NCBI GenBank assembly: GCA_000004985.1 | Contig: GG738845.1 | Strand: one strand, 5' to 3' | Origin: Naegleria gruberi | Lineage: Eukaryota | Length of the DNA: 64,000 nucleotides | Shown here: positions 1 through 64,000 of the stretch, in pieces | Position numbering within the stretch: the stretch's first letter is position 1 | How the letters are laid out: every line of letters begins with the position of its first letter | Program-made: the position numbers and the translations under genes | Notes under the pieces: model-generated | The model's input: the letters and a program-made list of their open reading frames with translations, nothing else | Told to the model about the DNA's origin: nothing | The model's database searches: none

Positions 1-1125
1 GTGGTTGGTTTGCTTGCAGTCATTTTTTATAATTTCACTCCAAAAAACAAAAGAGGAGCTTTGTTTTATAGTTTTTCGCACAGCGAATAATTTCGGATGC
101 AGCAAGACAAAGTGCTATGAGGACTTGCGATAAGTACTCTTAATGCTCATTGAGTTTTAAACTCACAAATGCTCCATGTATATCACTTAGGTCAATAATT
201 TGAAAGTATTCCTCATATGGATAATCTTCTACTTTTCCCTGTGTTGAAGCAGCTGCAATTCAACATAATAGTTTTGAAATAGAGATACACCTGATTCCTT
301 CCAATAAAAGCTCTTGAATTATGGTTAAATCTGTTAATGCTTGTGGATTAACATCTAATGGGAAAGAGAGGAAACAGAAAGAATAAACTTTTATTGTAAT
401 TAGTTTCATTTCCTCTTTCAGAAAACAGAATGGATCTATCGATATCTATTGAAATTCTTTCAATCAGATGTTTCAAATTTGAGATAAGGTTACAATGAGA
501 GGTGGTGATATGTACATGGGTAAGGAGTACAAGAATGGCCTCAAAGATCAACAATCTTCTTCACATAAAACATTTGTTCCATCAATTGATTTGTCGACTT
601 GTGATCTATCGATCTTAATTGTTCAAGTGCTTGGGACATGTCTCTTTTACTAGGCGATTTGTATCGAAACGAGGAATTAGAAGAAGGTGGCAATAATGCT
701 GAAGAATTATTCAAACCGTTAGTGTGATCTGGCATCGTACGTGTTGATTGAGGTGTTTTTTTTGTACAATGTTTATCGTTGTTAAGGCGTAAACTTGGAG
801 TGTTGTTTTAAACAAACACCAATTCCCCTATTATCTACAAAATAGTGAAAAACATCTATTTTTAATCAAGGACATTGTACGCCATAGAGATGAACAATCT
901 TACAACATTAAAGGTTCACCAGTTTTAAATTGAATTTGATCAATAAGGTCATCATGAAAAGATACCACAAATACAGCCCCGGATAACTATGTCTAGGCAA
1001 TACCATTTAGAAATTGCTTTCCTTTTTCTGATGTTGGATTTTGTGCTCTGTAAACGTCGTTAGATTCCAAATAACATTGAGGAATTAATTGATTGTGAAC
1101 AAGCAAAGGGCAATTCATACAAGGT

Positions 1126-2391
1126 TTATTCATGCAATTCCAAAATGAAATCATTCAATTTGTTTGCAACAAATTTCCACTCAACATCCAAAACCATATT
1201 GTGACCTACTTGAACGCTGTTTGGAATTAAAACAGAGTGAACTTGATGATGTGGTTTAGAGTCCAAAATTAATTTCCAAAATTCCACAATCTTTTCAAAC
1301 TGACCAACTGAAAAGAAGGTATCCTTTTCAATACCTAACACCATAATATTAAATCTTCTCTTGCTAAAATATTCCATGATTGGTGTAGGATTCAATGAAC
1401 AAGTAAGGGCATCAAGATAATAAATGATACTCTCTGGGTAGAGTGGAACTTGTTTGGAGATTTCTTCAATTTGAGACTCACTTGTCTTTTCATGGTAGAG
1501 GAAATGTTTGGTATGTTTGGTTGTTTTGGTGACAAGTGGATCCAATCTTTGAGTGAGAACCATATCCAAGGCAATACTAGGGTCATATAAAAGAGAAGGT
1601 AAAATATTGTCAAATCTGTGGATTGGAGGAATGGATCCTAACAAGATTACAGATCTAATGATAACACTCTGATCATTTTTCGAGGCGAGAGATTCCAAAT
1701 ATTTCTGACAAACCAAGCCACCTAAAGAGTGACAAACAAGAATTACCTTTTCACCCTTGTAATTGTTGTCAATAATTGTTTTCAAATCTTTTACATAATC
1801 ATGCAATCTCAGCCACTTAATATATTCGGAATGACTCGATTGACCATGTCCAGTCATGGAAAAGGCACCAAGTGATTTAATATTTGGATTTTCAATCTTT
1901 TGAAAATATGGGAAATAATTAACAAGCCATTCTTCCTTTCCTCCAAAGGCCCCATGCACAAATAATAAATTATAACCCTGATTACTGGGTAATTTTTCAT
2001 TATAAACTCTAGTAAAATCCAACTTTCTAGTTTCCTCTTTAATAAAAGAAAATTCTTCATTAGTAATAAATAATCCCAACAAGACGCTAACTAATACAAT
2101 CACATAGCTTAAATTTGTACAACAAGAAATGAGAAAGGATGGCCCTTCTCGTTGAGCTCTTTGAATTAATTTCCTATCGGAATGTTCTTGGTGGTGGTGA
2201 TGATGATCGTGGTGATGTTCCTCCGAAGAGTGAAGATCTTCAATTTGATTTCTCTTTCTGAGTGTTGGTGTATTTTGCATTTTTTTAAATTTTGAATAAT
2301 AACCTAATGTAAACAATAGTAAACAATAGATGAAATTTGTAGTTTTTAATATCATAAAAATTTCTATTAATTTTCTTATTGAATTATACAA
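1126..2391 (-). CDS. alpha/beta-hydrolase fold protein (lipase/esterase-like) with N-terminal His-rich tract and TM segment
   Basis: 421-aa ORF. Nucleophile-elbow motif VCHSLGGLV (GxSxG) follows LFVHGAFGG. N-terminal HHHDHHHHHQEH tract and a hydrophobic helix. The exact family is not assignable by eye. Confidence 0.6.
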   Translation of the reverse strand: MYNSIRKLIEIFMILKTTNFIYCLLLFTLGYYSKFKKMQNTPTLRKRNQIEDLHSSEEHHHDHHHHHQEHSDRKLIQRAQREGPSFLISCCTNLSYVIVLVSVLLGLFITNEEFSFIKEETRKLDFTRVYNEKLPSNQGYNLLFVHGAFGGKEEWLVNYFPYFQKIENPNIKSLGAFSMTGHGQSSHSEYIKWLRLHDYVKDLKTIIDNNYKGEKVILVCHSLGGLVCQKYLESLASKNDQSVIIRSVILLGSIPPIHRFDNILPSLLYDPSIALDMVLTQRLDPLVTKTTKHTKHFLYHEKTSESQIEEISKQVPLYPESIIYYLDALTCSLNPTPIMEYFSKRRFNIMVLGIEKDTFFSVGQFEKIVEFWKLILDSKPHHQVHSVLIPNSVQVGHNMVLDVEWKFVANKLNDFILELHE

Positions 2392-3641
2392 TATATCAAT
2401 GCTCCAAGAAACCTTTGAGTTTTCTGTTCACCCAACATGAAAAAATTCAATCAAAAAAAATGTTCAACAATAATTCATTGCGTAAAGTTTTAAATGTTAC
2501 CCTTGCGACTCATCACACTTCCGTTTCAACATTTGGCTTGTTTTCATCACGATGGAATTGCCTCTCGAGACGATGCTATGCGACAGTAGTTACTAAAACT
2601 ACTACAGCCAACACCAACACTACAATAACAAACAATCACTCTCAACAACAAATTGATATTCAGCAAACACCAATTTTAAATAGTTCCACGAAAATCCAAA
2701 TATCCAAGAGCGGGAAGATTTATACTGAAACGAATTTAACACCTGGATTACAAAAATTCTTGGAAAAATCCAGAATCATTAACAGAGAGTTAGCAAAAAG
2801 TGGAACACCTGAAAATAAGGACACCAAATTGGATAACGATACAGATGCTCATTTACAAACATTATTACTGAGAAGTGTCACTCATGCATCTTATGGAACT
2901 GGTAAAGTTAGGAGTCAAGAACGATTGAGTTTTATTGGATCATTTGTATTGAATATGGTTTTAACAGAAATAATTTCTCAAAAGTATATGGTTAATCAAA
3001 ATAATTGTGGACGCGAGAATTTTAACACTGTCAATCTTATCAAATCCATCTACAATAATAGATCATTTTTGGCCTTTATTGTGGCTAATCAATATTGGAA
3101 TTTGTCAAATCAATACAACAATAAGACAGTTGAAAATGATACTAAATTGAACAAATCATTGAATCAAATTTGTACCAAATATAATATTACAGACTTGAAT
3201 GATAATATAATTGAAGTAGATAACGAGCATTATACATTACGTGTTGTTGGATGGAATGAAATGTCATTCAAATCACAAGTTGAAATTTTATCCAATACAG
3301 TCAATGCTATCATTGGTACTATTTACAGTAAATGTGGATTACAAGTTGCTAGAGAATTTATTGAAGAAGAGATTATAAAGGAAAGACCAGCAGTAGTTTA
3401 CAAAAAGTTATTATTGCTCGACGAACCACAAATGGTACTGAATGATTTAGCCTCCTCTCAATATTATGCATCCATCAAATTCATTGAAGAGTATGTAAAG
3501 GCCAATAATTGTCACAAATGCACCATCTATGTCAAACAAAATGTAATTGGTGATGCCAACGCCAAAGACAATTTCAAAGCTAAAAAATTGGCTTGTTTTG
3601 ATGGTTTGATGAGATTCCAATCCATGATACCATCCTATTAG
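2379..3641 (+). CDS. RNase III-domain protein, possibly a mitochondrial ribosomal / RNA-processing protein
   Basis: 420-aa ORF. HASYGTG...SQERLSFIGSFVLNMVLTEII resembles the RNase III signature (NERLEFLGDAVL). The N-terminus is basic and Ser/Thr-rich, like a presequence. The first ATG at 2379 overlaps the start of the divergent gene ending at 2391, so the true start is probably the Met near 2457 (aaaaaaaATGttc). Confidence 0.5.
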   Translation: MNYTIYQCSKKPLSFLFTQHEKIQSKKMFNNNSLRKVLNVTLATHHTSVSTFGLFSSRWNCLSRRCYATVVTKTTTANTNTTITNNHSQQQIDIQQTPILNSSTKIQISKSGKIYTETNLTPGLQKFLEKSRIINRELAKSGTPENKDTKLDNDTDAHLQTLLLRSVTHASYGTGKVRSQERLSFIGSFVLNMVLTEIISQKYMVNQNNCGRENFNTVNLIKSIYNNRSFLAFIVANQYWNLSNQYNNKTVENDTKLNKSLNQICTKYNITDLNDNIIEVDNEHYTLRVVGWNEMSFKSQVEILSNTVNAIIGTIYSKCGLQVAREFIEEEIIKERPAVVYKKLLLLDEPQMVLNDLASSQYYASIKFIEEYVKANNCHKCTIYVKQNVIGDANAKDNFKAKKLACFDGLMRFQSMIPSY

Positions 3642-4105
3642 AAATAAATTATTTATACCTTACTAATAATACTCATCATCGTTTAGCGTGCTACTACCAC
3701 CTTATTGGCCCACCGTTTTTTTTAACTCTATTAGTAAAAAAAATAGTTTGAGAATAATAACCATGGGGGAAGAGCTACCACCACGTAAAATATTCTTCCT
3801 CTCTCAATTTGCATTTGGGTCAGCTTGTTGTTTTGTGATTTGTTTTATAGTATGGTTGGGAGTGTTTTTTGGAAGCAATTTCTATGGTAAGTTAATATGG
3901 TATGATTGGAATTTTAGTATGAAATTTTGTACTGTAGAAATTAGAGTTAAGGAAACTTTCCTTCCGACAACTTGTAAGGTTAGTAGTGTCTATTAAGACC
4001 CTCTTAAAATCCTGAATCAACAAAAAGGTAATTAAAAGAGAAGTTCTCTCATACAAACACTGTGAAACTAGTTGCTTTGGTTGTAACGAGTGTGAATATT
4101 CTAAA

Positions 4106-4651
4106 TTGCCTTCTTGCAATAATGCTGATTCTTATTTAACCTATAACTCATCTGCCTATTGTTGTGGAGGTTACATATGTTGCAGTGAGTGTGATTGTGA
4201 TGAAAAAGATCGCCACTGTCGATGCTGTCACAGTATCAGTCATCAAAAATGTAGAATGGATTGTTTTGAATATTGGAGGGGAGAAATTACAATGGAATAT
4301 TTGACCGTGGAAAACAAGACAATTGGTTCACTAATGGTTAAGGATTGCAGAAACGAATTTTCTTGCATTGACATGTATTTTGATTTGTGGAAAGTGAATC
4401 AGACTGGACAATGTTTCTATAATCCTATGAGACCATCAGAGTTTGCCACAAAGAATACCTATAACATGGATGCTTTTAGTGCCATGTATGTTTTTGCAAG
4501 CTTTATAATATTATACTGTTTGCTTTGTGTTCCAAGTTGTACTATCTTTGCATATCTTAAAAGAAATAAGAGTAACGGAGATCAATTAACGAATATTCAT
4601 CCTCCAATAACTATTGTTTCAACAGAACCAAATGTGGATTACAATGTCTGA
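4106..4651 (+). CDS. hypothetical cysteine-rich protein with a C-terminal TM helix; may be the 3' exon of a multi-exon gene starting near 3764
   Basis: 181-aa ORF with dense Cys content (CCGGYICCSECDCDEKDRHCRCCHS) and a hydrophobic C-terminal segment. Upstream in-frame open stretches at 3764-3890 and 4040-4105 are separated by GTAAGT-like sites. No recognisable family. Confidence 0.3.
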   Translation: MPSCNNADSYLTYNSSAYCCGGYICCSECDCDEKDRHCRCCHSISHQKCRMDCFEYWRGEITMEYLTVENKTIGSLMVKDCRNEFSCIDMYFDLWKVNQTGQCFYNPMRPSEFATKNTYNMDAFSAMYVFASFIILYCLLCVPSCTIFAYLKRNKSNGDQLTNIHPPITIVSTEPNVDYNV

Positions 4652-5649
4652 TAATGTGTGTCTTTTGTTGCCTGTTTGAATTGGCCGTAATTAAATTTTA
4701 AGGTAATAGAAACTAGAGTATGATGAGTAATACCTTTATGAATATATATTGTATTTCCTTTAGAATCTAGTAATTTGGTTACCTTGGTAAGTCAAGTGTT
4801 GTATATTTTCACTTTATTAGTTGTAAATGACTTTGAGAATAAATATATATATATAAACAGTTACAATTTAATTTGATTGCAATAATCTAAATGAAAAGCT
4901 ATTAAAAGTACTTTCTTTTTATTAGAGATCCCATGTTTCCCATTTAATATCGAGTAGTAAAAATATGTAAATTAAAAAATGGAAAAAATGTTGAGTTTTG
5001 GTATTTTTTTAAAAAATGTTTTTTTCAAAAAAATTTCGATAAAAACTAGAAATTTATTAGTATTTCAATGAAAAATACGAATTTTCATACATGCGTTGGT
5101 GGGATATGTTTGTCATATTAGATATTTAATAAAAATAAAATAAAAATTTTCGCATGCATTTATATATATATATAAATACATCCGAAAAAATTTTTGTTGA
5201 AAGTTGGTTTATTAGATGGTTAAATTGGTTTATCTGAAAAATCATTTAAAAGTGATTTAGATATAAAGATAATGAAATTAATTGAAAATTAAGAAGCTAA
5301 AATAAATTTTCAAAAATTTATCGATTTGAAATTTAGAAAAGCTTAACAAAGTAATATAAAAAACCATTAATTTTTAAAAATCTTCTAAAGTTGGTATTAT
5401 CATTATGAAGATTATTGATTGGAAGTAATAATCTTTATGGTAAATCCAAAGAAAATGAATTCAAAGAAAGAACAAACTTTGTAAAAATATTACAAAAACA
5501 CTGTTATTAGAAGTAGTAAAAGTAGAGTGATAGTTGTTTATTAAAACAAAGAAAAACTCTTACAACAAGAAATAGACAACTAGATTCATGGAGGTTGATG
5601 GAGTGATAAGTTTAAAAATAAATGGTCCAACTAATATCTAACATCAATT

Positions 5650-5652
<3 letters not shown>

Positions 5653-5680
<28 letters not shown>
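5653..5680. repeat. (TA)n microsatellite in AT-rich gene desert
   Basis: Direct read: atatatatatatatatatatatatatat. Shorter (TA)n tracts also occur near 4845-4856 and 5161-5172. Confidence 0.9.
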
Positions 5681-7430
5681 TTCAAATATCATCATTTGAC
5701 TACTTTCAGCTTTTATTGTTAAAAACATAAATAAATTTCCGGTGTTTATTACAACTAGGTAAAACTGAAACGGTGCTACTAAGTTGATTAAGGAACCAGG
5801 TCAACAAATGATCCTGTCTTGTTCCTGATAGTGATATCCACTTGATATCAACTACCAAGCAATACTACAAAAGCTATTGCTTTAGATAATTGGCTATCCA
5901 AATGAAAATGTCATTTGATCAAATTATCTGTCACCAAATTGGATATGATCAAATGAAATCCAATAAAATAATAAATTATTAAAAAATTATTGACTTACTA
6001 GATCTGAAATTTCTATTGAAATTATTTTGTGTTAGGGTGGGGTGGTGGGAATTCTTTAGCCACTTGTGGTGTGAAAGTGGCAAGTAAATCTTTTAATGAT
6101 GATGCCATTCTTGTAAATTTTTAAAATTGTTTTTGAAATTTGCTAGTTGACACTTATTTTATTGTTGTTAATAAACCTACATAAGCTTAACGCTTACTGC
6201 GAAAAAATAAAACACAAAAAATCAATTCAACTCAAAAACAAATTTTGTGAAAACTTGAATTTAGACTAAACTACCTAAACGGTACTACTAAGTTTACCAT
6301 TGTTACACTGAGATATTATGATCTTTTTTGGTTTTTTCATTTGTTTGGTTAGTCAATTTGAAGTTTTGAAAAAAGTTGAAGCTGTAGTAGTTTTTGGTTC
6401 ATCAAAAGCAGTTTTTGGTAATTCAAATCAAGAAACAAGGTAATTTAGAATTTTCTAATAAAATTAAAGAACCAATTGTTTATTAGAAAATAATATACAT
6501 CATCTTCCTTCAAAACATAATTCCTTAAACATTTCGAGTCTTTCAAACCTAGTTATTTAAAGCTGAAACAATCGGTGTTTTATTTTTGAGACCTGCTTTT
6601 ATAAATATAAATCTTGTACGATTGAATGAGTTTATTGATGTTAAGAAAAGAACATAGGAAGAATATATTTATCACAAGATTCACAAAGAAAATCAAGGAG
6701 GGATTATTGAAGTTCATTTTAAAAACACAAACATGCAATTTTATTGTACCTTAAAAAGAATTTTATAAGCATCCTTAAGACGTTATTTGATTCAACCAAT
6801 TGGTTGAGTAGGTATTTTAAGAGAATATAATGAATAATTTGGAGCATTTTGGAATGAATTTTTTTTTATAAATAATTTGATAAATCATATTCTCAATTTA
6901 AATGTAGAGAAATAGAAAATTATTATGAAGGCTATTTACAACTCATTTTACAGGAAATACTTATATTTAAGAAACGAACTAAGTGTTCGAATACTTGATT
7001 GCCCTAATTAATCATCTGTTCATGTTGTTTTTGAATTGTTGATTTTATCATTAAATAAATCACCAAATCAACAATCAACCAACATGAAATAACTTTGTAG
7101 TTGTTATATTTAAAAGATGTTAGGGTTTTGTTATTTATTGAATACAGAATAATAAAAGAATCAATTTGGTTTTCCTGATGAATTAAAAAATGTGTTTGAT
7201 GTGTCGGCATTTTTGTAATAACTGTCTAATAGAATATAATTTGACAACAAATTCAGGCTAGAAATTACATTTCAATTTATGAAATAAACTTTATTTCATA
7301 TCATGGTTATTTAAAATACAATATCTCAAAAATGGATCTTGTGTATTAAATAAGATAATTAGTTCGTTTCTGTTTTAGGTTTGAAAAAAATTTCAAATAA
7401 AATACCCTTCATTAAATCCAAGTTTAAAAA

Positions 7431-9795
7431 ATGTCTTTCATTGTAAGAGGGGTTAAAGATGGACATTTTATTGCATTACATTTTGATCGGAATAATAATG
7501 AATTGATAGAGGAATGGTTTGAGTGGAATGGTAATGATTTAGCATTAAAGAAATCCTCCATATTGCAATTATTTACATCACATCCTCCTATCAATCAAGT
7601 AGAATTGTTTGAAATATTTAATACAACTATCGGAATGTAGGTAGAATTTAACGAATTATGTGATTTTAATATAATTCATAGATCACAAATATACATGGTA
7701 TCACTATTAAATAATTATCAAACCATGATGATTCATGTAAAATTGTGTGGACAAATGAATAATAATTGGTTAAAGTGTTTTGAAATGGATACAAGTGATC
7801 AATTTAATGAAAAATCTAAATTGGAAATATATGGATTGGATGGGCCTAATTTTATTATGAAACAGGATTCACACTTGTTTTATATTAATTCTAATAATGA
7901 GGTATTATTTACGAATTTAAATGAAGAAGAATCGAGTGACGTGAAATTTAAAATTATTTATTGTGATTACATTGGTGGTGATAGAGATTTTGTTAATATT
8001 GTATTGGCATCGAATAAGAATCAGTACAGTTTATTTAATGTACCAGTTTGTTGTTCTCGTAATGAGTGTTCATTCATTGAGTGGTGTGACAAGATTAATG
8101 ATCAATTTAAACTACCTCAAGCAACTTTTTCAACACATAGTTCCTGTTTAGCATTTCACAACGATTCTACATTTATTGGAAGTGTGGAGAAACAGATATT
8201 AATATTCAAAGATAATTTAATTAATAAGTGTATAGAAATCAAGTCTATTCCCGTTAAAATTAATGTATTGACAATTAATAGCCATCCAGTAAAGGAAGAA
8301 TATCTGATTGTACACACATCCGATAGACGAGTGAGTATAGTTTCACTTCTCGACTACTCTATTCAACAAGGTATGTGTTTCAAAATAGACTATTAATCTT
8401 TAATCTACTCTAGAAATCCAAGGTGTTTTAGAATATCATATTGGGGATTTTATGTATTCAGGTTCTCAACAATTAATTTGTTTTCATACTGAATTGAGTT
8501 TTGGGAAAGTATCATACACACTTATACCTAATATGAACGAATCCATTACTGATGGAAACATTACCATTAAAGAGAAGAATATTAAGGGAAAGCACTTGTA
8601 TTCCGTTCTGAGATCTCTTGCATCACGAATTGAACAATGTCACCATGATTTAACCAAAATTGAGAGCAATACCTTTTTCAAATCTCAATTAATTCAACAT
8701 CAACAAGAGGTCACTCTGGATATTTTGAAAGGTATCAACTCTAGCTCTACCGAAATCGAGGCTTTGGATGAAAATGAAGAGTTGGAAATTGGCACTAGGA
8801 TTTTATTCAAAAATAATTCAATTAATTTTGGAAATACTTTATTCTATGATAAAAGAATAGAAGGAAAAAATAACAAGGATACATCAGATATCACCATTCA
8901 GTATGCTTCTCAATCCTTTAATATTAATCAGTGGACAATAAGAACGATGTTCAATAAGTGTAATCCCAACTTGGATTTATTAATAGTACCAATTTCAAAC
9001 ACTGTTAATATGGAGAGTGAAATATTCAAATCTGAAAACTCTGAAACATCTGATCTCGTCCTGAAAATGAAAACTCCCCAACACTATTCAGATCCAAATC
9101 TCTCTGTAAAGTGTATGGTTATCAAGAGAGATACCACCAACCCAAATCAAACTCAATTCGAATATCTTGGAAGTATTCAACCTTCAAGCACGGATAAACT
9201 ATTTGGAATCAAGCCATCCCCCATAGAAATTGAACAACCTGATATCCAACATGTACAATTCATTTTGATGAGGAACAACAAATCACATTCTGGCACTTCA
9301 ATAGAGCAAATACTAAAAGAGTGCCTCTCCAATGAGCTAGGTATGAATATTTCAGAAAATCCTTCAAAAACTGACTCGCCAACAATACCGACTACCAATT
9401 TTGAATTTAACACACTCTCTAAGGGTTACAGTTCATCCCTCTACTATCGAGTCCAATATTATAGTGAACAAGTTGTTGAAAATGAAAGTTCATTAATATG
9501 TAATCTATATGCAGATACCAATGAAACTGTCATGTTAGTGATTGAGAAAATTCAACAAACCCTAAAATCTGAAAATGTTATACTCCTTCTCTCACCTCTA
9601 ACAATGATGAACGATCGAAGGGAATTAATATCAAGTTTATCAAGGGAAATCAAGCACGTCATTTTCAAATTACACGATCATGTTAAAAAGATGACACTAA
9701 TGAACCCACAAGAGAGGGAAATTCAAAACGACATTCTTATCTATCTTCAATTACAAATGGAAAGTGATAAGGTAATTTCAAAATTATTGGAATAA
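7431..9795 (+). CDS. hypothetical protein, 3 exons (about 750 aa)
   Basis: ORFs 7431-7640, 7695-8396 and 8452-9795 are collinear. They are joined by short introns with GTAGGT...CATAG (about 7637-7684) and GTATGT...CTCTAG (about 8380-8412). Mild Asn/Ser enrichment; no family recognised. Confidence 0.45.
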
Positions 9796-9823
9796 AAAAG
9801 ATCTTTCAAAATTAAAAAAATAA

Positions 9824-12800
9824 ATGAAAGCCATCTCCAATGCCAAAACACGATTCAGTCGGCAAACACAAGATGGCCACAAATCGGATCAATTATTAAT
9901 TAATGATCAAATATTGAAAAATTCAGTATATGAATATGAGCGGAATGTATTATTATTATTCATGTTGCAACAACATTCGGAATTGTTGAATCAGAGTGAT
10001 AGGGAATATATTAAGAATATTAAAAGTGATGATATTGATCATGTTAATGAATTGAGTAATATTACAGATATTCATTACGTTATGAATCATTTAACTAGAA
10101 AACTTTCTATTGATTTGACAAAATTTGATTTGAATAAGAAGAAGGAATTAATTCAAGACACACAAATGATTCATCATCCTCCATCAACAACACAACAAAA
10201 CTTGGGAAAATCTCCAGGTATTAAAAAACCATTACCACTCACACCACAAAATGCTTTCGCAATTAATTCACAACAACAACAATTTGATTCTACTATTAAT
10301 TCATTGGACAATAATCCAGTTAGTATTATCAATACTTCTTCTATTCCTTCACCAACTAAAATTAATACATTTACCGAACCAATACTATCAACACCAACAA
10401 GTATTACAACTTCTGTTAATGAAAGTGGCACATTGTACCCAAGTATTACTACTCCTGTTAATGAAGTTTCCTCTCCAATTGCCGAGAAGAGAATTAAACC
10501 TCTTCCAAAGCCAGCCCTATTAGATACTAAAGAAATCATGTACACAACCATTATGGGAAGTACAAAGGAAAATACTGATCAATTTTGGAAACTTGATAGT
10601 TATAATGAGCTCAAATCGCTCAGTTATGAAATTTTATTATTAAATTCTAATGGTCTGGTAGATTTCAGTGGAAATAGAGAAAATTTGGATGCAATTTTGA
10701 ATACTGTTAGAAAATATTGTGGAGTTTCAAAGAATGAACATTTTGAGATGGTTAAACGAGTTACCAATTCTGCTTCATTTACCAATTCTCTAAATACAAT
10801 AGATAGTGTCGAATATTATCAAACTATTTCAAAAATTAAATTACAACCAAGTACAGATTCCAAAACTTCTCTCCAATTATGGAAACTCATTGGATTAGTT
10901 TTGAAGAATGAAAATTTAGATATCATCAAACAATATTCACAAGTTTTCTATAACAACTTGTTACTATTTTTGAAACAACAAACAAATATTAATTTCAAAC
11001 TGAATAACATTACATTTACCGACATGCAAAAACTGGAAGAATTTTTGAATGAGGAGTTTACAAATTTTGATGACAGCGATTCTATTAATGACATCATTCA
11101 AATTTACACAAAATTGAATTCTGACATTGTAACTCCGCTAATCAAACAAATACCTTCTACAGGTGATTTAATTCCCTACTTGTATCCTTTGAATATCAAG
11201 CTCTACTCTTACTTGTCAGATACTAGAGTGTTGAGCCTTTTAAAGCTGGCCAAGAGTGGTGAAATTGAGATACCATACGATATTGATGATGTTATGAATG
11301 ATGAAATTGATTTGAGCGACATCTTTATTGATCTTATTGAAGATGAAGAAGTAACCAAGAGTTTAAAGTTGCACCGTAAAGTATTGAACATTTCTGAAAC
11401 GATGGACATTATGTGCTATATTGATTCTGTGTTCAGAATGGAACAAAATTGTCAAACAGATACAGATCTACTTTTACTGTGTGATCGTTACCTTTTATGC
11501 CTTTTACAATACTATATCAAACATACCAAATTTTCAAATTATTCAAAAGAGGAACTCTCATTGTACAATAATGTATTTAATAATATGAGACACATTTTGG
11601 GTAATTCACTCATGGATTTCACATCTAGTTATACTATCGATCATGAAGTATTTTCCTCCCATCTCAAACTCTTTAAATATGTCTATTACATTATGCAAAA
11701 GAATGAAAATAATTTGACCAACTTGAGTACAGTATTTGACTATATCACCAAGCTTTCAATGAGAAAGCAATATGAAAGAATCAAATCTAGTAATATGCAT
11801 TCTGCTTCAGAACAAGCAGGAAGTAATAACATAATTGATGACAGTGTTGTATTGGATGAACTGGTCAAGTTTGGTAAAGATATCCTTGAAGAATTATCCT
11901 ACCAACAATCAACCTTCTTTACTTACTTGGGCTCTAAAGATTATTATCCAAATGCCTTTATCGATTCCCTGTACTTGAATTTGTCAAATTATTTGAAGGA
12001 TGTTCAGACAGTATTTTCAAAGTATGTTAAAACAGAAGTTTCTGGAGGAGTTTTTGAAATATTCGAAATATTTGAATCATTTTTGAAAATATTCAATGAA
12101 TACTTGTTCAATGATGAAGAGTTAGAGTTGACTGATTTGGAAAATATAAGAAAAGAATATCCATTCAAAATGTCAAAACTGTTCGAACCAAACATTTCAA
12201 TACTCAGAGTACCAATGAATAATTGGATGAATAACATTCAAAATCAATACTTTAAATATCTGGAAAATTCTGTAAAATTGGAAAAGTTTGAACCTATCAG
12301 TCAGGAGGTTATGTATTCCTCTTCACATGTTGACCTTTTCACATTCGTCAGACAGGGTTTACCAACTCTGTACAAGTTGTGCATGCCGAATGCTATGGAA
12401 TATTTCAGACATTTTAATCAATGCCTGTCTGGACTCATGCAAAGGTATTGTGTCCATATGGTTCATAACTTGCCAAAAGTTGAAGATTTTATTCCAAAAA
12501 AGATACAACCATTTTCTTCAATTACAGTAAACACTTCAGGTAATGGTGTTCTCAAAAAGCTAATGTCATCAGGAGAAACTGCTGACAACACCAATGGATT
12601 TATAACACCAAGATTTGAATCAAATGGTATTAGTTACGAAGAATTGTTTGTGAGATTGGCCAATTTGGTCAACACTAGAAGACAATATATCAAGGTTGTG
12701 AAGGAACTCATTGAAAAATCAGATAATTACCGCTTACTCTTTGTTGGTAAGACGAATACCAATAGTACATCTCTTCCAGCAACGTTACTCCCTATTGATT

Positions 12801-13459
12801 TTTATTCCAACTTGGAAGGTACATCAGAACTTTTGAAAGATTTCATCAAACAACTAACTGAAATAATAGGATGTAGAAATATCTATCACGAACTTTATAA
12901 TAATTTATTTGGAGAACTTTATTTGCCAACTGTTAAGGATATGACTCTTTCCAAAATGATTGAGGACTACTTTGAACCATGCTTGGAGTCTCTAGTAGAA
13001 ATGACAGATGATCCAAACTGTGTAGAGTGGATTATTATGTCCATGTTTAGACATTTAATCAAATCCTTACAGTTTATCATTATTGATGGATACATTTCTC
13101 AAAATGAGTTCCATTTGAATAAGAGGCAATACAGTGCTTCCGATACAAAATATTTCCTTTCTGATTTGAGTTTGATTGAGAAATTCTTTTATAGTGATGG
13201 AGAAGGTATTTCGGATTGGAATTTTATTATTCAGACAACTGGTTTCTTGAAGAATGTGATTGCGAATGTAATGGACAAAGCTTCAGAATATTTAATCAAT
13301 GGATCAAACCAAAATCCAGCTTTTGAAACTCTCTCAGCAAGTATCACACCAAAAACTCCATTTTCTAAAAATGTTGTCTACAAGGTTTTATTTAATAGAA
13401 CTGATCTGCATGCTAAAAAGTTCATTAAGAATCACAAATTCAGGTATGGCTATGAATAA
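9824..13459 (+). CDS. large hypothetical protein (1211 aa) with an N-terminal low-complexity region and a C-terminal globular region
   Basis: Single uninterrupted ORF with uniform coding-like composition. It starts only 28 bp after the stop of the upstream gene. No family recognised. Confidence 0.55.
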   Translation: MKAISNAKTRFSRQTQDGHKSDQLLINDQILKNSVYEYERNVLLLFMLQQHSELLNQSDREYIKNIKSDDIDHVNELSNITDIHYVMNHLTRKLSIDLTKFDLNKKKELIQDTQMIHHPPSTTQQNLGKSPGIKKPLPLTPQNAFAINSQQQQFDSTINSLDNNPVSIINTSSIPSPTKINTFTEPILSTPTSITTSVNESGTLYPSITTPVNEVSSPIAEKRIKPLPKPALLDTKEIMYTTIMGSTKENTDQFWKLDSYNELKSLSYEILLLNSNGLVDFSGNRENLDAILNTVRKYCGVSKNEHFEMVKRVTNSASFTNSLNTIDSVEYYQTISKIKLQPSTDSKTSLQLWKLIGLVLKNENLDIIKQYSQVFYNNLLLFLKQQTNINFKLNNITFTDMQKLEEFLNEEFTNFDDSDSINDIIQIYTKLNSDIVTPLIKQIPSTGDLIPYLYPLNIKLYSYLSDTRVLSLLKLAKSGEIEIPYDIDDVMNDEIDLSDIFIDLIEDEEVTKSLKLHRKVLNISETMDIMCYIDSVFRMEQNCQTDTDLLLLCDRYLLCLLQYYIKHTKFSNYSKEELSLYNNVFNNMRHILGNSLMDFTSSYTIDHEVFSSHLKLFKYVYYIMQKNENNLTNLSTVFDYITKLSMRKQYERIKSSNMHSASEQAGSNNIIDDSVVLDELVKFGKDILEELSYQQSTFFTYLGSKDYYPNAFIDSLYLNLSNYLKDVQTVFSKYVKTEVSGGVFEIFEIFESFLKIFNEYLFNDEELELTDLENIRKEYPFKMSKLFEPNISILRVPMNNWMNNIQNQYFKYLENSVKLEKFEPISQEVMYSSSHVDLFTFVRQGLPTLYKLCMPNAMEYFRHFNQCLSGLMQRYCVHMVHNLPKVEDFIPKKIQPFSSITVNTSGNGVLKKLMSSGETADNTNGFITPRFESNGISYEELFVRLANLVNTRRQYIKVVKELIEKSDNYRLLFVGKTNTNSTSLPATLLPIDFYSNLEGTSELLKDFIKQLTEIIGCRNIYHELYNNLFGELYLPTVKDMTLSKMIEDYFEPCLESLVEMTDDPNCVEWIIMSMFRHLIKSLQFIIIDGYISQNEFHLNKRQYSASDTKYFLSDLSLIEKFFYSDGEGISDWNFIIQTTGFLKNVIANVMDKASEYLINGSNQNPAFETLSASITPKTPFSKNVVYKVLFNRTDLHAKKFIKNHKFRYGYE

Positions 13460-13484
13460 ATTGTTTATTCAATAACATTGGTTA

Positions 13485-14632
13485 CTACTTGCTATCTTTT
13501 ACAGAATATAATTTCAGAATTTCCTTTCGCAACCTCAATTTCTGTCTCTCAGCTCCAATTACAGAGATGGGCACATCGTGTGTATCCATTATGGAGAGCA
13601 CATCTGCTTGAGGAGTTGCTGGTTGATTTTGAGTTGAATTCCTACTATATCCAACATTTACAACATGTTGATAAAATGATTCACAAAATTCTGCAAATGC
13701 TAGTTTCCCATCATTTTCATTAATGTATTTCAATCTCATTTGAACTGCCTTCTCCAATATCGTTTGCATATTTTCAACATTTGGCTTTGAAAACTCTTGT
13801 TGTCCCAAAATGTGAGTTATTGATTTGGTTACAATGTTAGTTGGCACAGGAATGAAGAATGATTTGTGAAATATTGAATCAAAAATCAATTCAAAGAATT
13901 CAAAGTAAAACAGAAATGTTCTAAAACATAGAATAAATGATTGAAATGCTGGTAATTCAATCAGTTTCTTTTCCTCACTTCCTTGCACATCAAATAACAT
14001 TTCCGGTAATTGTTCATATATTTCCTTATTCTTAATTATTGTGCTGTACATTACAATACTATTATACAAACTATGCATTATACTCTCTGGGAAATCCTCA
14101 CATAGCAATAAAATTAATTGGTAATATTCAGAAAAATTCATTTCTAAGTTGTGATGATGGCAAAAATTCTACTTAAATACTACTTACTCTGTTCGTTACT
14201 GATCTTGGAATAGATCTGTTCAAAATAATCTGTAAAACTCAATCTATTTCTTGGTGTTGAATGAATATAGGAATAAGGTTTATGAATGATATGTAATCCA
14301 CTAATCACTTGTTTAAAACTTTAGGTACATTATTAGAATTTAGAAATTTCCATCATTACTATTCAAACCTACTAATTAGCCAGAAATTGTAAGGGATCAT
14401 CATCCCTCGCAAATATCAGTTGAGAAAGTACATCATTCAAATAAAAATTCATTTGAAATCTCTTCAAATAGTCATCACCATCATGATGAAAGAATTGAGG
14501 TTTTGGCTGTGTTGTATTATCCTTTTGCAAGTTTGATGAGGATTTCTTTTTAAATGCCGATGGCGATGTTTTTGTATTCAAATAATCAGAGTTTGATCGT
14601 GTAATTCCGGCACCGCTAGGATGTTGACTCAT
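13485..14632 (-). CDS. hypothetical protein, multi-exon
   Basis: ORFs 14372-14632 (N-terminus, MSQHPSGAG...) and 13485-14141 lie on the same strand. A GTAAGTAG...CAACTTAG intron sits immediately upstream of the 14141 Met on the minus strand. No family recognised. Confidence 0.4.
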
Positions 14633-14769
14633 TTTTTTGTTCTTTGTTCCCGCTTAATTTCCTTATTAATTTTAATATTATAAAAATATTAATAATTATT
14701 TAATCTCGTATTTTGTAAATATTAAAAAAATGAATGAAAACAGAACCTTTCTATCCACCGTGATGAACA

Positions 14770-15936
14770 TTGTATGTACATTACCAACAAGAATTATGGT
14801 TAACACAACCATTTCAGATGTTTCCACGAGTGATTGACAATTTAACAGTAATTAGTGGATTGAAGAATAATTCATCGGATGCCATTCGGAGAGTCATTGG
14901 GAGTGATAGAGAAATGTTTGATAGACTTGATCCTGAAACTTTGCAAATAATTAAACACGATTTGGAAGCACAAAAATCATCAATCTATTCCTCGTCAAGT
15001 AAAGGCAATAATGGACAAGAATTTGATAGGGAAATTATGTCCACTAATGATGATATTAATCAACAACAACAATGGAAGAGAAATTCAGCTCTTGATAATG
15101 AAATTAAAAAACAAGAATCATTCAATCAGAGGATTTCGGAAATTGCCAATAGCAATATAGTCAATTTGGAGGAAAAAGCAAGTGGAAAGAAAGGAAAGGG
15201 ATTATTGGATGAATTTCTAGTAGATCCTAGCGAAGAAAATGTACTTACCACAAGAAGAGCCAAATCTACTCTCAATGTTTCAACATCAAGTGCTGAAAAT
15301 GTTTTTGATCTGTATGCAAGAGCCTTACCAGAATTGAGAGCAGAGCTCAGACAAAAAGGATTAAAGCAAGTGGGATTTATTAAATTCAATAAGGATAGTA
15401 ATAAGGCGGTGGAAAATTTGAGATTGACTTCAAAAGAAAATTTTAAACATGATGCTTTTAATCCTCTTGCTTTGGAAGATCCATCTTTGAGAGTTTTGGC
15501 ACCAAAACAATGGAAAGGAAGTTTACCGTCACCTGCCAAGGATGATATTATTCAATCAGCGATCAATGGTTTAAAAACACATTTCGAGCTCAATAATAAT
15601 TTTCTAGTTCAAGGAGATCCAATATCCTATGACTTTATGGTGTCTCAGGAAAATACAGAATCAAAAGCTTTAGATACACTCACCATTCAGCTTGTAATTA
15701 CCCTAACCCATGCTGATACCTCTAGAACATTGACTCAAACAAAGAAAATTTTCAAATTCAATGAAGATTCACCATTCGAGATTGTAAAACCTTTACAAAC
15801 TTTGAATCTGAATACCAAATATATGGATTTAGGAAGTTATCAGTTATTTGCACAAGTATTTCTATTCCTTCCAAACAGTACTCATTCATCAATTCTGTCC
15901 TCTCATGGTCCTTTTGATATTTTCTTGACAAGATAG
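14770..15936 (+). CDS. hypothetical protein (388 aa), charged/low-complexity N-terminal half
   Basis: Single ORF with coding-like composition; no family recognised. Confidence 0.45.
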   Translation: MYVHYQQELWLTQPFQMFPRVIDNLTVISGLKNNSSDAIRRVIGSDREMFDRLDPETLQIIKHDLEAQKSSIYSSSSKGNNGQEFDREIMSTNDDINQQQQWKRNSALDNEIKKQESFNQRISEIANSNIVNLEEKASGKKGKGLLDEFLVDPSEENVLTTRRAKSTLNVSTSSAENVFDLYARALPELRAELRQKGLKQVGFIKFNKDSNKAVENLRLTSKENFKHDAFNPLALEDPSLRVLAPKQWKGSLPSPAKDDIIQSAINGLKTHFELNNNFLVQGDPISYDFMVSQENTESKALDTLTIQLVITLTHADTSRTLTQTKKIFKFNEDSPFEIVKPLQTLNLNTKYMDLGSYQLFAQVFLFLPNSTHSSILSSHGPFDIFLTR

Positions 15937-15982
15937 GCATTATAGTGGTTTTTCAGCATTGCAATAGTATTATTGTATTATA

Positions 15983-17670
15983 CTATTGCTCTTTTAGAAT
16001 TTGGAAAAGAGTGTAAAGCTTAGAGTTGACTGGATTAGTATCATGTTTTTCAATTCCTTTTTCTATTGGTATGATAGCTCCATACTTGCTATCAATCAAG
16101 TGAGTCATGAGTAGTTTCTTATAATTTTCCTGATTTAACAGGTCAAGGTAGGCATCCATAGCCAGCTTCACCATCTCAAAAATAGTATTAAATTCAGGAT
16201 ATTCTTCTATAATTTCTTTTCTATATTGCTCTATTGACTGTAGCAGCTCCTTTTTAAACATGGAAATATCTAAAAGATAAGAGATGAATTTGAGTAGTTT
16301 TTTCTCTTTTTTCAAATTATAAAGTAGGCTCAGATAAATGTGAGCTCTCTTGTTGTACATCTCAATAAATCTAGAAACATGCTTCATGTGTCTGGCTTTG
16401 GTTTCAAGAAGTAATTTTTGGGCATTCCTAGTTGTGTTTTTCTCGATTAAAGGAATACACTCTGTATAAATAATATGAAAATAAATATTGTAAAACTCTG
16501 TCTTGAATCTGAATTTTTTGATTTGGTCTGTATCAAATTCTTCCTCAGGTTTTTCAATTAATTCCTTAATTTGAGGATCATTTTCTAGAATGTCACTAAT
16601 TATATTTAATATTTTTCTAAAATTCCTACTAATACATACTTGTACATTGATTCTATAGTTTGTAAAAACTCATTTCTCACAAGTTCTTCATCTATTTTTG
16701 AATAGTCAACCGCTAAGTTTACACTCTCTACGTTTGAAAATCGGATTTGGGACAACCTATTTTGTTTTTCGATAGACAATTCCACCTCCTCGTTAGATCC
16801 TGTCCATAGAAATGACCTCAAGTCAATTCTATAGGTTTGTTTTTGTAAATTTCTAGTAAAGGTACACAATTTTTGTAACTTGTTATAAATCTCTGCTCTT
16901 TCCAAGCACAGAGCATCACTTGATTCATTAAATTGCTTTAAAAATTGATTATCCTCCTCTGAGAATCCATTCTTATCCACAATATATTTCAAAGTTTTAT
17001 CCAATAATACTTTCAATAATTGTTTTTGATTTTTTACAATACTATCTTCAGTGTTAATTGTGTAAATATCAGGAAACGTTTGCCATAGAGTTATTAATTC
17101 ATGATCATTTAAAGTAACATAATCATTCAATTCTTTCAAAATTTCCTTCCTAATTGACTTTTTGTAATACTGTTGGGTGATTCTTGTCAATTCATGATCT
17201 ACATCTCTAATTTGTGGTATACCCTTCCTTATCGATTCAATCACTGATTTATTTACCAATAAATCTTCACTTTCCTCTTCCTTCTTCTCAGTGTCGTTAT
17301 TCTTCTCATCTCTATGCTTTAACTCCTCCCTCCATCGATATTTCACATATTCTTCCAACATTAAATCCCACCACTCACCAAAACACATTACTTTCAGAAA
17401 ATCAATATTCTTCTCTTCCAAATCATTGATAATTTCCTTCAAACAATCATGTAATATCCAATTCTTACAAATTTGAATCACCTCCGAAAGTAATAAATTG
17501 TTTTCCACCACCTTATCTTGTTCATTATTAGTCAACAGTATACAAGAATGATTTTTCAAATACAATGCACACCATTCTTCAATTTGATATTTTGATTCAC
17601 GATCATGAATGAATTTTACTTTCCAATATCGTTCCCAGTAGAAATTTAATAAATTCAAATCTTCAGCCAT
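15983..17670 (-). CDS. hypothetical protein, at least 2 exons (about 500 aa)
   Basis: ORF 16606-17670 ends ...VGILEKY. A GTATTAG...TTCTAG intron (about 16569-16622, minus strand) joins it in frame to an open stretch that runs into ORF 15983-16387 (...KARHMKHVSRFIEMYNK). I checked this by hand translation. Confidence 0.5.
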
Positions 17671-17778
17671 GATGATAATAATCCAGTTGTTAAACGTTGC
17701 TTCATAATTTTTTTCTTTTCAAAATAATATTTAATTAATATTTTAATAATTTACAAATAATATTTACTAATTAATAAT

Positions 17779-18435
17779 TTACAACATTGAATAATCCCCA
17801 TGAACTCTACTAGCACCTCTCGTGGATTGTCTAAATTTTGCAGGTAAGAATAAACAATTGACAACAGCACAAAACAATAAAAACATCACAGCCAACATGA
17901 TTGTTCTCACAATTGCAAATCCAACATCTCCCTTCCTGGCAATAACTACAATAGAGAGTGTCATGCTTCCAATCGATAATATCATGGCCATCACAAACAA
18001 GATGGTATAAATCAGAATTGAAAACAAGTGGAGCTTCCATCTCCCTTTAGAGGCAGCCGCAACACTAACCAATAGAAAGAGAGACATGACGACCATGGTA
18101 GCATAGAAAACCATATCCGTAATGCTGTATGCCAAGTAGAGTTGCTCATCGAGAGTATTGAGGAGGATGGTTGTTCGAGCAAAGAAAATTATATACTGAA
18201 TGATGTTCAAGGCTCCCATAAAGAGGAAGAACAGGGCTAAGAGAATGGATAGAATGCTATTTTCCATCATGTTGGAGATGCTTGATGGAGTTGTTGATGT
18301 TGTAGGATTGGATGAAGGCATATTGTAGTGATTGGAGTGATGAGAGGTTGAATCATCATTCGGAACTGTTTTAATGTATTGATCATCATCGTCATCGTTA
18401 TGATCTCTCAAGAGGGATTGTTGTTGTTGAGACAT
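17779..18435 (-). CDS. hypothetical 4-TM membrane protein with acidic/Ser-Thr-rich N-terminus
   Basis: 218-aa ORF with four hydrophobic helices after an N-terminal DDDDDQ and STTPSS tract. Confidence 0.5.
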   Translation of the reverse strand: MSQQQQSLLRDHNDDDDDQYIKTVPNDDSTSHHSNHYNMPSSNPTTSTTPSSISNMMENSILSILLALFFLFMGALNIIQYIIFFARTTILLNTLDEQLYLAYSITDMVFYATMVVMSLFLLVSVAAASKGRWKLHLFSILIYTILFVMAMILSIGSMTLSIVVIARKGDVGFAIVRTIMLAVMFLLFCAVVNCLFLPAKFRQSTRGASRVHGDYSML

Positions 18436-18738
18436 TTTTATAATTATTGTTGATGATGATTATTGACGTCAATAATATCGTAACATTATAACGAGAAGAA
18501 CAATTATGTATCTTGCTGTTGAAGGATATCAGTTTGCAAACCAAAATCAGCCAATGTCATTGTTGAATTTTAGAAAATAATTATGCCCTAATTAAAGATC
18601 AAAAGAGAGAAAATTCGACAACTTTATACATCTGTTTGCTAGCATGTTGGAAGCATTCCCGATCTACTCGATAGTATTATACAAGTATTATATTAAATAG
18701 TTGATAAACATATAACTTGTTAAAAATCAACACTTTTA

Positions 18739-21700
18739 TTGAATACTCTCATTTTTTCATTTGTGAATGCAAATTTTAATGAAAGTAAAAAAATGAACAA
18801 CAATTCAAAGAATTCATCTCACTTGTTGGAACCATTCAAAGTCATTGGTCTGGTTACGAATCATGTTGTACCAGCTATTAGCTTTCAGTCATCAAACGGT
18901 TCTGCTATTGATTCGGATTTAATAGATGATGCTTTAATTTATTCTGCTATTGGAAATACATTTTATGCATACGGGGTATGTTTTTAGTAATAATAACAAT
19001 ATTGAACAATAGCATTTAACAAATTGTAATATCTTTGATTTTCGGAATTTAATGATGAATTTTTAATGATGAAATTTAATAGGTAAAATCACTTATTCAT
19101 ATTGATATTGGTCCACAATTACCAGCACCAATTTGTAATATGCTCGTTGAAAGACAATCTACACTAACAACACATAGTACCTCTCATCCAACTCAACGTG
19201 ATATTCTCTTTGTTGCTTGTGAAGAACACTCAAAGATTTATGTTTTACGTGGTGCTAGGGAATTGATAACCATTATTGATACATCAAAGGATATGACAAT
19301 TAAGAGTGGTAAAATAATACAATTACTTAAAATTGGACAATATTTATTAGTATGCTTTGAACATGCTATTGCAATTTATGATACATTCCAAATTGAAGAT
19401 CCTTTTGTTACTTTATGTGAATTGCCAAAGGATAGTACATTGACTTGTGCTATTCACTTGCAAACATATTTGGATAAATTAATAATAGGAACAAAAGAAG
19501 GTCATTTCATTTTGTACAATTTTAGAGTTGGAAAGGAAATTTATCGTTTTTCGAAACATTTAAATACCTTTTTGAAGGAAAAAAAGAAGATTAATGAGGA
19601 AGAAGATTTATTACACTCATTGTTAAATACACAAAATACTGATTCAAAGGATGATACTGTAAATGTTAGTGTTACATGCATCAAGGCATCTCCTGCTTTG
19701 GATGTTATTGCTGTAGGATTGTCATCAGGTCACACAATGTTGTATCATGTTAAATATGATCACATCATTAATGTTTTTAAACAAACTGGACCTGTTAGTG
19801 CCATTTCATTCAGAACAACCTCTCCAACAGTCAGAGAAGAACAACTCTTCAGTCAAACAGTCAATTCTGAAGATTCACTGGCAACAGGTAATCACACTGG
19901 TGAAATTTCAATCTTTGATTTGAATAATAATCAACTCATTCACAGAATTAAGAAGAATGACAGACATACAGGTCCAATCACTTGTTGTGAATTCTTACCA
20001 GGAGAACCATTCATGATCACTGCTTCCGCTGACAATGTAATGTGTACAGTTGTTTTTGATCGTGTTGACAAACCTCGTGAAGTTGTCTGTAGAATGGGAC
20101 ACAAAAAGGCACCAAAGATTATCAGATTCTACGATCCAATGGGTAATTACATTGTTACTGGTGGTGTTGATGGTCAAATCAGAGTAACTTCCCTTATTGA
20201 TCCAAAAGAAACAAGACAAATTTCACAAGCTGAAAATTCTCACTTGTGGAAACAAGCCAATAAGAACCAATCTCAAATCGATATTATGCCTGCAGTAACA
20301 GATATGGATATTTGTTATTTGAGACAAGACGACTGGAACAATCTTGCTTGTTGTCATTCCAACTTGAACCGTGTGACGTTGTGGAACATTAAATATCTCA
20401 GATCTGATAACCAAACTCTCTACAAGCCTGAACTCAAATTTGGTATTCCTCAATCAGTGGCACTCTCTATTTGTGGTAATTTTTCAGTAGTTGGTACAAA
20501 CAAGGGATATTTGGAAAAGTGGATTGTCCAATCTAAGAATATGAAACACTTGTATACAACAAATGATATCAAGAAGGAGTCTGAAGTTGAAATTAGAAAG
20601 GTTTATGATTTCAAGGGAAGACAAAAGAAGTTGAAAAATTATGTTACCAAGTTGGAAAATGTTGCTCACAACTCTTCCATCAACTCTGTTATCATTGATA
20701 ATACTAACACTAAGGTATGCAGTGGTGGACATGATGGACTTCTCAAGATTTGGAGATTTGATGCCGAAAAGGTTGAAAATGTCAAGGACCAATTAATTGC
20801 TAGTTTTGATTTGAAATCACCAATTTTAAAGATGGTCAAGAGTAAGAACTCTGCCTCTGCAAATTTTGTATCTGTTGCAACTGAAAACTTTAAGATCCAT
20901 GTGTTCGATTTAAATACTTGCAAATTAATTCGTACATTCCACGGTCATCATGTCAATAAGGTTAATGACATGTGCTTTACTCATGATAATCGTTATTTGG
21001 TTTCATGTGGTATTGATGGTTACATACTCATTTACGATATTTTAACAGGTCAATTAATTGATTGGTTGCTTCTTCCAAAACCAGCAACCAGTTTAGATTT
21101 CCATCCTGAAGGCTTATACTTGGTAACAACACACGTCGGATCAGTAGGTGTTTGTATCTGGGCTAATAAGGCAATTTTCGGTAATGCCTTGTTACAATCT
21201 GTTAATGCTCCAAAACCTATTGCTTTGCCATTCAGTGGTGATAGTATGTTTGTTACTGAGCGATCAACAGTTGATGTCAAACTTCTTGAAAATTCCACTG
21301 AAAATTCAAAGAAGAAGAGAAAGAGAGCCATGAAGATTTTGTCCAAAGTCGACGATTGGATGAAACAGGATGGAAGTGATAGTGATGATAGTTTATCTGA
21401 AGATAGTGACGAAGAAGAAGAGGATGTTAACAATGTAAAGAAGGCTAACAATGATCAAACTTCTATTTCAATTCAAGAACCAGCCAACTTTATCAAACTT
21501 TCTGGTTTGCCAAAGTACAAATGGCATTCTCTTACACATTTGGACGAATTAAGAAAGAGAAACAAACTTGATGGTAAGAAGGGTACTCTTGATTTGGAAG
21601 AATTAGATGTTTCAGGAGTTGCACCATTCTTCATTCCAACTGAACCAACCTTTGGTAAGAATATTAAATTTGCCGAGAAGTCAACCGAGAGCAAGATTTT

Positions 21701-22148
21701 ACAAAACTCATCTAACAAGATGAATAGAAAGGCCATGTTAACAAATCCACTCATTGCCAACATTAAGAAGGATAAGGATTCTAGCTCAAATAGTTATATC
21801 AATACCTTGAAATATATCAAGGAGTCTAATGTTAAACATGTTGATTTGGCTGTAAGAACACTCTCTGCCTTTAACCAATACGAAGAGTACAAGTTGATAC
21901 TCGACTTTTTCTTGCACTATTTGGAAGTAGAGTATACAGAATTTGATTTGATTCAAGCCATGATTAATTTATTCTTGCAAATACATGCCGAGATCCTTGT
22001 GGATGCCATTAGAGATGACGATCAAATCAGACAATTTGTGGATAGACTTTCATCTGCAAACACCAATTCTTTCAAATCTCTCGATGATATGAACAAGTAT
22101 AACCAATGTATGATTGATTATATGTCATTTGGAGGAGTCTTCATATAA
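18739..22148 (+). CDS. Utp21/WDR36-like WD-repeat protein (U3 small-subunit processome component)
   Basis: Exon 1 (18739 or an internal Met, to 18975; ...LEPFKVIGLVTNHVVPAI...FYAYG). GTATGT...TTTAATAG intron 18976-19082. Exon 2 from 19083 in frame (VKSLIHIDIGPQLPAP...). About 1000 aa with multiple WD-like repeats and an acidic insert (SDSDDSLSEDSDEEEED). The C-terminal region is typical of Utp21. Confidence 0.75.
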
Positions 22149-22188
22149 AAAATTTAAATCATTTTACTGTCATTTGATTTTGAAAATA

Positions 22189-22965
22189 TTATTCAATTTT
22201 TATTAATAAGGGAGGTATCAATTTTATCCTCCAACCAGTGATCATTTGTTCCAGTAATTCCATTTCATTTGTATATTCTTGTTGAGTGTTGTTATTTTCT
22301 TTCGATTTCATTTGAGTGAAATGTTTTTCAATTTTAAATACAGTATTATAATATGAGCCCTCATTGCAATAGAAATACATTTCAATATCCATAATAATTT
22401 TCATATATCCATCCACATATGAAAATGACATGTTTAGAATGTCTATTGATTGAATGGTTTCCACTTTTGGGTATGTTAACTCTATTGATTTCAAATCATT
22501 TTTACAATTCTCTGGAAGCAATATGCCATACTCGTCAATTAAATCCCTATTCTTTACGATTTCCAAATATTTTACAAGTAAATGATTTTTAAAAACAAAA
22601 AACAAGAATAAATCCTTTTCAAATAATGGTTCAAAATCTCTAATATTAATCAAATCTGTTGCACTCCTTGCTTCCGCCAATTGATCTGACTTTGATCTCA
22701 AATAATTATTTTTATATTCTGCATCATCCCAAGAATTGAAAAATATATTCTTAAACTCATATTTGTATTCATCTAATTTCCTAATCAATAATTTAGATTT
22801 ATCATCAATCGAGTCGAGTATTTTTCTAAAATTATAAGAATAGGATATTGGTTTTTTCTGTTTTTGGTATTGCAACAACGCTGAATGTGAATGGAGAGGA
22901 AGCAAACAAGTTTTTCCCGTCCTAGAAGAGTACAGTGGTGTACTGTTTCTTATTATTTTTTTCAT
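22189..22965 (-). CDS. hypothetical protein (258 aa)
   Basis: Single ORF with a basic N-terminus; no family recognised. Confidence 0.4.
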   Translation of the reverse strand: MKKIIRNSTPLYSSRTGKTCLLPLHSHSALLQYQKQKKPISYSYNFRKILDSIDDKSKLLIRKLDEYKYEFKNIFFNSWDDAEYKNNYLRSKSDQLAEARSATDLINIRDFEPLFEKDLFLFFVFKNHLLVKYLEIVKNRDLIDEYGILLPENCKNDLKSIELTYPKVETIQSIDILNMSFSYVDGYMKIIMDIEMYFYCNEGSYYNTVFKIEKHFTQMKSKENNNTQQEYTNEMELLEQMITGWRIKLIPPLLIKIE

Positions 22966-23193
22966 TTTAATTGCAAGATGACGGTTTCATCATGAGCAAG
23001 AACATCATCTTTAAACGACTTGCCATCATCATTTTGATTCAATTCCATCAATAAAGTGTTCTTTCTTTCTGAATTGTTATTTCATAAAATTCTGTGCTTC
23101 AACAAAAGTTTGATAATTTTTGAATCTAAAAAAAATTTGAACATTTGCTAGGAGCCTCTATCATCACGGAAAGAATTCGATTTTACTAACAAA

Positions 23194-24975
23194 ATGAATG
23201 AACAACAAATATTTATTTCGGAACAATTGGAACTTCAAGTTGATTCTTTGAACGAGTTGAAATATAAAAAAGTCTTTGCTAATGAAGAAATTGCCAAGAT
23301 TGTTCAAAAACGTACAGATTACTTGTACTTGTTGGCTTCATCACTTCCTAAGGAAGATTTATTACATCCATATTTATCACACATGCTATTCGAATTGAAT
23401 TTATTACAATTAATTAAAACTAGACTCAAATTGAATAAGAAGAAGAATAATGATTTTAATATTCACTTACAATTTCCATATAATCAATACAAGATTGGTA
23501 TTGCTAAATTTAGTACACAAATTTATCTTATGAAATCTTATATTGACTTCTGTATGCAATATCAATTGAAACCAAACTCTGCTTTTGACCAAGTTTTATC
23601 AAAACACTCTAATCAAGAACAATTGTGGTTATTATACTCTAAATTTGAATTTGAATATAATCAAGCTATTGATAGTGGTATTCAAATTTTAAAGAATGGT
23701 ATCAAGGCAATTCCACATACTAGTCAATACTTACACTTGGAATTATTGAAATTATACTTGATTAAAGCGGAATATGCTGAATTTAGAATGCTTTTCAATA
23801 GTGTATTAGAAAATTTAAATAATGTAGAATATGGATACTTTTTTGAAATTATTAAATTATTAATGTTCTATTATAGAGAAGAATTGACCAAGAATGATGA
23901 AGAACAAGATGATATGAGCGATGATGAAGAACCAACTTCAACTGAAAAACATGAATTCTTCACTGAAATGATTGAATTCATTCTTGAAAAGGTATTATTG
24001 AAGAATTATAGAAATGATGAAAAGTGCTTGTACGAAATTTTCAAGTTCAAACTGACCTATTTCAATAATAATACTGATTATGAAGAGTTAATCTCCAATA
24101 TGGAGAATATTTGCGATAGAATTTGTCATACCAGCAAAATGTATCACTATTACATGTTATTATTAATTGATATTTTTAATATTACAAAGAAGGTTGAATA
24201 CATTAATAGAATTCACTCAGTCTTTGGAAAGATGAATACTTTCAACTTGTTGACCTTTAGGACAATTTTAATTTATTCTAACATTTTATTATCTATTGAA
24301 GATAACTCTCAACAAGTTGTCAAAGTTTTGAAGCAATTACACTTGATTAACTCTAATCACTCTAGTGACTTTTTCAAGTGCTTACTCTTACTTTTAGATT
24401 TGACTAAATATAGCAGAGACTCTATTGATTATTCTGTGAAATTGGTAAATGAAAAGAGTGCTGACAATGAATTCAAGATTCAATTCTATGAACAATTATT
24501 TACCAATATTTCTAAATCAGTATCACAAGAACAACTCCAACATTTATATTTGGATGGTATTAAGAATACAGGAAACTCACACGAAATCAAAAAGTTATAC
24601 TTTAAACATATTATTGATAATGTGGCACAAGGCGATTATCAAAAATTGGACAAGTATGTGAAATTAATTCTCTCCCTACCACCAAATTCCCATCAAGTTT
24701 ATCAAATGATGATTACTTACATTACCAAACATTTGACTGGTTTGGAATCAGCAAGTTGTGGCAATTATCACTCACTGTTAGGATATTTATATGAACAACA
24801 AATGGTTGAAAATAGACATGATTGGAAAGTTTACATTCAATATATGCAATATTTAAAGAAACAAAATCGTTTGAAGAATATTTCATCAGTTTACCAAAAG
24901 GCTGTTAATGCCTTGTCTGGTAAATCAGAAGAATTATCAGCTTTTGTTCAACATTATGATAAATATGTTAAATAA
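23194..24975 (+). CDS. Utp6-like HAT/TPR-repeat protein (U3 small-subunit processome component)
   Basis: The N-terminus EQLELQVDSLNELKYKKVFANEEIAKIVQKRTDYLYLL matches the Utp6 N-terminal domain pattern (L..E.M.PEL.DL....F...EI..IV.KR..FE..L). It is followed by helical repeat-like segments with an acidic insert. Confidence 0.6.
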   Translation: MNEQQIFISEQLELQVDSLNELKYKKVFANEEIAKIVQKRTDYLYLLASSLPKEDLLHPYLSHMLFELNLLQLIKTRLKLNKKKNNDFNIHLQFPYNQYKIGIAKFSTQIYLMKSYIDFCMQYQLKPNSAFDQVLSKHSNQEQLWLLYSKFEFEYNQAIDSGIQILKNGIKAIPHTSQYLHLELLKLYLIKAEYAEFRMLFNSVLENLNNVEYGYFFEIIKLLMFYYREELTKNDEEQDDMSDDEEPTSTEKHEFFTEMIEFILEKVLLKNYRNDEKCLYEIFKFKLTYFNNNTDYEELISNMENICDRICHTSKMYHYYMLLLIDIFNITKKVEYINRIHSVFGKMNTFNLLTFRTILIYSNILLSIEDNSQQVVKVLKQLHLINSNHSSDFFKCLLLLLDLTKYSRDSIDYSVKLVNEKSADNEFKIQFYEQLFTNISKSVSQEQLQHLYLDGIKNTGNSHEIKKLYFKHIIDNVAQGDYQKLDKYVKLILSLPPNSHQVYQMMITYITKHLTGLESASCGNYHSLLGYLYEQQMVENRHDWKVYIQYMQYLKKQNRLKNISSVYQKAVNALSGKSEELSAFVQHYDKYVK

Positions 24976-25159
24976 AATTAATTCTCTCTGCAGACAATTA
25001 TTTAAATTCTTATCAGAAAAAAATTATTGAAAAATTAAAAAAAATTTAAACGTTTATTAATCGTATGAACCCGACGGGTTCGTCTTGATGATATTACGAA
25101 TATTAAATAATAAATTCTTTCTTGTTGGGATTGCTTTGTTCATTTCTTGTAACTCTGTG

Positions 25160-25303
25160 GACACAAATACTTGGCTTGAACACCCTATGCTGGAACCCCG
25201 GGTAGTATAGGGTACGGTGACTTAACCCGACGTAAGTATTGCGGCAACACACTGTGGTCTCAGGGTCAACAGTGTAGTTACTGGGTGGTACGACATTTTT
25301 TTT
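25160..25303 (+). ncRNA. candidate small structured RNA (GC-rich island ending in T8; class undetermined)
   Basis: About 120 nt of locally GC-rich sequence (ccccgggtagtatagggtacggtgacttaacccgacg...gggtggtacgac), terminated by tttttttt, within otherwise AT-rich intergenic DNA. Confidence 0.25.
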
Positions 25304-25324
25304 GAGACGGAAAAATTAAAAAAA

Positions 25325-26377
25325 ATGAAAACATCACAACTCTTTATTAAACCAAAATTAATTTTCGGAAAGAATTTTTCATCATGTCAACAACTTTTTA
25401 AAACAACAATATCACAACAATCCATTAGATGTTTTTCAACAAGAAATTTACAATTGGAACAACAAAATAAGCCTTCCATTGATAAAATTTTACAAAAGGA
25501 TTTTCCATCATCAAAGAAGGAGGCAACAATAGTAAATCAACCACCAAGAGAGACACTTTCATCGTTTTTTAAATCACCATTTCTCAAGAGGGATAATGAA
25601 CAAGAGGAATATCTTGGACCAATTCGTGAAATGATTTCTGTGAGTATGAAGGAAGTTCCTACAGGAGCACTTATTGCTACAGGTGTTGCTATTTTACCAG
25701 TTATGGTTGGTGCTGCATCCTTCTATTTTTCATCACTTCCTGCCTATGTTTTGTTTGGATATCAACTCAATTATTCTTCTACATTGTTAACATTGTTGGG
25801 TGCTTCACATTTGGGATTTTTGTTTGCTGATTATGTGCATCCAGCAAAATTCAAGTCTTACATCATGTCACAAAATACTAATTTTGATCCAACAACAGCA
25901 GCAAAACAAGAGGAAGTGGATATTAGCAAGGAATTGGAAAAGAGAAAAACAGCCCATACTGTTATGAGATTTGTTCTCTTCTCGTTTTGTCAATTGGTTG
26001 CCTTCTCTTGTTTGGCACTTCCAGTTGTTAAATCCTCATTATTATTGGCTGGTACATTTTCAATCTTGTCATATTATGATGCTGTAATGACAAGTCGTGG
26101 TTTGGCTCCAAACTGGTTCACTTCACTCAAGGTGCCAATCACCATCGTCCTTGTTGCCACAATTCTTTCATCATTATTCTTCTATCTGATTTATGGAGCT
26201 ATGGAACAATTTGATGAAGATACCGAAAAGGAATTACAAAAATTCGAAGATTCACGAAAGAAGGGAGGTTTGAGAGAAACTATCAACTTTGTTGAAGAAG
26301 CCAAAGCAAAGAAGGAACACCTTGTTCAACTCTCAGAACAAAAGCAAAAACTTTTGGAAGGAGTCAAGAAGGAATAA
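25325..26377 (+). CDS. hypothetical multi-TM membrane protein with C-terminal coiled-coil/charged tail
   Basis: 350-aa ORF. Presequence-like N-terminus, several hydrophobic helices, C-terminal EKELQKFEDSRKKGG...KQKLLEGVKKE. Confidence 0.5.
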   Translation: MKTSQLFIKPKLIFGKNFSSCQQLFKTTISQQSIRCFSTRNLQLEQQNKPSIDKILQKDFPSSKKEATIVNQPPRETLSSFFKSPFLKRDNEQEEYLGPIREMISVSMKEVPTGALIATGVAILPVMVGAASFYFSSLPAYVLFGYQLNYSSTLLTLLGASHLGFLFADYVHPAKFKSYIMSQNTNFDPTTAAKQEEVDISKELEKRKTAHTVMRFVLFSFCQLVAFSCLALPVVKSSLLLAGTFSILSYYDAVMTSRGLAPNWFTSLKVPITIVLVATILSSLFFYLIYGAMEQFDEDTEKELQKFEDSRKKGGLRETINFVEEAKAKKEHLVQLSEQKQKLLEGVKKE

Positions 26378-26534
26378 AAGATTTTTGACTTTACTGATAC
26401 TTTACAATGAGCAGTCTGGCCGCTGATTGATATGTGCACTCCAGACTTTGATTAATTCACTATTTACATTGTGTCGCAACCTTGAAATCACGAGAGGCTG
26501 GTTTTACTAATAATGTGCACATACCGATCTGTTT

Positions 26535-27330
26535 TCACATGGTTGTATTCAAAGTATTCTGAAGTGCCATTGAAACTAAATCATTGTCTAGGGCAACCTT
26601 GACAAATTCGTCTCTTGAAATTGAGCCGTCCTTATCTGCATCCAATTTGGCAAAAAATTCATTTGAGAATTCTTCTACTGTCTTTCCACATTTTTGAAAT
26701 TCCTTTGGGAAACTTCTGTAAAGTTGAAAAATCATTCTCTCCACTTCATCCTTGGTAATTTTTCCAGTCTTTTACTTAGCTTAATATATTATTCAATTTC
26801 ATTAAAACCTACTCTATCTGTATCGTAAACTTCAAATGCACTTTACAATTTGATTTTCCATTATTGATATATATTCAATGATCAAATACTCACAATAAGA
26901 CCTTCTCCTCAGCTGTTGCTCTCGTATATAATGTCATGGTCACAACATATTCCGCTATAGATACTATTCCATCATTATCCATATCAAAAAGACTAAGGTT
27001 CAACATTAATAGTATTTTCGATTTGGCCATTGGTTGTTCAATATTACACTTGAAAGACACACAACTTACAAATATAAAGAATCTACCATAGGTGTGGTTG
27101 GATTTGCCAAATTAACAATCTTGGCCAACTGTTCTCTCGGAATTGAACCATAAGGAAAACGTTGTGCCAATGATTGAAATAATTTCCGCACTTCTTCCTT
27201 ATCCAAATTTAAGGCCTTACACACTCTGCTTATTTCCTGCATTGTTCGTTGATATGAGTGCAGGATTTTAATAATTAAGGTAAGCCACTACTCCACACAG
27301 AAAAAATCTGTTACGTACTGATGATTGTTG
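26535..27330 (-). CDS. neuronal-calcium-sensor (recoverin/frequenin)-type EF-hand protein, N-myristoylation motif, at least 4 exons
   Basis: By hand translation exon 1 is ATGGGCTCACAACAATCATCA (MGSQQSS, MGxxxS myristoylation consensus), followed by a GTACGT...AATGCAG intron. Later exons encode EISRVCKALNLDKEEVRKLFQSLAQRFPYGSIPREQL, the EF-hand loop LFDMDNDGIVSIAEY, and the last exon FAKLDADKDGSISRDEFVKVALDNDLVSMALQ. Confidence 0.75.
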
Positions 27331-27581
27331 TGAGCCCATTTTTTTCAAATTTACCTCCTAACCTGTTTTTGTGGCCGTTTTCTGTTAAGTTATCATGATT
27401 CTGTAAAGATTTTCTCAATCATTATTTCCTAACTTGTACTTGTATTAATTTGGAAAGTTTATTCAGTAAGTAATACTGAAAACAATCTCAATTCACTAAT
27501 AATTCACGAATAAAAAGGTTCATGATTTAAATGTCTAAACTCATTTCTCAATTCTTGTAAATTAGTAATTCTCTCTCTTAT

Positions 27582-28562
27582 TTATTTTTCTTGATTTTCA
27601 TTGACTTGTTCTGTTGTTGTTGTTGAAGTCAAATCCAAAGTTGGGGTAGCTCTTTCAGAGAATTTGTTAAAAGAGGATATCAGTGTTTCAATCTTAGGGT
27701 ACAAATTAGTTCCATTAGGACTCTTAATTTCTCTAAATAAAGTGGTAAATCTTTCTGGAGCAACTCGGTCATATATTGGCATTACCCAATCTCTCATCCA
27801 AGTACTATTTTCCAAAGGTGTGAATGGATCAAAACGACCAACATGTATTGAGTGTGCAACAGCAATAGAAGCACCAATAAAACCACTTCTAACAATCTTT
27901 TTGAAAGGAGAAGGTGTTCTATAGAGCATACCTGCTAACATACCAGCAAACAAGGCATTAATTGGTGGATTTTTCATTTCATCATAAACTTCAACACCTT
28001 CCTCTTCATTAGCAAGTTCTCCGTTTTCATTAAAATTAAAAGTAGAAAGATTTGAAATATTATCTTGTGCTTCCTTCTCTTCACGATTCTTCTTATCTTC
28101 ATCATTTTCTGGTACTTTACCCAAATAATTCATTCCGATATCAACAAAGTTATAAAAAAGCATGGCAGCAGCAACACTATTGGCAAGTTTTAAACTTCTT
28201 GCCAATGAATGGTTAAGAACGGCATTAAAACGAACTTTTAAAGAACCTCCTTGACCAAATCTAAGACCATGATAAGCTCCTTGTACTGCACCCAATCCCA
28301 AACATCCTATATATACTCTACCGACAAGATTCATAGACTTTTCCAAAATTCTATTGTTGTCTTGTTCATCAAGTTCTAAATATTCTGGAGGAGGAGTGTT
28401 TTGGTCAAAGTGATATTCTGCTGGAAGGGCTTGTTGTTGTGTTGTATAGGTACGTAAATTTCTCAGGAAATCAACACCACTTTTTGGCTGTTGTTGTTGA
28501 TGATGTTCTTGAGTGGATGATGAAGTATCGGAAGACATTTTTTTTATCGGAGACTCAATCAA
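27582..28562 (-). CDS. Tim17/Tim22/Tim23/OEP16-family membrane protein (putative Tim23-like) with long N-terminal extension and internal acidic insert
   Basis: Gly-zipper TM segments GCLGLGAVQGAYHGLRFGQGG and FAGMLAGMLY...GFIGASIAVAHS are typical of the family. Ser/Gln-rich N-terminus and an EDKKNREEKEAQD insert. Confidence 0.45.
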   Translation of the reverse strand: MIESPIKKMSSDTSSSTQEHHQQQQPKSGVDFLRNLRTYTTQQQALPAEYHFDQNTPPPEYLELDEQDNNRILEKSMNLVGRVYIGCLGLGAVQGAYHGLRFGQGGSLKVRFNAVLNHSLARSLKLANSVAAAMLFYNFVDIGMNYLGKVPENDEDKKNREEKEAQDNISNLSTFNFNENGELANEEEGVEVYDEMKNPPINALFAGMLAGMLYRTPSPFKKIVRSGFIGASIAVAHSIHVGRFDPFTPLENSTWMRDWVMPIYDRVAPERFTTLFREIKSPNGTNLYPKIETLISSFNKFSERATPTLDLTSTTTTEQVNENQEK

Positions 28563-28728
28563 TTCTTGTTATTTTATTAAATATTAAAAATAATTTTGAT
28601 TGGGTAAAGAGAAGAAATGTGAAAAAATTTAACAATTCAAACTGTGCAGCAAGTAATAATGCAAATAATAACTTTTTTAACAAAGAATCGAAAAGAAATA
28701 ATATGTTTAATCCAATGCAAAAACAAAC

Positions 28729-28801
28729 CGCCCACCGTGGGGGTCGAACCCACGACCACAAGGTTAAGAGCCTTGCGCTCTACCGACTGAGCTAGACGGG
28801 C
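28729..28801 (-). tRNA. tRNA-Lys (anticodon CTT)
   Basis: The reverse complement reads GCCCGTC TA GCTCAGTCGGTAGAGC G CAAGG CTCTTAA CCTTG TGGTC GTGGG TTCGACC CCCAC GGTGGGC G. It has a cloverleaf with D-loop, T-loop GTTCGA and anticodon loop CT-CTT-AA. A T-rich run follows downstream on the minus strand. Confidence 0.9.
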
Positions 28802-28958
28802 TACGGATTATTCATTCTAATGTTTCTACAAGTACATAAAATTTAGAAATGAAGAATAGCAAGATTCCAATTCACTAAAACAATTAATTAGATATCTTTC
28901 GTGTCATAATTTACCAAGCCAATGTGAATAATTTATTTCACCAACAAAATATTAAAAA

Positions 28959-29387
28959 ATGAAGAAACAATCAAACACCAATGTAAATACATCGACATCA
29001 TCAATAAATGCTCCATCCTCAAATAATCAATCAACAACATCATCGACCAGTGGTGGTAATAATCCAAGAAAACCTAGAGAAAATATTTTAGACTTGAATC
29101 AATATATTTCTAAACAAGTTTTGGTTAAATTTATCGGAGGTAGAGAAGTTTATGGTACACTGAGAGGATTTGATAATATGATTAATTTGGTTTTGGAAGA
29201 TTGCTATGAATTTATTAGAGATTTACAAGATCATCACAATAGACAAACCGATGAAAATAACAAACAATATGTAAGAAAGCTAGGAATTGTAATTTGTAGA
29301 GGTACCTCACTGATGCATTTGTGTCCTGTCGATGGTACAGAAGAAATTGAAAACCCTTTTGAAGATAATGAAGATGGTAATGAATAA
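28959..29387 (+). CDS. Sm-like protein LSm7 with Asn/Ser/Thr-rich N-terminal extension
   Basis: ILDLNQYISKQVLVKFIGGREVYGTLRGFDNMINLVLEDCYEF...KLGIVICRGTSLMHLCPVDGTEEIENPF matches the LSm7 Sm1/Sm2 motifs (LVVCRGTS...CP.DG.E.I.NPF). Confidence 0.8.
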   Translation: MKKQSNTNVNTSTSSINAPSSNNQSTTSSTSGGNNPRKPRENILDLNQYISKQVLVKFIGGREVYGTLRGFDNMINLVLEDCYEFIRDLQDHHNRQTDENNKQYVRKLGIVICRGTSLMHLCPVDGTEEIENPFEDNEDGNE

Positions 29388-29477
29388 AATAATATTTTAA
29401 TTTATTATTGCTTTAATTATTATTATTAAAATTAATTGTTGATATTAAAGAATAATGATTAATTTTAAATACAACAA

Positions 29478-30716
29478 TTGCACAAAATAATAAACAATTT
29501 ACTACTAAACAAAGCCTTCACTTCTAAAATTCGCCTATTTTATCCAATTAATCGGACCATTCAATCTATTAACTTTAAAAAAATGTTTAAAAATCAACTC
29601 CTCGTTCAACAATTCATCAAATACTCACAACGTAATCCAACAGTTGTTAGAAACGTTTTGCAATCTAGTATTCTCAGAGCATCATCACATAACAATGTTG
29701 TTTCATCATCAACTAAACAGTATCATACTAATCAAGTAAATAGAGTCTCCGATCGTGAAACTAATTGGGAAAAACAACATCGTGAAAGAATGGCTGCTCA
29801 AGAAAAGTTGTGGAAGGATGCTCCTGAAAAGGTTGTCAGATACTTTGTAGAATTTCAATTTATCAAGAATATGAATAGAAGTAAATTCCTTTTACTTTTA
29901 GTCATTTTGTTTGTTGGATTCTATGGTTATGATAAATTCTCAGGAAGTCACTCAATTGGTTCTGGTATTTATCAAATGATTAACGGACCAAAGAAATCCA
30001 CTACAATGACTAGTGAAGAACTTGCTCAAATGAATGGTGGTAGTGAGGATGATTCTCAAAATACTATTGCTGACAAGCCAGATCCACACAAAGTATTGAT
30101 TGAACGTATTGATCCATCCCGTATGAGAACATTCACATATTTAGATATTGAACATCAAGATTCTCGTTTTGAAAATAATGTAATTAAGGGACGTATAATT
30201 ATTGGATTGTATGATAAGGTTGTTCCTGTTACAAGTTACAATTTTGCCATGATGTGTCAACAAAAATTATTACAAAATACTATTTTCCACAGAGTTATTA
30301 ACAAATTCATGTTACAAGGAGGTGACACTAAACAAGGAACAGGCATGTCAAGTGTCCCATTTATTGGAAACCATGAAGCTAAGGCAGATTTACAAAATCA
30401 AATTAATGAATTAGTTATTAGGGATGCTTTGGGAAATGTTGTTCAATTCAAGGATGAAAACTTTGAATTGACACACTCTGAACCATACTTGTTATGTATG
30501 GCCAACAGAGGTCCAAACACAAATGGTTCTCAATTCTTTATTACAACTGTTAATACTCCTCATTTGGATGGTAAACATGTAGTCTTTGGTAAAGTTTTAC
30601 AAGGTATGGAAATTGTTGACCAATTACAAAAAGTCAGAACTTCCACACGTGACAAACCATTAGATTCAATTAAAATTACAGACTGTGGTATTATTCCAGT
30701 TGATGATTTGATTTAA
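29478..30716 (+). CDS. cyclophilin-type peptidyl-prolyl cis-trans isomerase with long N-terminal extension containing a TM/presequence-like segment
   Basis: HRVINKFMLQGGD, NTNGSQFFITTVNTPHLDGKHVVFGKVLQGMEIV and PLDSIKITDCG are hallmark cyclophilin motifs. The N-terminal 130 aa are basic/hydroxylated with a hydrophobic helix (FLLLLVILFVGFYGY). The true start may be an internal Met near 29583. Confidence 0.85.
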   Translation: MHKIINNLLLNKAFTSKIRLFYPINRTIQSINFKKMFKNQLLVQQFIKYSQRNPTVVRNVLQSSILRASSHNNVVSSSTKQYHTNQVNRVSDRETNWEKQHRERMAAQEKLWKDAPEKVVRYFVEFQFIKNMNRSKFLLLLVILFVGFYGYDKFSGSHSIGSGIYQMINGPKKSTTMTSEELAQMNGGSEDDSQNTIADKPDPHKVLIERIDPSRMRTFTYLDIEHQDSRFENNVIKGRIIIGLYDKVVPVTSYNFAMMCQQKLLQNTIFHRVINKFMLQGGDTKQGTGMSSVPFIGNHEAKADLQNQINELVIRDALGNVVQFKDENFELTHSEPYLLCMANRGPNTNGSQFFITTVNTPHLDGKHVVFGKVLQGMEIVDQLQKVRTSTRDKPLDSIKITDCGIIPVDDLI

Positions 30717-30790
30717 TAAATTTGTTAATTTAAGGATAAAGATGAATCGTTTCTGATGATTTCTTTTTTTAATAATTCGAAATTAAAAAA

Positions 30791-33231
30791 ATGTCCAAAG
30801 ATGAGTCAATCATGATGGAAGAAGAAATGTACTCACCTTCCATGACAATTCAACAAGATGAAGAAGATCACTGTACGTACACATTCTCTCCTATTGTTTT
30901 GATCAATTTTGAATGATGATGACAACAGTTAAACAATCAAAGACCAATCCAATAATCAAATCATCATCCCGAATTCAAAATATCCTCCTCTATATATTAT
31001 TAATAGTCTTTATATTATCCTCTTTGATAGGCTTGGTGTTGGCTTTTATTGATTTTTCATTCCCTGATCGGACCAACACTTCCAATCGATTCATTACAAG
31101 TAATAATCAAATAGTTATTGATTTACCTGTGGAAGCATTCATGATGGTCCTATCAATTGGATGTATTTGTATTGCCTTTATGATATTCATGTGGATTGGA
31201 TTGAAAAGGAGAGCCATTAATAATGATCAACAAGAAGGAAAGGAAGAATTGAAACAATTGAAAGATAAATTGGAGGTTGATGCAATGGTTTTGACATTTA
31301 CTAGACAATTTTTCAAGAGGGAAATCAAGTATTTAATTCCATTCATTATCATTGTTGGTTCATTGTTAATTGGATTCGATCAGACGAATTTATTTGTTAC
31401 GAATTCCATTTGTTTTATTTTGGGATGTTTTGCAGTCATTTTGGCAACCTATGTTAATGGTTTAATTTCGAATAGCAATTCAAGTATATATAGTGGAGGG
31501 GAGATAATTGGCTTATCTATTAGGTTTGGAAGTGTGATTGGATTTTTAACACTTGGTATTTCATTGATCATGTTAATTGCTTGCTTTTTACTCTTTTCAA
31601 ATTTTAATGCTGTACTGTCCTTTGTGTTGGGATGTAGTTCCATTTCATTGATTAGTCAATTGAGTGGATCTGTTTTTCAAAAGTCAGCTGATGTAACCAT
31701 GAATTTATTGGGGCAATATATTAATAGTAGTACGACAGGTCAAGAAGAAAATTTAACATCTGACCATAAGAGAAATCCAATTGTTATTGCCAAAATTGTG
31801 GGAGAACATATTGGTGGAATAGTAGCTCACTCTACTGATGTTATTCACTCGTTTGTAGCAATTGTTGTTCTCTCCTCAATTATTGGAAGTCAATACTTTG
31901 GAACGAATGGAGTTTCTCTGCCTCTCTACTTGGTTATTATAAACATTTTGACTTCTATTATTGGAATAGTTGTGGCTGCACTTTCTAATATAATATATCC
32001 ATCACTGCAAACCAACAATGAAAATAATCAAGAGGTTGAAAAGAAAATATCAAAATTGATAGTCAAGTCTGTAGCAATTAGTGGAACAATTAATATGGTA
32101 CTTGTTCTGGCACTCACATTCACTCTCTTTGATGTTATCACACAGGGATGGGCTATATTCGGTTGCTACCTGATTGGATTCTTGAATGGTGGAGTTTTAA
32201 TTCAATTCTTATTCAGATATTATACTTTCCACAGATATCGTCCAGTTCAATACCTGGCTCTCAATTCTACAAGTTGGTATCACTATGTTTCAAGTGGATT
32301 TTCTCATTCAGTTCTATCCCTCATTATTCCAATACTTTCCATTATTGTCAATATCATTCTTTGTAGTGCTCTTTCTACTTTCATGACAGGTGGTAGAGCA
32401 TTTGGATCATTATTTGGGTTGACAATTTCTGGTATTGGCATGTCTGCAAATATAATTTTCTTCCTAGTACTGGATACTATTGTTCCAAATATGAATATTA
32501 GACACTTGGATCAGAAAGAAACCAAATTGAATCCAACTCTTCACACTTACTTTTTAACAAATGGTGGTGTGAATAGAGGTTGTCTTTTAAGTATTACTCT
32601 ATTTTTCTGTTTGAGTGGTTTGCAATTTTTGATGGTCAAGAGTGGCTTGGGTGTTGTAAACATGATAGATCTTTCTACCTTGATTGGCTTGATTGTTGGA
32701 TTGGTACTGCCATTTATTATTGTTGGACTATTGTGGAGCACAATTAATTATTGCTCCATGCAAATGATTAATGAATGTAAAGGTCAATTGAGAGAAATTG
32801 ATGGCCTGTTAGAAGGTAGACTAAATAGTAAACCTAATTATGAGAATATGAACCGATTACAGGGTGTGAAATCTATCAGAGGCGTCATTATGATTACTAG
32901 TATCATTTTTTTAGCACCAACTTTGATAGGGTTAATTGGAAGACAAAAAATGTTGCTTGGATTTTTAGTGAGCTTTTCATTGGTTGGCTATTTTCTTTCA
33001 TTTATAATGTTAAACTTGGGCTTTTCTTGGAATTCTGTGAGAAGAATTGTGGAGCTAAAATATACTGAGCAGTCTCTTCATATGGATATCACAAGACATA
33101 ATACTGTCATTGCGGACACTGTTGGAATTTCATTAAGAGACTCTCTTGCTCCTTCCCTTTTATCTAGTGTTAGAGTTGTTACTCTAATTTGTCTAGTGAT
33201 AGCCCCAACATTGAAATTTCTATATCCATAA
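30791..33231 (+). CDS. divergent membrane H+-translocating pyrophosphatase (M-PPase) family paralog, key catalytic Asp residues substituted (likely non-canonical/inactive)
   Basis: Probable exon 1 30791-30872 (MSKDESIMMEEEMYSPSMTIQQDEEDH), then a GTACGT...CAACAG intron 30873-30928, then exon 2 in frame. About 790 aa with about 16 TM helices. SGSVFQKSADVTMNLLGQ aligns to GGGIYTKAADVGADLVGK, and [25 protein letters not shown] aligns to [25 protein letters not shown]. C-terminal TVIADTVGISLRDSLAPSLLSSVRVVTLICLVIAP aligns to [36 protein letters not shown]. Confidence 0.75.
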
Positions 33232-33399
33232 GCGGATTACTTAAAGTTGATGATTTTTGGGATGGTTAATTTTATGGTTTCTAATCAAGCAGAAAAGGAA
33301 ATTCTTTCCATTCACATGTGAATGGATTATTGATGAAGAAGTAAAAAAAGGATTGCTTAGTAAAACCCCGCCATTTATAGTATGGAATTATTTTAAATA

Positions 33400-33723
33400 A
33401 TGGAAAAAACACCCAAGCAAGCATCTGTGGTGATGCTTATTAATGTCCCTAGAGGCAAACAAGCAAAAACGATTATCAAATCAATAGCAAAATATTTTGA
33501 TATCAAGGGAACAGTACAAAGAATTAATGTCTACCAAGTAAAAATTGTTTTTGAGAGCAATCACCATATCAATTTAGGTCTCTTTACTTCAGAATTATAT
33601 TTTAAATTTAAACAATTTAATCTTGTCGATTTTTACTTTGAAGAAAAAAAGTATTTAACATCATTCGATATTATCAAAGCAAACACTAATGTAGAATTAA
33701 GTAGTTATAGGAATAGGTTTTAA
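33400..33723 (+). CDS. hypothetical small protein (107 aa); weak call
   Basis: ORF only; no family. It may be an exon of a larger gene together with the 33730-34312 open frame. Confidence 0.2.
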   Translation: MEKTPKQASVVMLINVPRGKQAKTIIKSIAKYFDIKGTVQRINVYQVKIVFESNHHINLGLFTSELYFKFKQFNLVDFYFEEKKYLTSFDIIKANTNVELSSYRNRF

Positions 33724-33937
33724 TGATGACTCAAAAATTCCCAAAATAAGTGTTCAATTTTCTAAAGATGAGGCGATAACTTGGAATCTAGTTAAAGTAT
33801 TTGTTGAAAAATGTACACTACTGACTGCTATTTCTGAAAGTAGTGAAAACATATCAGAAAGTGAAAATCAAGAAATTGGAAAACTACAATTTTTAGACAG
33901 CTTAAAACAAGCATCTGAAATTATTGAAAAAAAGAAG

Positions 33938-34312
33938 TTGAAAAAAAGCAAGAAACATCATGAATTAGATGAACCTATTTCAGCAAAAAAGAATCTGGAA
34001 AGAATAGAGGGATCATTAATTATTGGTAATCTTGTGTTAAACAAAAGCAATCCAAAAAGTTGGAGCCCTGAGCAAGTAAAGGTGGTTTTATTAGATACTG
34101 AGTTGGGTGTTGGATTGGATGAAGAAGAGTTCCAAAACCTCAAGTTGAAAGGGCGTGACTTGTATTATATTGTTGATGCTTTGATTAGTTTTAATGGTGA
34201 TAAAGAAGCAAAGATTAGTCATGCCTTTTCACAGCCTCTTGGAATTGAATGTCCCAAGATTAAAAACATCATTGTTAGATGGGTATTTGATAATTTACTT
34301 GAATACAAATAG
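33938..34312 (+). CDS. hypothetical protein; frame is open upstream to about 33730, so the true start is uncertain
   Basis: ORF with coding-like composition and an acidic/Ser-rich upstream extension in the same frame. Confidence 0.25.
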   Translation: MKKSKKHHELDEPISAKKNLERIEGSLIIGNLVLNKSNPKSWSPEQVKVVLLDTELGVGLDEEEFQNLKLKGRDLYYIVDALISFNGDKEAKISHAFSQPLGIECPKIKNIIVRWVFDNLLEYK

Positions 34313-34401
34313 AGATTGTTTGATTAAATGTTTCTCTATTTGTATTCAAGTAAATATTAATATTAAGACATATTTACCAAGAGTTTAAATTGTGGACAAG
34401 T

Positions 34402-36894
34402 TTATTCGAAGGACTTTTCAATAAACAAAATTTCCCTCGAAACATCATCATAGAATGTTTGTGTGCATACTTCATCCATATGACCATGCTTGTGCACTTT
34501 GAGTACTTGATGTTTGTTTGTTGGTTGAGTGAGATTTCGTTTTCTAATAATGGCCATTGTTTTTGCAATATTCCAAAGAGGACATTTAAAATCATCAATG
34601 CTTCCTGTAACATAAAGATTGGTGTTGAAATCATCTTTTCCTTGCATGATTAAATGATATGGAGAGTAAGACATCATGAGATGGGCAATTTCCTTGCTCT
34701 CTTTTGGACTTCCATATTCATCAAACTCGTGTTCTGTGAGTGGTAATGATTCATCCAACATGGTTGTCAAAACATCCAAGAATGGTACTTTCAATACAAG
34801 TGTATTGAAAATATTCTCATTTCTGTACATTAGAGAAGTGCTCATCATTAATAATCCACCTGCACTGATTCCACGTCCAATAAATAGTCCATTCCTAGTG
34901 AGTTTCTTCTCGTTGACCAAGTAATTGGTTACCGATTTCAAATCCTTCATACTATTTGATTTTAATTCTTTCACTCCTCCCTTGTACCATTGAATTCCAT
35001 TCTCCTTTCCACCTCTCACGTGAGCATAGACGAAAATGTATCCTCTCTTTAAAAAGTATTCTCTATAGGCATAGAATAGGGTATTATCAGCAATTTGTAA
35101 ATCTTCCATTAGGTGAGTTCCGTATGCTCCATACCCAATTAAAAAACACTTGCTATGGTCTGTAACAGTGGTCTTATCGTAAAGAATGGTAATAGGAATA
35201 TTATTCTCAATTACTATCGACTCGGTTACTAGATTATCATTTGCAATGATATGGGAATTAAAGAGAGTGGTAGCTGAATCGTCCTTCAAATCAAATTTTA
35301 CAAGGATTGGATTTCTGCGAATGAGGGAATGGCATTTGATATTATAAAATGAGCCATTATAATCTAAATTGGCTCCAATTTCAATATAATGAGTATTTTC
35401 TGGTATTGGCAAGTATGAAAATTCTCTTGTTGAAATGTTATACTTGAGTAATTTTGGAATACTGTTCTCTATCAAGTAAATGACGAGAAAATTGGAGAAA
35501 ATATCAATCTCATGAATTGTCTGGCCCTTCTTGTGGGTAAAAAGGACCGTCTTGTCATCTTCTCCTTTCAGAAGGTTCTCCCTAGAGACTGAGAAAATAT
35601 CCAAATCTGACTCAGGATCGTTGTTTGTGATAATATAGCATGTTTCAGTTTCTTTGTGGTATTCGAAAAAGTATTGAGATCCCTCCTTTCTTTTTTGAAT
35701 GCATTTTAACTCAAAATCCATATCATTTGTTGGAATCAATGCATGAACTTCTGTCGTTGTCTTGCTATTGATAGAAATGTATTTGAGGTCATTGTCTTTA
35801 GTTCGTCCAATATCTATAAAGAATTTATCATCCAACTCTTCCAACAAGAGTTTTTCTCTAAACGAGATGAATTCGCTATCTGAATATTTTCTATAGAATG
35901 CCTTATTAGTCCTATACTTTTCATCAGTGGTAGTATAGAGAAGATACAAGCTTCCATCTGGAAAAATATCGAGCTCTAAATTTGAAATATTAGGAATATC
36001 GTCCACAACATGTACCACCTTATTCTTGTGTTTAAGGACTATATAATTGGAATTGTTAATTTCTATTATGGTGGCAGAGTATTGTAAGCAGTGACTATTC
36101 TTATGGTTCACTAAATTATATGAGAGACTACCATCTTGTGTAATTCTCTTTACATTTTTCTTTACATAATGTTCCACATCTGAATAGATAGCCTGCTTGT
36201 TGTAAATAATTTCCATATTTCCATGAGGTATGGATGACATTAGTCTCGATCGAATAGAAACATTCTTTGTAAATAAAGATTCAAATGATTGACAAACTCC
36301 ATGATAAAATTCATCACAATAAATAGACTTTGTATCCAAATCTCCAATAGGAATTCTAGTAATATATTGATCAAAATTGAATGAAAAGTAAATATAAGTA
36401 TTGGTAGTCTCAATATCTGTCAAGAATAATTTATCATTAAATACATAAAACGAATTCTCCTTATTTTGTTGCATTTCCTTCAATTCTTTTTTAATTTTCT
36501 TTGTTTCCTTCTTGTATTGCTCAAAATATTCATCATAATAATCAATTTCCTGTTTTAAATAATTATCACATTCAACTATATCGGAAGATAATTTAAAGAA
36601 GGGATCTCGAATTTCAACATTGTGTACTCGATAGGTTGTTTCGAGATGTTCATCATTGAGGAAGGGAATTTTAGGCTTTTTCTTGAACAGAGAAAAATAA
36701 TTTCTATTCCATAATGATGAAGTTTTTGAATTGTTGTTGCTAATTTGATGATGATTAAATAGTGATGCTGATGATGGTTTGCAAAGTAGTTGTGGACATG
36801 ATTGAATATGTATTATCTGTAATTTCCGATTGACTGTAAGGAGCTTTTGTTTTAACATTTTTTTTTCAATCAATTTTAACTTGATTAAATTCAT
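34402..36894 (-). CDS. prolyl oligopeptidase (S9) family serine peptidase, oligopeptidase B-like
   Basis: 830-aa ORF. C-terminal catalytic domain with GYGAYG..., a nucleophile motif GRGISAGGLLM (GxSxGG) and a downstream HGxxD-type segment (KVHKHGHMDE). Long N-terminal beta-propeller-sized region. Confidence 0.8.
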   Translation of the reverse strand: MNLIKLKLIEKKMLKQKLLTVNRKLQIIHIQSCPQLLCKPSSASLFNHHQISNNNSKTSSLWNRNYFSLFKKKPKIPFLNDEHLETTYRVHNVEIRDPFFKLSSDIVECDNYLKQEIDYYDEYFEQYKKETKKIKKELKEMQQNKENSFYVFNDKLFLTDIETTNTYIYFSFNFDQYITRIPIGDLDTKSIYCDEFYHGVCQSFESLFTKNVSIRSRLMSSIPHGNMEIIYNKQAIYSDVEHYVKKNVKRITQDGSLSYNLVNHKNSHCLQYSATIIEINNSNYIVLKHKNKVVHVVDDIPNISNLELDIFPDGSLYLLYTTTDEKYRTNKAFYRKYSDSEFISFREKLLLEELDDKFFIDIGRTKDNDLKYISINSKTTTEVHALIPTNDMDFELKCIQKRKEGSQYFFEYHKETETCYIITNNDPESDLDIFSVSRENLLKGEDDKTVLFTHKKGQTIHEIDIFSNFLVIYLIENSIPKLLKYNISTREFSYLPIPENTHYIEIGANLDYNGSFYNIKCHSLIRRNPILVKFDLKDDSATTLFNSHIIANDNLVTESIVIENNIPITILYDKTTVTDHSKCFLIGYGAYGTHLMEDLQIADNTLFYAYREYFLKRGYIFVYAHVRGGKENGIQWYKGGVKELKSNSMKDLKSVTNYLVNEKKLTRNGLFIGRGISAGGLLMMSTSLMYRNENIFNTLVLKVPFLDVLTTMLDESLPLTEHEFDEYGSPKESKEIAHLMMSYSPYHLIMQGKDDFNTNLYVTGSIDDFKCPLWNIAKTMAIIRKRNLTQPTNKHQVLKVHKHGHMDEVCTQTFYDDVSREILFIEKSFE

Positions 36895-37058
36895 TTACAT
36901 AATATTTAAATTCATTATTGTCCTGATAATGAAAGCTAAATAGTGAAACGGTCGCATTACAGTTACATATTAAGGTGGAGCCCAATAGTGCTTATTTTTG
37001 TTGGCGCCATTTCCTATCGTTAAGAATTAAGTAACGTTATTCTTCATCTCTAAAAAAA

Positions 37059-38901
37059 ATGAAATCATCAGCAACCACTACAACCTCATCATCGGGCATT
37101 AAGAAGGTAGGTTTATTAAATGTAACTTTGAATCATTTGTTTTGTATGATGTATTAAATAGCAGTCGATAGAAAGGAAAGTTGTTGCGCTCAAAGATAAG
37201 AACGATCTGCTGGAGAGTACCAATCAGCAATTAAATTCCGTCATTGCCCAACAACAACAAGAAATAAGAACATTGGAAACAGCATTAGAACTTGCTAAGG
37301 GTCATGATGCTCAACAATTCTATAACTTTGGAGCCTTCCAGTTGGAAATACAAAGCTTGAAGGAACATCTTCAAAAATCTAATAATGAAATTGTACAATT
37401 AAAATACGAGAAGCAACATACAGAGGCATCACTAGACGAGAAAACAGAACAAGTAAACTTGTTAGAACAACAAAAGGAAAATCTCATGTCCATGATTGAC
37501 TCACAGAGAAAAGAGTTGACAAGTCTGAAAAGTAGTGTTGATAATTTGAAGGAAAGATCAACCCAACTAAAGAGAGCAGATATTGAAATCACTAGGTCAA
37601 GAAAAGAAATGGAAGAAATCAAATCCAAAATGGAAAATTTTTCAAAAGAATATGCACAAGAGAAGGAGGCAAGAGAAAAGATTGAAATGGATTTTGAGGA
37701 GTACAGGGAGAGCACAACCAATGAGAATGAATCATTGAAAGAGCAACTCGATAAGTTTGCTGCAATGAACTTCCAATATCAAAAACAAGTGAATGAACTT
37801 CAATCAGAAAATTACAGACTGAAAGACATGTCAGAAACAGCAATTATGAAGCATAAAGAGTTGGAGGAAGTTATCAAAATTTTAAAGGAAGAAAGAAAGA
37901 ACTCAGAAGAGGAATTATGTAACAGACTCAAAGAAAGAATTGCTCAATTAACTAAACTGAATAGTGAAAAGGATGCAATTCTGATTTCACAACAAGAACT
38001 TCAATTCAAGTGCATGGAAAAGGAAGAGGCACTAAAGCAAAAAGAAGAATATCTGGACACTTTGCAGCAAAAGATTTCCAATCAAGATGAAAACAAAAAG
38101 ATTATGCAAAAAACACTTTTACATCAATTAGAATCTTTGAGGAAGGAAATTCAACTCAAAGAAGAGGAAATTACCAACTTGAAAGAGTATGTCGAGAGGG
38201 CTGATAAGGATAACAATAGGTTAAAGATTCTTGTTAAGGCATTGAAGAGAAACCAAGAGGAACGAGCTCAAAAGGTTGGAAAGGAAAGAGGTTTAGTATC
38301 AGCTCTTAACACATCCACATCCACAACACTTTCTTATTTGGAGAGTCATGCAGTAATGGCAGTACCAACCTCTTCTACCAATAACACTATGGTCAACCCA
38401 ATTGCGACAGAAGAACACTACCCAGAAGCTTCAATCACTTTCGAACAAGAACCAAACATTCCAAGATCAGTTGTGTCAACACCTAAGCAAGATTCTCCTC
38501 AGCCAATTATAACTACCACAATAATAGAACCACCAGTAATGTCCAGGGAAATAACAAGGGAACCAGAATTCATTTCACAATTCACTAAATCTCCCAAACT
38601 TTCCAGAAAACCATTGGCTAACATTACCAATTCTGCACAACCTCAATCAGTTTTATCTTATCAACCAGTTAAAAAAACTCCAAACAAATCTATCAAACAA
38701 TATGAGCCTCTTCCAACACCTCAATATGCCAAGACCCTAAACGACCTTGCTATGATTAGTCCATCTCCTTATCATGGCACTAAGCAATCTTATCAACCAT
38801 CTCACAGCATTTCTAATAAGGAAAACATTTGTGACATGAGCGTTTTGAGTACTCCATCATTCCAGAGAATGGATCTCTTTGAATTGGCAGATATGAAATA
38901 A
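37059..38901 (+). CDS. long coiled-coil protein with Ser/Thr/Pro-rich C-terminal tail
   Basis: Exon 1 37059-37106 (MKSSATTTTSSSGIKK), GTAGGT...AAATAG intron 37107-37161, exon 2 from 37162 in frame with ORF 37273-38901. Heptad-rich sequence (LKEHLQKSNNEIVQLKYEKQ..., many E/K/L). Confidence 0.6.
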
Positions 38902-38997
38902 ACGTTTAATAAATTCTAGACCTTAAATAATTGCAAAAAATCTACTCATTAAATCTTTGCAACATAGCAGCCAAATCATCCATCAACCACAAAAAAA

Positions 38998-41586
38998 ATG
39001 CCTGCAGGAGCCTGGATTATGAATAAGCTTTATACCTTGGGAAATGGATTTTACGACATGACCATGACCAAGCAATCGGATCGTGTAAAATATAAATACG
39101 AAAAGAAGATGAAACAAGTTGAAAAGTTTGTTAGTGAAGATGGTGCCATCAAATCTCACTCGATCGATCAAAAGAAAGTGATCATCACGTACGTATTTGT
39201 TTGTTTGATTAGTCACTTACGTTTAACAGCTTCGACAATTCTCGTTTGACTTTGCGTTGTATTGACAATATTGTTTGGAAGGTTTCATTCATGCCAAAAG
39301 AGTCGGTTGAATAGTAAGTACTGATAGTTAAAATAATATTAAATTTGAGAACACGATCCATTCAATCAATTAAATTATAGTCCATCACTAGTAGTTTCCG
39401 ATGATGCTCTTAATTTTGTAAATATTATTGTTGATGAGGAGAATGAAGATTTTATTACATTCAAACCAGCTGACAGTGCATTGACCAAACTCAAACTCAA
39501 CAAGAAGAATCTTTCCATTGATATCCTGACACAATTTACCAATGACCAATATACTACTGCTTTCAGTAATATCAAGGTTGCAACCAGACCAAAGGATGAA
39601 CAAGCAACTAATATTTCCTTTGGATATAATGTTTCAACTGTAAAGAGTGTTTCAAATGATTGGTTTGGTCTGGGAGAAAAGTCCAACTCTGTCAAGAAGA
39701 ATGGTAAAAAATACTTGTTCTGGAATTGGGATTCATTTGCTTATCAGAGTGAAACTGATCCACTTTATCAAAGCATTCCTTTCGGTATTGTCTCATCTAA
39801 ATTTGAAATTGATCAAGGAAAAACAGAGAGAAGATTTAATGGTATCTTTATTGACAATTATGGTATGCAACAATGGGATTTAACTTCAGAAGAACATTTT
39901 TCCGCCAATCTTGAAAGCTTCCCATGTAATGTTTACTTTATGGCTAATAATGCCAAGACACCATTCAATATTTCAAAGACCTATGAACAATTGACTGGTG
40001 CCAATCCAATGGTTCCATTGTGGGTTTTAGGTTATCATCAATGTAGATGGTCCTACTATCCAGATACTCAAGTCAAGGAAATTGCTCAAGAATTCCTCGA
40101 TCGTGACATTCCTTGTGATGTCATTTATTTGGACATTGATTATATGGATGGTTATAGAGATTTTACATGGAGTAAGACTGATTTCCCAAATCCAAGAGAA
40201 TTACTTAAATGGCTTCACGAAAGAAAATTCAAAGTGGTCACAATTTTAGACCCAGGTGTCAAGGTTGATTCCAATTATGATGTCTACAAGACTGGGGTTG
40301 AAGGAAATCATTTCTGTGCCTATCCTAACGGTAAACTCTATGAAGGTGTTGTTTGGCCTGGTGCTACTCACATGCCTTCCTATACTTCTGAACCAGTTAG
40401 AAAGTGGTGGGCTGATTGGTATAAGGGACTCATTGAAGATGGTGTTGATGGTTTCTGGAATGACATGAACTGTCCATCAGTTAAAGTCAATCCAATAGAA
40501 GCTGGTACCATGGATGACAATGTTTTACAAGTTATGGATGCACCTTATCCAAGTCCACAAATGCACAAGGATATTCACAACTTTTATGGTAGTTCCATGG
40601 CTATTGCAAGTAGAGAGGGTATTGAAAAATTCCAAAGACCACTCAATAGAAGATCATTCCTCTTTGCCCGTGCTTGTTTTGCAGGTATTCAAAAACATGC
40701 TGGATCTTGGAGTGGTGACAATATGTCTACATTTGAACATTTAGCAATTTCTTTGAGATTATTAATGGGACAATCAATTTGTGGTCAACTCATGGTTGGT
40801 GCTGATATTGGTGGATTCAGATGGAATTGTTTCCCTGAATTGTATGCACGTTGGATTGCATTTGGTTCCATCTTTTATCCTTATTGTAGATCTCACACTG
40901 ACAAGTTCACTATTCAACAAGAACCATGGTCTTTTGGTGAACAAGTCGAAGCCATCTCAAAGAAGTTTATCAAACTCAGATATCAATTAATGCCATACTT
41001 GTACACAGCCTCTGTTCTCCACAGTAAGAGATCAATGCCAATGATTAGACCACTATTCTATGATTTCTCAAGCGATGAAGAATGTTACAATCAAGAATGG
41101 TTAGATACACAAGGTATGATTGGTAATGCTCTTATGGTGGCTCCAATCTTACATGAAAAACAAACTTCCAGAAAGGTCTACTTGCCTAAACTTGAAGAAG
41201 AAAAGTGGTACGACTTTTTCAATCCAGCCAATTCATATGAAGGTGGACAAGTTATCACTGTTGAAGCTCCTTTGGATCATTTACCAGTTTTTGTTAAGGG
41301 AGGTTCAGTCATTCCAATGAGACAAACTCATGCTCAATCAGTTTATGATTTACATTTGGTTGACTTGACTTTCAAATCTTTCGGAAGTATTGTTACCTCA
41401 CAACAAAACTACCTCTACTTGGATGATGGTATCAGTTTGGATTATGAAAATGGATTGTATGGTTTCTACCAAATTGAAGATGCTAATGGTACCCTCAAAT
41501 TATTGGAAGGTAATGGTTTCCCAACACGCTTGGAGATTGGAAAGGACTTTGAAAATCTTGAACAGTTCACTGCCAAATTCTATTAA
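38998..41586 (+). CDS. glycoside hydrolase family 31 alpha-glucosidase (multi-exon; 5' exon assignment uncertain)
   Basis: The main exon (about 39381-41586) contains the GH31 catalytic nucleophile region DGFWNDMNCPS and IHNFYGSSMA, plus DVIYLDIDYMDGYRDFTW, typical of GH31 (glucosidase II-like). Upstream small exons at 38998-39193 and about 39262-39316 are bounded by GTACGT and GTAAGT...ATTATAG introns. Whether 38998 is the real start is unproven. Confidence 0.8.
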
Positions 41587-41818
41587 ACAAATATATTCAA
41601 TCCAATAATTATTATTAGTGAGAGAAGAATAAAAACTCTTTATAAATTTAGATATTGCTCCTAAGGAAGTTTATTGTGATGACAGCAACAAATCGTAGTG
41701 TTTGCTGTTTGGTTCGTTCCGAATGTTAAAACCGCCAAATTTTACAATTACTTCCCAAGAGCAAAGGTTCCCTCCAAAACCACAAAAAAAATAGCCTTAA
41801 AACCTTAAAGCCTCTAAG

Positions 41819-42141
41819 ATGTCTGAAAATAAGAAAGCTGTGATTAAAAATGCTGATATGGAAGAAAACATGCAAAGAGAAGCAGTAGATATTGCTGCTC
41901 AAGCTTTGGACAAGTTTAACATTGAAAAGGATATTGCTGCTCACATTAAGAAGGAATTCGATAAGAAATACAACCCAACTTGGCATTGTGTTGTGGGTAG
42001 AAATTTCGGAAGCTATGTTACCCACGAAAGTAAGTAGTTTTGTTAATTACAATTCTAATCAATTCTTTCAATATTATAGCTAAGCACTTTATCTATTTCT
42101 ACCTCGGTCAAGTTGCCGTCTTGTTGTTCAAATCAGGTTAA
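41819..42141 (+). CDS. dynein light chain LC8
   Basis: Exon 1 41819-42029 ([16 protein letters not shown]...[16 protein letters not shown]). GTAAGTAG...ATATTATAG intron 42030-42079 (50 nt, phase 1). Exon 2 42080-42141 encodes [20 protein letters not shown]. Near-canonical LC8 sequence throughout. Confidence 0.9.
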
Positions 42142-42307
42142 ATAAATCTAAGAATTGTAATATATATAAATATTTATTCAGGTTAATTATTATTGTCGGT
42201 TAGTGTTGATGAGCGCAGAGCAAGAATTTAAAGTGCTTTCACTGGCTTTTAGAACTTTAAAATTGTATTCTGATGATGAGTATTGAGGCTCAAAGCAATA
42301 ATAAAAA

Positions 42308-43282
42308 ATGAAAGAGCTGACCCTTAGCGATACTCCATCTATTGGATACAATAATCTTGTCGTGGACTCCAAGACTGATGTTATGGCCTACGTTTCAAAT
42401 GGTCAAATTGTTGCCAAGCCTTTGAAGGAATTTATTACAAACGGAAAGGTAGATGATAATACTGTAATTCAAAATTTGTCGGATTATGAAGTAAAGAATG
42501 TTGCTCTATGTATGGACGGAAAATGTATTGCAGCAACTTGCGAAAAGGGAGTGTTGGTAGGTAGTAGATGTCCTTCAAGTTCTCAATATTTTCATATGAT
42601 ACAATGATGATCATTTTAGTTTTATGAAGCTAAATCATTCTCCCTCTTATATTTCTACAAAATTGATGGAGAAATTACATTTACTTTTACTGCTCTTGCT
42701 GGAAGTGGAACTAAACTCTATGCAGGTGATACCAAGGGAAACTTATCGGTATTTACTCTCAATTCTCAAGATTCAATCATGTTGGAGAGCTGTAAGAATA
42801 TTTCCCTTTTTGAAATTACATCTGTAGTCTTCAATGGAGATCATGTTTGTGTGGGAACTGCTAATGGTGACGTTTTAATTATGAACTCAAAATGTGAAAC
42901 TATTAAGTGTCACAAGAATAAGGTAGAAGCTTTGGAATATCCATGTTCAAGCTTGAATATTGTTGGAAATGTTCTAATCTCAGCCTTTGCAAGTGGACAT
43001 GTTAGAATTTATGACCTTGTTTCTGGAAATAAGACAGCAGAACTTGGAGCTCACTCAAAGAGTGTCACTGCTCTTGCATCAAAGAGTAAGGGAGGTGAAA
43101 TTGTTTTCGTTACTGTATCTGAGGATTGTTCAGTGTTTGTTTGGAGTTACAATAACAAGATTTCAGCTGTCAAGGGAGATAGAATTAAGGATTCCATGAT
43201 TGTTGGAGTTCAATTTGTTGATGAAAATCGTCTCATGTTGACATGTTTCGAAAAGAAGGATTGTTTCTTAATGGATTTGTAA
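42308..43282 (+). CDS. hypothetical WD/beta-propeller-like protein, at least 3 exons
   Basis: ORFs 42308-42607 and 42779-43282 plus an open segment at about 42640-42780 (IDGEITFTFTALAGSGTKLYAGDTKGNLSVF) are joined by GTAGGT...AG introns. WD-like motifs: GHVRIYD, SEDCSVFVW. Confidence 0.4.
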
Positions 43283-43420
43283 TTTTAAATAGTACTAATG
43301 CAAGTATTGAAATAAACACAACGAGAATGTGTTTTTGTAATATGATCTTCAATATGTACCAATTGGTAGATCTCCAGATGTTGTTCTAGAAGAATCAATT
43401 CCAATTTTTAGAAGAAAAAA

Positions 43421-45718
43421 ATGCAACCAAACCACTTTTACCCCAACAATAATGCAGGTTTTGGTTTTCATCACCAACCACCAATTCCAATTCCATCATC
43501 ATCTGGTATGATTTATAATCCACAACCTGTGGCTTCTCTTCACAATGACCTTCCGACATCATCACTGATGGTCAATCATTCTCCTCGTAATGTATCACCT
43601 CCACCTTCTTCCATTCCGAATCATGCTCATCAATTTAATTCTTTATCATCACCTCATCCGATATCGATCAATTTAAAACAATCATCAGAGACAATAATGA
43701 TGGACAGTATTAAACTAAACCAATATGAAAATACAATTTATTTAAACCAATTGAGTTATTCAAAAGACTTTGAAATACATCGGAGGAAAATTACAAGTGA
43801 TCTGGAACAAATCAAACTCTTAAATTCAGAAGTGACCCAACTCAAGTCTCAAATTAAAACCCTAAACGAGAAACGAAAGGAATTTCTCAAATCGCTCTAT
43901 GGAAATCATTCAATCATGAATGATGATGACGAGGAGGACGAAGATGAATTGGATATGGAAACTCTATTGATGGAATATGAATATAATGTAAATAATGACA
44001 TGTACACTCCCCATTACCTACCTAAATCAATACCTCAAACCTTATTGAATAACAATATAATGACGAGTAATCAGAGCAATGCTAATACTATGATTAATAA
44101 TAATGGCACAGCTGGTAATAGTAATGGTCACCAAATACCAAATAATGTAAATATGAATCATCAACATCCTCCTCCTCATATCCATTCGAATTATCAATCA
44201 TCATCTTCACATTTAAATTCAAAGTCATTGAGTGCTGTTCCAACTATATCAACAACAGCAAATAAGATATCACAGATAGAAGAATTAGAACAAGTAGAGC
44301 AAAGAGAAATTTCTAGTACCAATCACCCCCACCATTGGAATCATCCTCCTCCTGTTAATAATACCACATCCACTGCTCAACAAACAATAGCCAGTACAAC
44401 TAATACACCTAGGAAACAACATAATCAACAACAAACACCCTCAAATATCATACCACCTCAACAGCACGATGATGCTACAAGTGTCTTTACCACAACCAGT
44501 AATAATTCCAATAACTTTAGAGTTACTACACCATCCAAATCAAAACCTACAGCAACAACAACACCATCTGCCAACAATACCTCCAAGCATAACCAAAGTT
44601 TGAATGAATCTAGGATGGATGATAATGTTTCTACAATCTCACTAAATACATCAAGAACAAGCATTAACAAATCTAAGAATAAGACTAATCTTATTGTTGA
44701 ATCAAAGAAGAGGAAGGAAATTGTGGATATTGATGATAGTGATGACGAAGATGCCAAGTTTTCTCTATTCAAGAGTCCTAAAAAACCAAAACAAGATAAA
44801 ACAGTTAAGGAACTCATAAAACTCAAAAAGAGACAAGAAATTGAAAAACAAAAGAAATTACATTTGATGAATAGATTCGATGATAGGGAATATATCGTCA
44901 TTACAAATAATTCAACACCACCCCAAGTTGAAAAGATTGAATTAAAAGCTGAACAAGAATCAACTCCAAAATCAAAGCAAACACCAACAGAAGAGGAAAT
45001 TGAAGAAGAGGTTATCAAGTCACCAACTATTCACCAACAGGTAGTGAACTTGGTCGAAGAGGAAAACTCTATTGGAGACGACATTCTCTACTACTCCCTC
45101 CTGAGTGGTTGTGTGAAAAAAGATGAGCCTAATAATGATGTCATCCAACCTTCCGAAAAGAAAAAGTCAAGCTCACCACCTCATGCCAATTATAATGGTG
45201 GTGGGGTTAGCTCATCAAATCATTCCAATGAAAAAACAACTAAGAATGTTGCTGTAAATATTCCACCCCAAAAAGATAGTGAACTAAGCCAGTCCGAAAG
45301 TTCTAGCAGTGAGGAAGATGATACCTATGGAAAGTATTTCAAATCAACTAGGAAAAAGAAAAAATCTAAAAAACCAGGCATTGAATGTGAAGACTGCAGA
45401 GAATTCTATTCAGCATGCTTTCCTGATGACGAGGAGAAAAGAAATCGAATTATCAGAGAGTGTTCAAGGCACAGACATGGCCACCATCACCCCAATAAGA
45501 GTCCCTCTTCTCTCAACCAATCTCCAATAATTGTTGGAGCTCACCAAGCACCCTCATCAACACCACATCAACAATCAACTTCTTCCACTGCTGCCAAACC
45601 TTCTGTGAATTTTGACTCAGTTCCTGGCACACCTCCTGAATATTGGAATTTAGGTGATGGTCCAACTGATACATTTGTAGAAAATGAAGATGAAACGCAA
45701 CTTTCCAAGAGTTATTAA
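43421..45718 (+). CDS. CtIP/Sae2/Ctp1/Com1-family DNA end-resection factor
   Basis: The C-terminus CEDCREFYSACFPDDEEKRNRIIRECSRHRHG...GTPPEYWNLG matches the conserved CtIP C-terminal domain (human [45 protein letters not shown]). The N-terminal coiled-coil segment (LEQIKLLNSEVTQLKSQIKTLNEKRKEF) is consistent with the tetramerisation helix. The middle region is long and low-complexity (N/Q/S/T/P). Confidence 0.75.
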   Translation: MQPNHFYPNNNAGFGFHHQPPIPIPSSSGMIYNPQPVASLHNDLPTSSLMVNHSPRNVSPPPSSIPNHAHQFNSLSSPHPISINLKQSSETIMMDSIKLNQYENTIYLNQLSYSKDFEIHRRKITSDLEQIKLLNSEVTQLKSQIKTLNEKRKEFLKSLYGNHSIMNDDDEEDEDELDMETLLMEYEYNVNNDMYTPHYLPKSIPQTLLNNNIMTSNQSNANTMINNNGTAGNSNGHQIPNNVNMNHQHPPPHIHSNYQSSSSHLNSKSLSAVPTISTTANKISQIEELEQVEQREISSTNHPHHWNHPPPVNNTTSTAQQTIASTTNTPRKQHNQQQTPSNIIPPQQHDDATSVFTTTSNNSNNFRVTTPSKSKPTATTTPSANNTSKHNQSLNESRMDDNVSTISLNTSRTSINKSKNKTNLIVESKKRKEIVDIDDSDDEDAKFSLFKSPKKPKQDKTVKELIKLKKRQEIEKQKKLHLMNRFDDREYIVITNNSTPPQVEKIELKAEQESTPKSKQTPTEEEIEEEVIKSPTIHQQVVNLVEEENSIGDDILYYSLLSGCVKKDEPNNDVIQPSEKKKSSSPPHANYNGGGVSSSNHSNEKTTKNVAVNIPPQKDSELSQSESSSSEEDDTYGKYFKSTRKKKKSKKPGIECEDCREFYSACFPDDEEKRNRIIRECSRHRHGHHHPNKSPSSLNQSPIIVGAHQAPSSTPHQQSTSSTAAKPSVNFDSVPGTPPEYWNLGDGPTDTFVENEDETQLSKSY

Positions 45719-45746
45719 GCAATAGGAAAAAAATGAATAAATAATT

Positions 45747-48503
45747 TTATTCCAACAATGCAAAACAATACAATACTGGTGACTGATTTGAATATCTGGG
45801 AGTGGCATTTGAGGTTCTTCTTGATATGTTTTGATGGTAGCTACTGAGACTATTTTGATGATTTGAAGAAAAGTGCAAATTATTTGAATTGGCACCTGAG
45901 TTTGGATATGCAGATGCAAAGTCCATCTGAGGTTGGAAAACATCAAAGGCTTCGTAGGCCTTTGTAATGAGTTTGGTTTCATAGCTTTGAGGAATATCTT
46001 GTTTCAACTCTTCCATTTGATGAGTCATGAAATTGTAAACCTGAGATTTACACTCTTTTGAAATTGGCGTCAATCTTACATCCAAGTAATGAAGTTGAGA
46101 TCGCTCAAATTCAAAATTGATACTTGTTAAATTTTTACAAGAACTAATTTCCAATCTGAATAATTTGGAGAGCACCAGAGAATCTGAATATTCTTCCTCT
46201 TTGTGTTGACTTTTCTGAATAAGGCTACTAAGGTTGCTCATGTTATTGTTTCCACTGTGGTTAATGTTCTGTAGAGAACATGTACCTATTGGAAGATGTA
46301 AATTTCTAAGTTCATTACATGAATTCAATTTGAGAGTCAATAGCTCCAAGCTTGTAACTTGATTCAGAACGCCATTCCAAAGATCCTCATCATTAACACT
46401 CGAATAACTTAAATCTAAATGTAATAATCCACTACATTTGATAACTGGATGAGTCACATTTGAACAGTATCTCATCACTAGAGTTTCCAAATGTTTCATT
46501 TCAATGTGTGGCTTGACGAGTTTTTTACATTGTGAAACATTGAGTGTTTGTAAAACTCCAAAGAGTTGAGATAACATTTCTTCAAGTGTAGAATCTGTAA
46601 TACATGTATTGGTTAAATCCAAGTGACACAAGTTTTGACCCATCGTAAGGTAAATATTATTATTCATATTACCATACTCTATCATTTCATTCTTGAAATG
46701 AATTTGTGTCAAATTTCTATTATTTGAAAAGTCAATAATTTTCACTGTAGTATTATCTGATAGAGAAACATTTCTATATCTGAAAAGAGGAATACTTGGT
46801 GTCTTTAAATTACAATCTACAATTTCTAAATTTTCTAAAAATCTACAATTCTTAACAATTACATTCAAACTTTGATCATCAAGTTCATAAAATGAATGCA
46901 ATCTCAAGTTGACTAGATTATTAAAACGGATAATCAAATTTGTCAAATCCTCAATAATATCAATAGCCACTGACTTTTTCAAGAAGAATACATTTTCATT
47001 ACAATACACCATATCTAATGATTTAAATGACTGATAAATAATCTTGTACCACCATTTACATGTAAGTGCTAATATAGGAAATATTTCTTCAAAAATACAA
47101 TATTGAAATATTCTCAAGAATAAATCATTTGGTAATTGATAAATCTTTGAGGTTTGATCCAAATCCAATTTCAGAAATTCAATCACACTATCAAATGATA
47201 AAAAATCTGATTCCTTCACAGTATTTGTAAGGTATGAATCCAGATCAGAATTACCCTTGCACATTAAATCCAAATACGTTTGAAGTGACTCTTTTCTTTT
47301 TTGTACATTTTCAGGTTTAAAATTACCTATCAAGATTTTTGGTGGAAGTTTTGGCAGTTCCAAGTCTTTGGAAATTTCACAATTTTTCAATTTAGTTCTA
47401 TGCTCTTTCAGGAGTGATTTGTGTAATTTACTGAATTGAGAGTATCTCTTCTCTATGCACCATGAACGAGAGAAATTATTTCCCTTTCTAACTCGTAACA
47501 AGTATATCAAGTGTGCACCCTTTGTCATTTCATCATTATTATTCCTTCTACCTCCTCCGGGTGATAATGGTTCTTCAATGGGAATAGATGAATTATTGTA
47601 AGTATTTGTATAATTATTATAATTGTTATAATTGTTATTATAGTTATTATTATTGTAATTGTTGAAATTATTAGAATAATTATTGTTGGTATTGAAAATC
47701 ATTGGATTAGAAGAAACAACATTCGGAGTGCTTGGTTTTAAATTCTTCGATAATTGATTTTGATATTGAGAATATGGCATTTGAATATTCATTGAAGCAT
47801 CACAATATATAATATCAATAATATCAACAGTAGTATGTCTTTGTTGCTGATTTGCATTTTGATCAGCATTTGGTGATAGAGCATAATTATTGTAATAATT
47901 ATCATTAATTGTTGGTGCACTGCTATAGGATGTTATATTACTTGTTGGACTGGTGGAATCTTGCAAAGTATAACTGCTAGTTCCGACTCCACTTTTCAGA
48001 TAACAATCAACAAGATTTTCATTGATGAAATTGGAATTATTTCGTTGAAGTGTTTGTCTTCTCTTTCGTAGAAATTTAGAAGGTGAAGGTAAAATTGATG
48101 TTGATGATTGATTATCCTTGTTATTATTATTTAAATTGTTATTAGAATTAGAACGAGGCAAGAAGAGGGGAGGAATGAGATGAGCAAATAATCCACCTCC
48201 TCCTCCATTGTTGTGTTGATTATGATTGTTAGATGTTGTTGATGATGATGGAGGTATTAATTGATTAGTTGATGAAGTCAATCGTTTGATATCTTGTTGT
48301 AAGAGTGCATTGGAAATTACTTGAGGAGAGGAAACAGGCTGGCTATCTGATCGTTTACGATTGTTAGGATTTTCAATTTGAATGTTAGGTGTTGTTGTTG
48401 TTGTATGGGTAGATGATATTGGCACTCCCGAAGTAGAATGTCTTGTCGATGAGGAGGACGAAGAAGTAGTATTCAACAAGTGGTAATTATTATTGGTACT
48501 CAT
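45747..48503 (-). CDS. PX-domain + F-box + leucine-rich-repeat protein with long Asn/Ser-rich N-terminus
   Basis: PX-like segment RVRKGNNFSRSWCIEKRYSQFSKLHKSLLKEH...LPKLPPK...ENVQKRKESLQTYLDLM. F-box-like LPNDLFLRIFQYC. Then RNI/LRR-type repeats (LxxLxLxxC, NLxxLxL). N-terminal poly-N, poly-S and NNYNNNYNNY tracts. Confidence 0.65.
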   Translation of the reverse strand: MSTNNNYHLLNTTSSSSSSTRHSTSGVPISSTHTTTTTPNIQIENPNNRKRSDSQPVSSPQVISNALLQQDIKRLTSSTNQLIPPSSSTTSNNHNQHNNGGGGGLFAHLIPPLFLPRSNSNNNLNNNNKDNQSSTSILPSPSKFLRKRRQTLQRNNSNFINENLVDCYLKSGVGTSSYTLQDSTSPTSNITSYSSAPTINDNYYNNYALSPNADQNANQQQRHTTVDIIDIIYCDASMNIQMPYSQYQNQLSKNLKPSTPNVVSSNPMIFNTNNNYSNNFNNYNNNNYNNNYNNYNNYTNTYNNSSIPIEEPLSPGGGRRNNNDEMTKGAHLIYLLRVRKGNNFSRSWCIEKRYSQFSKLHKSLLKEHRTKLKNCEISKDLELPKLPPKILIGNFKPENVQKRKESLQTYLDLMCKGNSDLDSYLTNTVKESDFLSFDSVIEFLKLDLDQTSKIYQLPNDLFLRIFQYCIFEEIFPILALTCKWWYKIIYQSFKSLDMVYCNENVFFLKKSVAIDIIEDLTNLIIRFNNLVNLRLHSFYELDDQSLNVIVKNCRFLENLEIVDCNLKTPSIPLFRYRNVSLSDNTTVKIIDFSNNRNLTQIHFKNEMIEYGNMNNNIYLTMGQNLCHLDLTNTCITDSTLEEMLSQLFGVLQTLNVSQCKKLVKPHIEMKHLETLVMRYCSNVTHPVIKCSGLLHLDLSYSSVNDEDLWNGVLNQVTSLELLTLKLNSCNELRNLHLPIGTCSLQNINHSGNNNMSNLSSLIQKSQHKEEEYSDSLVLSKLFRLEISSCKNLTSINFEFERSQLHYLDVRLTPISKECKSQVYNFMTHQMEELKQDIPQSYETKLITKAYEAFDVFQPQMDFASAYPNSGANSNNLHFSSNHQNSLSSYHQNISRRTSNATPRYSNQSPVLYCFALLE

Positions 48504-49094
48504 CTCCTTTGTTTCTTGTTATTCTTGGTGATGAGGAGAAATGGCCGATCACAATTTTTTCAACAATTTCTAGAGTTGCAACTGGGATAAATTATTATTG
48601 CTCGGGTCTACTTTTATTTGCTAGTGTGTTATTCAAGTAGAGGAGTAACAATGATGAAGATGGGGGTTAATGCTGATGAATAGTAGTACTTGGTTTTGAT
48701 TTTTTCAAAGAGACAATTTGATTCTTCTCTGTGGCAGTAAATTGTTTGCTATGTGGGCATACTGCTTACTACCGTAAATCCAGAAACATGTATTATATGG
48801 AGTTGAATAATGCCAAGAAGAGAAGGGACACAAAAGTTGATCCCTCCACAGTGTTCGGTCATGAAAAAGTAGCGACACTGTGCACTCTCACAGAGATTGA
48901 GAACTGTTCTTGAGGATTCATTAAGCAATATTATCATGTAAAACAATTTTTTAAAACCACTAACTAACTCTATCACCCTTCTTCATATGATAAATTTTCT
49001 AAAGTTCCCTTATAACAACGAGTATTTTCAAAAACAAATAAGGTATTAAGAGTAAAAAGAATTGTAGTCAAGTTGAAAAAAAATTGAATGAGCA

Positions 49095-51366
49095 ATGAAT
49101 GAAGGTGGAGGAGTTAATTCAAATAGTGGATTTGGTGGTATTAGTTCTTGTAATAATAATAACATTAATAATGGAGGAGCCACATCTTCGGGACTGATAA
49201 ATATCAATAAGGAGGATCACAAACTAGTTGTAAATCAGGAACAGCTACTTCTCATGCAAAAGGAATTTTCCAAGCAAAAGATTCATCAAAAGGATTTAAT
49301 TCTTCCCGATTTGAATCATAATTTGCACTTTCACAACTCTCGTCGAGTTTCTGTCATAAAGCAGAGAAGAGTTTCTCTCTCCTCACAATCCTCATCACCA
49401 ACACATTTTGTTCCATTAGAGTTTTCGGAATTAACAAAGAAAAGATCAGCCTCTCCAGTTAAAACACATCAACAACGTTCCTCATCAACCATTTCGTTTA
49501 ATCAGCAGCATCGAAAATTTCAATCCTTTCATTCACCACTAGCATTGGAAGTTTCTAAAAGGTAAGTTTATGCATATTCACATTGCTCTTAATTTGCATG
49601 ATAAAAGAGAGCTTGTCAATAGGAGTGTACCCCTTAAATTAAGCAAACACAGCTCCTCTTTCACAACAAAAAAGGAGGAAGCCACAACTATCAACTCTGC
49701 AACATCTATTATCGAGAATGAAAGTGAGGAATTGTCAGAAGATGATTCAGATTTATTGACTAGTTCCGAAGATGAGCATCACTTTTCTACCTCGTCATCT
49801 GATGGAGAAGAGGAGGAAATTGAAATTCTTGCTCCTGAGGAATCAATTCAAGTTCAGAATAATGAATTGGAAACAAGTGATAGTGCTACAACTCCTTCAA
49901 TACCAGAAGAAATTAATGAGGTTCCATTCATTTCAGAGAATTATCGAGGAAATCTACTATTTGATGCCTCATTCGAATCTGGTAATTTGGACAGAGTGAT
50001 ACGAGTCGATGAGAATGAGTATGATCTCTACATTAGAGGTGATACATTCAGTGGAGGAAAACGAATGTGGTACTATTTCAAAGTTTCCAATGTTAAAAAG
50101 AATCAAAAGGTACTATTCACCGTTACAAATCTATGTAAAGATAAATCTCTCTATAGGAAGGGAATGACACCTCTAGTGTCGAGCACGAGTAGACCTCGAT
50201 GGGAAAGAATTCCTGAAAAACAAGTTTACTATTACAAGAAAACGGCCAAATACAACACCATTGTGAATAATAGTAATTTACTATCATTTGTATTTATATT
50301 TGATAATGAGCAGGATGATTATTACTTTTCCTATTCATTTCCTTATACATATACTGATTTACAAAAGTATCTATTTGTGATTGAGAGTAAGCAATTGAAA
50401 TATTTTCACAGATCTGTGCTGTGTAGAACGACACAGAATAGAAAATTGGATTGTCTCACTATTACTAGTGTTAATAATTGTAAAAATCACCACTATATCA
50501 ATAATGTAAATTTAAACTCTATATTTGAAAACATTCCTCATAACACACCAAGTACATCCACAATGTCCGAATTGACTGACATTTCACCAACGATTCTAAC
50601 ACCACCAAGCATAGCGAAAAACATTGTAATCACCAATGAACTCACCTTAGAAAGTCAAACTAAAAAGAGGATTGTATTTGTCACATGCAGAGTTCATCCA
50701 GGAGAATCACCAGCAAGTTATGTTTGTCATGGATTTATCAGTTTTATTTGCTCAAATCATCCAATTGCAGTTCAATTAAGAGAAATGCTCATTTTCAAAA
50801 TTGTACCCATGTTGAATCCAGATGGGGTAGCTATTGGGAACTATAGATGTTGCAGTATGGGATTTGATCTCAATAGACACTGGCTCAACCCTCAAGAATG
50901 GTCGCACCCAACTATTTACCACGTCAGAAAATACTTGCTTCAACTGAAACATGATCCAAACTTTCAAGTGGACTTTTTCATGGATTTACACTCACACTCT
51001 GGAGCAAATAATGGCTTTATGTATGTTAATTACACCTCGAAAACATCTCCAGATGATCAATTGAGATTCCCAAAATTGTTAAATGCAAGAGCAAGAGAAT
51101 TTTCAATGAATGACACAAAGAGGTGCAGAGATCCTTCAAAGATGGGAGCTTCAAGAAGAGTTCTTGGTCAGGTTTTAAATGTGGCAAAGTATTGTTACAC
51201 CTTGGAGGTTTCATTCTTTGGGTATTCGGCTGGTACAGATGTCCAACCCTCTTCGAAACATGTTCCATTTTCGATAGAGAACTATTTCAACTTGGGGAAG
51301 AATATGTGTTTGGCACTGGCCGATTTTTATGGCATTGAAACCCCTACATCTTCAGAAGATGTTTAA
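49095..51366 (+). CDS. cytosolic carboxypeptidase (M14 family, Nna1/AGBL/CCP-like) with low-complexity N-terminus
   Basis: Exon 1 49095-49561; GTAAGT...ATAAAAG intron 49562-49607 (46 nt); exon 2 49608-51366 in frame. CCP N-domain FESGNL...YDLYIRGDT and M14 core RVHPGESPASYVCHGFISF...NPDG...DLHSHS, with the expected His/Glu zinc ligands. Confidence 0.8.
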
Positions 51367-51512
51367 GAAAAATATTGTTCAATAAAAGGAAGGAACATTA
51401 TTTTTGTGTGTGAAAATAAATACATCTTTACTGTAAAACATACAAAATTGTTACAAAACACAAAGTTGCTCTTTTTAAGGATTACTCAACAATTTTTAAT
51501 GTTATCTTCGAG

Positions 51513-51603
51513 GGTGCGATGGTCGAGTGGTCTAAGACGACACGTTTAGGAGTGATAAATTCCGTGTTCCGCAAGGGCGTGGGTTCAAATCCCACTCGCA
51601 TCA
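51513..51603 (+). tRNA. tRNA-Leu (anticodon TAG) with 11-nt intron at canonical 37/38 position
   Basis: GGTGCGA TG GTC GAGTGGTCTAA GAC G ACACG TTTAGG [agtgataaatt] C CGTGT, then a long variable arm TCCGCAAGGGC, T-arm GTGGG TTCAAAT CCCAC, acceptor TCGCATC and discriminator A, followed by gTTTTTT. The D-loop GAGTGGTCTAAG and anticodon loop TTTAGGC are like known eukaryotic tRNA-Leu(TAG). Confidence 0.85.
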
Positions 51604-51846
51604 GTTTTTTATTCTTGCATTTAATTATTGGATCGTTTGTTGTGCATTAGGAATTGTAACTTAAACGGAGATTAACTTTGAATCACAATCTTAGCCTATG
51701 ATCAATTACCACAGAAGGAAAGGGTTGAATCTTTCGTTTACAATTTCTCTGGATTTCTTGATCGTTGCATCTTTATTTTATTCCAGTTCAACGTTGTGTA
51801 TATGAAATTAACCTGAACTAAAACAATTTACACAACAACAAAAAAA

Positions 51847-53232
51847 ATGAGTAAACGAGCAAGAGAGGATTTTAGTGAATATGAAAATTCACATTCCAAC
51901 AAAATAACAAAAAACGAATCTTTAGGAAATGATAAGAAATCATTATTTCCAGACGAAATTTACCATGAAATAATTTCCTTCCTCGATGACAAATTCAAAA
52001 TTTTAACTTGTTCTTTAATTTCAAAACAAGTTTTCAATGTTATTCGAAAATATTCGAAACTTATCCTCCGCTTTTGCAGACCGATTGAATCAAATGAAAA
52101 AATGATGAATAATCAATTTTTAGAAAATATTGTGGAATTGAGAATCAGCACAATAATGCTAAATGCCAAAGTTTTGGCAAATATTTTGGAATCTTTCAAG
52201 TTTATGACACAATTGACTTCATTGGAAATTCCTAATGTGGATTTGGGGGAAATTAGTGAAAGTTACTTTCATGTCAAGGATATTCCTAAAGCAGGTATAA
52301 TATTCTGTCAAGCAATTAGTCAATTAACCAATTTACAAAAGCTAAATGTTAACAATTGTAAAATTGGAAATTTAGGAGTTCAATTTATTACTCAATTAGG
52401 AAATTTAATGGAGCTCAGTGTTATCAATACAGGAATGGATGCCAAGGGATTGAACTTAATTGCTACCCGATTGAAAAATTTAACCAAGTTGCAGTTTAAT
52501 GGAACAGTGCAACATGTTACATCACTGTCAAACATGAAACAATTGACATCTCTTAGTATGGGATTTGATGTCGATGTAGATGTGAAGGGTGCTAAAGCAA
52601 TTAGTGAAATGAATAATTTGACAAATCTTAGTTTGAACACCAATGATGAAGGTCTTGAAGAAATTTGTAAAATGACACAATTGACCAGTTTAAAAGTTTG
52701 TGGATTTTATTTAACAACTTTAGGATTGAAGTTTCTACCTCGATTGAAAAAATTAAGAAAACTAAATCTTAATGATCATGAAGATTTTGGCAATGAAGGT
52801 GCCAAATTAATAAGTGAACTTGATCAACTGACAAGTCTAGAAATTAATGATATAGGAATTGATAAAAAAGGAGCCAAGTTTATTACCAATTTGAAACAAT
52901 TAACAAGCCTAACCATTTCTAATAACCCAATATTCAATGAAGGAGTTAAATATCTTACAGAATTGCCACAATTGACCAATCTCAATGCACGTTTTACTAA
53001 AATAGACAACGAAGGAGTCAAGTATTTGAGTGAAATGGCCAATTTGAAAATTCTAAATATCAAACGAAACTATGTACAAGATTTAGGAGTTGAATCAATT
53101 TGTGGAATGAAAAATTTAACTGAATTAGATATTGAACAGAATGAGATTTCGGAAGAAGGTGTTGCAAAACTCAAAGAAATGAAACAATTGAAAGTGTTAA
53201 AAAAGGCGGATCAACGAGCTTCAAAAGAATGA
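51847..53232 (+). CDS. leucine-rich repeat protein (RNI-like LRRs) with N-terminal F-box-like motif
   Basis: N-terminal LFPDEIYHEIISFLD. Then about 15 tandem 24-28-aa repeats with the pattern NLTxLxLxxNxIGxEGxKxIS. Confidence 0.7.
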   Translation: MSKRAREDFSEYENSHSNKITKNESLGNDKKSLFPDEIYHEIISFLDDKFKILTCSLISKQVFNVIRKYSKLILRFCRPIESNEKMMNNQFLENIVELRISTIMLNAKVLANILESFKFMTQLTSLEIPNVDLGEISESYFHVKDIPKAGIIFCQAISQLTNLQKLNVNNCKIGNLGVQFITQLGNLMELSVINTGMDAKGLNLIATRLKNLTKLQFNGTVQHVTSLSNMKQLTSLSMGFDVDVDVKGAKAISEMNNLTNLSLNTNDEGLEEICKMTQLTSLKVCGFYLTTLGLKFLPRLKKLRKLNLNDHEDFGNEGAKLISELDQLTSLEINDIGIDKKGAKFITNLKQLTSLTISNNPIFNEGVKYLTELPQLTNLNARFTKIDNEGVKYLSEMANLKILNIKRNYVQDLGVESICGMKNLTELDIEQNEISEEGVAKLKEMKQLKVLKKADQRASKE

Positions 53233-53400
53233 ATAATATAGTATTCAACATTCCAATTTTACATAATATTAACAATGAAAATTAAATACTTTCCCTACAT
53301 TGTTGTAAGGCTTTGTTGCTTCACTTAAATCTTGCCAATCTGAACATAGAGCAATGATAAATTTTTTATGGTCTAATTAACTAGTTGTCTTACTACGGTA

Positions 53401-56400
53401 TTACTTTCTAATATCTTTAGAACTAATATTTTGCAACTCCTTAATTATTTGAGAGAATTCAGGTCTATCTTTTGGATCCTTATCCCAACACTTCTTCATC
53501 AACTTGATATAATCAAAAATAATAGCTCTCATGGTTTTGTAATTATATTGCTTTGAATGGAAAGGATATTCATTGTAATATTCATCAAATTCACGTTCAT
53601 TATTGAAAGGAATCATGGGACGAACTCCACTCAATACCTTTTGAGGAATATTGAAAGGTGTAAGATCACCACTTGCTGAACTATTACTTGAATAACTGCC
53701 ATATTGTGAACCTTTACTTGAGAGAGGTTTTGACGTTTTGGCGCCAGTATATGGAATATCCTCAAATAAAGTTTCCCACATTATAATTCCGAATGAATAA
53801 ATATCCAACCTATTATCAATTACAGCACATGAAGTTTCACCAAACATTTCTGGAGCTAGATAATATAGAGTACCTAATAAAAATTAATAGTAGTATCATA
53901 TTCATTTTAACAATTGGTTGTTGAATGAATACTTACCAATATTTGTTGTAAGATTTTTAGATTTTTGTTGGAATATTCTACTCAATCCAAAATCTGAAAT
54001 CTTACTATTGTAATTCCTATCGAGTAATATATTTCCAGGTTTCAAATCTCTATTTATGGTGTTTGAAAAAAGGTTTGTTAGCTTCTATTGACTTACCTAT
54101 GAATGATACATGGATTTAGAGAGTGCAAATAATTGACTCCTCTCGAAACTCCAAGTAGAATATGAATTTTCTCTTCCAATGTAAGTGTTATCCTTCCACT
54201 CTTACTCTTATATAACACATTCTCCAAACTACCATGTTCCATATACTCAATTACCATGTATTTGGTATTATTTGATACAGAAACACCATAAAAATTAACT
54301 ATGTTTGGATGTCTCAAACTCTTCATCAAACTCACTTCAGTTTCAAATTCCTCATTCATCTTTTCTGCCTCATCCCCATCATTTGAAGAAGTGACAAGTG
54401 TTTTGATTGCAACCATTGTATTAGGTTTCAATAAGCATTTGTAAACAACTCCAGAAGCTCCTTGACCTATCTTGGAAATAATGCTTAAATTTTCAATTGG
54501 AATAAACATGCTGGATTTTGATTTGTAAGTTGGTGATTCCAATCGTAAATAATCACCATTATGATCTCGAGTAGTTGAGTAGTACATTGCCTTGCTTTCG
54601 TGTGATGATAATTCTTGTTCTTCATCCTCATTGATTAGTGGAATTGTTTTAGAATCTGATTTATAGACAGCTTTCTTATTCGAACTAAATATATTATTAA
54701 TACTGAATGTAGTATCATAGTAATCAGAGTAATCTTTTTGTGAAAAATCAAATGTCTTTTCTATAATATTTCTTTCCAATTCATTTTCTGCTTGTTCAAT
54801 CTTTTGTAGCTTTTTCAACCTTTTCACAACTCTATTATTAATCAAGACAATACTGTAGATGAAAAGGAATCCCAACAAGAAGCCAGTCAATAACATGAAA
54901 ATTCCCCCAATAATAGAGCATGGCAAGATGATATCATATCTAACCCTGTCCTTACAAATATACCATCCATTACCATCATATCTCATCTCCATTAAACTTG
55001 GACAATCTAGCAAAGTAATGCTCACATTGAACACGACACTATCAGCATCCAAATAATAATGGTATTCTGTTGAATTTGTCAATAAGTTTGTTTCCATTAT
55101 TGAACTAGTCTTGATAAAAACACTAAAATAGGGAATTACATTAGAATGACTAAACTGATCAATACCCTTGTTTTTAAAATCAATATTAGGATAATTGAAG
55201 TCTGTATCATTAGTTGTCACACTGGTAGTTTTGATGAATGGGATATTTGCACCAAAAATGTCATAAAATATTGATGTCATATTGATAACTTGTCCAGGAT
55301 ATAATGCCAATCTAATAGTATCTAGTCTTGTGATATTCTTAAATGTTATGGTATTAATGCACCCACTGTGGATGTAACGATCATTGCTATTTCTATCAAT
55401 ATTTGTAACAGTACAATAGCTGAAATCAGCTGTATTAATACTAGATGAGGCTTGATTACCATAGATAAGTGCCTTATTATCGCTGCTATTTGTGACAGTG
55501 ATCTTGCTTCTTTTAGTCTTTTCAAGTTCTACTAATCTTCCCAAATGCAAATGGTAGCAGCCACCAGTAAATTCGGCATTATTTCCAAAACACTGAATAT
55601 CCAAGTTGTAAGAATTGATGGTGAAATGAGCTAAATACAATGCACCACCCCTAAGTCCTATATATTCACACTATAGTCAGTAAATGAAATATAGTCATAC
55701 TACATACCAGAATTATTTGTAAATGTGATATTGTTTCCAATTAAAGTATTGATTGAATTAATGAAAGCAGCTCCTCCAGAACCAAATGATTGAAAAATAT
55801 TCTTTGGTCTAAAGATGGCCTTGTTATTTGAAAATTGAAGATTGTACATGTTAAGTTGATGAATAGATGAGCAATAAAGAGCACCTAAACAATTGTTCAA
55901 TTAATTGCAATCATAGTACAATTCACTTACCTCCAGCATACGATCTGCTATTTTTAAAAATGGAATTCTCTATCAATACATTAGTACATGTTCGAATACT
56001 CACAGATCCTCTAACAGCCTCCAATGAATCAAAAGTTGTTTTGGAAATTTGAATATTTGACGAACCGAAATCAGTAGCAACTGAGCAATGAATATCAATG
56101 GATTTGACATCATAAAATTTAGAGTTGGAAATTAAAAGTTGGTGAACATAATTTTCAACAACTAGGAAATAACTACTATGAATTGACTTGAAATTAGAGT
56201 CTGTAATCTTGGCTGTCCCTACAGAGTCCCATGATATATAGGTTCCAGTATTCAGATTAATATCATTAATACCTTCCAAACCATTCAGCTCCAAATTGTA
56301 AACAGAGTTTGCCTTTATAAATCGGCTAGAATTATAAACGTTTACACTCTTGAATGAAACAAAACTTGTATATGAAAATTGTAATGGATTTTCCAAGTTA

Positions 56401-57287
56401 TAAAATCTATTGTTAATAAATTTCACTTTATCCAACTCTCTGAACATGAATTCAGATTTGTTAATAATACTATTTGAAAGTGTAAAACTATTTGTATCTA
56501 TCGTTCTATACTTGGTAAAACTTATTTTTGAGCCATGTACCTCCAGATTCGCCATTTGAGTATTTGCAATGGAGGCAGTTAAAGAGCAATCAATAATCTT
56601 ACCACTCGAAAATGATATAGACACACTATCATAAACTTCCAGTTTAGAGTTTAGGAAAGTGAAACCTGACATTGAAAACATTTTGGGCTCATTTGGATTA
56701 CCTTGTTGGACTTTAAGTTGCATATTTTCAAACTTGGTATTGCTTGCTATTATTCCAATTGAAGATATTACGTTATCTTTAAATGCATTTCCAATAAAAT
56801 GAATATTTTCCAAAAACAACAGAATTATCTTGCCATTTCCAAAATTAATAGAATTTGAACAATTAAATCGCACCAAATCACCATATCCTGTAAAATAAAA
56901 AACAGAAGTTTTGTAATTTAGTTTTGAAAAATCAATCGAACATTGTTCCTCCGTGATTGCATCACCATTCAACAAAAATCCAATATTTGATTGATTGCTT
57001 TGTAAATATTCCACTGTTGGATAACTTTGTTTAATACTAAAACAAGCTGTTTCCCATGTCAATCCACAATATCCACCACCACTACCATTATTAGTACTCG
57101 GAATGGTTGTTGTTGTTTGATTTATATATATTGTAATACTGGGTGACAATTGTCCTAAAATATTCGTAAAATTCTGCAAATAATATATTATTATAAAAAG
57201 TATACTGAATGAATAAAAGATCATTGGTTGGATAGGATTTAATTTCCTCCGATGATGCTGGTGTGTGAGTGAAAGCTTCATGTGCAT
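53401..57287 (-). CDS. receptor-type protein kinase (TKL/Ser-Thr-like catalytic loop) with signal/TM, large repetitive beta-strand-rich ectodomain and a single TM; at least 5 exons
   Basis: Exons 55923-57287, 55700-55900, 54093-55640, about 53943-54060 and 53401-53847, joined by GTAAGT/GTATGT...AG introns that I verified by hand translation. Ectodomain has Asn-ladder-like repeats (NxxFxNN...). TM ILPCSIIGGIFMLLTGFLLGFLFIYSIVLI. Kinase domain has IGQGASGVVYKCL...VAIK, HRDLKPGNILL and DFG. Confidence 0.7.
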
Positions 57288-57895
57288 TTTTTTTTAAAGA
57301 TATTTTGTAATCAAAATAAATTCCAAGTTTTCCTGTCCTTTTTGATTCTAGTTGAAATATGATGGGTGTTCAAAAAAGATACGAATTTGAATGGTAGTTA
57401 AACGCTGAAACCTAATTGAAACCCAACTTGTATTTAATTGCTTAGAATCTCAGAGAATCATATCAGATTAACTTGATGTAATATTTAACAAGTGGAAATT
57501 GTTATGAATCTCCATGACTTAAATTTTGTACACTATTTAGTTTTTTAAAGGAACGGATCAAGAACAACTTGTTCAAACACCTATCACTCTCTCATTCTAA
57601 GACTTCACGCTCTTTCATCATGTGAACAAAAATTGCCTTAATGTGTGAAAAATTCTCCATTCCACTAACAATCACCTCAATAATCCCAATAAAAGCAGTT
57701 TTTCAATATCCGTTTCACATACGTATACTAACAGCTACACACATAGAGGTGGTGACCGAGTTGGATCGGAGTGAGAATGTGTTAACAGTTTTCTTGTCCG
57801 ACATACTTGGCAATTTAATTGAACAAAAAAAATTCAACACACCCAAAGTTGATTCCAATTTGCTTTTTAATTCCGAACAATAAGATTGCTTCAGG

Positions 57896-58759
57896 ATGGC
57901 TCTAAATAATAACCATACCAGTGGTGTGCCTGAATGGGTTGGCAATGTCGACTTGAATAATATGGGATTAGATCAACAGTTCTATTACTTGATTAGATCT
58001 AATTTCTCTGAACTTGAAATTACCACAACAGTTTCAATCTTTTATATTTTCTTTTTATATACAATTCTAAGTTTACCATGGTATTTTATTAAAGTGTTTA
58101 AACCATCCTTCCTATACAAGTATAAACTTCAACAAAAAGAAGAAGAAAAACAAACAGATTGGGGTTGCATTTTACAATTGGTTATTAACCATTTACTCAT
58201 TCTTCCAATGTTATATATGGGTTATCCAGTTCTCAAGTGGGTCGGAGTTAGTTATGATTTGGCTCTTCCATCTTGGTGGGATATGTTGGCACGTTCAATG
58301 ATTTTCCTTGTAGTTGAAGATGCTTGGTTTTATTGGGTCCATCGTTTTATGCACACTGATTTTGGTTACAATTATATTCACAAAATACATCACGAATATC
58401 AAACACCAATAGGATATTGTTCATCTTATGCCAGTTGTGTTGAATTTATAATTTTAGGTATTGGATCATTCATTGGACCATTCCTCTTTGGCTGTCCACA
58501 TATTATGTCATGGTGGGTTTGGATGACTGTTCGTCAAATTGAAGCTATTGATTGTCACACTGGTTTCCATTTCCCTTGGAGTTTGTGTAATTTCCTTCCT
58601 TTCTATTGTGGACCTATTCACCACGACCATCATCACAAAACTTATAATGGAAACTATGCTAGTACTTTCACATGGTGGGATTGGATGTGCGGAACTGATA
58701 AGGGCTATCGTCTCTGGTTGGAAAAGCAAAAGAAGAAACAAGAAAAGAAGGTTGAATAA
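57896..58759 (+). CDS. fatty-acid hydroxylase superfamily enzyme, C-4 methylsterol oxidase (ERG25/SMO)-like
   Basis: Three His boxes in the order expected for ERG25-type enzymes: HRFMH, HKIHHEY, HDHHH. TM helices and a KK-rich C-terminus. Confidence 0.7.
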   Translation: MALNNNHTSGVPEWVGNVDLNNMGLDQQFYYLIRSNFSELEITTTVSIFYIFFLYTILSLPWYFIKVFKPSFLYKYKLQQKEEEKQTDWGCILQLVINHLLILPMLYMGYPVLKWVGVSYDLALPSWWDMLARSMIFLVVEDAWFYWVHRFMHTDFGYNYIHKIHHEYQTPIGYCSSYASCVEFIILGIGSFIGPFLFGCPHIMSWWVWMTVRQIEAIDCHTGFHFPWSLCNFLPFYCGPIHHDHHHKTYNGNYASTFTWWDWMCGTDKGYRLWLEKQKKKQEKKVE

Positions 58760-58947
58760 TTAAAATTGTAAAAAAATTCACATCATTTTTCATATATTTA
58801 ATTTTGATATCATCATCTCAATAGAGTGTGTTGAAATAAGCAATTCTGATATACTTTGCAAAAATTAATGTATTATTATTATTCATCATCATCATCATGA
58901 TGAAATAATGTATTATTATATTATTAATAAAATAATTATTGAAAAAT

Positions 58948-59706
58948 TTAAAATTCAAGATGTTCGAATGAGGTGACTGCTTCAAAAGTATGATCTTCTG
59001 GTAATTTCATAGTACCTGGTCTAACAGAGAGTACTGAATCAATACCAGCTTCTCTTGCAGCAATTGCTTCTCCGATATTATCAGTCAAGAAGAGGATATC
59101 ACTATTTGGGATTCCAGTTCTTTCCAAAATTTTAACATAACTTGATTTTTCCAATTTGTTTCCAATATTTGATGTATCGAAATGATCAACAAAGTATGGT
59201 AATAAATTTCCATGAGTTGAATATTGGAATAATAATTTTTGAGCTTGTACACTTCCACTTGAATAAATGTAAATATTCTTTCCTTGCTTTTTGATTCTTT
59301 CAAAAAAGTCAAAAGCATCATCATAAACTTCTCCCAAAATATTACCACTTTCATAGCCACTTCTCCACATGTGACCTTGTAATTGTTTCAAAGCAGTCAT
59401 TTTTCTATCCTTGTCCATATTATAAACAACATTATCAATAACAGATTGTTGTGAATCAATGTTAATTTGTGGAGCATCCTTAAAATCCGATTGGCTATTA
59501 GCATCTTGTTCTGCTTGTTCCTTGAGTGAGAGGACATCCTTTTTGGTTTCTTCGCTTTCCCATGTTTCTTCAATATGAGTTTTCAATGACTTTCTAATGT
59601 ATGGAAATAAATTTTCAGCAACAAAAACAATTGGAGTTGTTGTTCCTTCAATATCAAACATGAAGGTCTTGTATTTGGAGACGGAAATTCTTTTAACAGC
59701 AGACAT
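58948..59706 (-). CDS. enolase-phosphatase E1 (HAD superfamily; methionine salvage)
   Basis: N-terminal HAD motif I FDIEGTTTPI followed by the FVAENLFPYI pattern typical of enolase-phosphatase E1. 252 aa, C-terminal HAD motifs. Confidence 0.8.
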   Translation of the reverse strand: MSAVKRISVSKYKTFMFDIEGTTTPIVFVAENLFPYIRKSLKTHIEETWESEETKKDVLSLKEQAEQDANSQSDFKDAPQINIDSQQSVIDNVVYNMDKDRKMTALKQLQGHMWRSGYESGNILGEVYDDAFDFFERIKKQGKNIYIYSSGSVQAQKLLFQYSTHGNLLPYFVDHFDTSNIGNKLEKSSYVKILERTGIPNSDILFLTDNIGEAIAAREAGIDSVLSVRPGTMKLPEDHTFEAVTSFEHLEF

Positions 59707-60496
59707 TTTTTTTTGTTTTTTTTAAAAAATTCAAAAATCAAATTGACTTGTTTACTGTTAATTGAATTGCGTGAAAGTTATTTGGAAGAATATGGTTTCA
59801 TACAGTAATTACTTGGAAAAAGCTGTTGTTGAACAAGAAGGAATCATCGTTGATGATTAAGCATTTTGGATAATGAAACAGTTCAGTAAAATGCAAAATC
59901 ATTTCACTTTTAAAAGAATATTCAATGTAAATTGAAAGTTTCCATCATTCCACTGTCCAAGTCCACATCCTATCCATTGAATATTCTCCGTACATAATAT
60001 GATACAATTTTCTTCCTTATTAATTTTTGCAAATGGATAAAGGTGGTTCTAAGCAGCAAACCAAACCATAACACTCTTACTTCGCTCACACTTTCTCGTT
60101 CTCCGAATAACCACTTCTTACCTCAAGTAGCAAAAGGGATGGAGAATGCAAACTCTACACATCAGGTAATACGCACTTCCACGTTATTTTTCAATGACCG
60201 CAAAGCACGGATAATGATATTCAATGCCACTCCACCTATGAATGAGCTTATCTGTGTATGAGTATCGGACAGAGAGTTCTCTGCTGCAGCATAGTGGTCT
60301 TGTCGGGATTGAAATTAAAATCACAAATTCATCATGGCCAGTATATTATTCACTCAACACAACTTTAAAAAAAACTAGCCGATATTCAAAATCACTCTCA
60401 GTGTGTGATTACCTCTCTACTCTCTTTCTCTATATTTATTCACACAATCAATTATTAATAATTTGATAGTGTCACTCTCGAGTTTTATTCTAATAT

Positions 60497-60540
60497 ATAT
60501 ACATACACAATCACACATACACACATACACATACACATAC
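60497..60540. repeat. (ACACATAC)n-like microsatellite immediately upstream of the sterol desaturase start codon
   Basis: Direct read: atatatacatacacaatcacacatacacacatacacatacacatac. Confidence 0.8.
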
Positions 60541-60553
60541 CCCTATATACAAT

Positions 60554-61477
60554 ATGGACTTGTTAAGAGTTTTGGAAATTATTCCATTGCCATCGGCAGC
60601 CACCTGTGAAAGTATACCTTCACTTGTTCAATATATCCATGATGCTGTTTTGGCCACTAATCAAATGGATTTAATATCACAATTTGTTGTCTTGTGGTTT
60701 GCTGTGACCATTGCTGCCACAGTTGGATACTTTGCTGCCACTTCAATTTCCTATATGATTTTCTTTGGTATCTTTAGAGATTATTTCCATCCACCTCATG
60801 AACCACAACCATTCAAGGGACAAGAATGGTTAGAAGCCAAAATGAGTATGATTGCTATTCCATGGTTATCCTTCTTGACCATTCCATTCTTTATTGGTGA
60901 ATTGAAAGGTCATTCTAAACTCTATTGGCAAGCTGAAAATGATCCATTGTGGTACTATGTTGTTGTAGTGAGTGCCTTTATCTTGTTTACTGATATGTGT
61001 ATTTATTGGATCCATCGTTGGGAACATACCTTCCCATTGCTTTACAAGTATATCCACAAACCACATCACAAATGGTTGGTTGTTACTCCATTTGCTGCAT
61101 TTGCTTTCCATCCTTTGGATGGTTGGGCTCAAGCTTTACCATATCACATCTTTGTCTATTTGATTCCTATGAATACCAAATTATACATTTCACTCTTTGT
61201 TGTTGTTCAATTGTGGTCAATTAACATTCATGATGGTGTTGATGCTGTCGGAAGTAGACTTGGATCCTCTGCTAGTCAATATGTCAATGGTTCTCTTCAT
61301 CACTTTATTCATCACACTAGATTTGATTATAACTATGGTCAATACTTTACCATTTGGGATAGAATTATGGGATCTCACTATGATCCAAAACCAGATTTTG
61401 ATACTGGTGATTTTAATTTACCAAAACAAAATTACAATGAAGGAATGCATCCTGCCGATAAGAAGAAATCTAAATAA
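60554..61477 (+). CDS. sterol desaturase family enzyme, C-5 sterol desaturase (ERG3/SC5D)-like
   Basis: His boxes HRWEH, HKPHHKW and HHFIHH in the TM-rich fatty-acid hydroxylase fold. YWIHRWEHTFPLLYKYIHKPHHKW resembles the lathosterol oxidase signature. Confidence 0.7.
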   Translation: MDLLRVLEIIPLPSAATCESIPSLVQYIHDAVLATNQMDLISQFVVLWFAVTIAATVGYFAATSISYMIFFGIFRDYFHPPHEPQPFKGQEWLEAKMSMIAIPWLSFLTIPFFIGELKGHSKLYWQAENDPLWYYVVVVSAFILFTDMCIYWIHRWEHTFPLLYKYIHKPHHKWLVVTPFAAFAFHPLDGWAQALPYHIFVYLIPMNTKLYISLFVVVQLWSINIHDGVDAVGSRLGSSASQYVNGSLHHFIHHTRFDYNYGQYFTIWDRIMGSHYDPKPDFDTGDFNLPKQNYNEGMHPADKKKSK

Positions 61478-62427
61478 AACACATTATATTTTTGAACTAT
61501 TTCTCTAATTTTTAAATGAATGATTCAAATGGGTCATATACTTAATATTTCTTTACAAGGAGAATAAAGGCATACTATTCCACTAATTTAAGCACCAGTT
61601 GGGACGCTTCACGCAAACAGAAGTCATAATGAAAAAATGAGAGAAAACAAGCAAATTGAAATAATTCACACAAAACACAAAAAATTAAACACGTGTTTTT
61701 TCATGATAATTGAATAATTCGAGATTTTTCAGTTTTATTTGAAATATCTTCAATGTTAAGTTTTAAATGAAAACTATTAAAATTGGAGAAATCAAAAAAA
61801 ACAAGAAAACGCTCTCAAATATGATAACCACCAAGATTTCAAATAATCCACCAATAATGATTACTCTTTCGTCTCTGTGATAACATGAGTAAATAAACTG
61901 GTTATTAGGAAGAATACAACCATGAACTAAGAGGAAAAAGAAAGATACTCAACATTATCTGTATATAATGGCAAATAAGGAAGGACATCTAAACATCTGG
62001 ATATTGTAAAGATCTAATTGTTGATTCTTTGTTTTTTCCAGTTGATATTGATTAACAAAGGTCTTCCATTTATTGGAGATGAGGGTTTGCTTCGAAAGTA
62101 TTTTAATAAGAAACTTGCCTTGATTAGAATTGTTGTAGAGAATGTAAACAGCCATATTAAGAAATGGAAGCCCATCTGGATCTAGTTCATCGGATAGAAT
62201 TTGTAAAATTCGTGAAATGAGCCAGATATTCAATAAATTTATGTTTTATTGTGTTTTGTGGATTTGTTTCAGAATAATCACAATTCTAGAAAATTCACAA
62301 CAAACAGAAAATTTACACAAAACACGTGTTTTATTAAAAAATTGAAAAAATCAGTGCAAACAGATAACTCACCAAAAAGGTGAATCACCCCAAGTAGTAA
62401 AATCAATTGACTTGGTAAATTGAAAAA

Positions 62428-63705
62428 ATGCCAAAACATAGAAAGCATAAAACTCTTCCCAATCAGCAAGAATTAATTAATTTACAAGATTCGAATGTTG
62501 TTGAATTAAACCTTGAAAGCTCCAATCAAATATTCCCAGATGATATTTGTTGTGAAATATTTTCCTATTTATCGAATAATACATTCCATCTCCTTCTTTC
62601 TTGTTCACTTGTTTGTAGACAATGGTTTCGAATAATTAAAGAATATTCACATCTTTATTTAATATTTAAAAAACAATTTCCCCGAATGCTCCTGATGAAT
62701 AGTTTGTATTTGAATAGAGTTACTAGTTTGGAAATTGGAGAGAATGTAATGATTGAAAGTGATTTATTAAAAACAATGGTCAACTGGCAAGTTTGCAAAA
62801 AGATGAATAATTTGAAGAGATTTCACATTTATAAAAATGATATTGGTGAAGAAGGAGTGAAAGAAATATTAGAAATGTCTCAATTGACTGATGTTTCCAT
62901 TATTTCAAATGGAATCACACGTGACGAAATGAAATTAATGGGAAAATTGAAACATTTAACAAGAATTGACCTGAGTTGGAATCCTATTGGTGATGAAGGA
63001 TTGAAATCTCTTTCAGAAATGAAAGAATTATTAACAAGTTTACATGTTTCACATTGTAAAATTGGTGATTTGGGATGTGAAATAATTGGTCAAATGTATC
63101 AATTGACTGAATTGGATATTAGTAGCAATAGTGGTTGGAATTCCAAGGTTTCTTCAATAGGAGTAAAATCAATTAGTCAACTGAAAAAATTAACAAAATT
63201 GAACATTAGTAGAAATAATATTAATGGAGAAGGTATCAAGTCAATTAGTGAAATGAAACAATTGATTTCACTAAATGTTTTCAATTGTAGCATTTCAAAA
63301 GAGTTTACAAAATTTCTAGTGTCAGAAAAATTGACAGAACTTGATATTGGAAATAATATCTACTTGGATGATTCATTTTTAGAAATGAAACAATTGAGAA
63401 TACTTAAAATGGAAGGTCTTCTTGTTAAGATTCCAGAAAAGATTCGTCAATTGAAAGAATTAACAGAGCTAGATGTGTCATCATGTAGATCTAATGATAG
63501 AGATTTTGTGTATGATATAAAAGAATTAAGAAATTTGAAAAAGCTGTTCCTTAGACGGAATGCATCAATTCAAGATAAAGGAGTGATTTTGCTGAGCCAA
63601 CATTTGGAACACTTGACCGAGTTGGATATTCGTGATTGTGGAATTAGTTACGAAGTAGAAAAATCACTCAAACACAAGAAAAATTTGACTAAACTTGTGT
63701 TGTGA
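62428..63705 (+). CDS. F-box-like / leucine-rich repeat (RNI-type) protein
   Basis: N-terminal IFPDDICCEIFSYLS. Repeated LTxLDxSxNxIGDEGxKSISEMKxL units. A paralog-like of the 51847-53232 protein. Confidence 0.7.
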   Translation: MPKHRKHKTLPNQQELINLQDSNVVELNLESSNQIFPDDICCEIFSYLSNNTFHLLLSCSLVCRQWFRIIKEYSHLYLIFKKQFPRMLLMNSLYLNRVTSLEIGENVMIESDLLKTMVNWQVCKKMNNLKRFHIYKNDIGEEGVKEILEMSQLTDVSIISNGITRDEMKLMGKLKHLTRIDLSWNPIGDEGLKSLSEMKELLTSLHVSHCKIGDLGCEIIGQMYQLTELDISSNSGWNSKVSSIGVKSISQLKKLTKLNISRNNINGEGIKSISEMKQLISLNVFNCSISKEFTKFLVSEKLTELDIGNNIYLDDSFLEMKQLRILKMEGLLVKIPEKIRQLKELTELDVSSCRSNDRDFVYDIKELRNLKKLFLRRNASIQDKGVILLSQHLEHLTELDIRDCGISYEVEKSLKHKKNLTKLVL

Positions 63706-64000
63706 GTAATAGGATTGAATTAAATAACTATTATATTGGTATTAATTTGAAATAATTCTGAGTAAATTGATATAGAAATCAAATGTTGATTATCAGGTTT
63801 ACAAATAAAATTGAAAATTCATGATACCTTTATTTCAACCTAATGAAGAATATGTTATCATCATCATTACAGGATTTAGAGGTCAGGATTACCTAAAAAT
63901 TCTCTACGCTTTTGTTGAGCACACTTTGTGAACTCCTTCACCAGGTGTGAACAATTAAGAGTTCCGTATGGTGTATTGTTAGCCTTGAAACAATTAATCA

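Follow-up and report, generated by a model that had tools for sequence, protein, structure and literature searches.

A 264-bp segment directly upstream of the DUF3429 gene of Naegleria gruberi NEG-M is a discrete DNA unit, polymorphic between strains, bounded by a 17-bp repeat and compositionally unlike its host. It occupies positions 25046-25309 of the 64-kb stretch of DNA analysed (the window), which has 32% GC, short intergenic regions and two tRNA genes. The segment is carried by NEG-M and missing from two environmental contigs, an ENA metagenome contig (L004) and a Logan contig (L009), both from one run, ERR1078381. Over 4.2 kb L004 shares 97% identity with the window, and L009 reaches 99.4% downstream; both run exactly from the left flank into the right, the empty site holding a single A-rich target copy. 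The segment is best filed as a small insertion with a target-site duplication and a putative RNA role. The leading explanation, offered tentatively, is that it is a target-site-duplicated copy of a small non-autonomous unit, SINE-like or a tailless retrocopy, whose core would be a putative Pol III-type module on the + strand.

The features of the locus are as follows, in window coordinates.

23194-24975, open reading frame for a Utp6-like protein, flanking the element on the left.
25029-25045, unstranded, left copy of GAAAAATTAAAAAAAAT, putative target-site duplication.
25046-25309, unstranded, the insert, present in NEG-M and absent from L004 and L009; a CpG-rich stretch poor in A4 and T4.
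25067-25081, + strand, 15-nt palindrome GAACCCGACGGGTTC, about 95-110 nt upstream of the island on this strand.
25101-25116, + strand, putative TATA-like stretch TATTAAATAATAAATT, as read from the sequence.
25176-25295, + strand (weakly favoured, by G.U pairs), GC-rich island of 52% GC, candidate small-RNA body.
25183-25212, + strand, hairpin 1, CCCUAUGCUG paired with UAGUAUAGGG; 10 bp, two of them G.U pairs (A.C mismatches on the - strand); z = -1.6.
25220-25237, + strand, hairpin 2, stem ACUUA/UAAGU picked out by inspection of the letters, loop ACCCGACG.
25232-25239, + strand, GTAAGTAT, a perfect extended 5' splice-site consensus, found twice on this strand in the 64 kb.
25249-25275, + strand, hairpin 3, ACACUGU paired with ACAGUGU, loop GGUCUCAGGGUCA; 7 bp; z = -1.1.
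25296-25303, + strand, T8 run, a possible Pol III terminator or a 3' splice-site pyrimidine tract using the AG at 25305-25306.
25304-25309, + strand, GAGACG, the 6 nt that separate T8 from the right repeat.
25310-25326, unstranded, right copy of GAAAAATTAAAAAAAAT, its last two bases being the AT of the downstream start codon.
25325-26377, + strand, DUF3429 gene ('mitochondrial inner membrane protein 1', Pfam PF11911), given as context and lying outside the element.

The direct repeat GAAAAATTAAAAAAAAT is perfect (17/17) and, (TA)n and microsatellites aside, is the longest exact direct repeat with a spacing of 30-1000 bp in the window. The remaining indels between the strains are all 33 bp or shorter, and this intergenic region is indel-prone, with inter-strain indels of 16, 4 and 2 bp within 50 bp. 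As the comparison covers two strains and no outgroup, an insertion in NEG-M and a loss from the other strain, by excision or by deletion between the repeats, both fit. There are no inverted repeats at the ends of the insert. It starts with TTAAAC and ends with ...T8GAGACG on the + strand and with ...AATAAACGTTTAA on the - strand, and neither end carries a poly(A) or simple-repeat tail. The original 55-bp promoter region of the DUF3429 gene now lies 281 bp away from the ATG.

The absence of the segment from the sister strain bears on one alternative that the sequence-only reading had named as counting against its own proposal, namely that the island is a unique promoter or 5' UTR element of the gene at 25325; it is not a conserved element of that kind. 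Any RNA gene in the island must be dispensable or multi-copy and must have arrived by insertion, given the sister strain without the segment and the 17-bp duplication. The product of the downstream gene is identical at 350 of 350 residues to XP_002683244.1 of N. gruberi NEG-M, which marks the window as nuclear DNA of this species. Its orthologues in N. lovaniensis, Willaertia magna and a relative from a JGI metagenome have different upstream neighbours; synteny is not conserved there, and no island-like sequence was found upstream of any of the three.

The insert differs from its surroundings along its whole length. It holds 13 CpGs, the maximum for the window, with a CpG observed/expected ratio of 1.17 against 0.42 for the window, a value that indicates strong CpG depletion of the host DNA. 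Its AT-rich left half still reaches 1.7, and CpG is likewise retained around the tRNA genes. The native intergenic DNA to the left (24976-25045) has 15.7% GC and no CpG at all. A stretch free of AAAA and TTTT, 25042-25298, almost coincides with the boundaries of the insert.

Within the insert lies the GC-rich island from which the sequence-only reading had proposed a Pol III small RNA, and the compositional part of that proposal holds well. Positions 25173-25292 are the top 120 nt of the 64 kb (53% GC, where 120-nt windows average 31.9% with a standard deviation of 5.3%), and the GC value of 25176-25295 is reached by just 0.02% of such windows. Other GC peaks fall on one coding stretch and on the two tRNA genes, the latter being the non-coding runners-up. 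The T8 run lies exactly where it had been placed (25296-25303), being one of nine runs of T8 or longer on the + strand (there are 13 of A8 or longer). The layout likened to that of the tRNA genes is real, since a T5 or T6 run comes only a few bases after each of them. The + strand is free of TTTT from 24943 to 25298, so that no internal T4 precedes T8. The island is tRNA-like in composition, keeps its CpG and is followed immediately by a T-run, but Rfam, tRNA searches, the B-box scan and folding gave the proposal no support.

Smaller motifs fared unevenly. The palindrome AACCCGACGGGTT is present, once in the window, but at 25068-25080, 2 nt to the left of the reported 25070-25082, and it grows to the 15-nt perfect palindrome GAACCCGACGGGTTC. 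On the - strand this palindrome gives a hairpin some 21 nt short of the insert's end (-11.6 kcal/mol, z = -2.4). The recurrence of ACCCGACG at 25225-25232 was borne out, with two copies in the window where 0.07 are expected; the second copy of this 8-mer, the first being in the palindrome, forms the loop of hairpin 2. The C-box-like TGATGA exists (25086-25091) but carries no information, as the window contains 167 occurrences of this hexamer and its complement taken together. The complement of the splice-site-like GTAAGTAT, AUACUUAC, resembles the 5' end of U1 snRNA.

The island folds no better than shuffled sequence on either strand. Its minimum free energy is -35.7 kcal/mol on the + strand (z +0.17) and -29.5 kcal/mol on the - strand (z +0.54), and the two tRNA genes gave z-scores of -1.95 and -1.71 by the same comparison. 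The G.U pairs of hairpins 1 and 3 exist on the + strand only, being replaced by A.C mismatches on the - strand, which weakly favours the + strand.

Known RNA classes were searched for with covariance models. At the gathering threshold the two tRNAs are the sole Rfam matches in the whole 64-kb window. The island matches no family on either strand at E ≤ 10, even with a search space of 147 nt, and this null covers 5S, tRNA, U1-U6, SRP, RNase P/MRP, U3, snoRNAs and ribozymes. Rfam scans at relaxed thresholds over 1 kb and over 147 nt gave nothing relevant, with weak sub-threshold snoRNA matches outside the island, and an Rfam scan of four related loci gave nothing. No similarity was found to the abundant small RNAs of N. 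fowleri vesicles (list in PMC11761746).

Individual classes can be rejected on specific grounds. The resemblance to 5S rRNA that had been suggested did not survive, with no RF00001 match at E ≤ 10 on 147 nt and no terminal helix in the folds. For tRNA and tRNA-Sec, ARAGORN at its default and at 50-80% thresholds returned nothing credible (junk at 50-60%), and there is no Rfam tRNA match. No B box with one mismatch or fewer occurs in the insert (matches need two mismatches) and A-box-like matches are at chance frequency; a tRNA-type internal Pol III promoter is thus not supported in either orientation. U1 snRNA on the - strand would consist of the 5' octamer and AUUUGUG only, with no U1-70K loop, 3' hairpin or RF00003 match. 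A box C/D snoRNA would need its TGATGA 90 nt upstream of the island, and there is no CUGA on that strand. For an H/ACA snoRNA no ANANNA hinge lies between the hairpins, and an ACA 3 nt before U4 is available only if termination is early. The 5S, tRNA, snoRNA, U3, SRP RNA and telomerase-template readings all come down to short motif resemblances with no covariance model support; the telomere-like content consists of 6-nt permutations only.

The preferred explanation, a small SINE-like insertion, draws on the boundaries. A 17-bp duplication at an A-rich site in the absence of inverted repeats is the signature of a staggered break of the non-LTR retrotransposon type, and this combination is what points to LINE-type integration here. 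DNA transposons duplicate 2-11 bp, LTR elements 4-6 bp and Helitrons nothing, whereas target-site duplications of SINEs and of LINE-mediated retrocopies vary in length from about 7 to 20 bp. DNA transposons and MITEs have terminal inverted repeats, and Helitrons have 5'-TC...CTRR-3' ends without a duplication; a DNA transposon, MITE or Helitron is rejected on the 17-bp duplication, the missing inverted repeats and ends of TTAAAC... and ...GAGACG instead of 5'-TC...CTRR-3'. In the proposed mechanism the 264-bp unit would have entered the A-rich site directly upstream of the DUF3429 start codon, integrating at a staggered break by means of a LINE-type endonuclease and reverse transcriptase and duplicating 17 bp of target DNA. 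The GC- and CpG-rich core of 120 nt with its T8 would be a putative Pol III-type small-RNA module on the + strand. Should this core prove to be a genuine Pol III unit, it would offer a compact native cassette of promoter and terminator, for example for guide RNA expression, in a host where genetic tools are few. Reverse transcriptase-mediated integration, membership of a multi-copy family, transcription by Pol III and the coding strand are inferences.

The comparison with SINEs and with tailless LINE-mediated retrocopies (retropseudogenes of tRNA, snoRNA and snRNA) is close in several respects. Such elements are non-coding and 100-300 bp long, differ in presence between close strains (both empty-site contigs here coming from one run), and the insert shares with them a perfect 17-bp duplication at its exact boundaries, an A-rich site, no inverted terminal repeats and a GC-rich, structured-looking part beside an AT-rich part. 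Unlike SINEs, the insert has no detectable head derived from tRNA, 5S or 7SL RNA, no A or B box and no A-rich, simple-repeat or LINE-derived 3' tail, the 3' hairpin on the - strand being suggestive only. Nor is there a second copy in the searched data or an identified partner LINE, and on the + strand T8 lies within the element, 6 nt from its end. Pol III transcription of the + strand would stop at T8, so its product could not template GAGACG or the AT-rich upstream part of about 130 nt, and self-retroposition of such an RNA thus fails to explain the whole insert. The case against the SINE-like explanation comprises the failure to find second copies in the collections searched, a transposon-poor host, an element that is tailless, headless and boxless, and an unremarkable fold.

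Copies, coding capacity and foreign sources were sought widely. Blastn with the island (25120-25310) found no second copy in the 64-kb window or in nine fetched loci (about 50 kb of heterolobosean sequence), and one 18-mer gave four chance matches only in JGI metagenomes. Four 20-mer scans of viral contigs (IMG/VR) and two 20-mers against 185,579 prokaryotic genomes gave none. Blastn against plasmids, phages and E. coli genomes found no match to the insert, which makes a cloning artefact or an insertion sequence of the cloning host unlikely. No open reading frame of at least 60 aa overlapping the insert appeared in the ORF search. A six-frame translation of the insert had no homologue among 5.8 billion proteins, and a 68-aa open frame on the - strand had none among 1.84 billion representatives. 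Transposon content has been reported as very low in Naegleria genomes (0.13-0.28%) and repeats in N. gruberi as 5.1% (PMC6125883), which lowers the prior for a large family.

The unit may alternatively be the same insertion with its sense on the - strand, which is a doubtful reading. A GC-rich 5' head would then be followed by an AT-rich body, with the hairpin GAACCCGUCGGGUUC on the 3' side, roughly 21 nt before the end. A partner reverse transcriptase might recognize GAACCCGUCGGGUUC, and oligo(U) of the RNA might pair with the A8 of the target for priming, a mechanism just as doubtful. Some SINEs depend on a specific partner LINE and have this layout of head, body and 3' hairpin, and the order seen on the - strand resembles theirs. 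On that strand there is no T4 anywhere in the 264 nt, the first downstream T-run being the T8 of the flank, and the target ...AAAAAAAAT could, by its sequence, pair with an A-U8 RNA tail. Filler bases are common at the 5' junction of such insertions, which is where the extra CGTCTC would fall. However, hairpins 1 and 3 are poorer on the - strand, with A.C mismatches and the less favourable of the two folding energies given above (-29.5 against -35.7 kcal/mol), and an A8 run 7 nt from the 5' end would be odd for a SINE head. The first 100 nt are free of A and B boxes, the insert resembles no Rfam family or tRNA, and other copies were not found in the collections searched.

A more specific version of the retroposition model is unlikely as well: the insert would represent an undescribed and recently active SINE-like retroposon of Naegleria, putatively transcribed by Pol III, with a head not derived from tRNA, 5S or 7SL RNA and integrating at A-tracts without poly(A), perhaps primed by oligo(U). 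If a SINE-like retroposon is the true explanation, it would carry a compact Pol III transcription unit and differ in presence between N. gruberi strains, and Heterolobosea would have a small mobile RNA element defined for the first time. A strain-polymorphic insertion flanked by a duplication would show recent activity of an integration machinery in genomes reported to be nearly free of transposons.

It is rather unlikely that a staggered double-strand break was repaired here with a single captured fragment of DNA or cDNA, which would be inert filler or foreign DNA with no RNA function and with T8, GTAAGTAT and the hairpins incidental; such a fragment might have come from the high-copy rDNA plasmid, a virus, prey or elsewhere in the genome. 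The host-unlike CpG content along the whole insert would suit such an origin, as would the single copy in all data searched, the transposon-poor host and the lack of any family, structure or promoter signal above chance. The indels of 16, 4 and 2 bp within 50 bp also fit a region prone to such events. Against it, a 17-nt stagger is rare from random breaks, and the insert has neither similarity to rRNA nor a source among the plasmids, phages, E. coli, viral contigs and 185,579 prokaryotic genomes (two 20-mers) searched. A T8 abutting the GC maximum would moreover be a coincidence of a few per cent, a rough estimate from the density of T-runs. If inert filler DNA is the answer, the finding is an ordinary one.

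An improbable alternative assigns the insert to Pol II, as the 5' UTR of the DUF3429 gene with a putative 75-nt intron at 25232-25306 (GTAAGTAT...T8GAG), in which T8 would serve as the pyrimidine tract. Of the two copies of GTAAGTAT on the + strand of the 64 kb, the present one lies on the strand of the gene, and an AG at 25305-25306 lies 18 nt before the ATG. The neighbouring EF-hand gene has inferred introns of 82 and 77 nt and an apparently shorter third, starting with GTACGT, GTAAGT and GTGAGT; the first two end in AG, and 25232-25306 agrees with the local introns in its GT...AG ends, its consensus and a typical length. With the insert lying between the 55-bp promoter region and the ATG, any transcript of the gene has to run through the inserted DNA or begin inside it. 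Yet the putative intron has 47-50% GC against AT-rich local introns, and about 190 nt of the insert with several upstream ATGs would be left in the UTR. The GC island, the CpG content and the duplication would go unexplained, and the sister strain without the segment allows at best a secondary co-option.

Some likeness to introner-like elements and to new introns arising from the repair of staggered breaks (Micromonas, Aureococcus, Daphnia) exists in a short repeat-flanked insertion within a transcribed region, with a strong 5' splice site and with a pyrimidine tract and AG near its 3' end. The splice sites here do not bracket the insert, and about 190 nt would remain; the insert also belongs to no known family of copies and lies upstream of a start codon. 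Removal of all 281 bp as an intron is rejected, as no register of the repeat gives GT...AG (there is no GT in any register).

It is very improbable that the island is an ancestral single-copy orphan gene for a Pol III ncRNA, deleted from the environmental strain by recombination between the 17-bp repeats. The + strand does present a gene-like order of palindrome, TATA-like stretch, GC-rich body and T8, with no internal T4 and with a GC and CpG profile like that of tRNA genes. That order also recalls Pol III genes with upstream, type 3 promoters (U6, 7SK, RNase MRP, vault RNA) and the dictyostelid ncRNA genes with their upstream DUSE, the likeness lying in an upstream motif (here the palindrome), a TATA-like stretch, a T4-free body of about 120-165 nt and a T-run; the resemblance of the insert to the neighbouring tRNA genes in GC and CpG content adds to the likeness. 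In contrast to type 3 genes, the insert has no Rfam match in sequence or structure, its 'promoter' is positional only, and it is dispensable in the sister strain. The loss of an orphan gene from a strain 97-99% identical would imply that it is dispensable, and even then the perfect 17-bp repeats would imply that an insertion had come first. No comparable sequence precedes the orthologue in three other heteroloboseans, and folding gives no structural signal.

A divergent known RNA, either U1 on the - strand (AUACUUAC, 25239-25232) or a 5S or tRNA relic on the + strand, is effectively refuted: in its favour are an 8-nt match to the U1 5' end with an Sm-like AUUUGUG about 65 nt downstream, the precedent that N. 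gruberi U1 was among the cases needing an unfiltered Infernal search in 2008 (PMC2396436) and a loose likeness of GUAGUUACUGGGUGG to the loop E region of 5S rRNA, but no U1, 5S or tRNA match was obtained at E ≤ 10 in the 147-nt search space. Two features that even kinetoplastids retain (PMC11613528), a 3' hairpin and a (C)AUCA(A/C)GAA-type U1-70K loop motif, are missing from the insert, Infernal is reported to recover U1-U6 from N. lovaniensis (PMC6125883), the putative U1 start would lie 70 nt inside the insert, and ARAGORN at 50-80% thresholds gave nothing credible for a tRNA relic.

The position of the insertion, abutting a start codon, makes it a natural test of how far a Naegleria 5' region tolerates disruption, and its presence or absence would provide a simple PCR marker to tell laboratory NEG-M from wild N. 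gruberi. At the right-hand end of the insert, TGAGAC (25303-25308), which overlaps the last T of T8 and the bases before the repeat, has its complement, GUCUCA (25257-25262), in the hairpin 3 loop.

The native intergenic region at the insertion site, 70 bp in length, differs between strains by indels of 16, 4 and 2 bp, and the target motif is not identical either, being GATTTTAAAAAAAAT versus GAAAAATTAAAAAAAAT (both from window 24990-25045 compared with 745-815 of L004, an environmental contig without the insert). The genes flanking this region show 97-99% identity between strains. L009, a second insert-free contig from the same run (ERR1078381), has the upstream haplotype of L004, yet downstream it is 99.4% identical to NEG-M. 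From these alignments, this combination suggests that the environmental sample contains recombinant haplotypes.

The features of the insert and its surroundings are:

25046-25309, insert
25176-25295, GC-rich island within the insert, followed by T8 (25296-25303)
25249-25275 (+), hairpin 3
25325-26377 (+), gene for a DUF3429 protein
26380-27400 (-), EF-hand gene
51513-51603, tRNA gene

CpG is strongly depleted across the whole window (observed/expected 0.42), with TpG and CpA at about 1.3, whereas CpGs are retained in the tRNA regions and in the insert. The regions compared were the whole window, the native intergenic 24976-25045 and the insert. This pattern is in keeping with a methylation-driven loss of CpGs in N. 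gruberi from which Pol III genes and newly arrived DNA are exempt.

The T8 end of the island, CATTTTTTTT, is the reverse complement of a start context common to two genes, in which A8 is followed by ATG with no gap (25318-25327 and 38991-39001). Positions 25294-25303 and the start site that lies downstream, 25318-25327, make up an inverted repeat of 10 bp without mismatch. Within hairpin 3, the loop sequence GGTCTCA (25256-25262) is complementary over 6 bp to TGAGAC, just 3' of T8 (25303-25309), and on base complementarity the two could pair in the manner of a pseudoknot, whichever strand is read. GGTCTCA and TGAGAC are also recognition sites for BsaI and BsmBI, a match within the insert that we take to be a coincidence.

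At the orthologous N. lovaniensis locus (L001), the 690 bp upstream of the gene (5311-6001) are relatively GC-rich, with repeated GCGC-containing motifs and A6T6 at the end; this segment has no Rfam match and no likeness to the island.

The tRNA gene at 51513-51603, followed by a T6 run, was reported by ARAGORN as 'tRNA-???' with a four-base anticodon. It probably contains an intron, since Rfam gives it a tRNA score of 49.7 bits and places an insertion of 14 nt 3' of the anticodon stem.

The EF-hand gene has at least three short introns, with 5' ends GTACGT, GTAAGT and GTGAGT, the first two being 82 and 77 nt long; removal of the three leaves the first 95 codons open. A fourth intron at GTAGGT was rejected, as this sequence is coding there. 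Elsewhere, several (TA)n microsatellites (4800-5700) lie where GC content is very low (26%) and GC skew strongly positive (4001-8000).

Follow-up and report, generated by a model that had tools for sequence, protein, structure and literature searches.

Whether a protein that has lost most of the residues binding Mg2+ and pyrophosphate (PPi) in its family can still be an ion pump is the question raised by one gene in a 64,000-nucleotide stretch of Naegleria gruberi DNA (contig GG738845.1), here called the window. The membrane pyrophosphatases (M-PPases; the functional H+/Na+-translocating enzymes are EC 7.1.3.1/7.2.3.1) are, to our knowledge, regarded as uniformly catalytic and extremely conserved primary ion pumps, and we know of no dead M-PPase characterised so far. 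They act as dimers with communicating subunits, up to five Mg2+ surround pyrophosphate in the canonical acidic cage, and they are drug targets in protozoan parasites. An earlier, sequence-only reading of the locus had taken its product for a pseudo-enzyme, a regulator or an altered transporter, in a state not well characterised for M-PPases. The literature that we searched agrees with the latter point, since nothing on inactive M-PPases or on Naegleria M-PPases was found, including in a supplement search.

The locus appears to be a real gene, and a chance open frame is excluded. At the local base composition, 772 open codons would arise by chance with P about 8e-28 (stop probability 7.8% per codon at the 32% GC of the genome). 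The in-frame codon usage correlates with that of the neighbouring genes at r = 0.76, compared with 0.41 and 0.58 out of frame. A decaying pseudogene had been named as the finding that would overturn the sequence-only reading; in the Naegleria gruberi sequence itself, the ORF has neither frameshift nor stop. The encoded protein is 100% identical to the database entry P0001, 'predicted protein [Naegleria gruberi]', and it carries the automatically assigned name 'H(+)-exporting diphosphatase'. The flanking genes, a cyclophilin and a prolyl oligopeptidase, are unrelated eukaryotic genes, and this neighbourhood yields no hint of function.

The 5' end of the gene can be read in more than one way (Table 1). 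The first exon is optional, and the start codon could instead be the ATG at 30913. The frame from the ATG at 30791, left unspliced, stops at a TGA near 30914, and splicing that joins 30872 to 30929 preserves the frame and gives 794 aa. The GT..AG intron so removed measures 56 nt and not 55 nt, as had been claimed. In the database model P0001, the donor (30873) is shared but the acceptor ends at 31030; both acceptors, 30928 and 31030, are in frame, and the longer intron would delete half of one in-frame hydrophobic helix. The family profiles begin to align only at about residue 78. Before this point, the AF2 model has a helix at residues 13-48, of low confidence and with a hydropathy peak of 3.1, which is probably a signal-anchor or signal peptide.

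Table 1. Features of the divergent M-PPase gene and of its motifs, in positions of the window.
Feature	Coordinates	Strand	Basis
Putative first exon, ATG + 27 codons + 1 nt: MSKDESIMMEEEMYSPSMTIQQDEEDH	30791..30872	+	ATG at 30791, GT donor at 30873
Putative intron, 56 nt, GTACGT...ACAG (GT..AG)	30873..30928	+	Sequence only
Divergent M-PPase homologue, continuous ORF, 772 aa + TAA	30913..33231	+	ORF list, PF03030, 4a01/4av3 matches
Extra N-terminal hydrophobic helix, residues 13-48, K/R before, ahead of canonical TM1	30949..31056	+	Model, hydropathy
TM5 motif QLSGSVFQKSADVTMNLLGQ	31657..31716	+	Alignments
TM5-6 loop YINSSTTGQEENLTSDHKRN, 8-residue insertion	31717..31776	+	Alignments
TM6 motif, 24 residues	31789..31860	+	Alignments
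TM11 end, loop and TM12	32467..32580	+	Alignments
TM15 motif GFSWNSVRRIVE	33019..33054	+	Alignments
TM16 motif VIADTVGISLRDSLAPSLLSSVR	33106..33174	+	Alignments

The protein belongs to the M-PPase family over its full length, as the sequence-only reading had held. The search with the Pfam profile H_PPase (PF03030), which that reading had proposed, gave 247.3 bits against a gathering cut-off of 29.7 (E 4.8e-73), with residues 106-763 of the protein aligned to profile positions 17-645 of 645. Among PDB sequences, phmmer matched the Vigna radiata H+-PPase (4a01, E 6e-44) and the Thermotoga Na+-PPase (4av3, E 6e-39). The protein scores below all 12 curated NCBIfam M-PPase equivalog cut-offs (TIGR01104 and NF001950-61). 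NF001960 comes out best (237 bits, cut-off 546), and TIGR01104 gives 197 bits against 652; a canonical eukaryotic M-PPase used as control (P0003) passes both with 728 and 676 bits, respectively. The AF2 model (pLDDT 78.9, pTM 0.82) retains the M-PPase fold of 16 helices in two concentric rings, guided by canonical homologues, and as it was built from a canonical M-PPase alignment, its evidence for the fold is not independent. Foldseek matched the model to all 36 solved M-PPase chains (target-normalised TM 0.78-0.86) and to nothing else significantly. The 16 hydrophobic helices, the helix-packing Gly/Pro and the buried ion pairs are all preserved. The TM count called right before thus holds for the 16 canonical helices, but the total is raised by the extra N-terminal hydrophobic helix.

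To score the catalytic residues, we took the set of 20 key positions from Holmes et al. (2019; PMC6882861) and rebuilt the Vigna numbering, which was checked against Table 3 of that paper. The canonical string of these residues, KDDEDDDDDDDNKDKDDKDK, reads KDNSDKEGDD-LRNRDIRDR in the Naegleria protein, so that 7/20 are identical and 13/20 differ. The residue equivalences agree across phmmer, MAFFT and hmmalign, which rules out a recovery of the catalytic residues by re-gapping; none of the three alignment methods restores the Asp/Lys, an outcome that would have spoken against the sequence-only reading. Its three quoted motif substitutions are all present in the sequence. The protein has KSADVTMNLLGQ where the canonical M-PPase has KAADVGADLVGK, another stretch of 10 residues stands where the canonical motif also has 10, and ADTVGISLRDSLAP is found where canonical M-PPases have a 14-residue motif. 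One detail was misread: the second and third Asp of DVGADLVGK were said to be changed, but this motif has two Asp only, of which the first is kept and the second is Asn, and its Lys is Gln.

In TM5, K5.58 (K257) and D5.61 (D260) are retained, with R5.50 replaced by Q249, D5.65 by N264 and K261 by Q268. The TM5-6 loop keeps D5.77 (D284) and the R/N, and it has S283 for E5.76 and H285 for D6.26. In TM6, D6.35 is K294, D6.39 is conservatively E298, the general base D6.43 is G302, D6.50 is retained as D309, and Glu is found neither at 6.53 (H312) nor at 6.57 (A316). At the end of TM11, D11.50 (Vigna D500) is retained as D521, and D11.57 is deleted together with the DNAGGIAE loop; the AF2 confidence is < 50 over residues 530-539 of the TM11-12 loop. 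The TM12 residues D12.36, D12.39, N12.43 and K12.50 read P541, H544, L548 and R555, and the K+-site residue 12.46 is G551. TM15 has N707 for D15.61, S708 for N692, R710 for K15.64 and R711 for K695, and it retains E698. Lastly, TM16 retains D16.31 (D735) and D16.39 (D743), with I739 for D16.35, R742 for K16.38, R754 for K16.50 and leucine at 16.46 (L750). Lys has become Arg at five positions.

The loss is heavy among the 12 acidic residues of the hydrolytic centre (D5.61, D5.65, E5.76, D5.77, D6.35, D6.39, D6.43, D11.57, D15.61, D16.31, D16.35 and D16.39). Four are identical (D260, D284, D735 and D743), one is changed from Asp to Glu, and seven are lost (N264, S283, K294, G302, the deletion, N707 and I739), which upholds the claim that the acidic residues coordinating Mg and PPi are mostly replaced. 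Eight Mg/PPi ligands are lost in total, including D6.43 and D11.57. The residues D6.43 and D16.39 form the Asp pair that activates the nucleophilic water (PMC6882861), and this pair is broken in the Naegleria protein, with the former replaced by G302 and the latter kept as D743. The PPi ligands K5.58, K15.64, K16.38 and N12.43 read K257, R710, R742 and L548; the basic ones keep their positive charge, two of them as Arg in place of Lys, and the Asn is lost. The ionic gate keeps D309 (D6.50), has R754 for K16.50 and is without Glu at 6.53/6.57, and the hydrophobic-gate residue L12.64 is G569.

At 37 conserved polar sites, the number of acidic residues drops from 19 to 8 and that of basic residues from 9 to 8, which shifts the net charge from about -10 to 0. 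The charge of the coupling-funnel network is kept at 7/8 sites, compared with 4/12 ligand-only sites (Fisher p = 0.028). The buried charge network retains K5.58, D6.50, D11.50 and D16.39, and positions 12.50 and 16.38 are still basic. The conserved non-catalytic positions are kept in 45/100 cases and the catalytic ones in 7/20, so that both are lost about equally often. This similar loss fits a general relaxation, and a slowly dying gene would match it too.

Taken together, the gene product is probably a non-catalytic membrane protein of M-PPase fold, which neither hydrolyses PPi nor pumps ions. It would be a pseudoenzyme: a homologue of an active enzyme without residues essential for catalysis. 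This agrees with the options offered by the sequence-only reading, given that 7/20 key residues remain and that the general base, the DNAGG loop and the gate Glu are lost. Judged from sequence and model, the protein keeps the 16-helix two-ring scaffold and the buried salt bridges that form the coupling-funnel network, and it has one added helix, probably a signal anchor. Its sequence has lost the Mg2+ cage, one water-activating Asp, the D11.57 loop, the H+/Na+-binding Glu and a key hydrophobic-gate Leu. From the loss of cage, general base, loop and gate we infer that Mg-PPi would not be hydrolysed and that ions would not be pumped. The funnel keeps the basic K257, R555, R710, R711 and R742 and gains K294, with 11/19 acidic positions gone, and as basic residues are kept and acidic ones lost, it would be roughly neutral and not strongly acidic. 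If the funnel still binds a ligand, we would expect an anion (Pi, PPi or polyP) in direct contact, with no metal between, and the likeliest role would be a structural or regulatory one within an endomembrane. A speculative candidate is a dead protomer paired with an active M-PPase, because M-PPases work as dimers with communicating subunits. Conservation of the dimer interface was considered as a test of such heterodimers and is uninformative, as the listed interface residues vary even among canonical enzymes.

Among the 187 homologues whose 20 key positions were scored, none is more degenerate than the Naegleria protein. All 20 residues are present in 136/187, and the next lowest full-length homologue has 9/20. 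Its median Kimura distance to the homologues is 2.18, compared with a family median of 1.06, and in the NJ comparison no family member has a longer branch. When 1.84e9 representatives were searched exhaustively with phmmer, nothing but the protein itself exceeded 28% identity, and no orthologue came from a word-indexed search, a metagenome pattern scan or exact-sequence contig look-ups, and consequently dN/dS, as a measure of purifying selection, is not measurable. We propose that the gene is lineage-restricted and has evolved very fast after the loss of catalytic constraint. In the NJ tree, it groups with further long branches and lacks a stable sister that would tell vertical descent from HGT. 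With few exceptions, the relatives that score best belong to the A12.46 (K+-dependent), E6.53 type, and sequences from the Discoba Diplonema and Hemistasia are among them; this hints weakly at an ancestor of that type. A six-frame HMM scan found no second M-PPase in the window. Naegleria is absent from the best 120 matches listed for the Anaeramoeba or Diplonema enzyme, which has no bearing on absence from the genome.

Other degenerate M-PPase homologues from metagenomes or MAGs, such as P0154, P0176, P0129, P0185 and P0174, miss several of the residues that the Naegleria protein has lost. The substitutions D5.65N, D6.35K, D6.43G, K15.64R and K16.38R are common to it and P0154, and D6.43G is also found in P0129, P0185 and P0046. 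Name or gene context marks at least P0129, P0154 and P0176 as bacterial, P0176 being from a Bacteroidota MAG. These homologues are about 24-27% identical to the Naegleria protein, no closer than canonical enzymes, they retain 9-16 of the 20 sites, and they are much less divergent overall, with 518 bits over 553 aa for P0154; the resemblance is therefore one of convergent loss and not the mark of a shared family. No description of them was found in the literature searched.

Other explanations account for parts of these data. It is rather unlikely that the scaffold has been repurposed as a passive cation/anion path through funnel, gate and exit channel, or as a metal-free phosphate/polyphosphate receptor. 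The fold and the internal charge network are retained, the funnel has changed from acidic to neutral/basic, its Lys to Arg changes still suit phosphate binding, and the long intact ORF argues for some function kept. In addition, L12.64 is Gly; Holmes et al. (2019; PMC6882861) describe Vigna mutations around the hydrophobic gate that widen the exit channel and so cause uncoupling. However, no conserved new motif can be defined without an orthologue, the substitutions resemble general relaxation and not directed redesign, and the literature that we searched offers no precedent. A functionless relic, a duplicated or once-transferred M-PPase gene that drifts and is not yet disabled, is a further reading, which we consider improbable. 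The gene is a single-species orphan among the 1.84e9 representatives, its branch is the longest in the family, and catalytic and non-catalytic conserved sites are lost at similar rates, all as expected of drift. Yet the identity of about 26% implies well over one substitution per site, and under neutral drift of that extent at 32% GC, 772 codons would not stay open (P about 1e-27). The preservation of all 16 hydrophobic helices, of the Gly/Pro that pack them and of the buried ion pairs also speaks against a relic, as does codon usage that is still gene-like. The intact 772-codon ORF, the kept scaffold and this codon usage argue for maintenance.

That the protein is a still-active, highly divergent pyrophosphatase or ion pump with reduced or rearranged ligands is very improbable. 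Its K5.58, D5.61, D5.77, D6.50, D11.50, D16.31 and D16.39 are kept, D6.39 is Glu, and the automatic name points the same way. Against this, the general base D6.43 is Gly, D5.65, E5.76, D6.35, D11.57, N12.43, D15.61 and D16.35 are lost, the gate Glu is missing, and every curated equivalog threshold is failed. Single substitutions at several of the lost positions are reported to abolish activity in plant and bacterial enzymes, in work attributed to Nakanishi in 2001, Schultz and Baltscheffsky in 2003 and Asaoka in 2014. Some points do count against the pseudoenzyme reading: with the basic PPi-contacting residues surviving as K, R and R, and with D5.61, D5.77, D16.31 and D16.39 kept, a weak or altered phosphate chemistry may persist, and the loop of low model confidence contains D533, which might stand in for D11.57.

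If the pseudoenzyme reading is right, this protein would be the first candidate pseudoenzyme among M-PPases. As a tentative idea, which we would not expect to hold as it stands, the scaffold could be a heterodimerising dead protomer tuning the half-of-the-sites cycle of an active M-PPase, or a metal-independent phosphate/pyrophosphate/polyphosphate sensor or conduit in an acidocalcisome/contractile-vacuole membrane. Either role, if true, would be the first non-enzymatic function in this ancient primary-pump family, and the scattered bacterial degenerate homologues hint at repeated loss of this kind. The weight of the case is limited by its being a single-species orphan known from sequence and model alone. 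On the pseudoenzyme reading, the gene would be a natural experiment that separates residues for folding from those for catalysis, in which the coupling-funnel ion pairs survive and the ligands do not. It would also be a warning that automatic names such as the one given here over-annotate, and a possible entry point to the control of PPi-driven acidification in Naegleria.

Among known systems, this protein is closest to the K+-dependent M-PPases (PF03030, TC 3.A.10), such as VrH+-PPase (4A01) and TmNa+-PPase (4AV3/5LZQ). With the canonical enzymes of Vigna and Thermotoga maritima, it shares full-length homology and the same predicted 16-helix fold. In contrast to them, it is without the acidic Mg cage, the DNAGG loop and the gate Glu, has Gly for the gate Leu, adds an N-terminal helix and reaches about one third of their bit scores. 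Pseudoenzymes are homologues of enzymes or of transport ATPases in which catalysis is lost and which serve as regulators or scaffolds. The Naegleria protein resembles pseudoenzymes in general: it is homologous to an enzyme and keeps its fold, its catalytic residues are lost, and its gene is intact.

The ORF encodes a full-length member of the membrane pyrophosphatase (M-PPase) superfamily; its predicted fold is kept, and most of the residues that define catalysis and the ion gate are missing. Residues 106-763 match the Pfam H_PPase profile (PF03030) from position 17 to 645 of 645 (E 4.8e-73, 247 bits), and phmmer against all PDB sequences returned M-PPases only (Vigna 4a01, 6e-44; Thermotoga 4av3, 6e-39; Pyrobaculum 8b37, 2e-24). 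The AlphaFold2 model, built from an input alignment with 22 canonical homologues, has a mean pLDDT of 78.9 and a pTM of 0.82, low confidence being limited to the N-terminus and residues 530-539. With this model, Foldseek recovered every one of the 36 M-PPase chains of known structure, with target-normalised TM of 0.78-0.86 (E 1e-19 to 1e-27), and no significant match beyond M-PPases. The protein belongs to the PF03030 superfamily by homology and predicted fold. The NCBIfam profile alignments begin at about residue 78, so the hydrophobic helix of residues 13-48 is an addition ahead of the canonical TM1; as an N-in/C-out anchor or signal peptide, its topology would fit the lumenal N-terminus that M-PPases have.

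The ORF matches the database entry P0001 ("predicted protein [Naegleria gruberi]", 748 aa) with 100% identity, the match covering 95% of the ORF. At the composition of the window (about 32% G+C), a random frame would stay open for 772 codons with P ~8e-28, and codon usage correlates with that of neighbouring long ORFs at r = 0.76 in frame, versus 0.41 and 0.58 in the other two frames. Therefore, this is a native coding gene, and a chance ORF or a contaminant is rejected. In the P0001 model, translation begins further on, at an ATG around 30827, and the 158-nt intron would remove half of the 36-residue hydrophobic helix, which is open in frame. Because the helix is preserved by the 56-nt intron, or with the ATG at 30913 as start codon, these 5' ends are favoured, and the public model is probably wrong there. 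The upstream cyclophilin-type PPIase has an N-terminal extension of ~230 residues with the hydrophobic stretch FLLLLVILFVGFYGY, and only ~75 bp separate its stop codon from the putative 5' exon ATG (30791).

Features of the gene and of its surroundings in the window
Feature	Coordinates	Strand	Details
M-PPase homologue ORF	30913..33231	+	772 aa, TAA stop
Putative 5' exon ATG	30791	+	in-frame splicing onto the ORF gives 794 aa
Putative short intron	30873-30928	+	56 nt; GT donor at 30873, AG acceptor ending at 30928
Intron of the database model (P0001)	30873-31030	+	158 nt; same donor as the short intron, acceptor end at 31030
Cyclophilin-type PPIase, upstream neighbour	29478-30716	+	Pfam E 1e-45
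tRNA-Lys(CTT)	28729-28801	-	ARAGORN
tRNA-like element	51513-51603	+	ARAGORN; 91 nt, four-base anticodon without assignment; perhaps a tRNA with an intron, perhaps a false positive

Holmes et al. 2019 (PMC6882861) supplied the sets of functional residues and the Ballesteros-Weinstein numbering; Vigna numbering was rebuilt from a HMMER alignment and verified against Table 3 of that paper, and residues were read per position from an hmmalign alignment of 187 homologues. The protein keeps 7 of the 20 key residues: K5.58 (K257), D5.61 (D260), D5.77 (D284), D6.50 (D309), D11.50 (D521), D16.31 (D735) and D16.39 (D743). Conservative changes are D6.39E (E298), K12.50R (R555), K15.64R (R710), K16.38R (R742) and K16.50R (R754), while D5.65N (N264), E5.76S (S283), D6.35K (K294), D6.43G (G302), N12.43L (L548), D15.61N (N707) and D16.35I (I739) are losses, and D11.57 is deleted together with the DNAGGIAE loop. 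The water nucleophile is activated by two Asp, one of them D6.43 (PMC6882861). Further changes are R5.50Q, K261Q, D6.26H, D12.36P, D12.39H, N692S and K695R; the ionic gate is without Glu at both alternative positions (6.53 is H312 and 6.57 is A316), position 16.46 holds Leu, and Gly occupies both the hydrophobic-gate position 12.64, in place of Leu, and the K+/Lys switch position 12.46. The sequence-only reading of a divergent M-PPase homologue whose Mg/PPi-coordinating acidic residues are mostly replaced is thereby borne out, and regapping rescues no catalytic residue: three alignment methods agree, the sole loophole being D533 in a poorly modelled loop. The Structural Overview of PMC6882861 gives the polar ligand as N12.53, probably a typo for the 12.43 used here, because K12.50 is K541 in Table 3, which puts the conserved Asn (Vigna N534) at 12.43.

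Such loss is surprising in so conserved a family. All 20 key residues are present in 136 of the 187 homologues, and the next-lowest full-length protein keeps 9. Conservation of 95% or more across 22 canonical enzymes marks 123 columns; the protein retains 47 of them, including 6 of 16 Asp and 1 of 8 Lys, five Lys being Arg. The best NCBIfam equivalog score is 237 bits against 546 required, below all twelve thresholds, whereas a canonical eukaryotic enzyme passes at 728 bits. Charge is preserved at 7 of 8 positions of the "coupling funnel" ion-pair network (helices 5, 6, 11, 12 and 16), versus 4 of 12 ligand-only Mg/PPi residues kept or charge-conserved (Fisher p = 0.028). At 37 conserved polar positions, the count of acidic residues falls from 19 to 8 and that of basic ones from 9 to 8, with three new His, and the net charge shifts from about -10 to 0. 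Read directly from the residues, the cage needing 4-5 Mg2+ is gone and the funnel no longer acidic, with fold-stabilising buried ion pairs remaining. Since conserved non-catalytic positions (45 of 100 kept) are lost about as often as catalytic ones, the main signal is release from catalytic constraint with scaffold retention, without an obviously designed new site.

When 1.84 billion cluster representatives were searched exhaustively with phmmer, 2059 matches were returned, of which the only close one is the protein itself; the next best has 27% identity (166 bits). No orthologue was found in the public data searched by this search, a word-indexed search, a metagenome scan and exact-sequence look-ups, making the protein a single-species orphan. 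Its median Kimura distance to homologues is 2.18 versus a family median of 1.06, and neighbour joining places it only with other long branches. Nearly every one of its best-scoring relatives belongs to the A12.46/E6.53 type; they include eukaryotes (Anaeramoeba, Ancyromonas and, from Discoba, Diplonema and Hemistasia), and an origin from a K+-dependent enzyme of eukaryotes would fit this pattern. Two seeded searches for a canonical M-PPase had no Naegleria entry among the best 120 matches listed in each, and the window holds no second copy.

Judged by its residues, the protein most probably neither hydrolyses Mg-PPi nor pumps H+/Na+, and we regard it as a candidate M-PPase pseudoenzyme. A still-active odd enzyme is very improbable. 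A slowly dying relic is unlikely: at this degree of divergence, an unselected ORF would not have stayed open with every one of its 16 helices and its buried ion pairs surviving, so we infer, with moderate confidence, that the gene is maintained. At the sequence level, the earlier interpretation as pseudo-enzyme, regulator or altered transporter is supported. Its role is a matter of speculation, with two possibilities the most concrete: a dead protomer or regulator, since M-PPases form obligate dimers whose subunits communicate (Holmes 2019, PMC6882861), or metal-free anion binding or passive conduction in an endomembrane.

In comparison with functional M-PPases, a classification as an H+/Na+-pyrophosphatase is not warranted: the four defining features tested, namely an acidic hydrolytic centre, a general-base pair, ionic and hydrophobic gates, and scores above equivalog thresholds, are all lacking. 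Given its residue losses, the automatic UniRef name of P0001, "H(+)-exporting diphosphatase", is very likely an over-annotation. The literature searched yielded no description of a catalytically inactive M-PPase, of any Naegleria M-PPase, or of degenerate homologues. Degeneracy also occurs elsewhere in sequence space: among the 187 homologues, about 20, from public metagenomes and MAGs, miss at least 3 of the 20 key residues (range 3 to 11), including P0154, P0176, P0129, P0174, P0177, P0185, P0104, P0060 and P0046. P0176 is a Bacteroidota-MAG protein in a cluster of 5. P0129, with 11 of the 20 key residues, occurs on at least 24 contigs; in three loci it lies directly 3' of pyruvate-phosphate dikinase and an HD-domain gene and adjoins dnaG and a sigma-70-type sigma factor gene. 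Within this group, D6.43G and K-to-R changes are seen repeatedly, and P0154 shares D5.65N, D6.35K, D6.43G, K15.64R and K16.38R with the Naegleria protein. The degenerate homologues are no nearer to it than canonical enzymes are, and their overall divergence is far below its own; they seem to arise repeatedly, and would represent recurrent independent loss rather than one family.

What the first reader, a model, noticed from the sequence alone, without database searches (positions are those of the whole stretch)
43421..45718. CtIP/Sae2/Ctp1 homolog recognisable only by its C-terminal CxxC-RHR module
The last 70 or so residues match the conserved Sae2/CtIP C-terminal domain, including the C-x-x-C pair, the CSRHR motif and the downstream TPxxxWxxGFP-like stretch. 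The rest (about 690 aa) is low-complexity apart from one N-terminal coiled coil. This identifies a DNA double-strand-break resection factor in an otherwise unannotatable ORF. The long disordered linker is larger than in yeast Sae2 or S. pombe Ctp1.
Basis: partly seen in the sequence, partly recalled or inferred. Interest (0 to 1): 0.55.

Follow-up and report, generated by a model that had tools for sequence, protein, structure and literature searches.

The report
Split-domain CtIP homologue in Naegleria
This 765-residue gene of the amoeba Naegleria gruberi is a genuine but divergent member of the CtIP/Ctp1/Sae2 family, which switches on the Mre11-Rad50 nuclease at broken DNA ends; standard domain searches miss it because a floppy spacer of about 45 extra residues splits its short signature domain.

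Summary
The window is Naegleria gruberi, not a dictyostelid.

**Why standard searches miss it**
- Pfam SAE2 (PF08573) scores 8.5 bits on the native C-terminus.
- It scores 18.3 bits with the spacer deleted. The cut-off is 19.8.

**Why it is still a family member**
- An exhaustive phmmer search of 1.84 billion proteins with the last 139 aa found four proteins.
- Three of them pass the SAE2 cut-off. The fourth is the collinear N. lovaniensis orthologue.
- A profile of the two Naegleria sequences matches an independent family profile (hhalign 97.7%, E 2e-12).
- A family HMM built without Naegleria sequences scores the ORF at 41.4 bits (E 1e-10 at proteome scale).
- All invariant family residues are present: C656, C659, C681, SRHR 682-685, T737-P738 (the CDK site) and W742.

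- The module covers about the last 125 residues, not 70.
- RHR and the TP loop are 51 residues apart. The distance is 7-10 in 36 other members and 65 in N. lovaniensis.
- The linker contains further conserved islands.

**Verdict:** an expected gene in an unusual split form. Its function is inferred by homology only.

The parts
43421..45718 (+). Complete single-exon ORF, 765 aa plus stop: the Naegleria gruberi CtIP/Ctp1/Sae2-family protein.
   Evidence: ORF listing. A stop codon lies 9 nt upstream of the ATG, and the upstream same-strand gene ends 138 bp before it. The collinear single-exon orthologue in N. lovaniensis is at L001:10001-12886.
43421..43672 (+). N-terminal leader rich in P, S, N and H (aa 1-84), predicted disordered.
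   Evidence: pLDDT about 30-37. Weakly conserved with N. lovaniensis.
43673..43909 (+). Long alpha-helix (aa 85-163). Its C-terminal two-thirds (aa 120-161, nt 43778-43903) form a heptad coiled coil. This is the presumed oligomerisation region.
   Evidence: AlphaFold2 pLDDT 87-95. Heptad test. 49% identity over 61 aa to N. lovaniensis by tblastn. The profile matches only generic or designed coiled coils in the PDB, not CtIP or Ctp1 N-terminal structures. No Pfam CtIP_N hit.
44702..44788 (+). Conserved island, aa 428-456. It holds EIVDIDDSDDED (hydrophobic core plus an acidic/Ser tail, resembling a SUMO-interaction or CK2 motif) and FKS452PKK (full CDK consensus S-P-x-K).
   Evidence: Conserved with N. 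lovaniensis. The motif readings are inference only.
44795..44884 (+). Conserved basic helix, aa 459-488 (KELIKLKKRQEIEKQKKLHLMNRFDD).
   Evidence: pLDDT 85-89. 57% identity to N. lovaniensis over the aa 451-480 window. No significant heptad pattern.
45002..45100 (+). Conserved island, aa 528-560 (EEEVIKS534PTIHQQVV...SIGDDILYYSL). It includes a conserved S-P site.
   Evidence: Function unknown.
45326..45376 (+). Basic lead-in to the domain, aa 636-652 (YGKYFKSTRKKKKSKKP). It corresponds to the Y-x-[YF]-x-E-V-V-R-K-K-x-E-R stretch of other members.
   Evidence: Alignments A2 and A3 and the HMM alignment.
45377..45475 (+). C-rich-H sub-module, aa 653-685: G653, C656-x-x-C659, F662, Y663, C681-S-R-H-R685. 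It folds as a helix-turn-helix.
   Evidence: All invariant and nearly invariant family columns are matched. pLDDT 80-92. hhalign and HMM alignments cover this stretch. Nicolas et al. model this sub-module as the Mre11 anchor.
45476..45628 (+). Spacer, aa 686-736: 51 residues between RHR and T737. It starts His-rich (HGHHH) and continues rich in S, T, P and Q. Other members have 7-10 residues here.
   Evidence: Spacing counts. Low pLDDT. It looks coding rather than intronic: GC 0.47 against 0.36 for the ORF, and it is open and a multiple of three in both Naegleria species.
45629..45673 (+). Phospho-loop sub-module, aa 737-751: T737-P-P-E-Y-W742-N-L-G-D-G-P-T749-D-T. T737 aligns with human T847 and yeast S267, the CDK site that contacts Rad50.
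   Evidence: T, P and W are invariant in the 24-sequence alignment. Conserved in N. lovaniensis. pLDDT 73-78. Role taken.
45674..45715 (+). Acidic C-terminal tail, aa 752-765. It holds T759-Q760, the only S/T-Q site conserved with N. lovaniensis and a candidate ATM/ATR-type site. It ends in KSY in both species.
   Evidence: The kinase assignment is inference.

Best explanation
The ORF encodes the Naegleria gruberi orthologue of CtIP/Ctp1/Com1/Sae2, the cofactor that activates the Mre11-Rad50(-Nbs1) endonuclease to start 5' resection of DNA double-strand breaks.

**Shown here**
- The protein has the family architecture: an N-terminal coiled-coil helix, a long disordered middle and a C-terminal signature module.
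- It has every invariant residue of that module.

**Inferred from the family**
- The helix at 85-163 oligomerises the protein.
- The C-rich-H element (C656-x-x-C659 ... C681-SRHR685) docks on Mre11 and/or DNA.
- This would restrict resection to the right cell-cycle phase.

**Specific to Naegleria**
- The two contact elements are directly adjacent in all other members examined.
- Here a flexible spacer of 51 residues (65 in N. lovaniensis) joins them, so they would act as two tethered ligands and not as one rigid unit.
- Conserved islands in the linker probably carry further regulatory or partner-binding sites. They are S452-P-K-K, S534-P, an acidic SIM-like motif and a basic helix at 459-488.
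For: - **ORF and motifs:**
- **Exhaustive phmmer.** With the C-terminal 139 aa against 1.84 billion representatives, there are only four hits at E <= 1e-3 for the whole library: 1.7e-17, 7.6e-6, 2.8e-5 and 8e-4. Three pass Pfam SAE2 gathering at 32.6, 39.7 and 46.3 bits against 19.8.
- **Profile search.** A profile including the window sequence retrieves 26 proteins. 24 carry PF08573, and several are named DNA endonuclease RBBP8 or SAE2/CtIP C-terminus-domain protein.
- **hhalign.** The Naegleria-only profile against an independent 20-member profile gives 97.7% and E 2e-12.
- **Naegleria-free HMM.** 41.4 bits, E 9.7e-11 at Z=15,727. N. lovaniensis gives E 9.7e-10, and the next open frame gives E 2.9.
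- **Invariant columns.** All are matched in a 24-sequence alignment.
- **Orthologue.** N. lovaniensis C9374_011867 matches in three collinear blocks, is single-exon, and is named by UniRef as a Ctp1 C-terminal domain protein.
- **Structure.** Confident helix at 85-163 with a heptad pattern, a confident helix-turn-helix at 657-684, and a disordered remainder.
- **Mechanistic roles.** The roles of the C-rich-H domain, T847/S267 and Rad50 R79/R77 come from Nicolas et al. and Wu-Baer et al..
Against: - Pfam SAE2 does not reach its gathering score. It gives 8.5 bits natively, and only 18.3 against 19.8 with the spacer artificially removed.
- The near-invariant spacing between RHR and the TP site is not kept. 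A rigid two-point contact modelled on yeast or human may therefore not transfer unchanged.
- The residue at the position of the human ATM/ATR site (T749, 12 residues after T737, as T859 is after T847) is followed by D, not Q.
- The N-terminal helix shows no detectable homology to CtIP or Ctp1 tetramerisation domains.
- Nothing here shows expression, phosphorylation, MRN binding or nuclease activation.
- The rest of the N. gruberi genome could not be searched for a second, canonical copy.
- The family members in the profiles were collected by searches seeded with the Naegleria sequence. They are therefore the members most like it, although each is independently validated by Pfam or by name.
Confidence: 0.85

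Rival explanations
1. The spacer is not protein. It would be an unannotated in-frame intron (candidate 45501-45620, GTCCCT...CAG, 120 nt), and the mature protein would have an almost canonical contiguous domain, with RHR to T about 11 residues apart. The gene would then be an ordinary CtIP homologue with nothing unusual.
For: - An in-frame GT...AG pair exists at that place.
- Two environmental family members (L012, L013) do carry a real GTAAGT...CAG intron exactly at this junction.
- No transcript data were available.
Against: - Spacer GC is 0.47 in N. gruberi and 0.45 in N. lovaniensis. That is above the GC of the genes themselves (0.36 and 0.38) and far above flanking intergenic DNA (0.18-0.27).
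- Both spacers are open and a multiple of three in length. Open frames occur in 9% and 6% of AT-rich windows of the same lengths, so with the length condition the joint chance is about 6e-4.
- The donor GTCCCT is poor.
- The only in-frame GT...AG in N. lovaniensis sits elsewhere and would still leave about 27 residues between the motifs.
- The N. lovaniensis gene model keeps the spacer as coding.
- The spacer's composition, rich in S, T, P, Q and H, matches the rest of the protein's disordered parts.
Confidence: 0.07
2. The ORF is a diverged paralogue or a relic that keeps the CtIP signature motifs but no longer activates resection. The working CtIP of N. gruberi would be encoded elsewhere.
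For: - The spacing that is near-invariant elsewhere is broken.
- N. lovaniensis has even relaxed CSRHR to CARHK.
- The rest of the genome could not be searched.
- The exact protein is absent from the protein collections.
Against: - All invariant residues, including the CDK threonine, are retained in two species that are only 39% identical overall. The N-terminal helix and several linker islands are retained as well, which indicates purifying selection on a full-length protein.
- The exhaustive search with this module found no other Naegleria protein.
- The family is normally single-copy. This point rests on my own knowledge and was not tested.
Confidence: 0.06
3. The resemblance is coincidental, or reflects an unrelated small Cys/His zinc-binding motif inside a low-complexity protein.
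For: - The module is short.
- Pfam SAE2 is below its threshold.
- The protein is compositionally biased.
Against: - The E-values are library-wide or proteome-scaled and significant.
- The match includes non-Cys/His positions: G653, F662, Y663, S682, R683, R685, and P-x-T-P-P-x-Y-W.
- No other Pfam family, PDB sequence or PDB fold matches. SAE2 is the only Pfam hit on the native C-terminus, the best PDB sequence E-value is 0.4, and there are zero Foldseek matches.
Confidence: 0.02

Closest known systems
Naegleria lovaniensis C9374_011867 (XP_044542952.1, 961 aa). NCBI calls it a hypothetical protein. UniRef calls it 'DNA endonuclease activator Ctp1 C-terminal domain-containing protein'.
   Same: - Orthologue with collinear conserved blocks: N-terminal helix, linker islands, C-rich-H and the TPPxYW loop.
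- Both end in KSY.
- Single exon.
- It also has a long spacer between RH(R/K) and the TP site.
   Different: - Only 39% identical overall.
- About 200 residues longer, with an extra N-terminal stretch.
- The spacer is 65 residues instead of 51.
- CARHK replaces CSRHR.
- Neighbouring genes are not syntenic.
Human CtIP / RBBP8 (897 aa) and other metazoan RBBP8
   Same: - N-terminal coiled coil, long disordered middle and C-terminal 'Sae2-like' module.
- The module holds CxxC, CSRHR, the CDK site T-P (T847 corresponds to T737) and xxFW.
- Comparable overall length.
   Different: - Human has 7 residues between RHR and T847, read as [12 protein letters not shown]. Naegleria has 51.
- Human GFPSTQ carries the ATM/ATR site T859. 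Naegleria has GDGPTD there and a conserved TQ ten residues further on.
- No Pfam CtIP_N match in Naegleria.
- No FRY (KLHL15) motif after RHR.
- BRCA1, CtBP and Rb-binding motifs were not looked for and are not expected in Naegleria.
Schizosaccharomyces pombe Ctp1 (294 aa, from my own knowledge) and Dictyostelium purpureum DICPUDRAFT_160384 (361 aa)
   Same: Both have the CxxC...RHR C-terminal domain preceded by a basic stretch and an N-terminal coiled coil. The D. purpureum protein is a direct phmmer hit (E 2.8e-5 library-wide) and passes Pfam SAE2 at 39.7 bits.
   Different: - Both are compact proteins with a contiguous domain.
- According to Nicolas et al., Ctp1 has a hydrophobic residue (I283) instead of the CDK phospho-site and acts independently of CDK. 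Naegleria keeps T-P.
Saccharomyces cerevisiae Sae2 (345 aa, from my own knowledge)
   Same: Same inferred job. It has a CDK site (S267) in a loop that binds Rad50 R77 and activates Mre11.
   Different: Sae2 lacks the CxxC...RHR C-rich-H domain altogether and has a two-beta-strand globular domain instead. In this respect Naegleria is of the CtIP/Ctp1 type, not the Sae2 type.

Membership tests
CtIP/Ctp1/Com1/Sae2 (Pfam PF08573 'SAE2', InterPro Ctp1_C) | Score above Pfam's curated gathering cut-off for PF08573. This is an operational criterion, not a biological one. | tested here: not met
   No hit on the full-length protein. 8.5 bits, E 5.5, on the native C-terminal 138 aa. 18.3 bits against a cut-off of 19.8 after artificial removal of the spacer. 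The N. lovaniensis orthologue also gives no hit at E <= 1. The failure traces to the insertion plus divergence of the lead-in, and SAE2 is still the only family that hits the native C-terminus.
CtIP/Ctp1/Com1/Sae2 | Statistically significant sequence homology of the C-terminal domain to bona fide members. | tested here: met
   Library-wide phmmer E-values of 7.6e-6, 2.8e-5 and 8e-4 to three proteins that pass SAE2 gathering. hhalign 97.7%, E 2e-12. A Naegleria-free family HMM gives 41.4 bits, E 9.7e-11 at Z=15,727.
CtIP/Ctp1 type (C-rich-H domain, Nicolas et al.) | CxxC motif about 18-24 residues upstream of C-S-R-H-R. | tested here: met
   C656-E-D-C659, then 21 residues, then C681-S-R-H-R685. 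The gap is 18-24 residues in nearly all other members. The columns are invariant or nearly invariant in the 24-sequence alignment.
CtIP/Ctp1/Com1/Sae2 | Conserved CDK site (S/T-P) in the loop following RHR, followed by x-x-[FY]-W (human T847, yeast S267). | tested here: met
   T737-P-P-E-Y-W742. T, P and W are invariant across 24 sequences and conserved in N. lovaniensis. Actual phosphorylation cannot be tested with these tools.
CtIP/Ctp1 type | RHR and the TP site directly adjacent, about 7 residues apart. This is an empirical regularity and not part of any formal definition. | tested here: not met
   The distance is 7 residues in 21 of 23 protein hits (8 and 10 in the other two) and 7 in 13 of 13 metagenome loci after splicing of L012 and L013. 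N. gruberi has 51 and N. lovaniensis has 65. The sample is biased against insertion-bearing members because profile searches collected it.
CtIP/Sae2 | Conserved PI3K-like-kinase (ATM/ATR, Tel1/Mec1) S/T-Q site about 12 residues after the CDK site (human T859, yeast T279). | tested here: inconclusive
   T749 is at the equivalent offset (+12) but is followed by D. T759-Q760 lies 10 residues further on. It is the only S/T-Q site conserved between the two Naegleria proteins.
CtIP/Ctp1/Sae2 | N-terminal coiled coil or oligomerisation domain. | tested here: inconclusive
   A confident helix at 85-163 with a heptad register is present and is conserved in N. lovaniensis. No homology to Pfam CtIP_N or to solved CtIP or Ctp1 N-terminal structures was detectable. 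Oligomeric state was not tested.
CtIP/Ctp1/Com1/Sae2 | Binds Mre11-Rad50(-Nbs1) and stimulates Mre11 endonuclease; required for resection. | not testable with these tools
   This needs biochemistry or genetics. Naegleria Mre11 and Rad50 sequences could not be fetched for complex modelling.

The most novel reading that the evidence does not exclude
In the Naegleria lineage the two partner-binding elements of the CtIP C-terminal module have been physically uncoupled by a translated, disordered spacer of 51-65 residues. The elements are the Mre11/DNA-anchoring C-rich-H domain and the CDK-phosphorylated Rad50-binding loop.

They sit 7-10 residues apart in the 36 other members examined. If the protein is functional, the fixed spacing is not needed for activating Mre11-Rad50. 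The two elements would then work as independent tethered ligands. Alternatively, the Naegleria Mre11-Rad50 complex has co-evolved a different geometry.

Either outcome would be a natural experiment bearing on the current AlphaFold-based activation model.
Probability: 0.6. Interest if true: 0.45.

Novelty: new member of a known kind. Interest (0 to 1): 0.3.

Why it matters
**Practical value**
- It gives Naegleria gruberi, a heterolobosean far from animals, fungi and plants, a well-supported resection cofactor.
- The exact protein is absent from the searched collections.
- A 47-species survey that included N. gruberi dated RBBP8 to bilaterians.
- A 2026 review could offer only a BLAST hit at E = 0.016 for N. 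fowleri.
- A reliable identification is useful for work on recombination, meiosis and transgenesis or genome editing in Naegleria, including the pathogen N. fowleri.

**Conceptual value**
- This is modest. The split module shows that the otherwise fixed juxtaposition of the Mre11-anchoring and Rad50-binding elements can be broken in nature.
- That makes a specific prediction of the current activation model testable.
- It is also a concrete example of a short signature domain that curated HMMs miss because of an internal low-complexity insertion.

Tried and rejected
- **Dictyostelid origin.** This was my first guess from the AT-rich, N/Q-rich sequence. I rejected it because eight window ORFs are identical to N. 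gruberi NEG-M proteins.
- **Word-indexed homologue search.** They did not even return the N. lovaniensis orthologue, which is a representative in that collection. Absence from those searches therefore means nothing.
- **Exact look-up of the 765-aa protein.** It is not in the collection.
- **Public N. gruberi gene model.** I tried to reach it through neighbouring proteins, but nothing is on record in the gene-position index. Whether and how the locus is annotated stays unknown.
- **Synteny with N. lovaniensis.** None within +/-10 kb.
- **Homology of the N-terminal helix to CtIP or Ctp1 tetramerisation domains.** Only generic or designed coiled coils matched. There was no CtIP_N hit.
- **Rival zinc-binding or other family for the C-terminus.** None in Pfam, PDB sequences or PDB folds. 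The AlphaFold-database fold library was unavailable.
- **Intron reading of the spacer.** Tested and rejected as unlikely.
- **Tandem DNA repeats as the source of the low complexity.** None found in 43000-46000.
- **Literature on Naegleria with Sae2 or CtIP.** Only the weak 2026 table entry turned up.
Full report
**1. What is there**

The window carries an uninterrupted ORF at exactly the stated coordinates, 43421-45718 on the + strand, 765 aa. A stop codon lies 9 nt upstream of the ATG. The preceding same-strand gene, a WD40 protein, ends 138 bp before it. The next gene, a PX plus F-box-like protein on the minus strand, ends 28 bp after the stop.

The protein is rich in S, N, K, P, T and E. 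It has only five cysteines, four of them within aa 656-681. It has only two tryptophans, one of them W742.
- C656-E-D-C659;
- C681-S-R-H-R685;
- T737-P-P-E-Y-W742-N-L-G-D-G-P.

No tandem DNA repeats underlie the low complexity.

**2. Organism**

I first took the AT-rich, N/Q-rich sequence (about 32% GC) for a dictyostelid. That was wrong. Eight ORFs of the window are identical to Naegleria gruberi NEG-M proteins such as EFC50499, 50500, 50509, 50510, 50511 and 50819, all on one 1.56-Mb scaffold. The exact 765-aa protein is not in the 15-billion-protein collection. I could not retrieve the public gene model for this locus.

**3. Family membership**

Literally, that criterion is met:
- Pfam finds nothing on the whole protein.
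- On the C-terminal 138 aa alone, SAE2 (PF08573) is the only family reported, at 8.5 bits and E 5.5.
- An artificial construct lacking the spacer reaches 18.3 bits against a gathering score of 19.8.

Four independent lines show that this is a sensitivity failure and not a true negative.

(a) An exhaustive phmmer search of 1.84 billion cluster representatives with the last 139 aa returned only four proteins at E <= 1e-3 for the whole library.
- Three of them (E 7.6e-6, 2.8e-5, 8e-4) pass the SAE2 gathering score on their own at 32.6, 39.7 and 46.3 bits.
- One of those three is Dictyostelium purpureum DICPUDRAFT_160384.
- The fourth and best hit (E 1.7e-17) is the N. lovaniensis orthologue.

(b) A profile that included the window sequence retrieved 26 proteins. 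24 carry PF08573. Some are named DNA endonuclease RBBP8, from mammals and ants, or SAE2/CtIP C-terminus-domain protein, from a fungus. This result is partly circular, because the profile already contained true members.

(c) To remove that circularity I compared a profile of only the two Naegleria sequences with a profile of 20 independent members. hhalign gave 97.7% probability and E 2e-12 over the stretch from CxxC to CSRHR.

(d) I built an HMM from 29 family modules with no Naegleria sequence and searched it against all 687 open frames of the window and of the N. lovaniensis locus, with E-values scaled to a 15,727-protein proteome.
- This ORF scored 41.4 bits, E 9.7e-11.
- The N. lovaniensis gene scored E 9.7e-10.
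- The next frame scored E 2.9.

In a 24-sequence alignment every invariant column is matched: the first Cys, S-R-H-R, T-P and W. So are the nearly invariant G653, C659 and C681. No other family competes:
- the best PDB sequence match to the module has E 0.4;
- Foldseek against the PDB gives no match at all.

One caveat applies. The family members used in (c) and (d) were gathered by searches seeded with the Naegleria sequence, so they are the relatives most like it. Each is nevertheless validated independently by Pfam or by its source name.

**4. Orthologue**

N. lovaniensis C9374_011867 (961 aa) is only 39% identical overall but collinear with the window protein. tblastn of the window ORF against its locus gives three ordered blocks:
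- the N-terminal helix, 49% over 61 aa;
- the middle of the protein;
- the C-rich-H region, 65% over 34 aa.

It is a single exon. NCBI calls it hypothetical, and UniRef calls it a Ctp1 C-terminal domain-containing protein. Neighbouring genes differ, so there is no synteny within 10 kb.

**5.

AlphaFold2 on the two-sequence alignment gives these elements:
- one long helix at aa 85-163, pLDDT 87-95;
- a second helix at aa 459-488, pLDDT 85-89;
- a helix-turn-helix at aa 657-684, pLDDT about 80;
- about 600 residues below pLDDT 50.

With a 24-sequence alignment the C-rich-H element reaches pLDDT 80-92 and the TPPEYW loop reaches 73-78. The stretch between them stays at about 50-60.

Residues 120-161 have a clean heptad register, with L/I/V/M at 75% of a/d positions against 5-10% elsewhere.

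Three statements need correcting:
- The module is not the last 70 residues. It runs from about aa 636 to 751.
- The module is bipartite.
- The linker is not featureless. Islands at 428-456, 459-488, 528-560 and 630-652 are conserved with N. lovaniensis at 40-60% identity, against 13-27% in the surrounding segments.

Only three S/T-P sites are conserved between the two species:
- S452, in FKSPKK, a full S-P-x-K CDK consensus;
- S534;
- T737.

Only one S/T-Q site, T759, is conserved.

**6. The spacer**

In the other 23 family proteins collected, the distance from RH(R/K) to the T of the TP site is 7 residues in 21 cases, 8 in one and 10 in one. In 13 environmental loci it is 7 in all. That count includes L012 and L013, which carry a GTAAGT...CAG intron at exactly this junction and read RHRSRHKPASTPPHYW after splicing. 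N. gruberi has 51 residues and N. lovaniensis has 65.

Because an intron occurs at this junction elsewhere, I tested whether the Naegleria spacer is an unannotated in-frame intron. The candidate was 45501-45620, GTCCCT...CAG. The evidence is against it:
- The spacers have higher GC (0.47 and 0.45) than their genes (0.36 and 0.38) and than intergenic DNA (0.18-0.27).
- Both are open and a multiple of three in length. The joint chance is about 6e-4, judged from AT-rich windows of this sequence.
- N. lovaniensis has no equivalent splice pair. Its one in-frame GT...AG would still leave about 27 residues between the motifs.

Transcript data would settle the point.

**7. How it most likely works**

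*Shown:* the family architecture and all signature residues.

*Inferred from the family:* Nicolas et al. (bioRxiv 10.1101/2023.08.05.552090) describe the CxxC...RHR 'C-rich-H' domain as an anchor to Mre11 that also places basic residues towards DNA. [quoted passage not shown] That loop carries human T847 and yeast S267 and is phosphorylated by CDK. Wu-Baer et al. (PMC10706839) describe the CDK site and the ATM/ATR site as the two hallmark residues of the Sae2-like domain.

By homology, I propose the following:
- The helix at 85-163 oligomerises the Naegleria protein.
- C656/C659/C681/H684 with R683/R685 form the Mre11/DNA-facing element.
- Phospho-T737 with W742 forms the Rad50-facing element.

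The spacer means the two elements are tethered and not rigidly coupled.

The ATM/ATR site is not conserved in place, because T749 is followed by D. T759-Q760 is conserved and may substitute. All functional statements are inference. Nothing here shows expression, phosphorylation or MRN binding.

**8. Comparison with what is known, and novelty**

The protein is of the CtIP/Ctp1 type, with a C-rich-H domain. It is not of the budding-yeast Sae2 type, which lacks that domain. Its length lies within the family range of under 200 to over 900 residues.

The family is known across eukaryotes, and the N. lovaniensis orthologue already carries an automatic Ctp1_C label. This is therefore a new member of a known kind.

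What is new is modest. It is a secure identification for N. gruberi and the observation that Naegleria splits the module. The literature is thin on this point:
- No paper in the library links Naegleria with Sae2 in this sense.
- A 2014 survey of 47 species that included N. gruberi dated RBBP8 to bilaterians.
- A 2026 review lists an N. fowleri CtIP candidate at BLAST E = 0.016. In the same table the yeast 'CtIP' is YOR195W at E = 0.024. To my knowledge that gene is not SAE2, so the method used there is unreliable for this family.

**9. Verdict**

Confidence that this is a functional CtIP/Ctp1-family resection cofactor is 0.85. Interest is 0.3. It is an expected gene, correctly spotted, with one unusual structural feature worth a targeted experiment.

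Noticed in passing
L012:2862-2975 and L013:3120-3240 (metagenome contigs Ga0209652_1003756 and Ga0075467_10005762): Two environmental CtIP-family genes carry a GTAAGT...CAG intron exactly between the RHR motif and the TP phospho-loop. That is the same junction where Naegleria has its translated spacer. After splicing, the spacing is the canonical 7 residues.
   Followed up: partly
window 45747-48503 (-): The convergent neighbour encodes a 918-aa protein with a PX domain (49.7 bits) followed by an F-box-like motif (24.1 bits, just under its cut-off of 24.3) and a leucine-rich C-terminal half. Its stop codon lies only 28 bp from the stop of the CtIP gene, so the 3' ends must overlap or nearly abut.
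   Followed up: partly
window 42308-43282 (+): A WD40-repeat gene in at least two exons ends 138 bp before the CtIP start codon. Its second piece passes the Pfam WDR54 cut-off (34.0 against 26.6 bits). That leaves a very short promoter and 5' UTR for the CtIP gene.
   Followed up: partly
window 57896-58759 (+) and 60554-61477 (+): Two sterol-pathway genes sit side by side. They are C-4 sterol methyl oxidase (EFC50510) and C-5 sterol desaturase (EFC50511), identical to the annotated N. gruberi proteins.
   Followed up: no
window 51513-51603 (+) and 28729-28801 (-): There are two tRNA genes. One is tRNA-Lys(CTT). The other is 91 nt long, passes Rfam's tRNA model (49.7 bits), and is read by ARAGORN with a four-base anticodon, so it probably contains an intron.
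   Followed up: no
window 44717-44755 (aa 433-445) and 44768-44785 (aa 450-455): EIVDIDDSDDED has a hydrophobic core followed by an acidic/Ser tail and resembles a phospho-regulated SUMO-interaction or CK2 motif. FKSPKK has the full CDK consensus. Both are conserved in N. lovaniensis. A similar IIIDLDNEE occurs in the D. purpureum homologue.
   Followed up: no
L001:12497-12511 (N. lovaniensis aa 833-837): The N. lovaniensis orthologue reads CARHK where the family is otherwise invariant for (C)SRHR, followed by a run of six histidines. The 'RHR' signature is therefore not absolutely fixed in this genus.
   Followed up: no
window 39481-41586 (+) and 49570-51366 (+): The flanking genes are ordinary housekeeping types. 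They are a GH31 glycosidase (370 bits) and an M14 cytosolic carboxypeptidase-like protein. Nothing in the neighbourhood relates to DNA repair.
   Followed up: no
literature (PMC3969565; PMC13315211): A 2014 DDR-network survey that included N. gruberi states that RBBP8 arose in bilaterians. A 2026 review's table lists YOR195W as the yeast CtIP homologue at E = 0.024. Both illustrate how this family is missed or mis-assigned by routine BLAST or orthology pipelines.
   Followed up: partly
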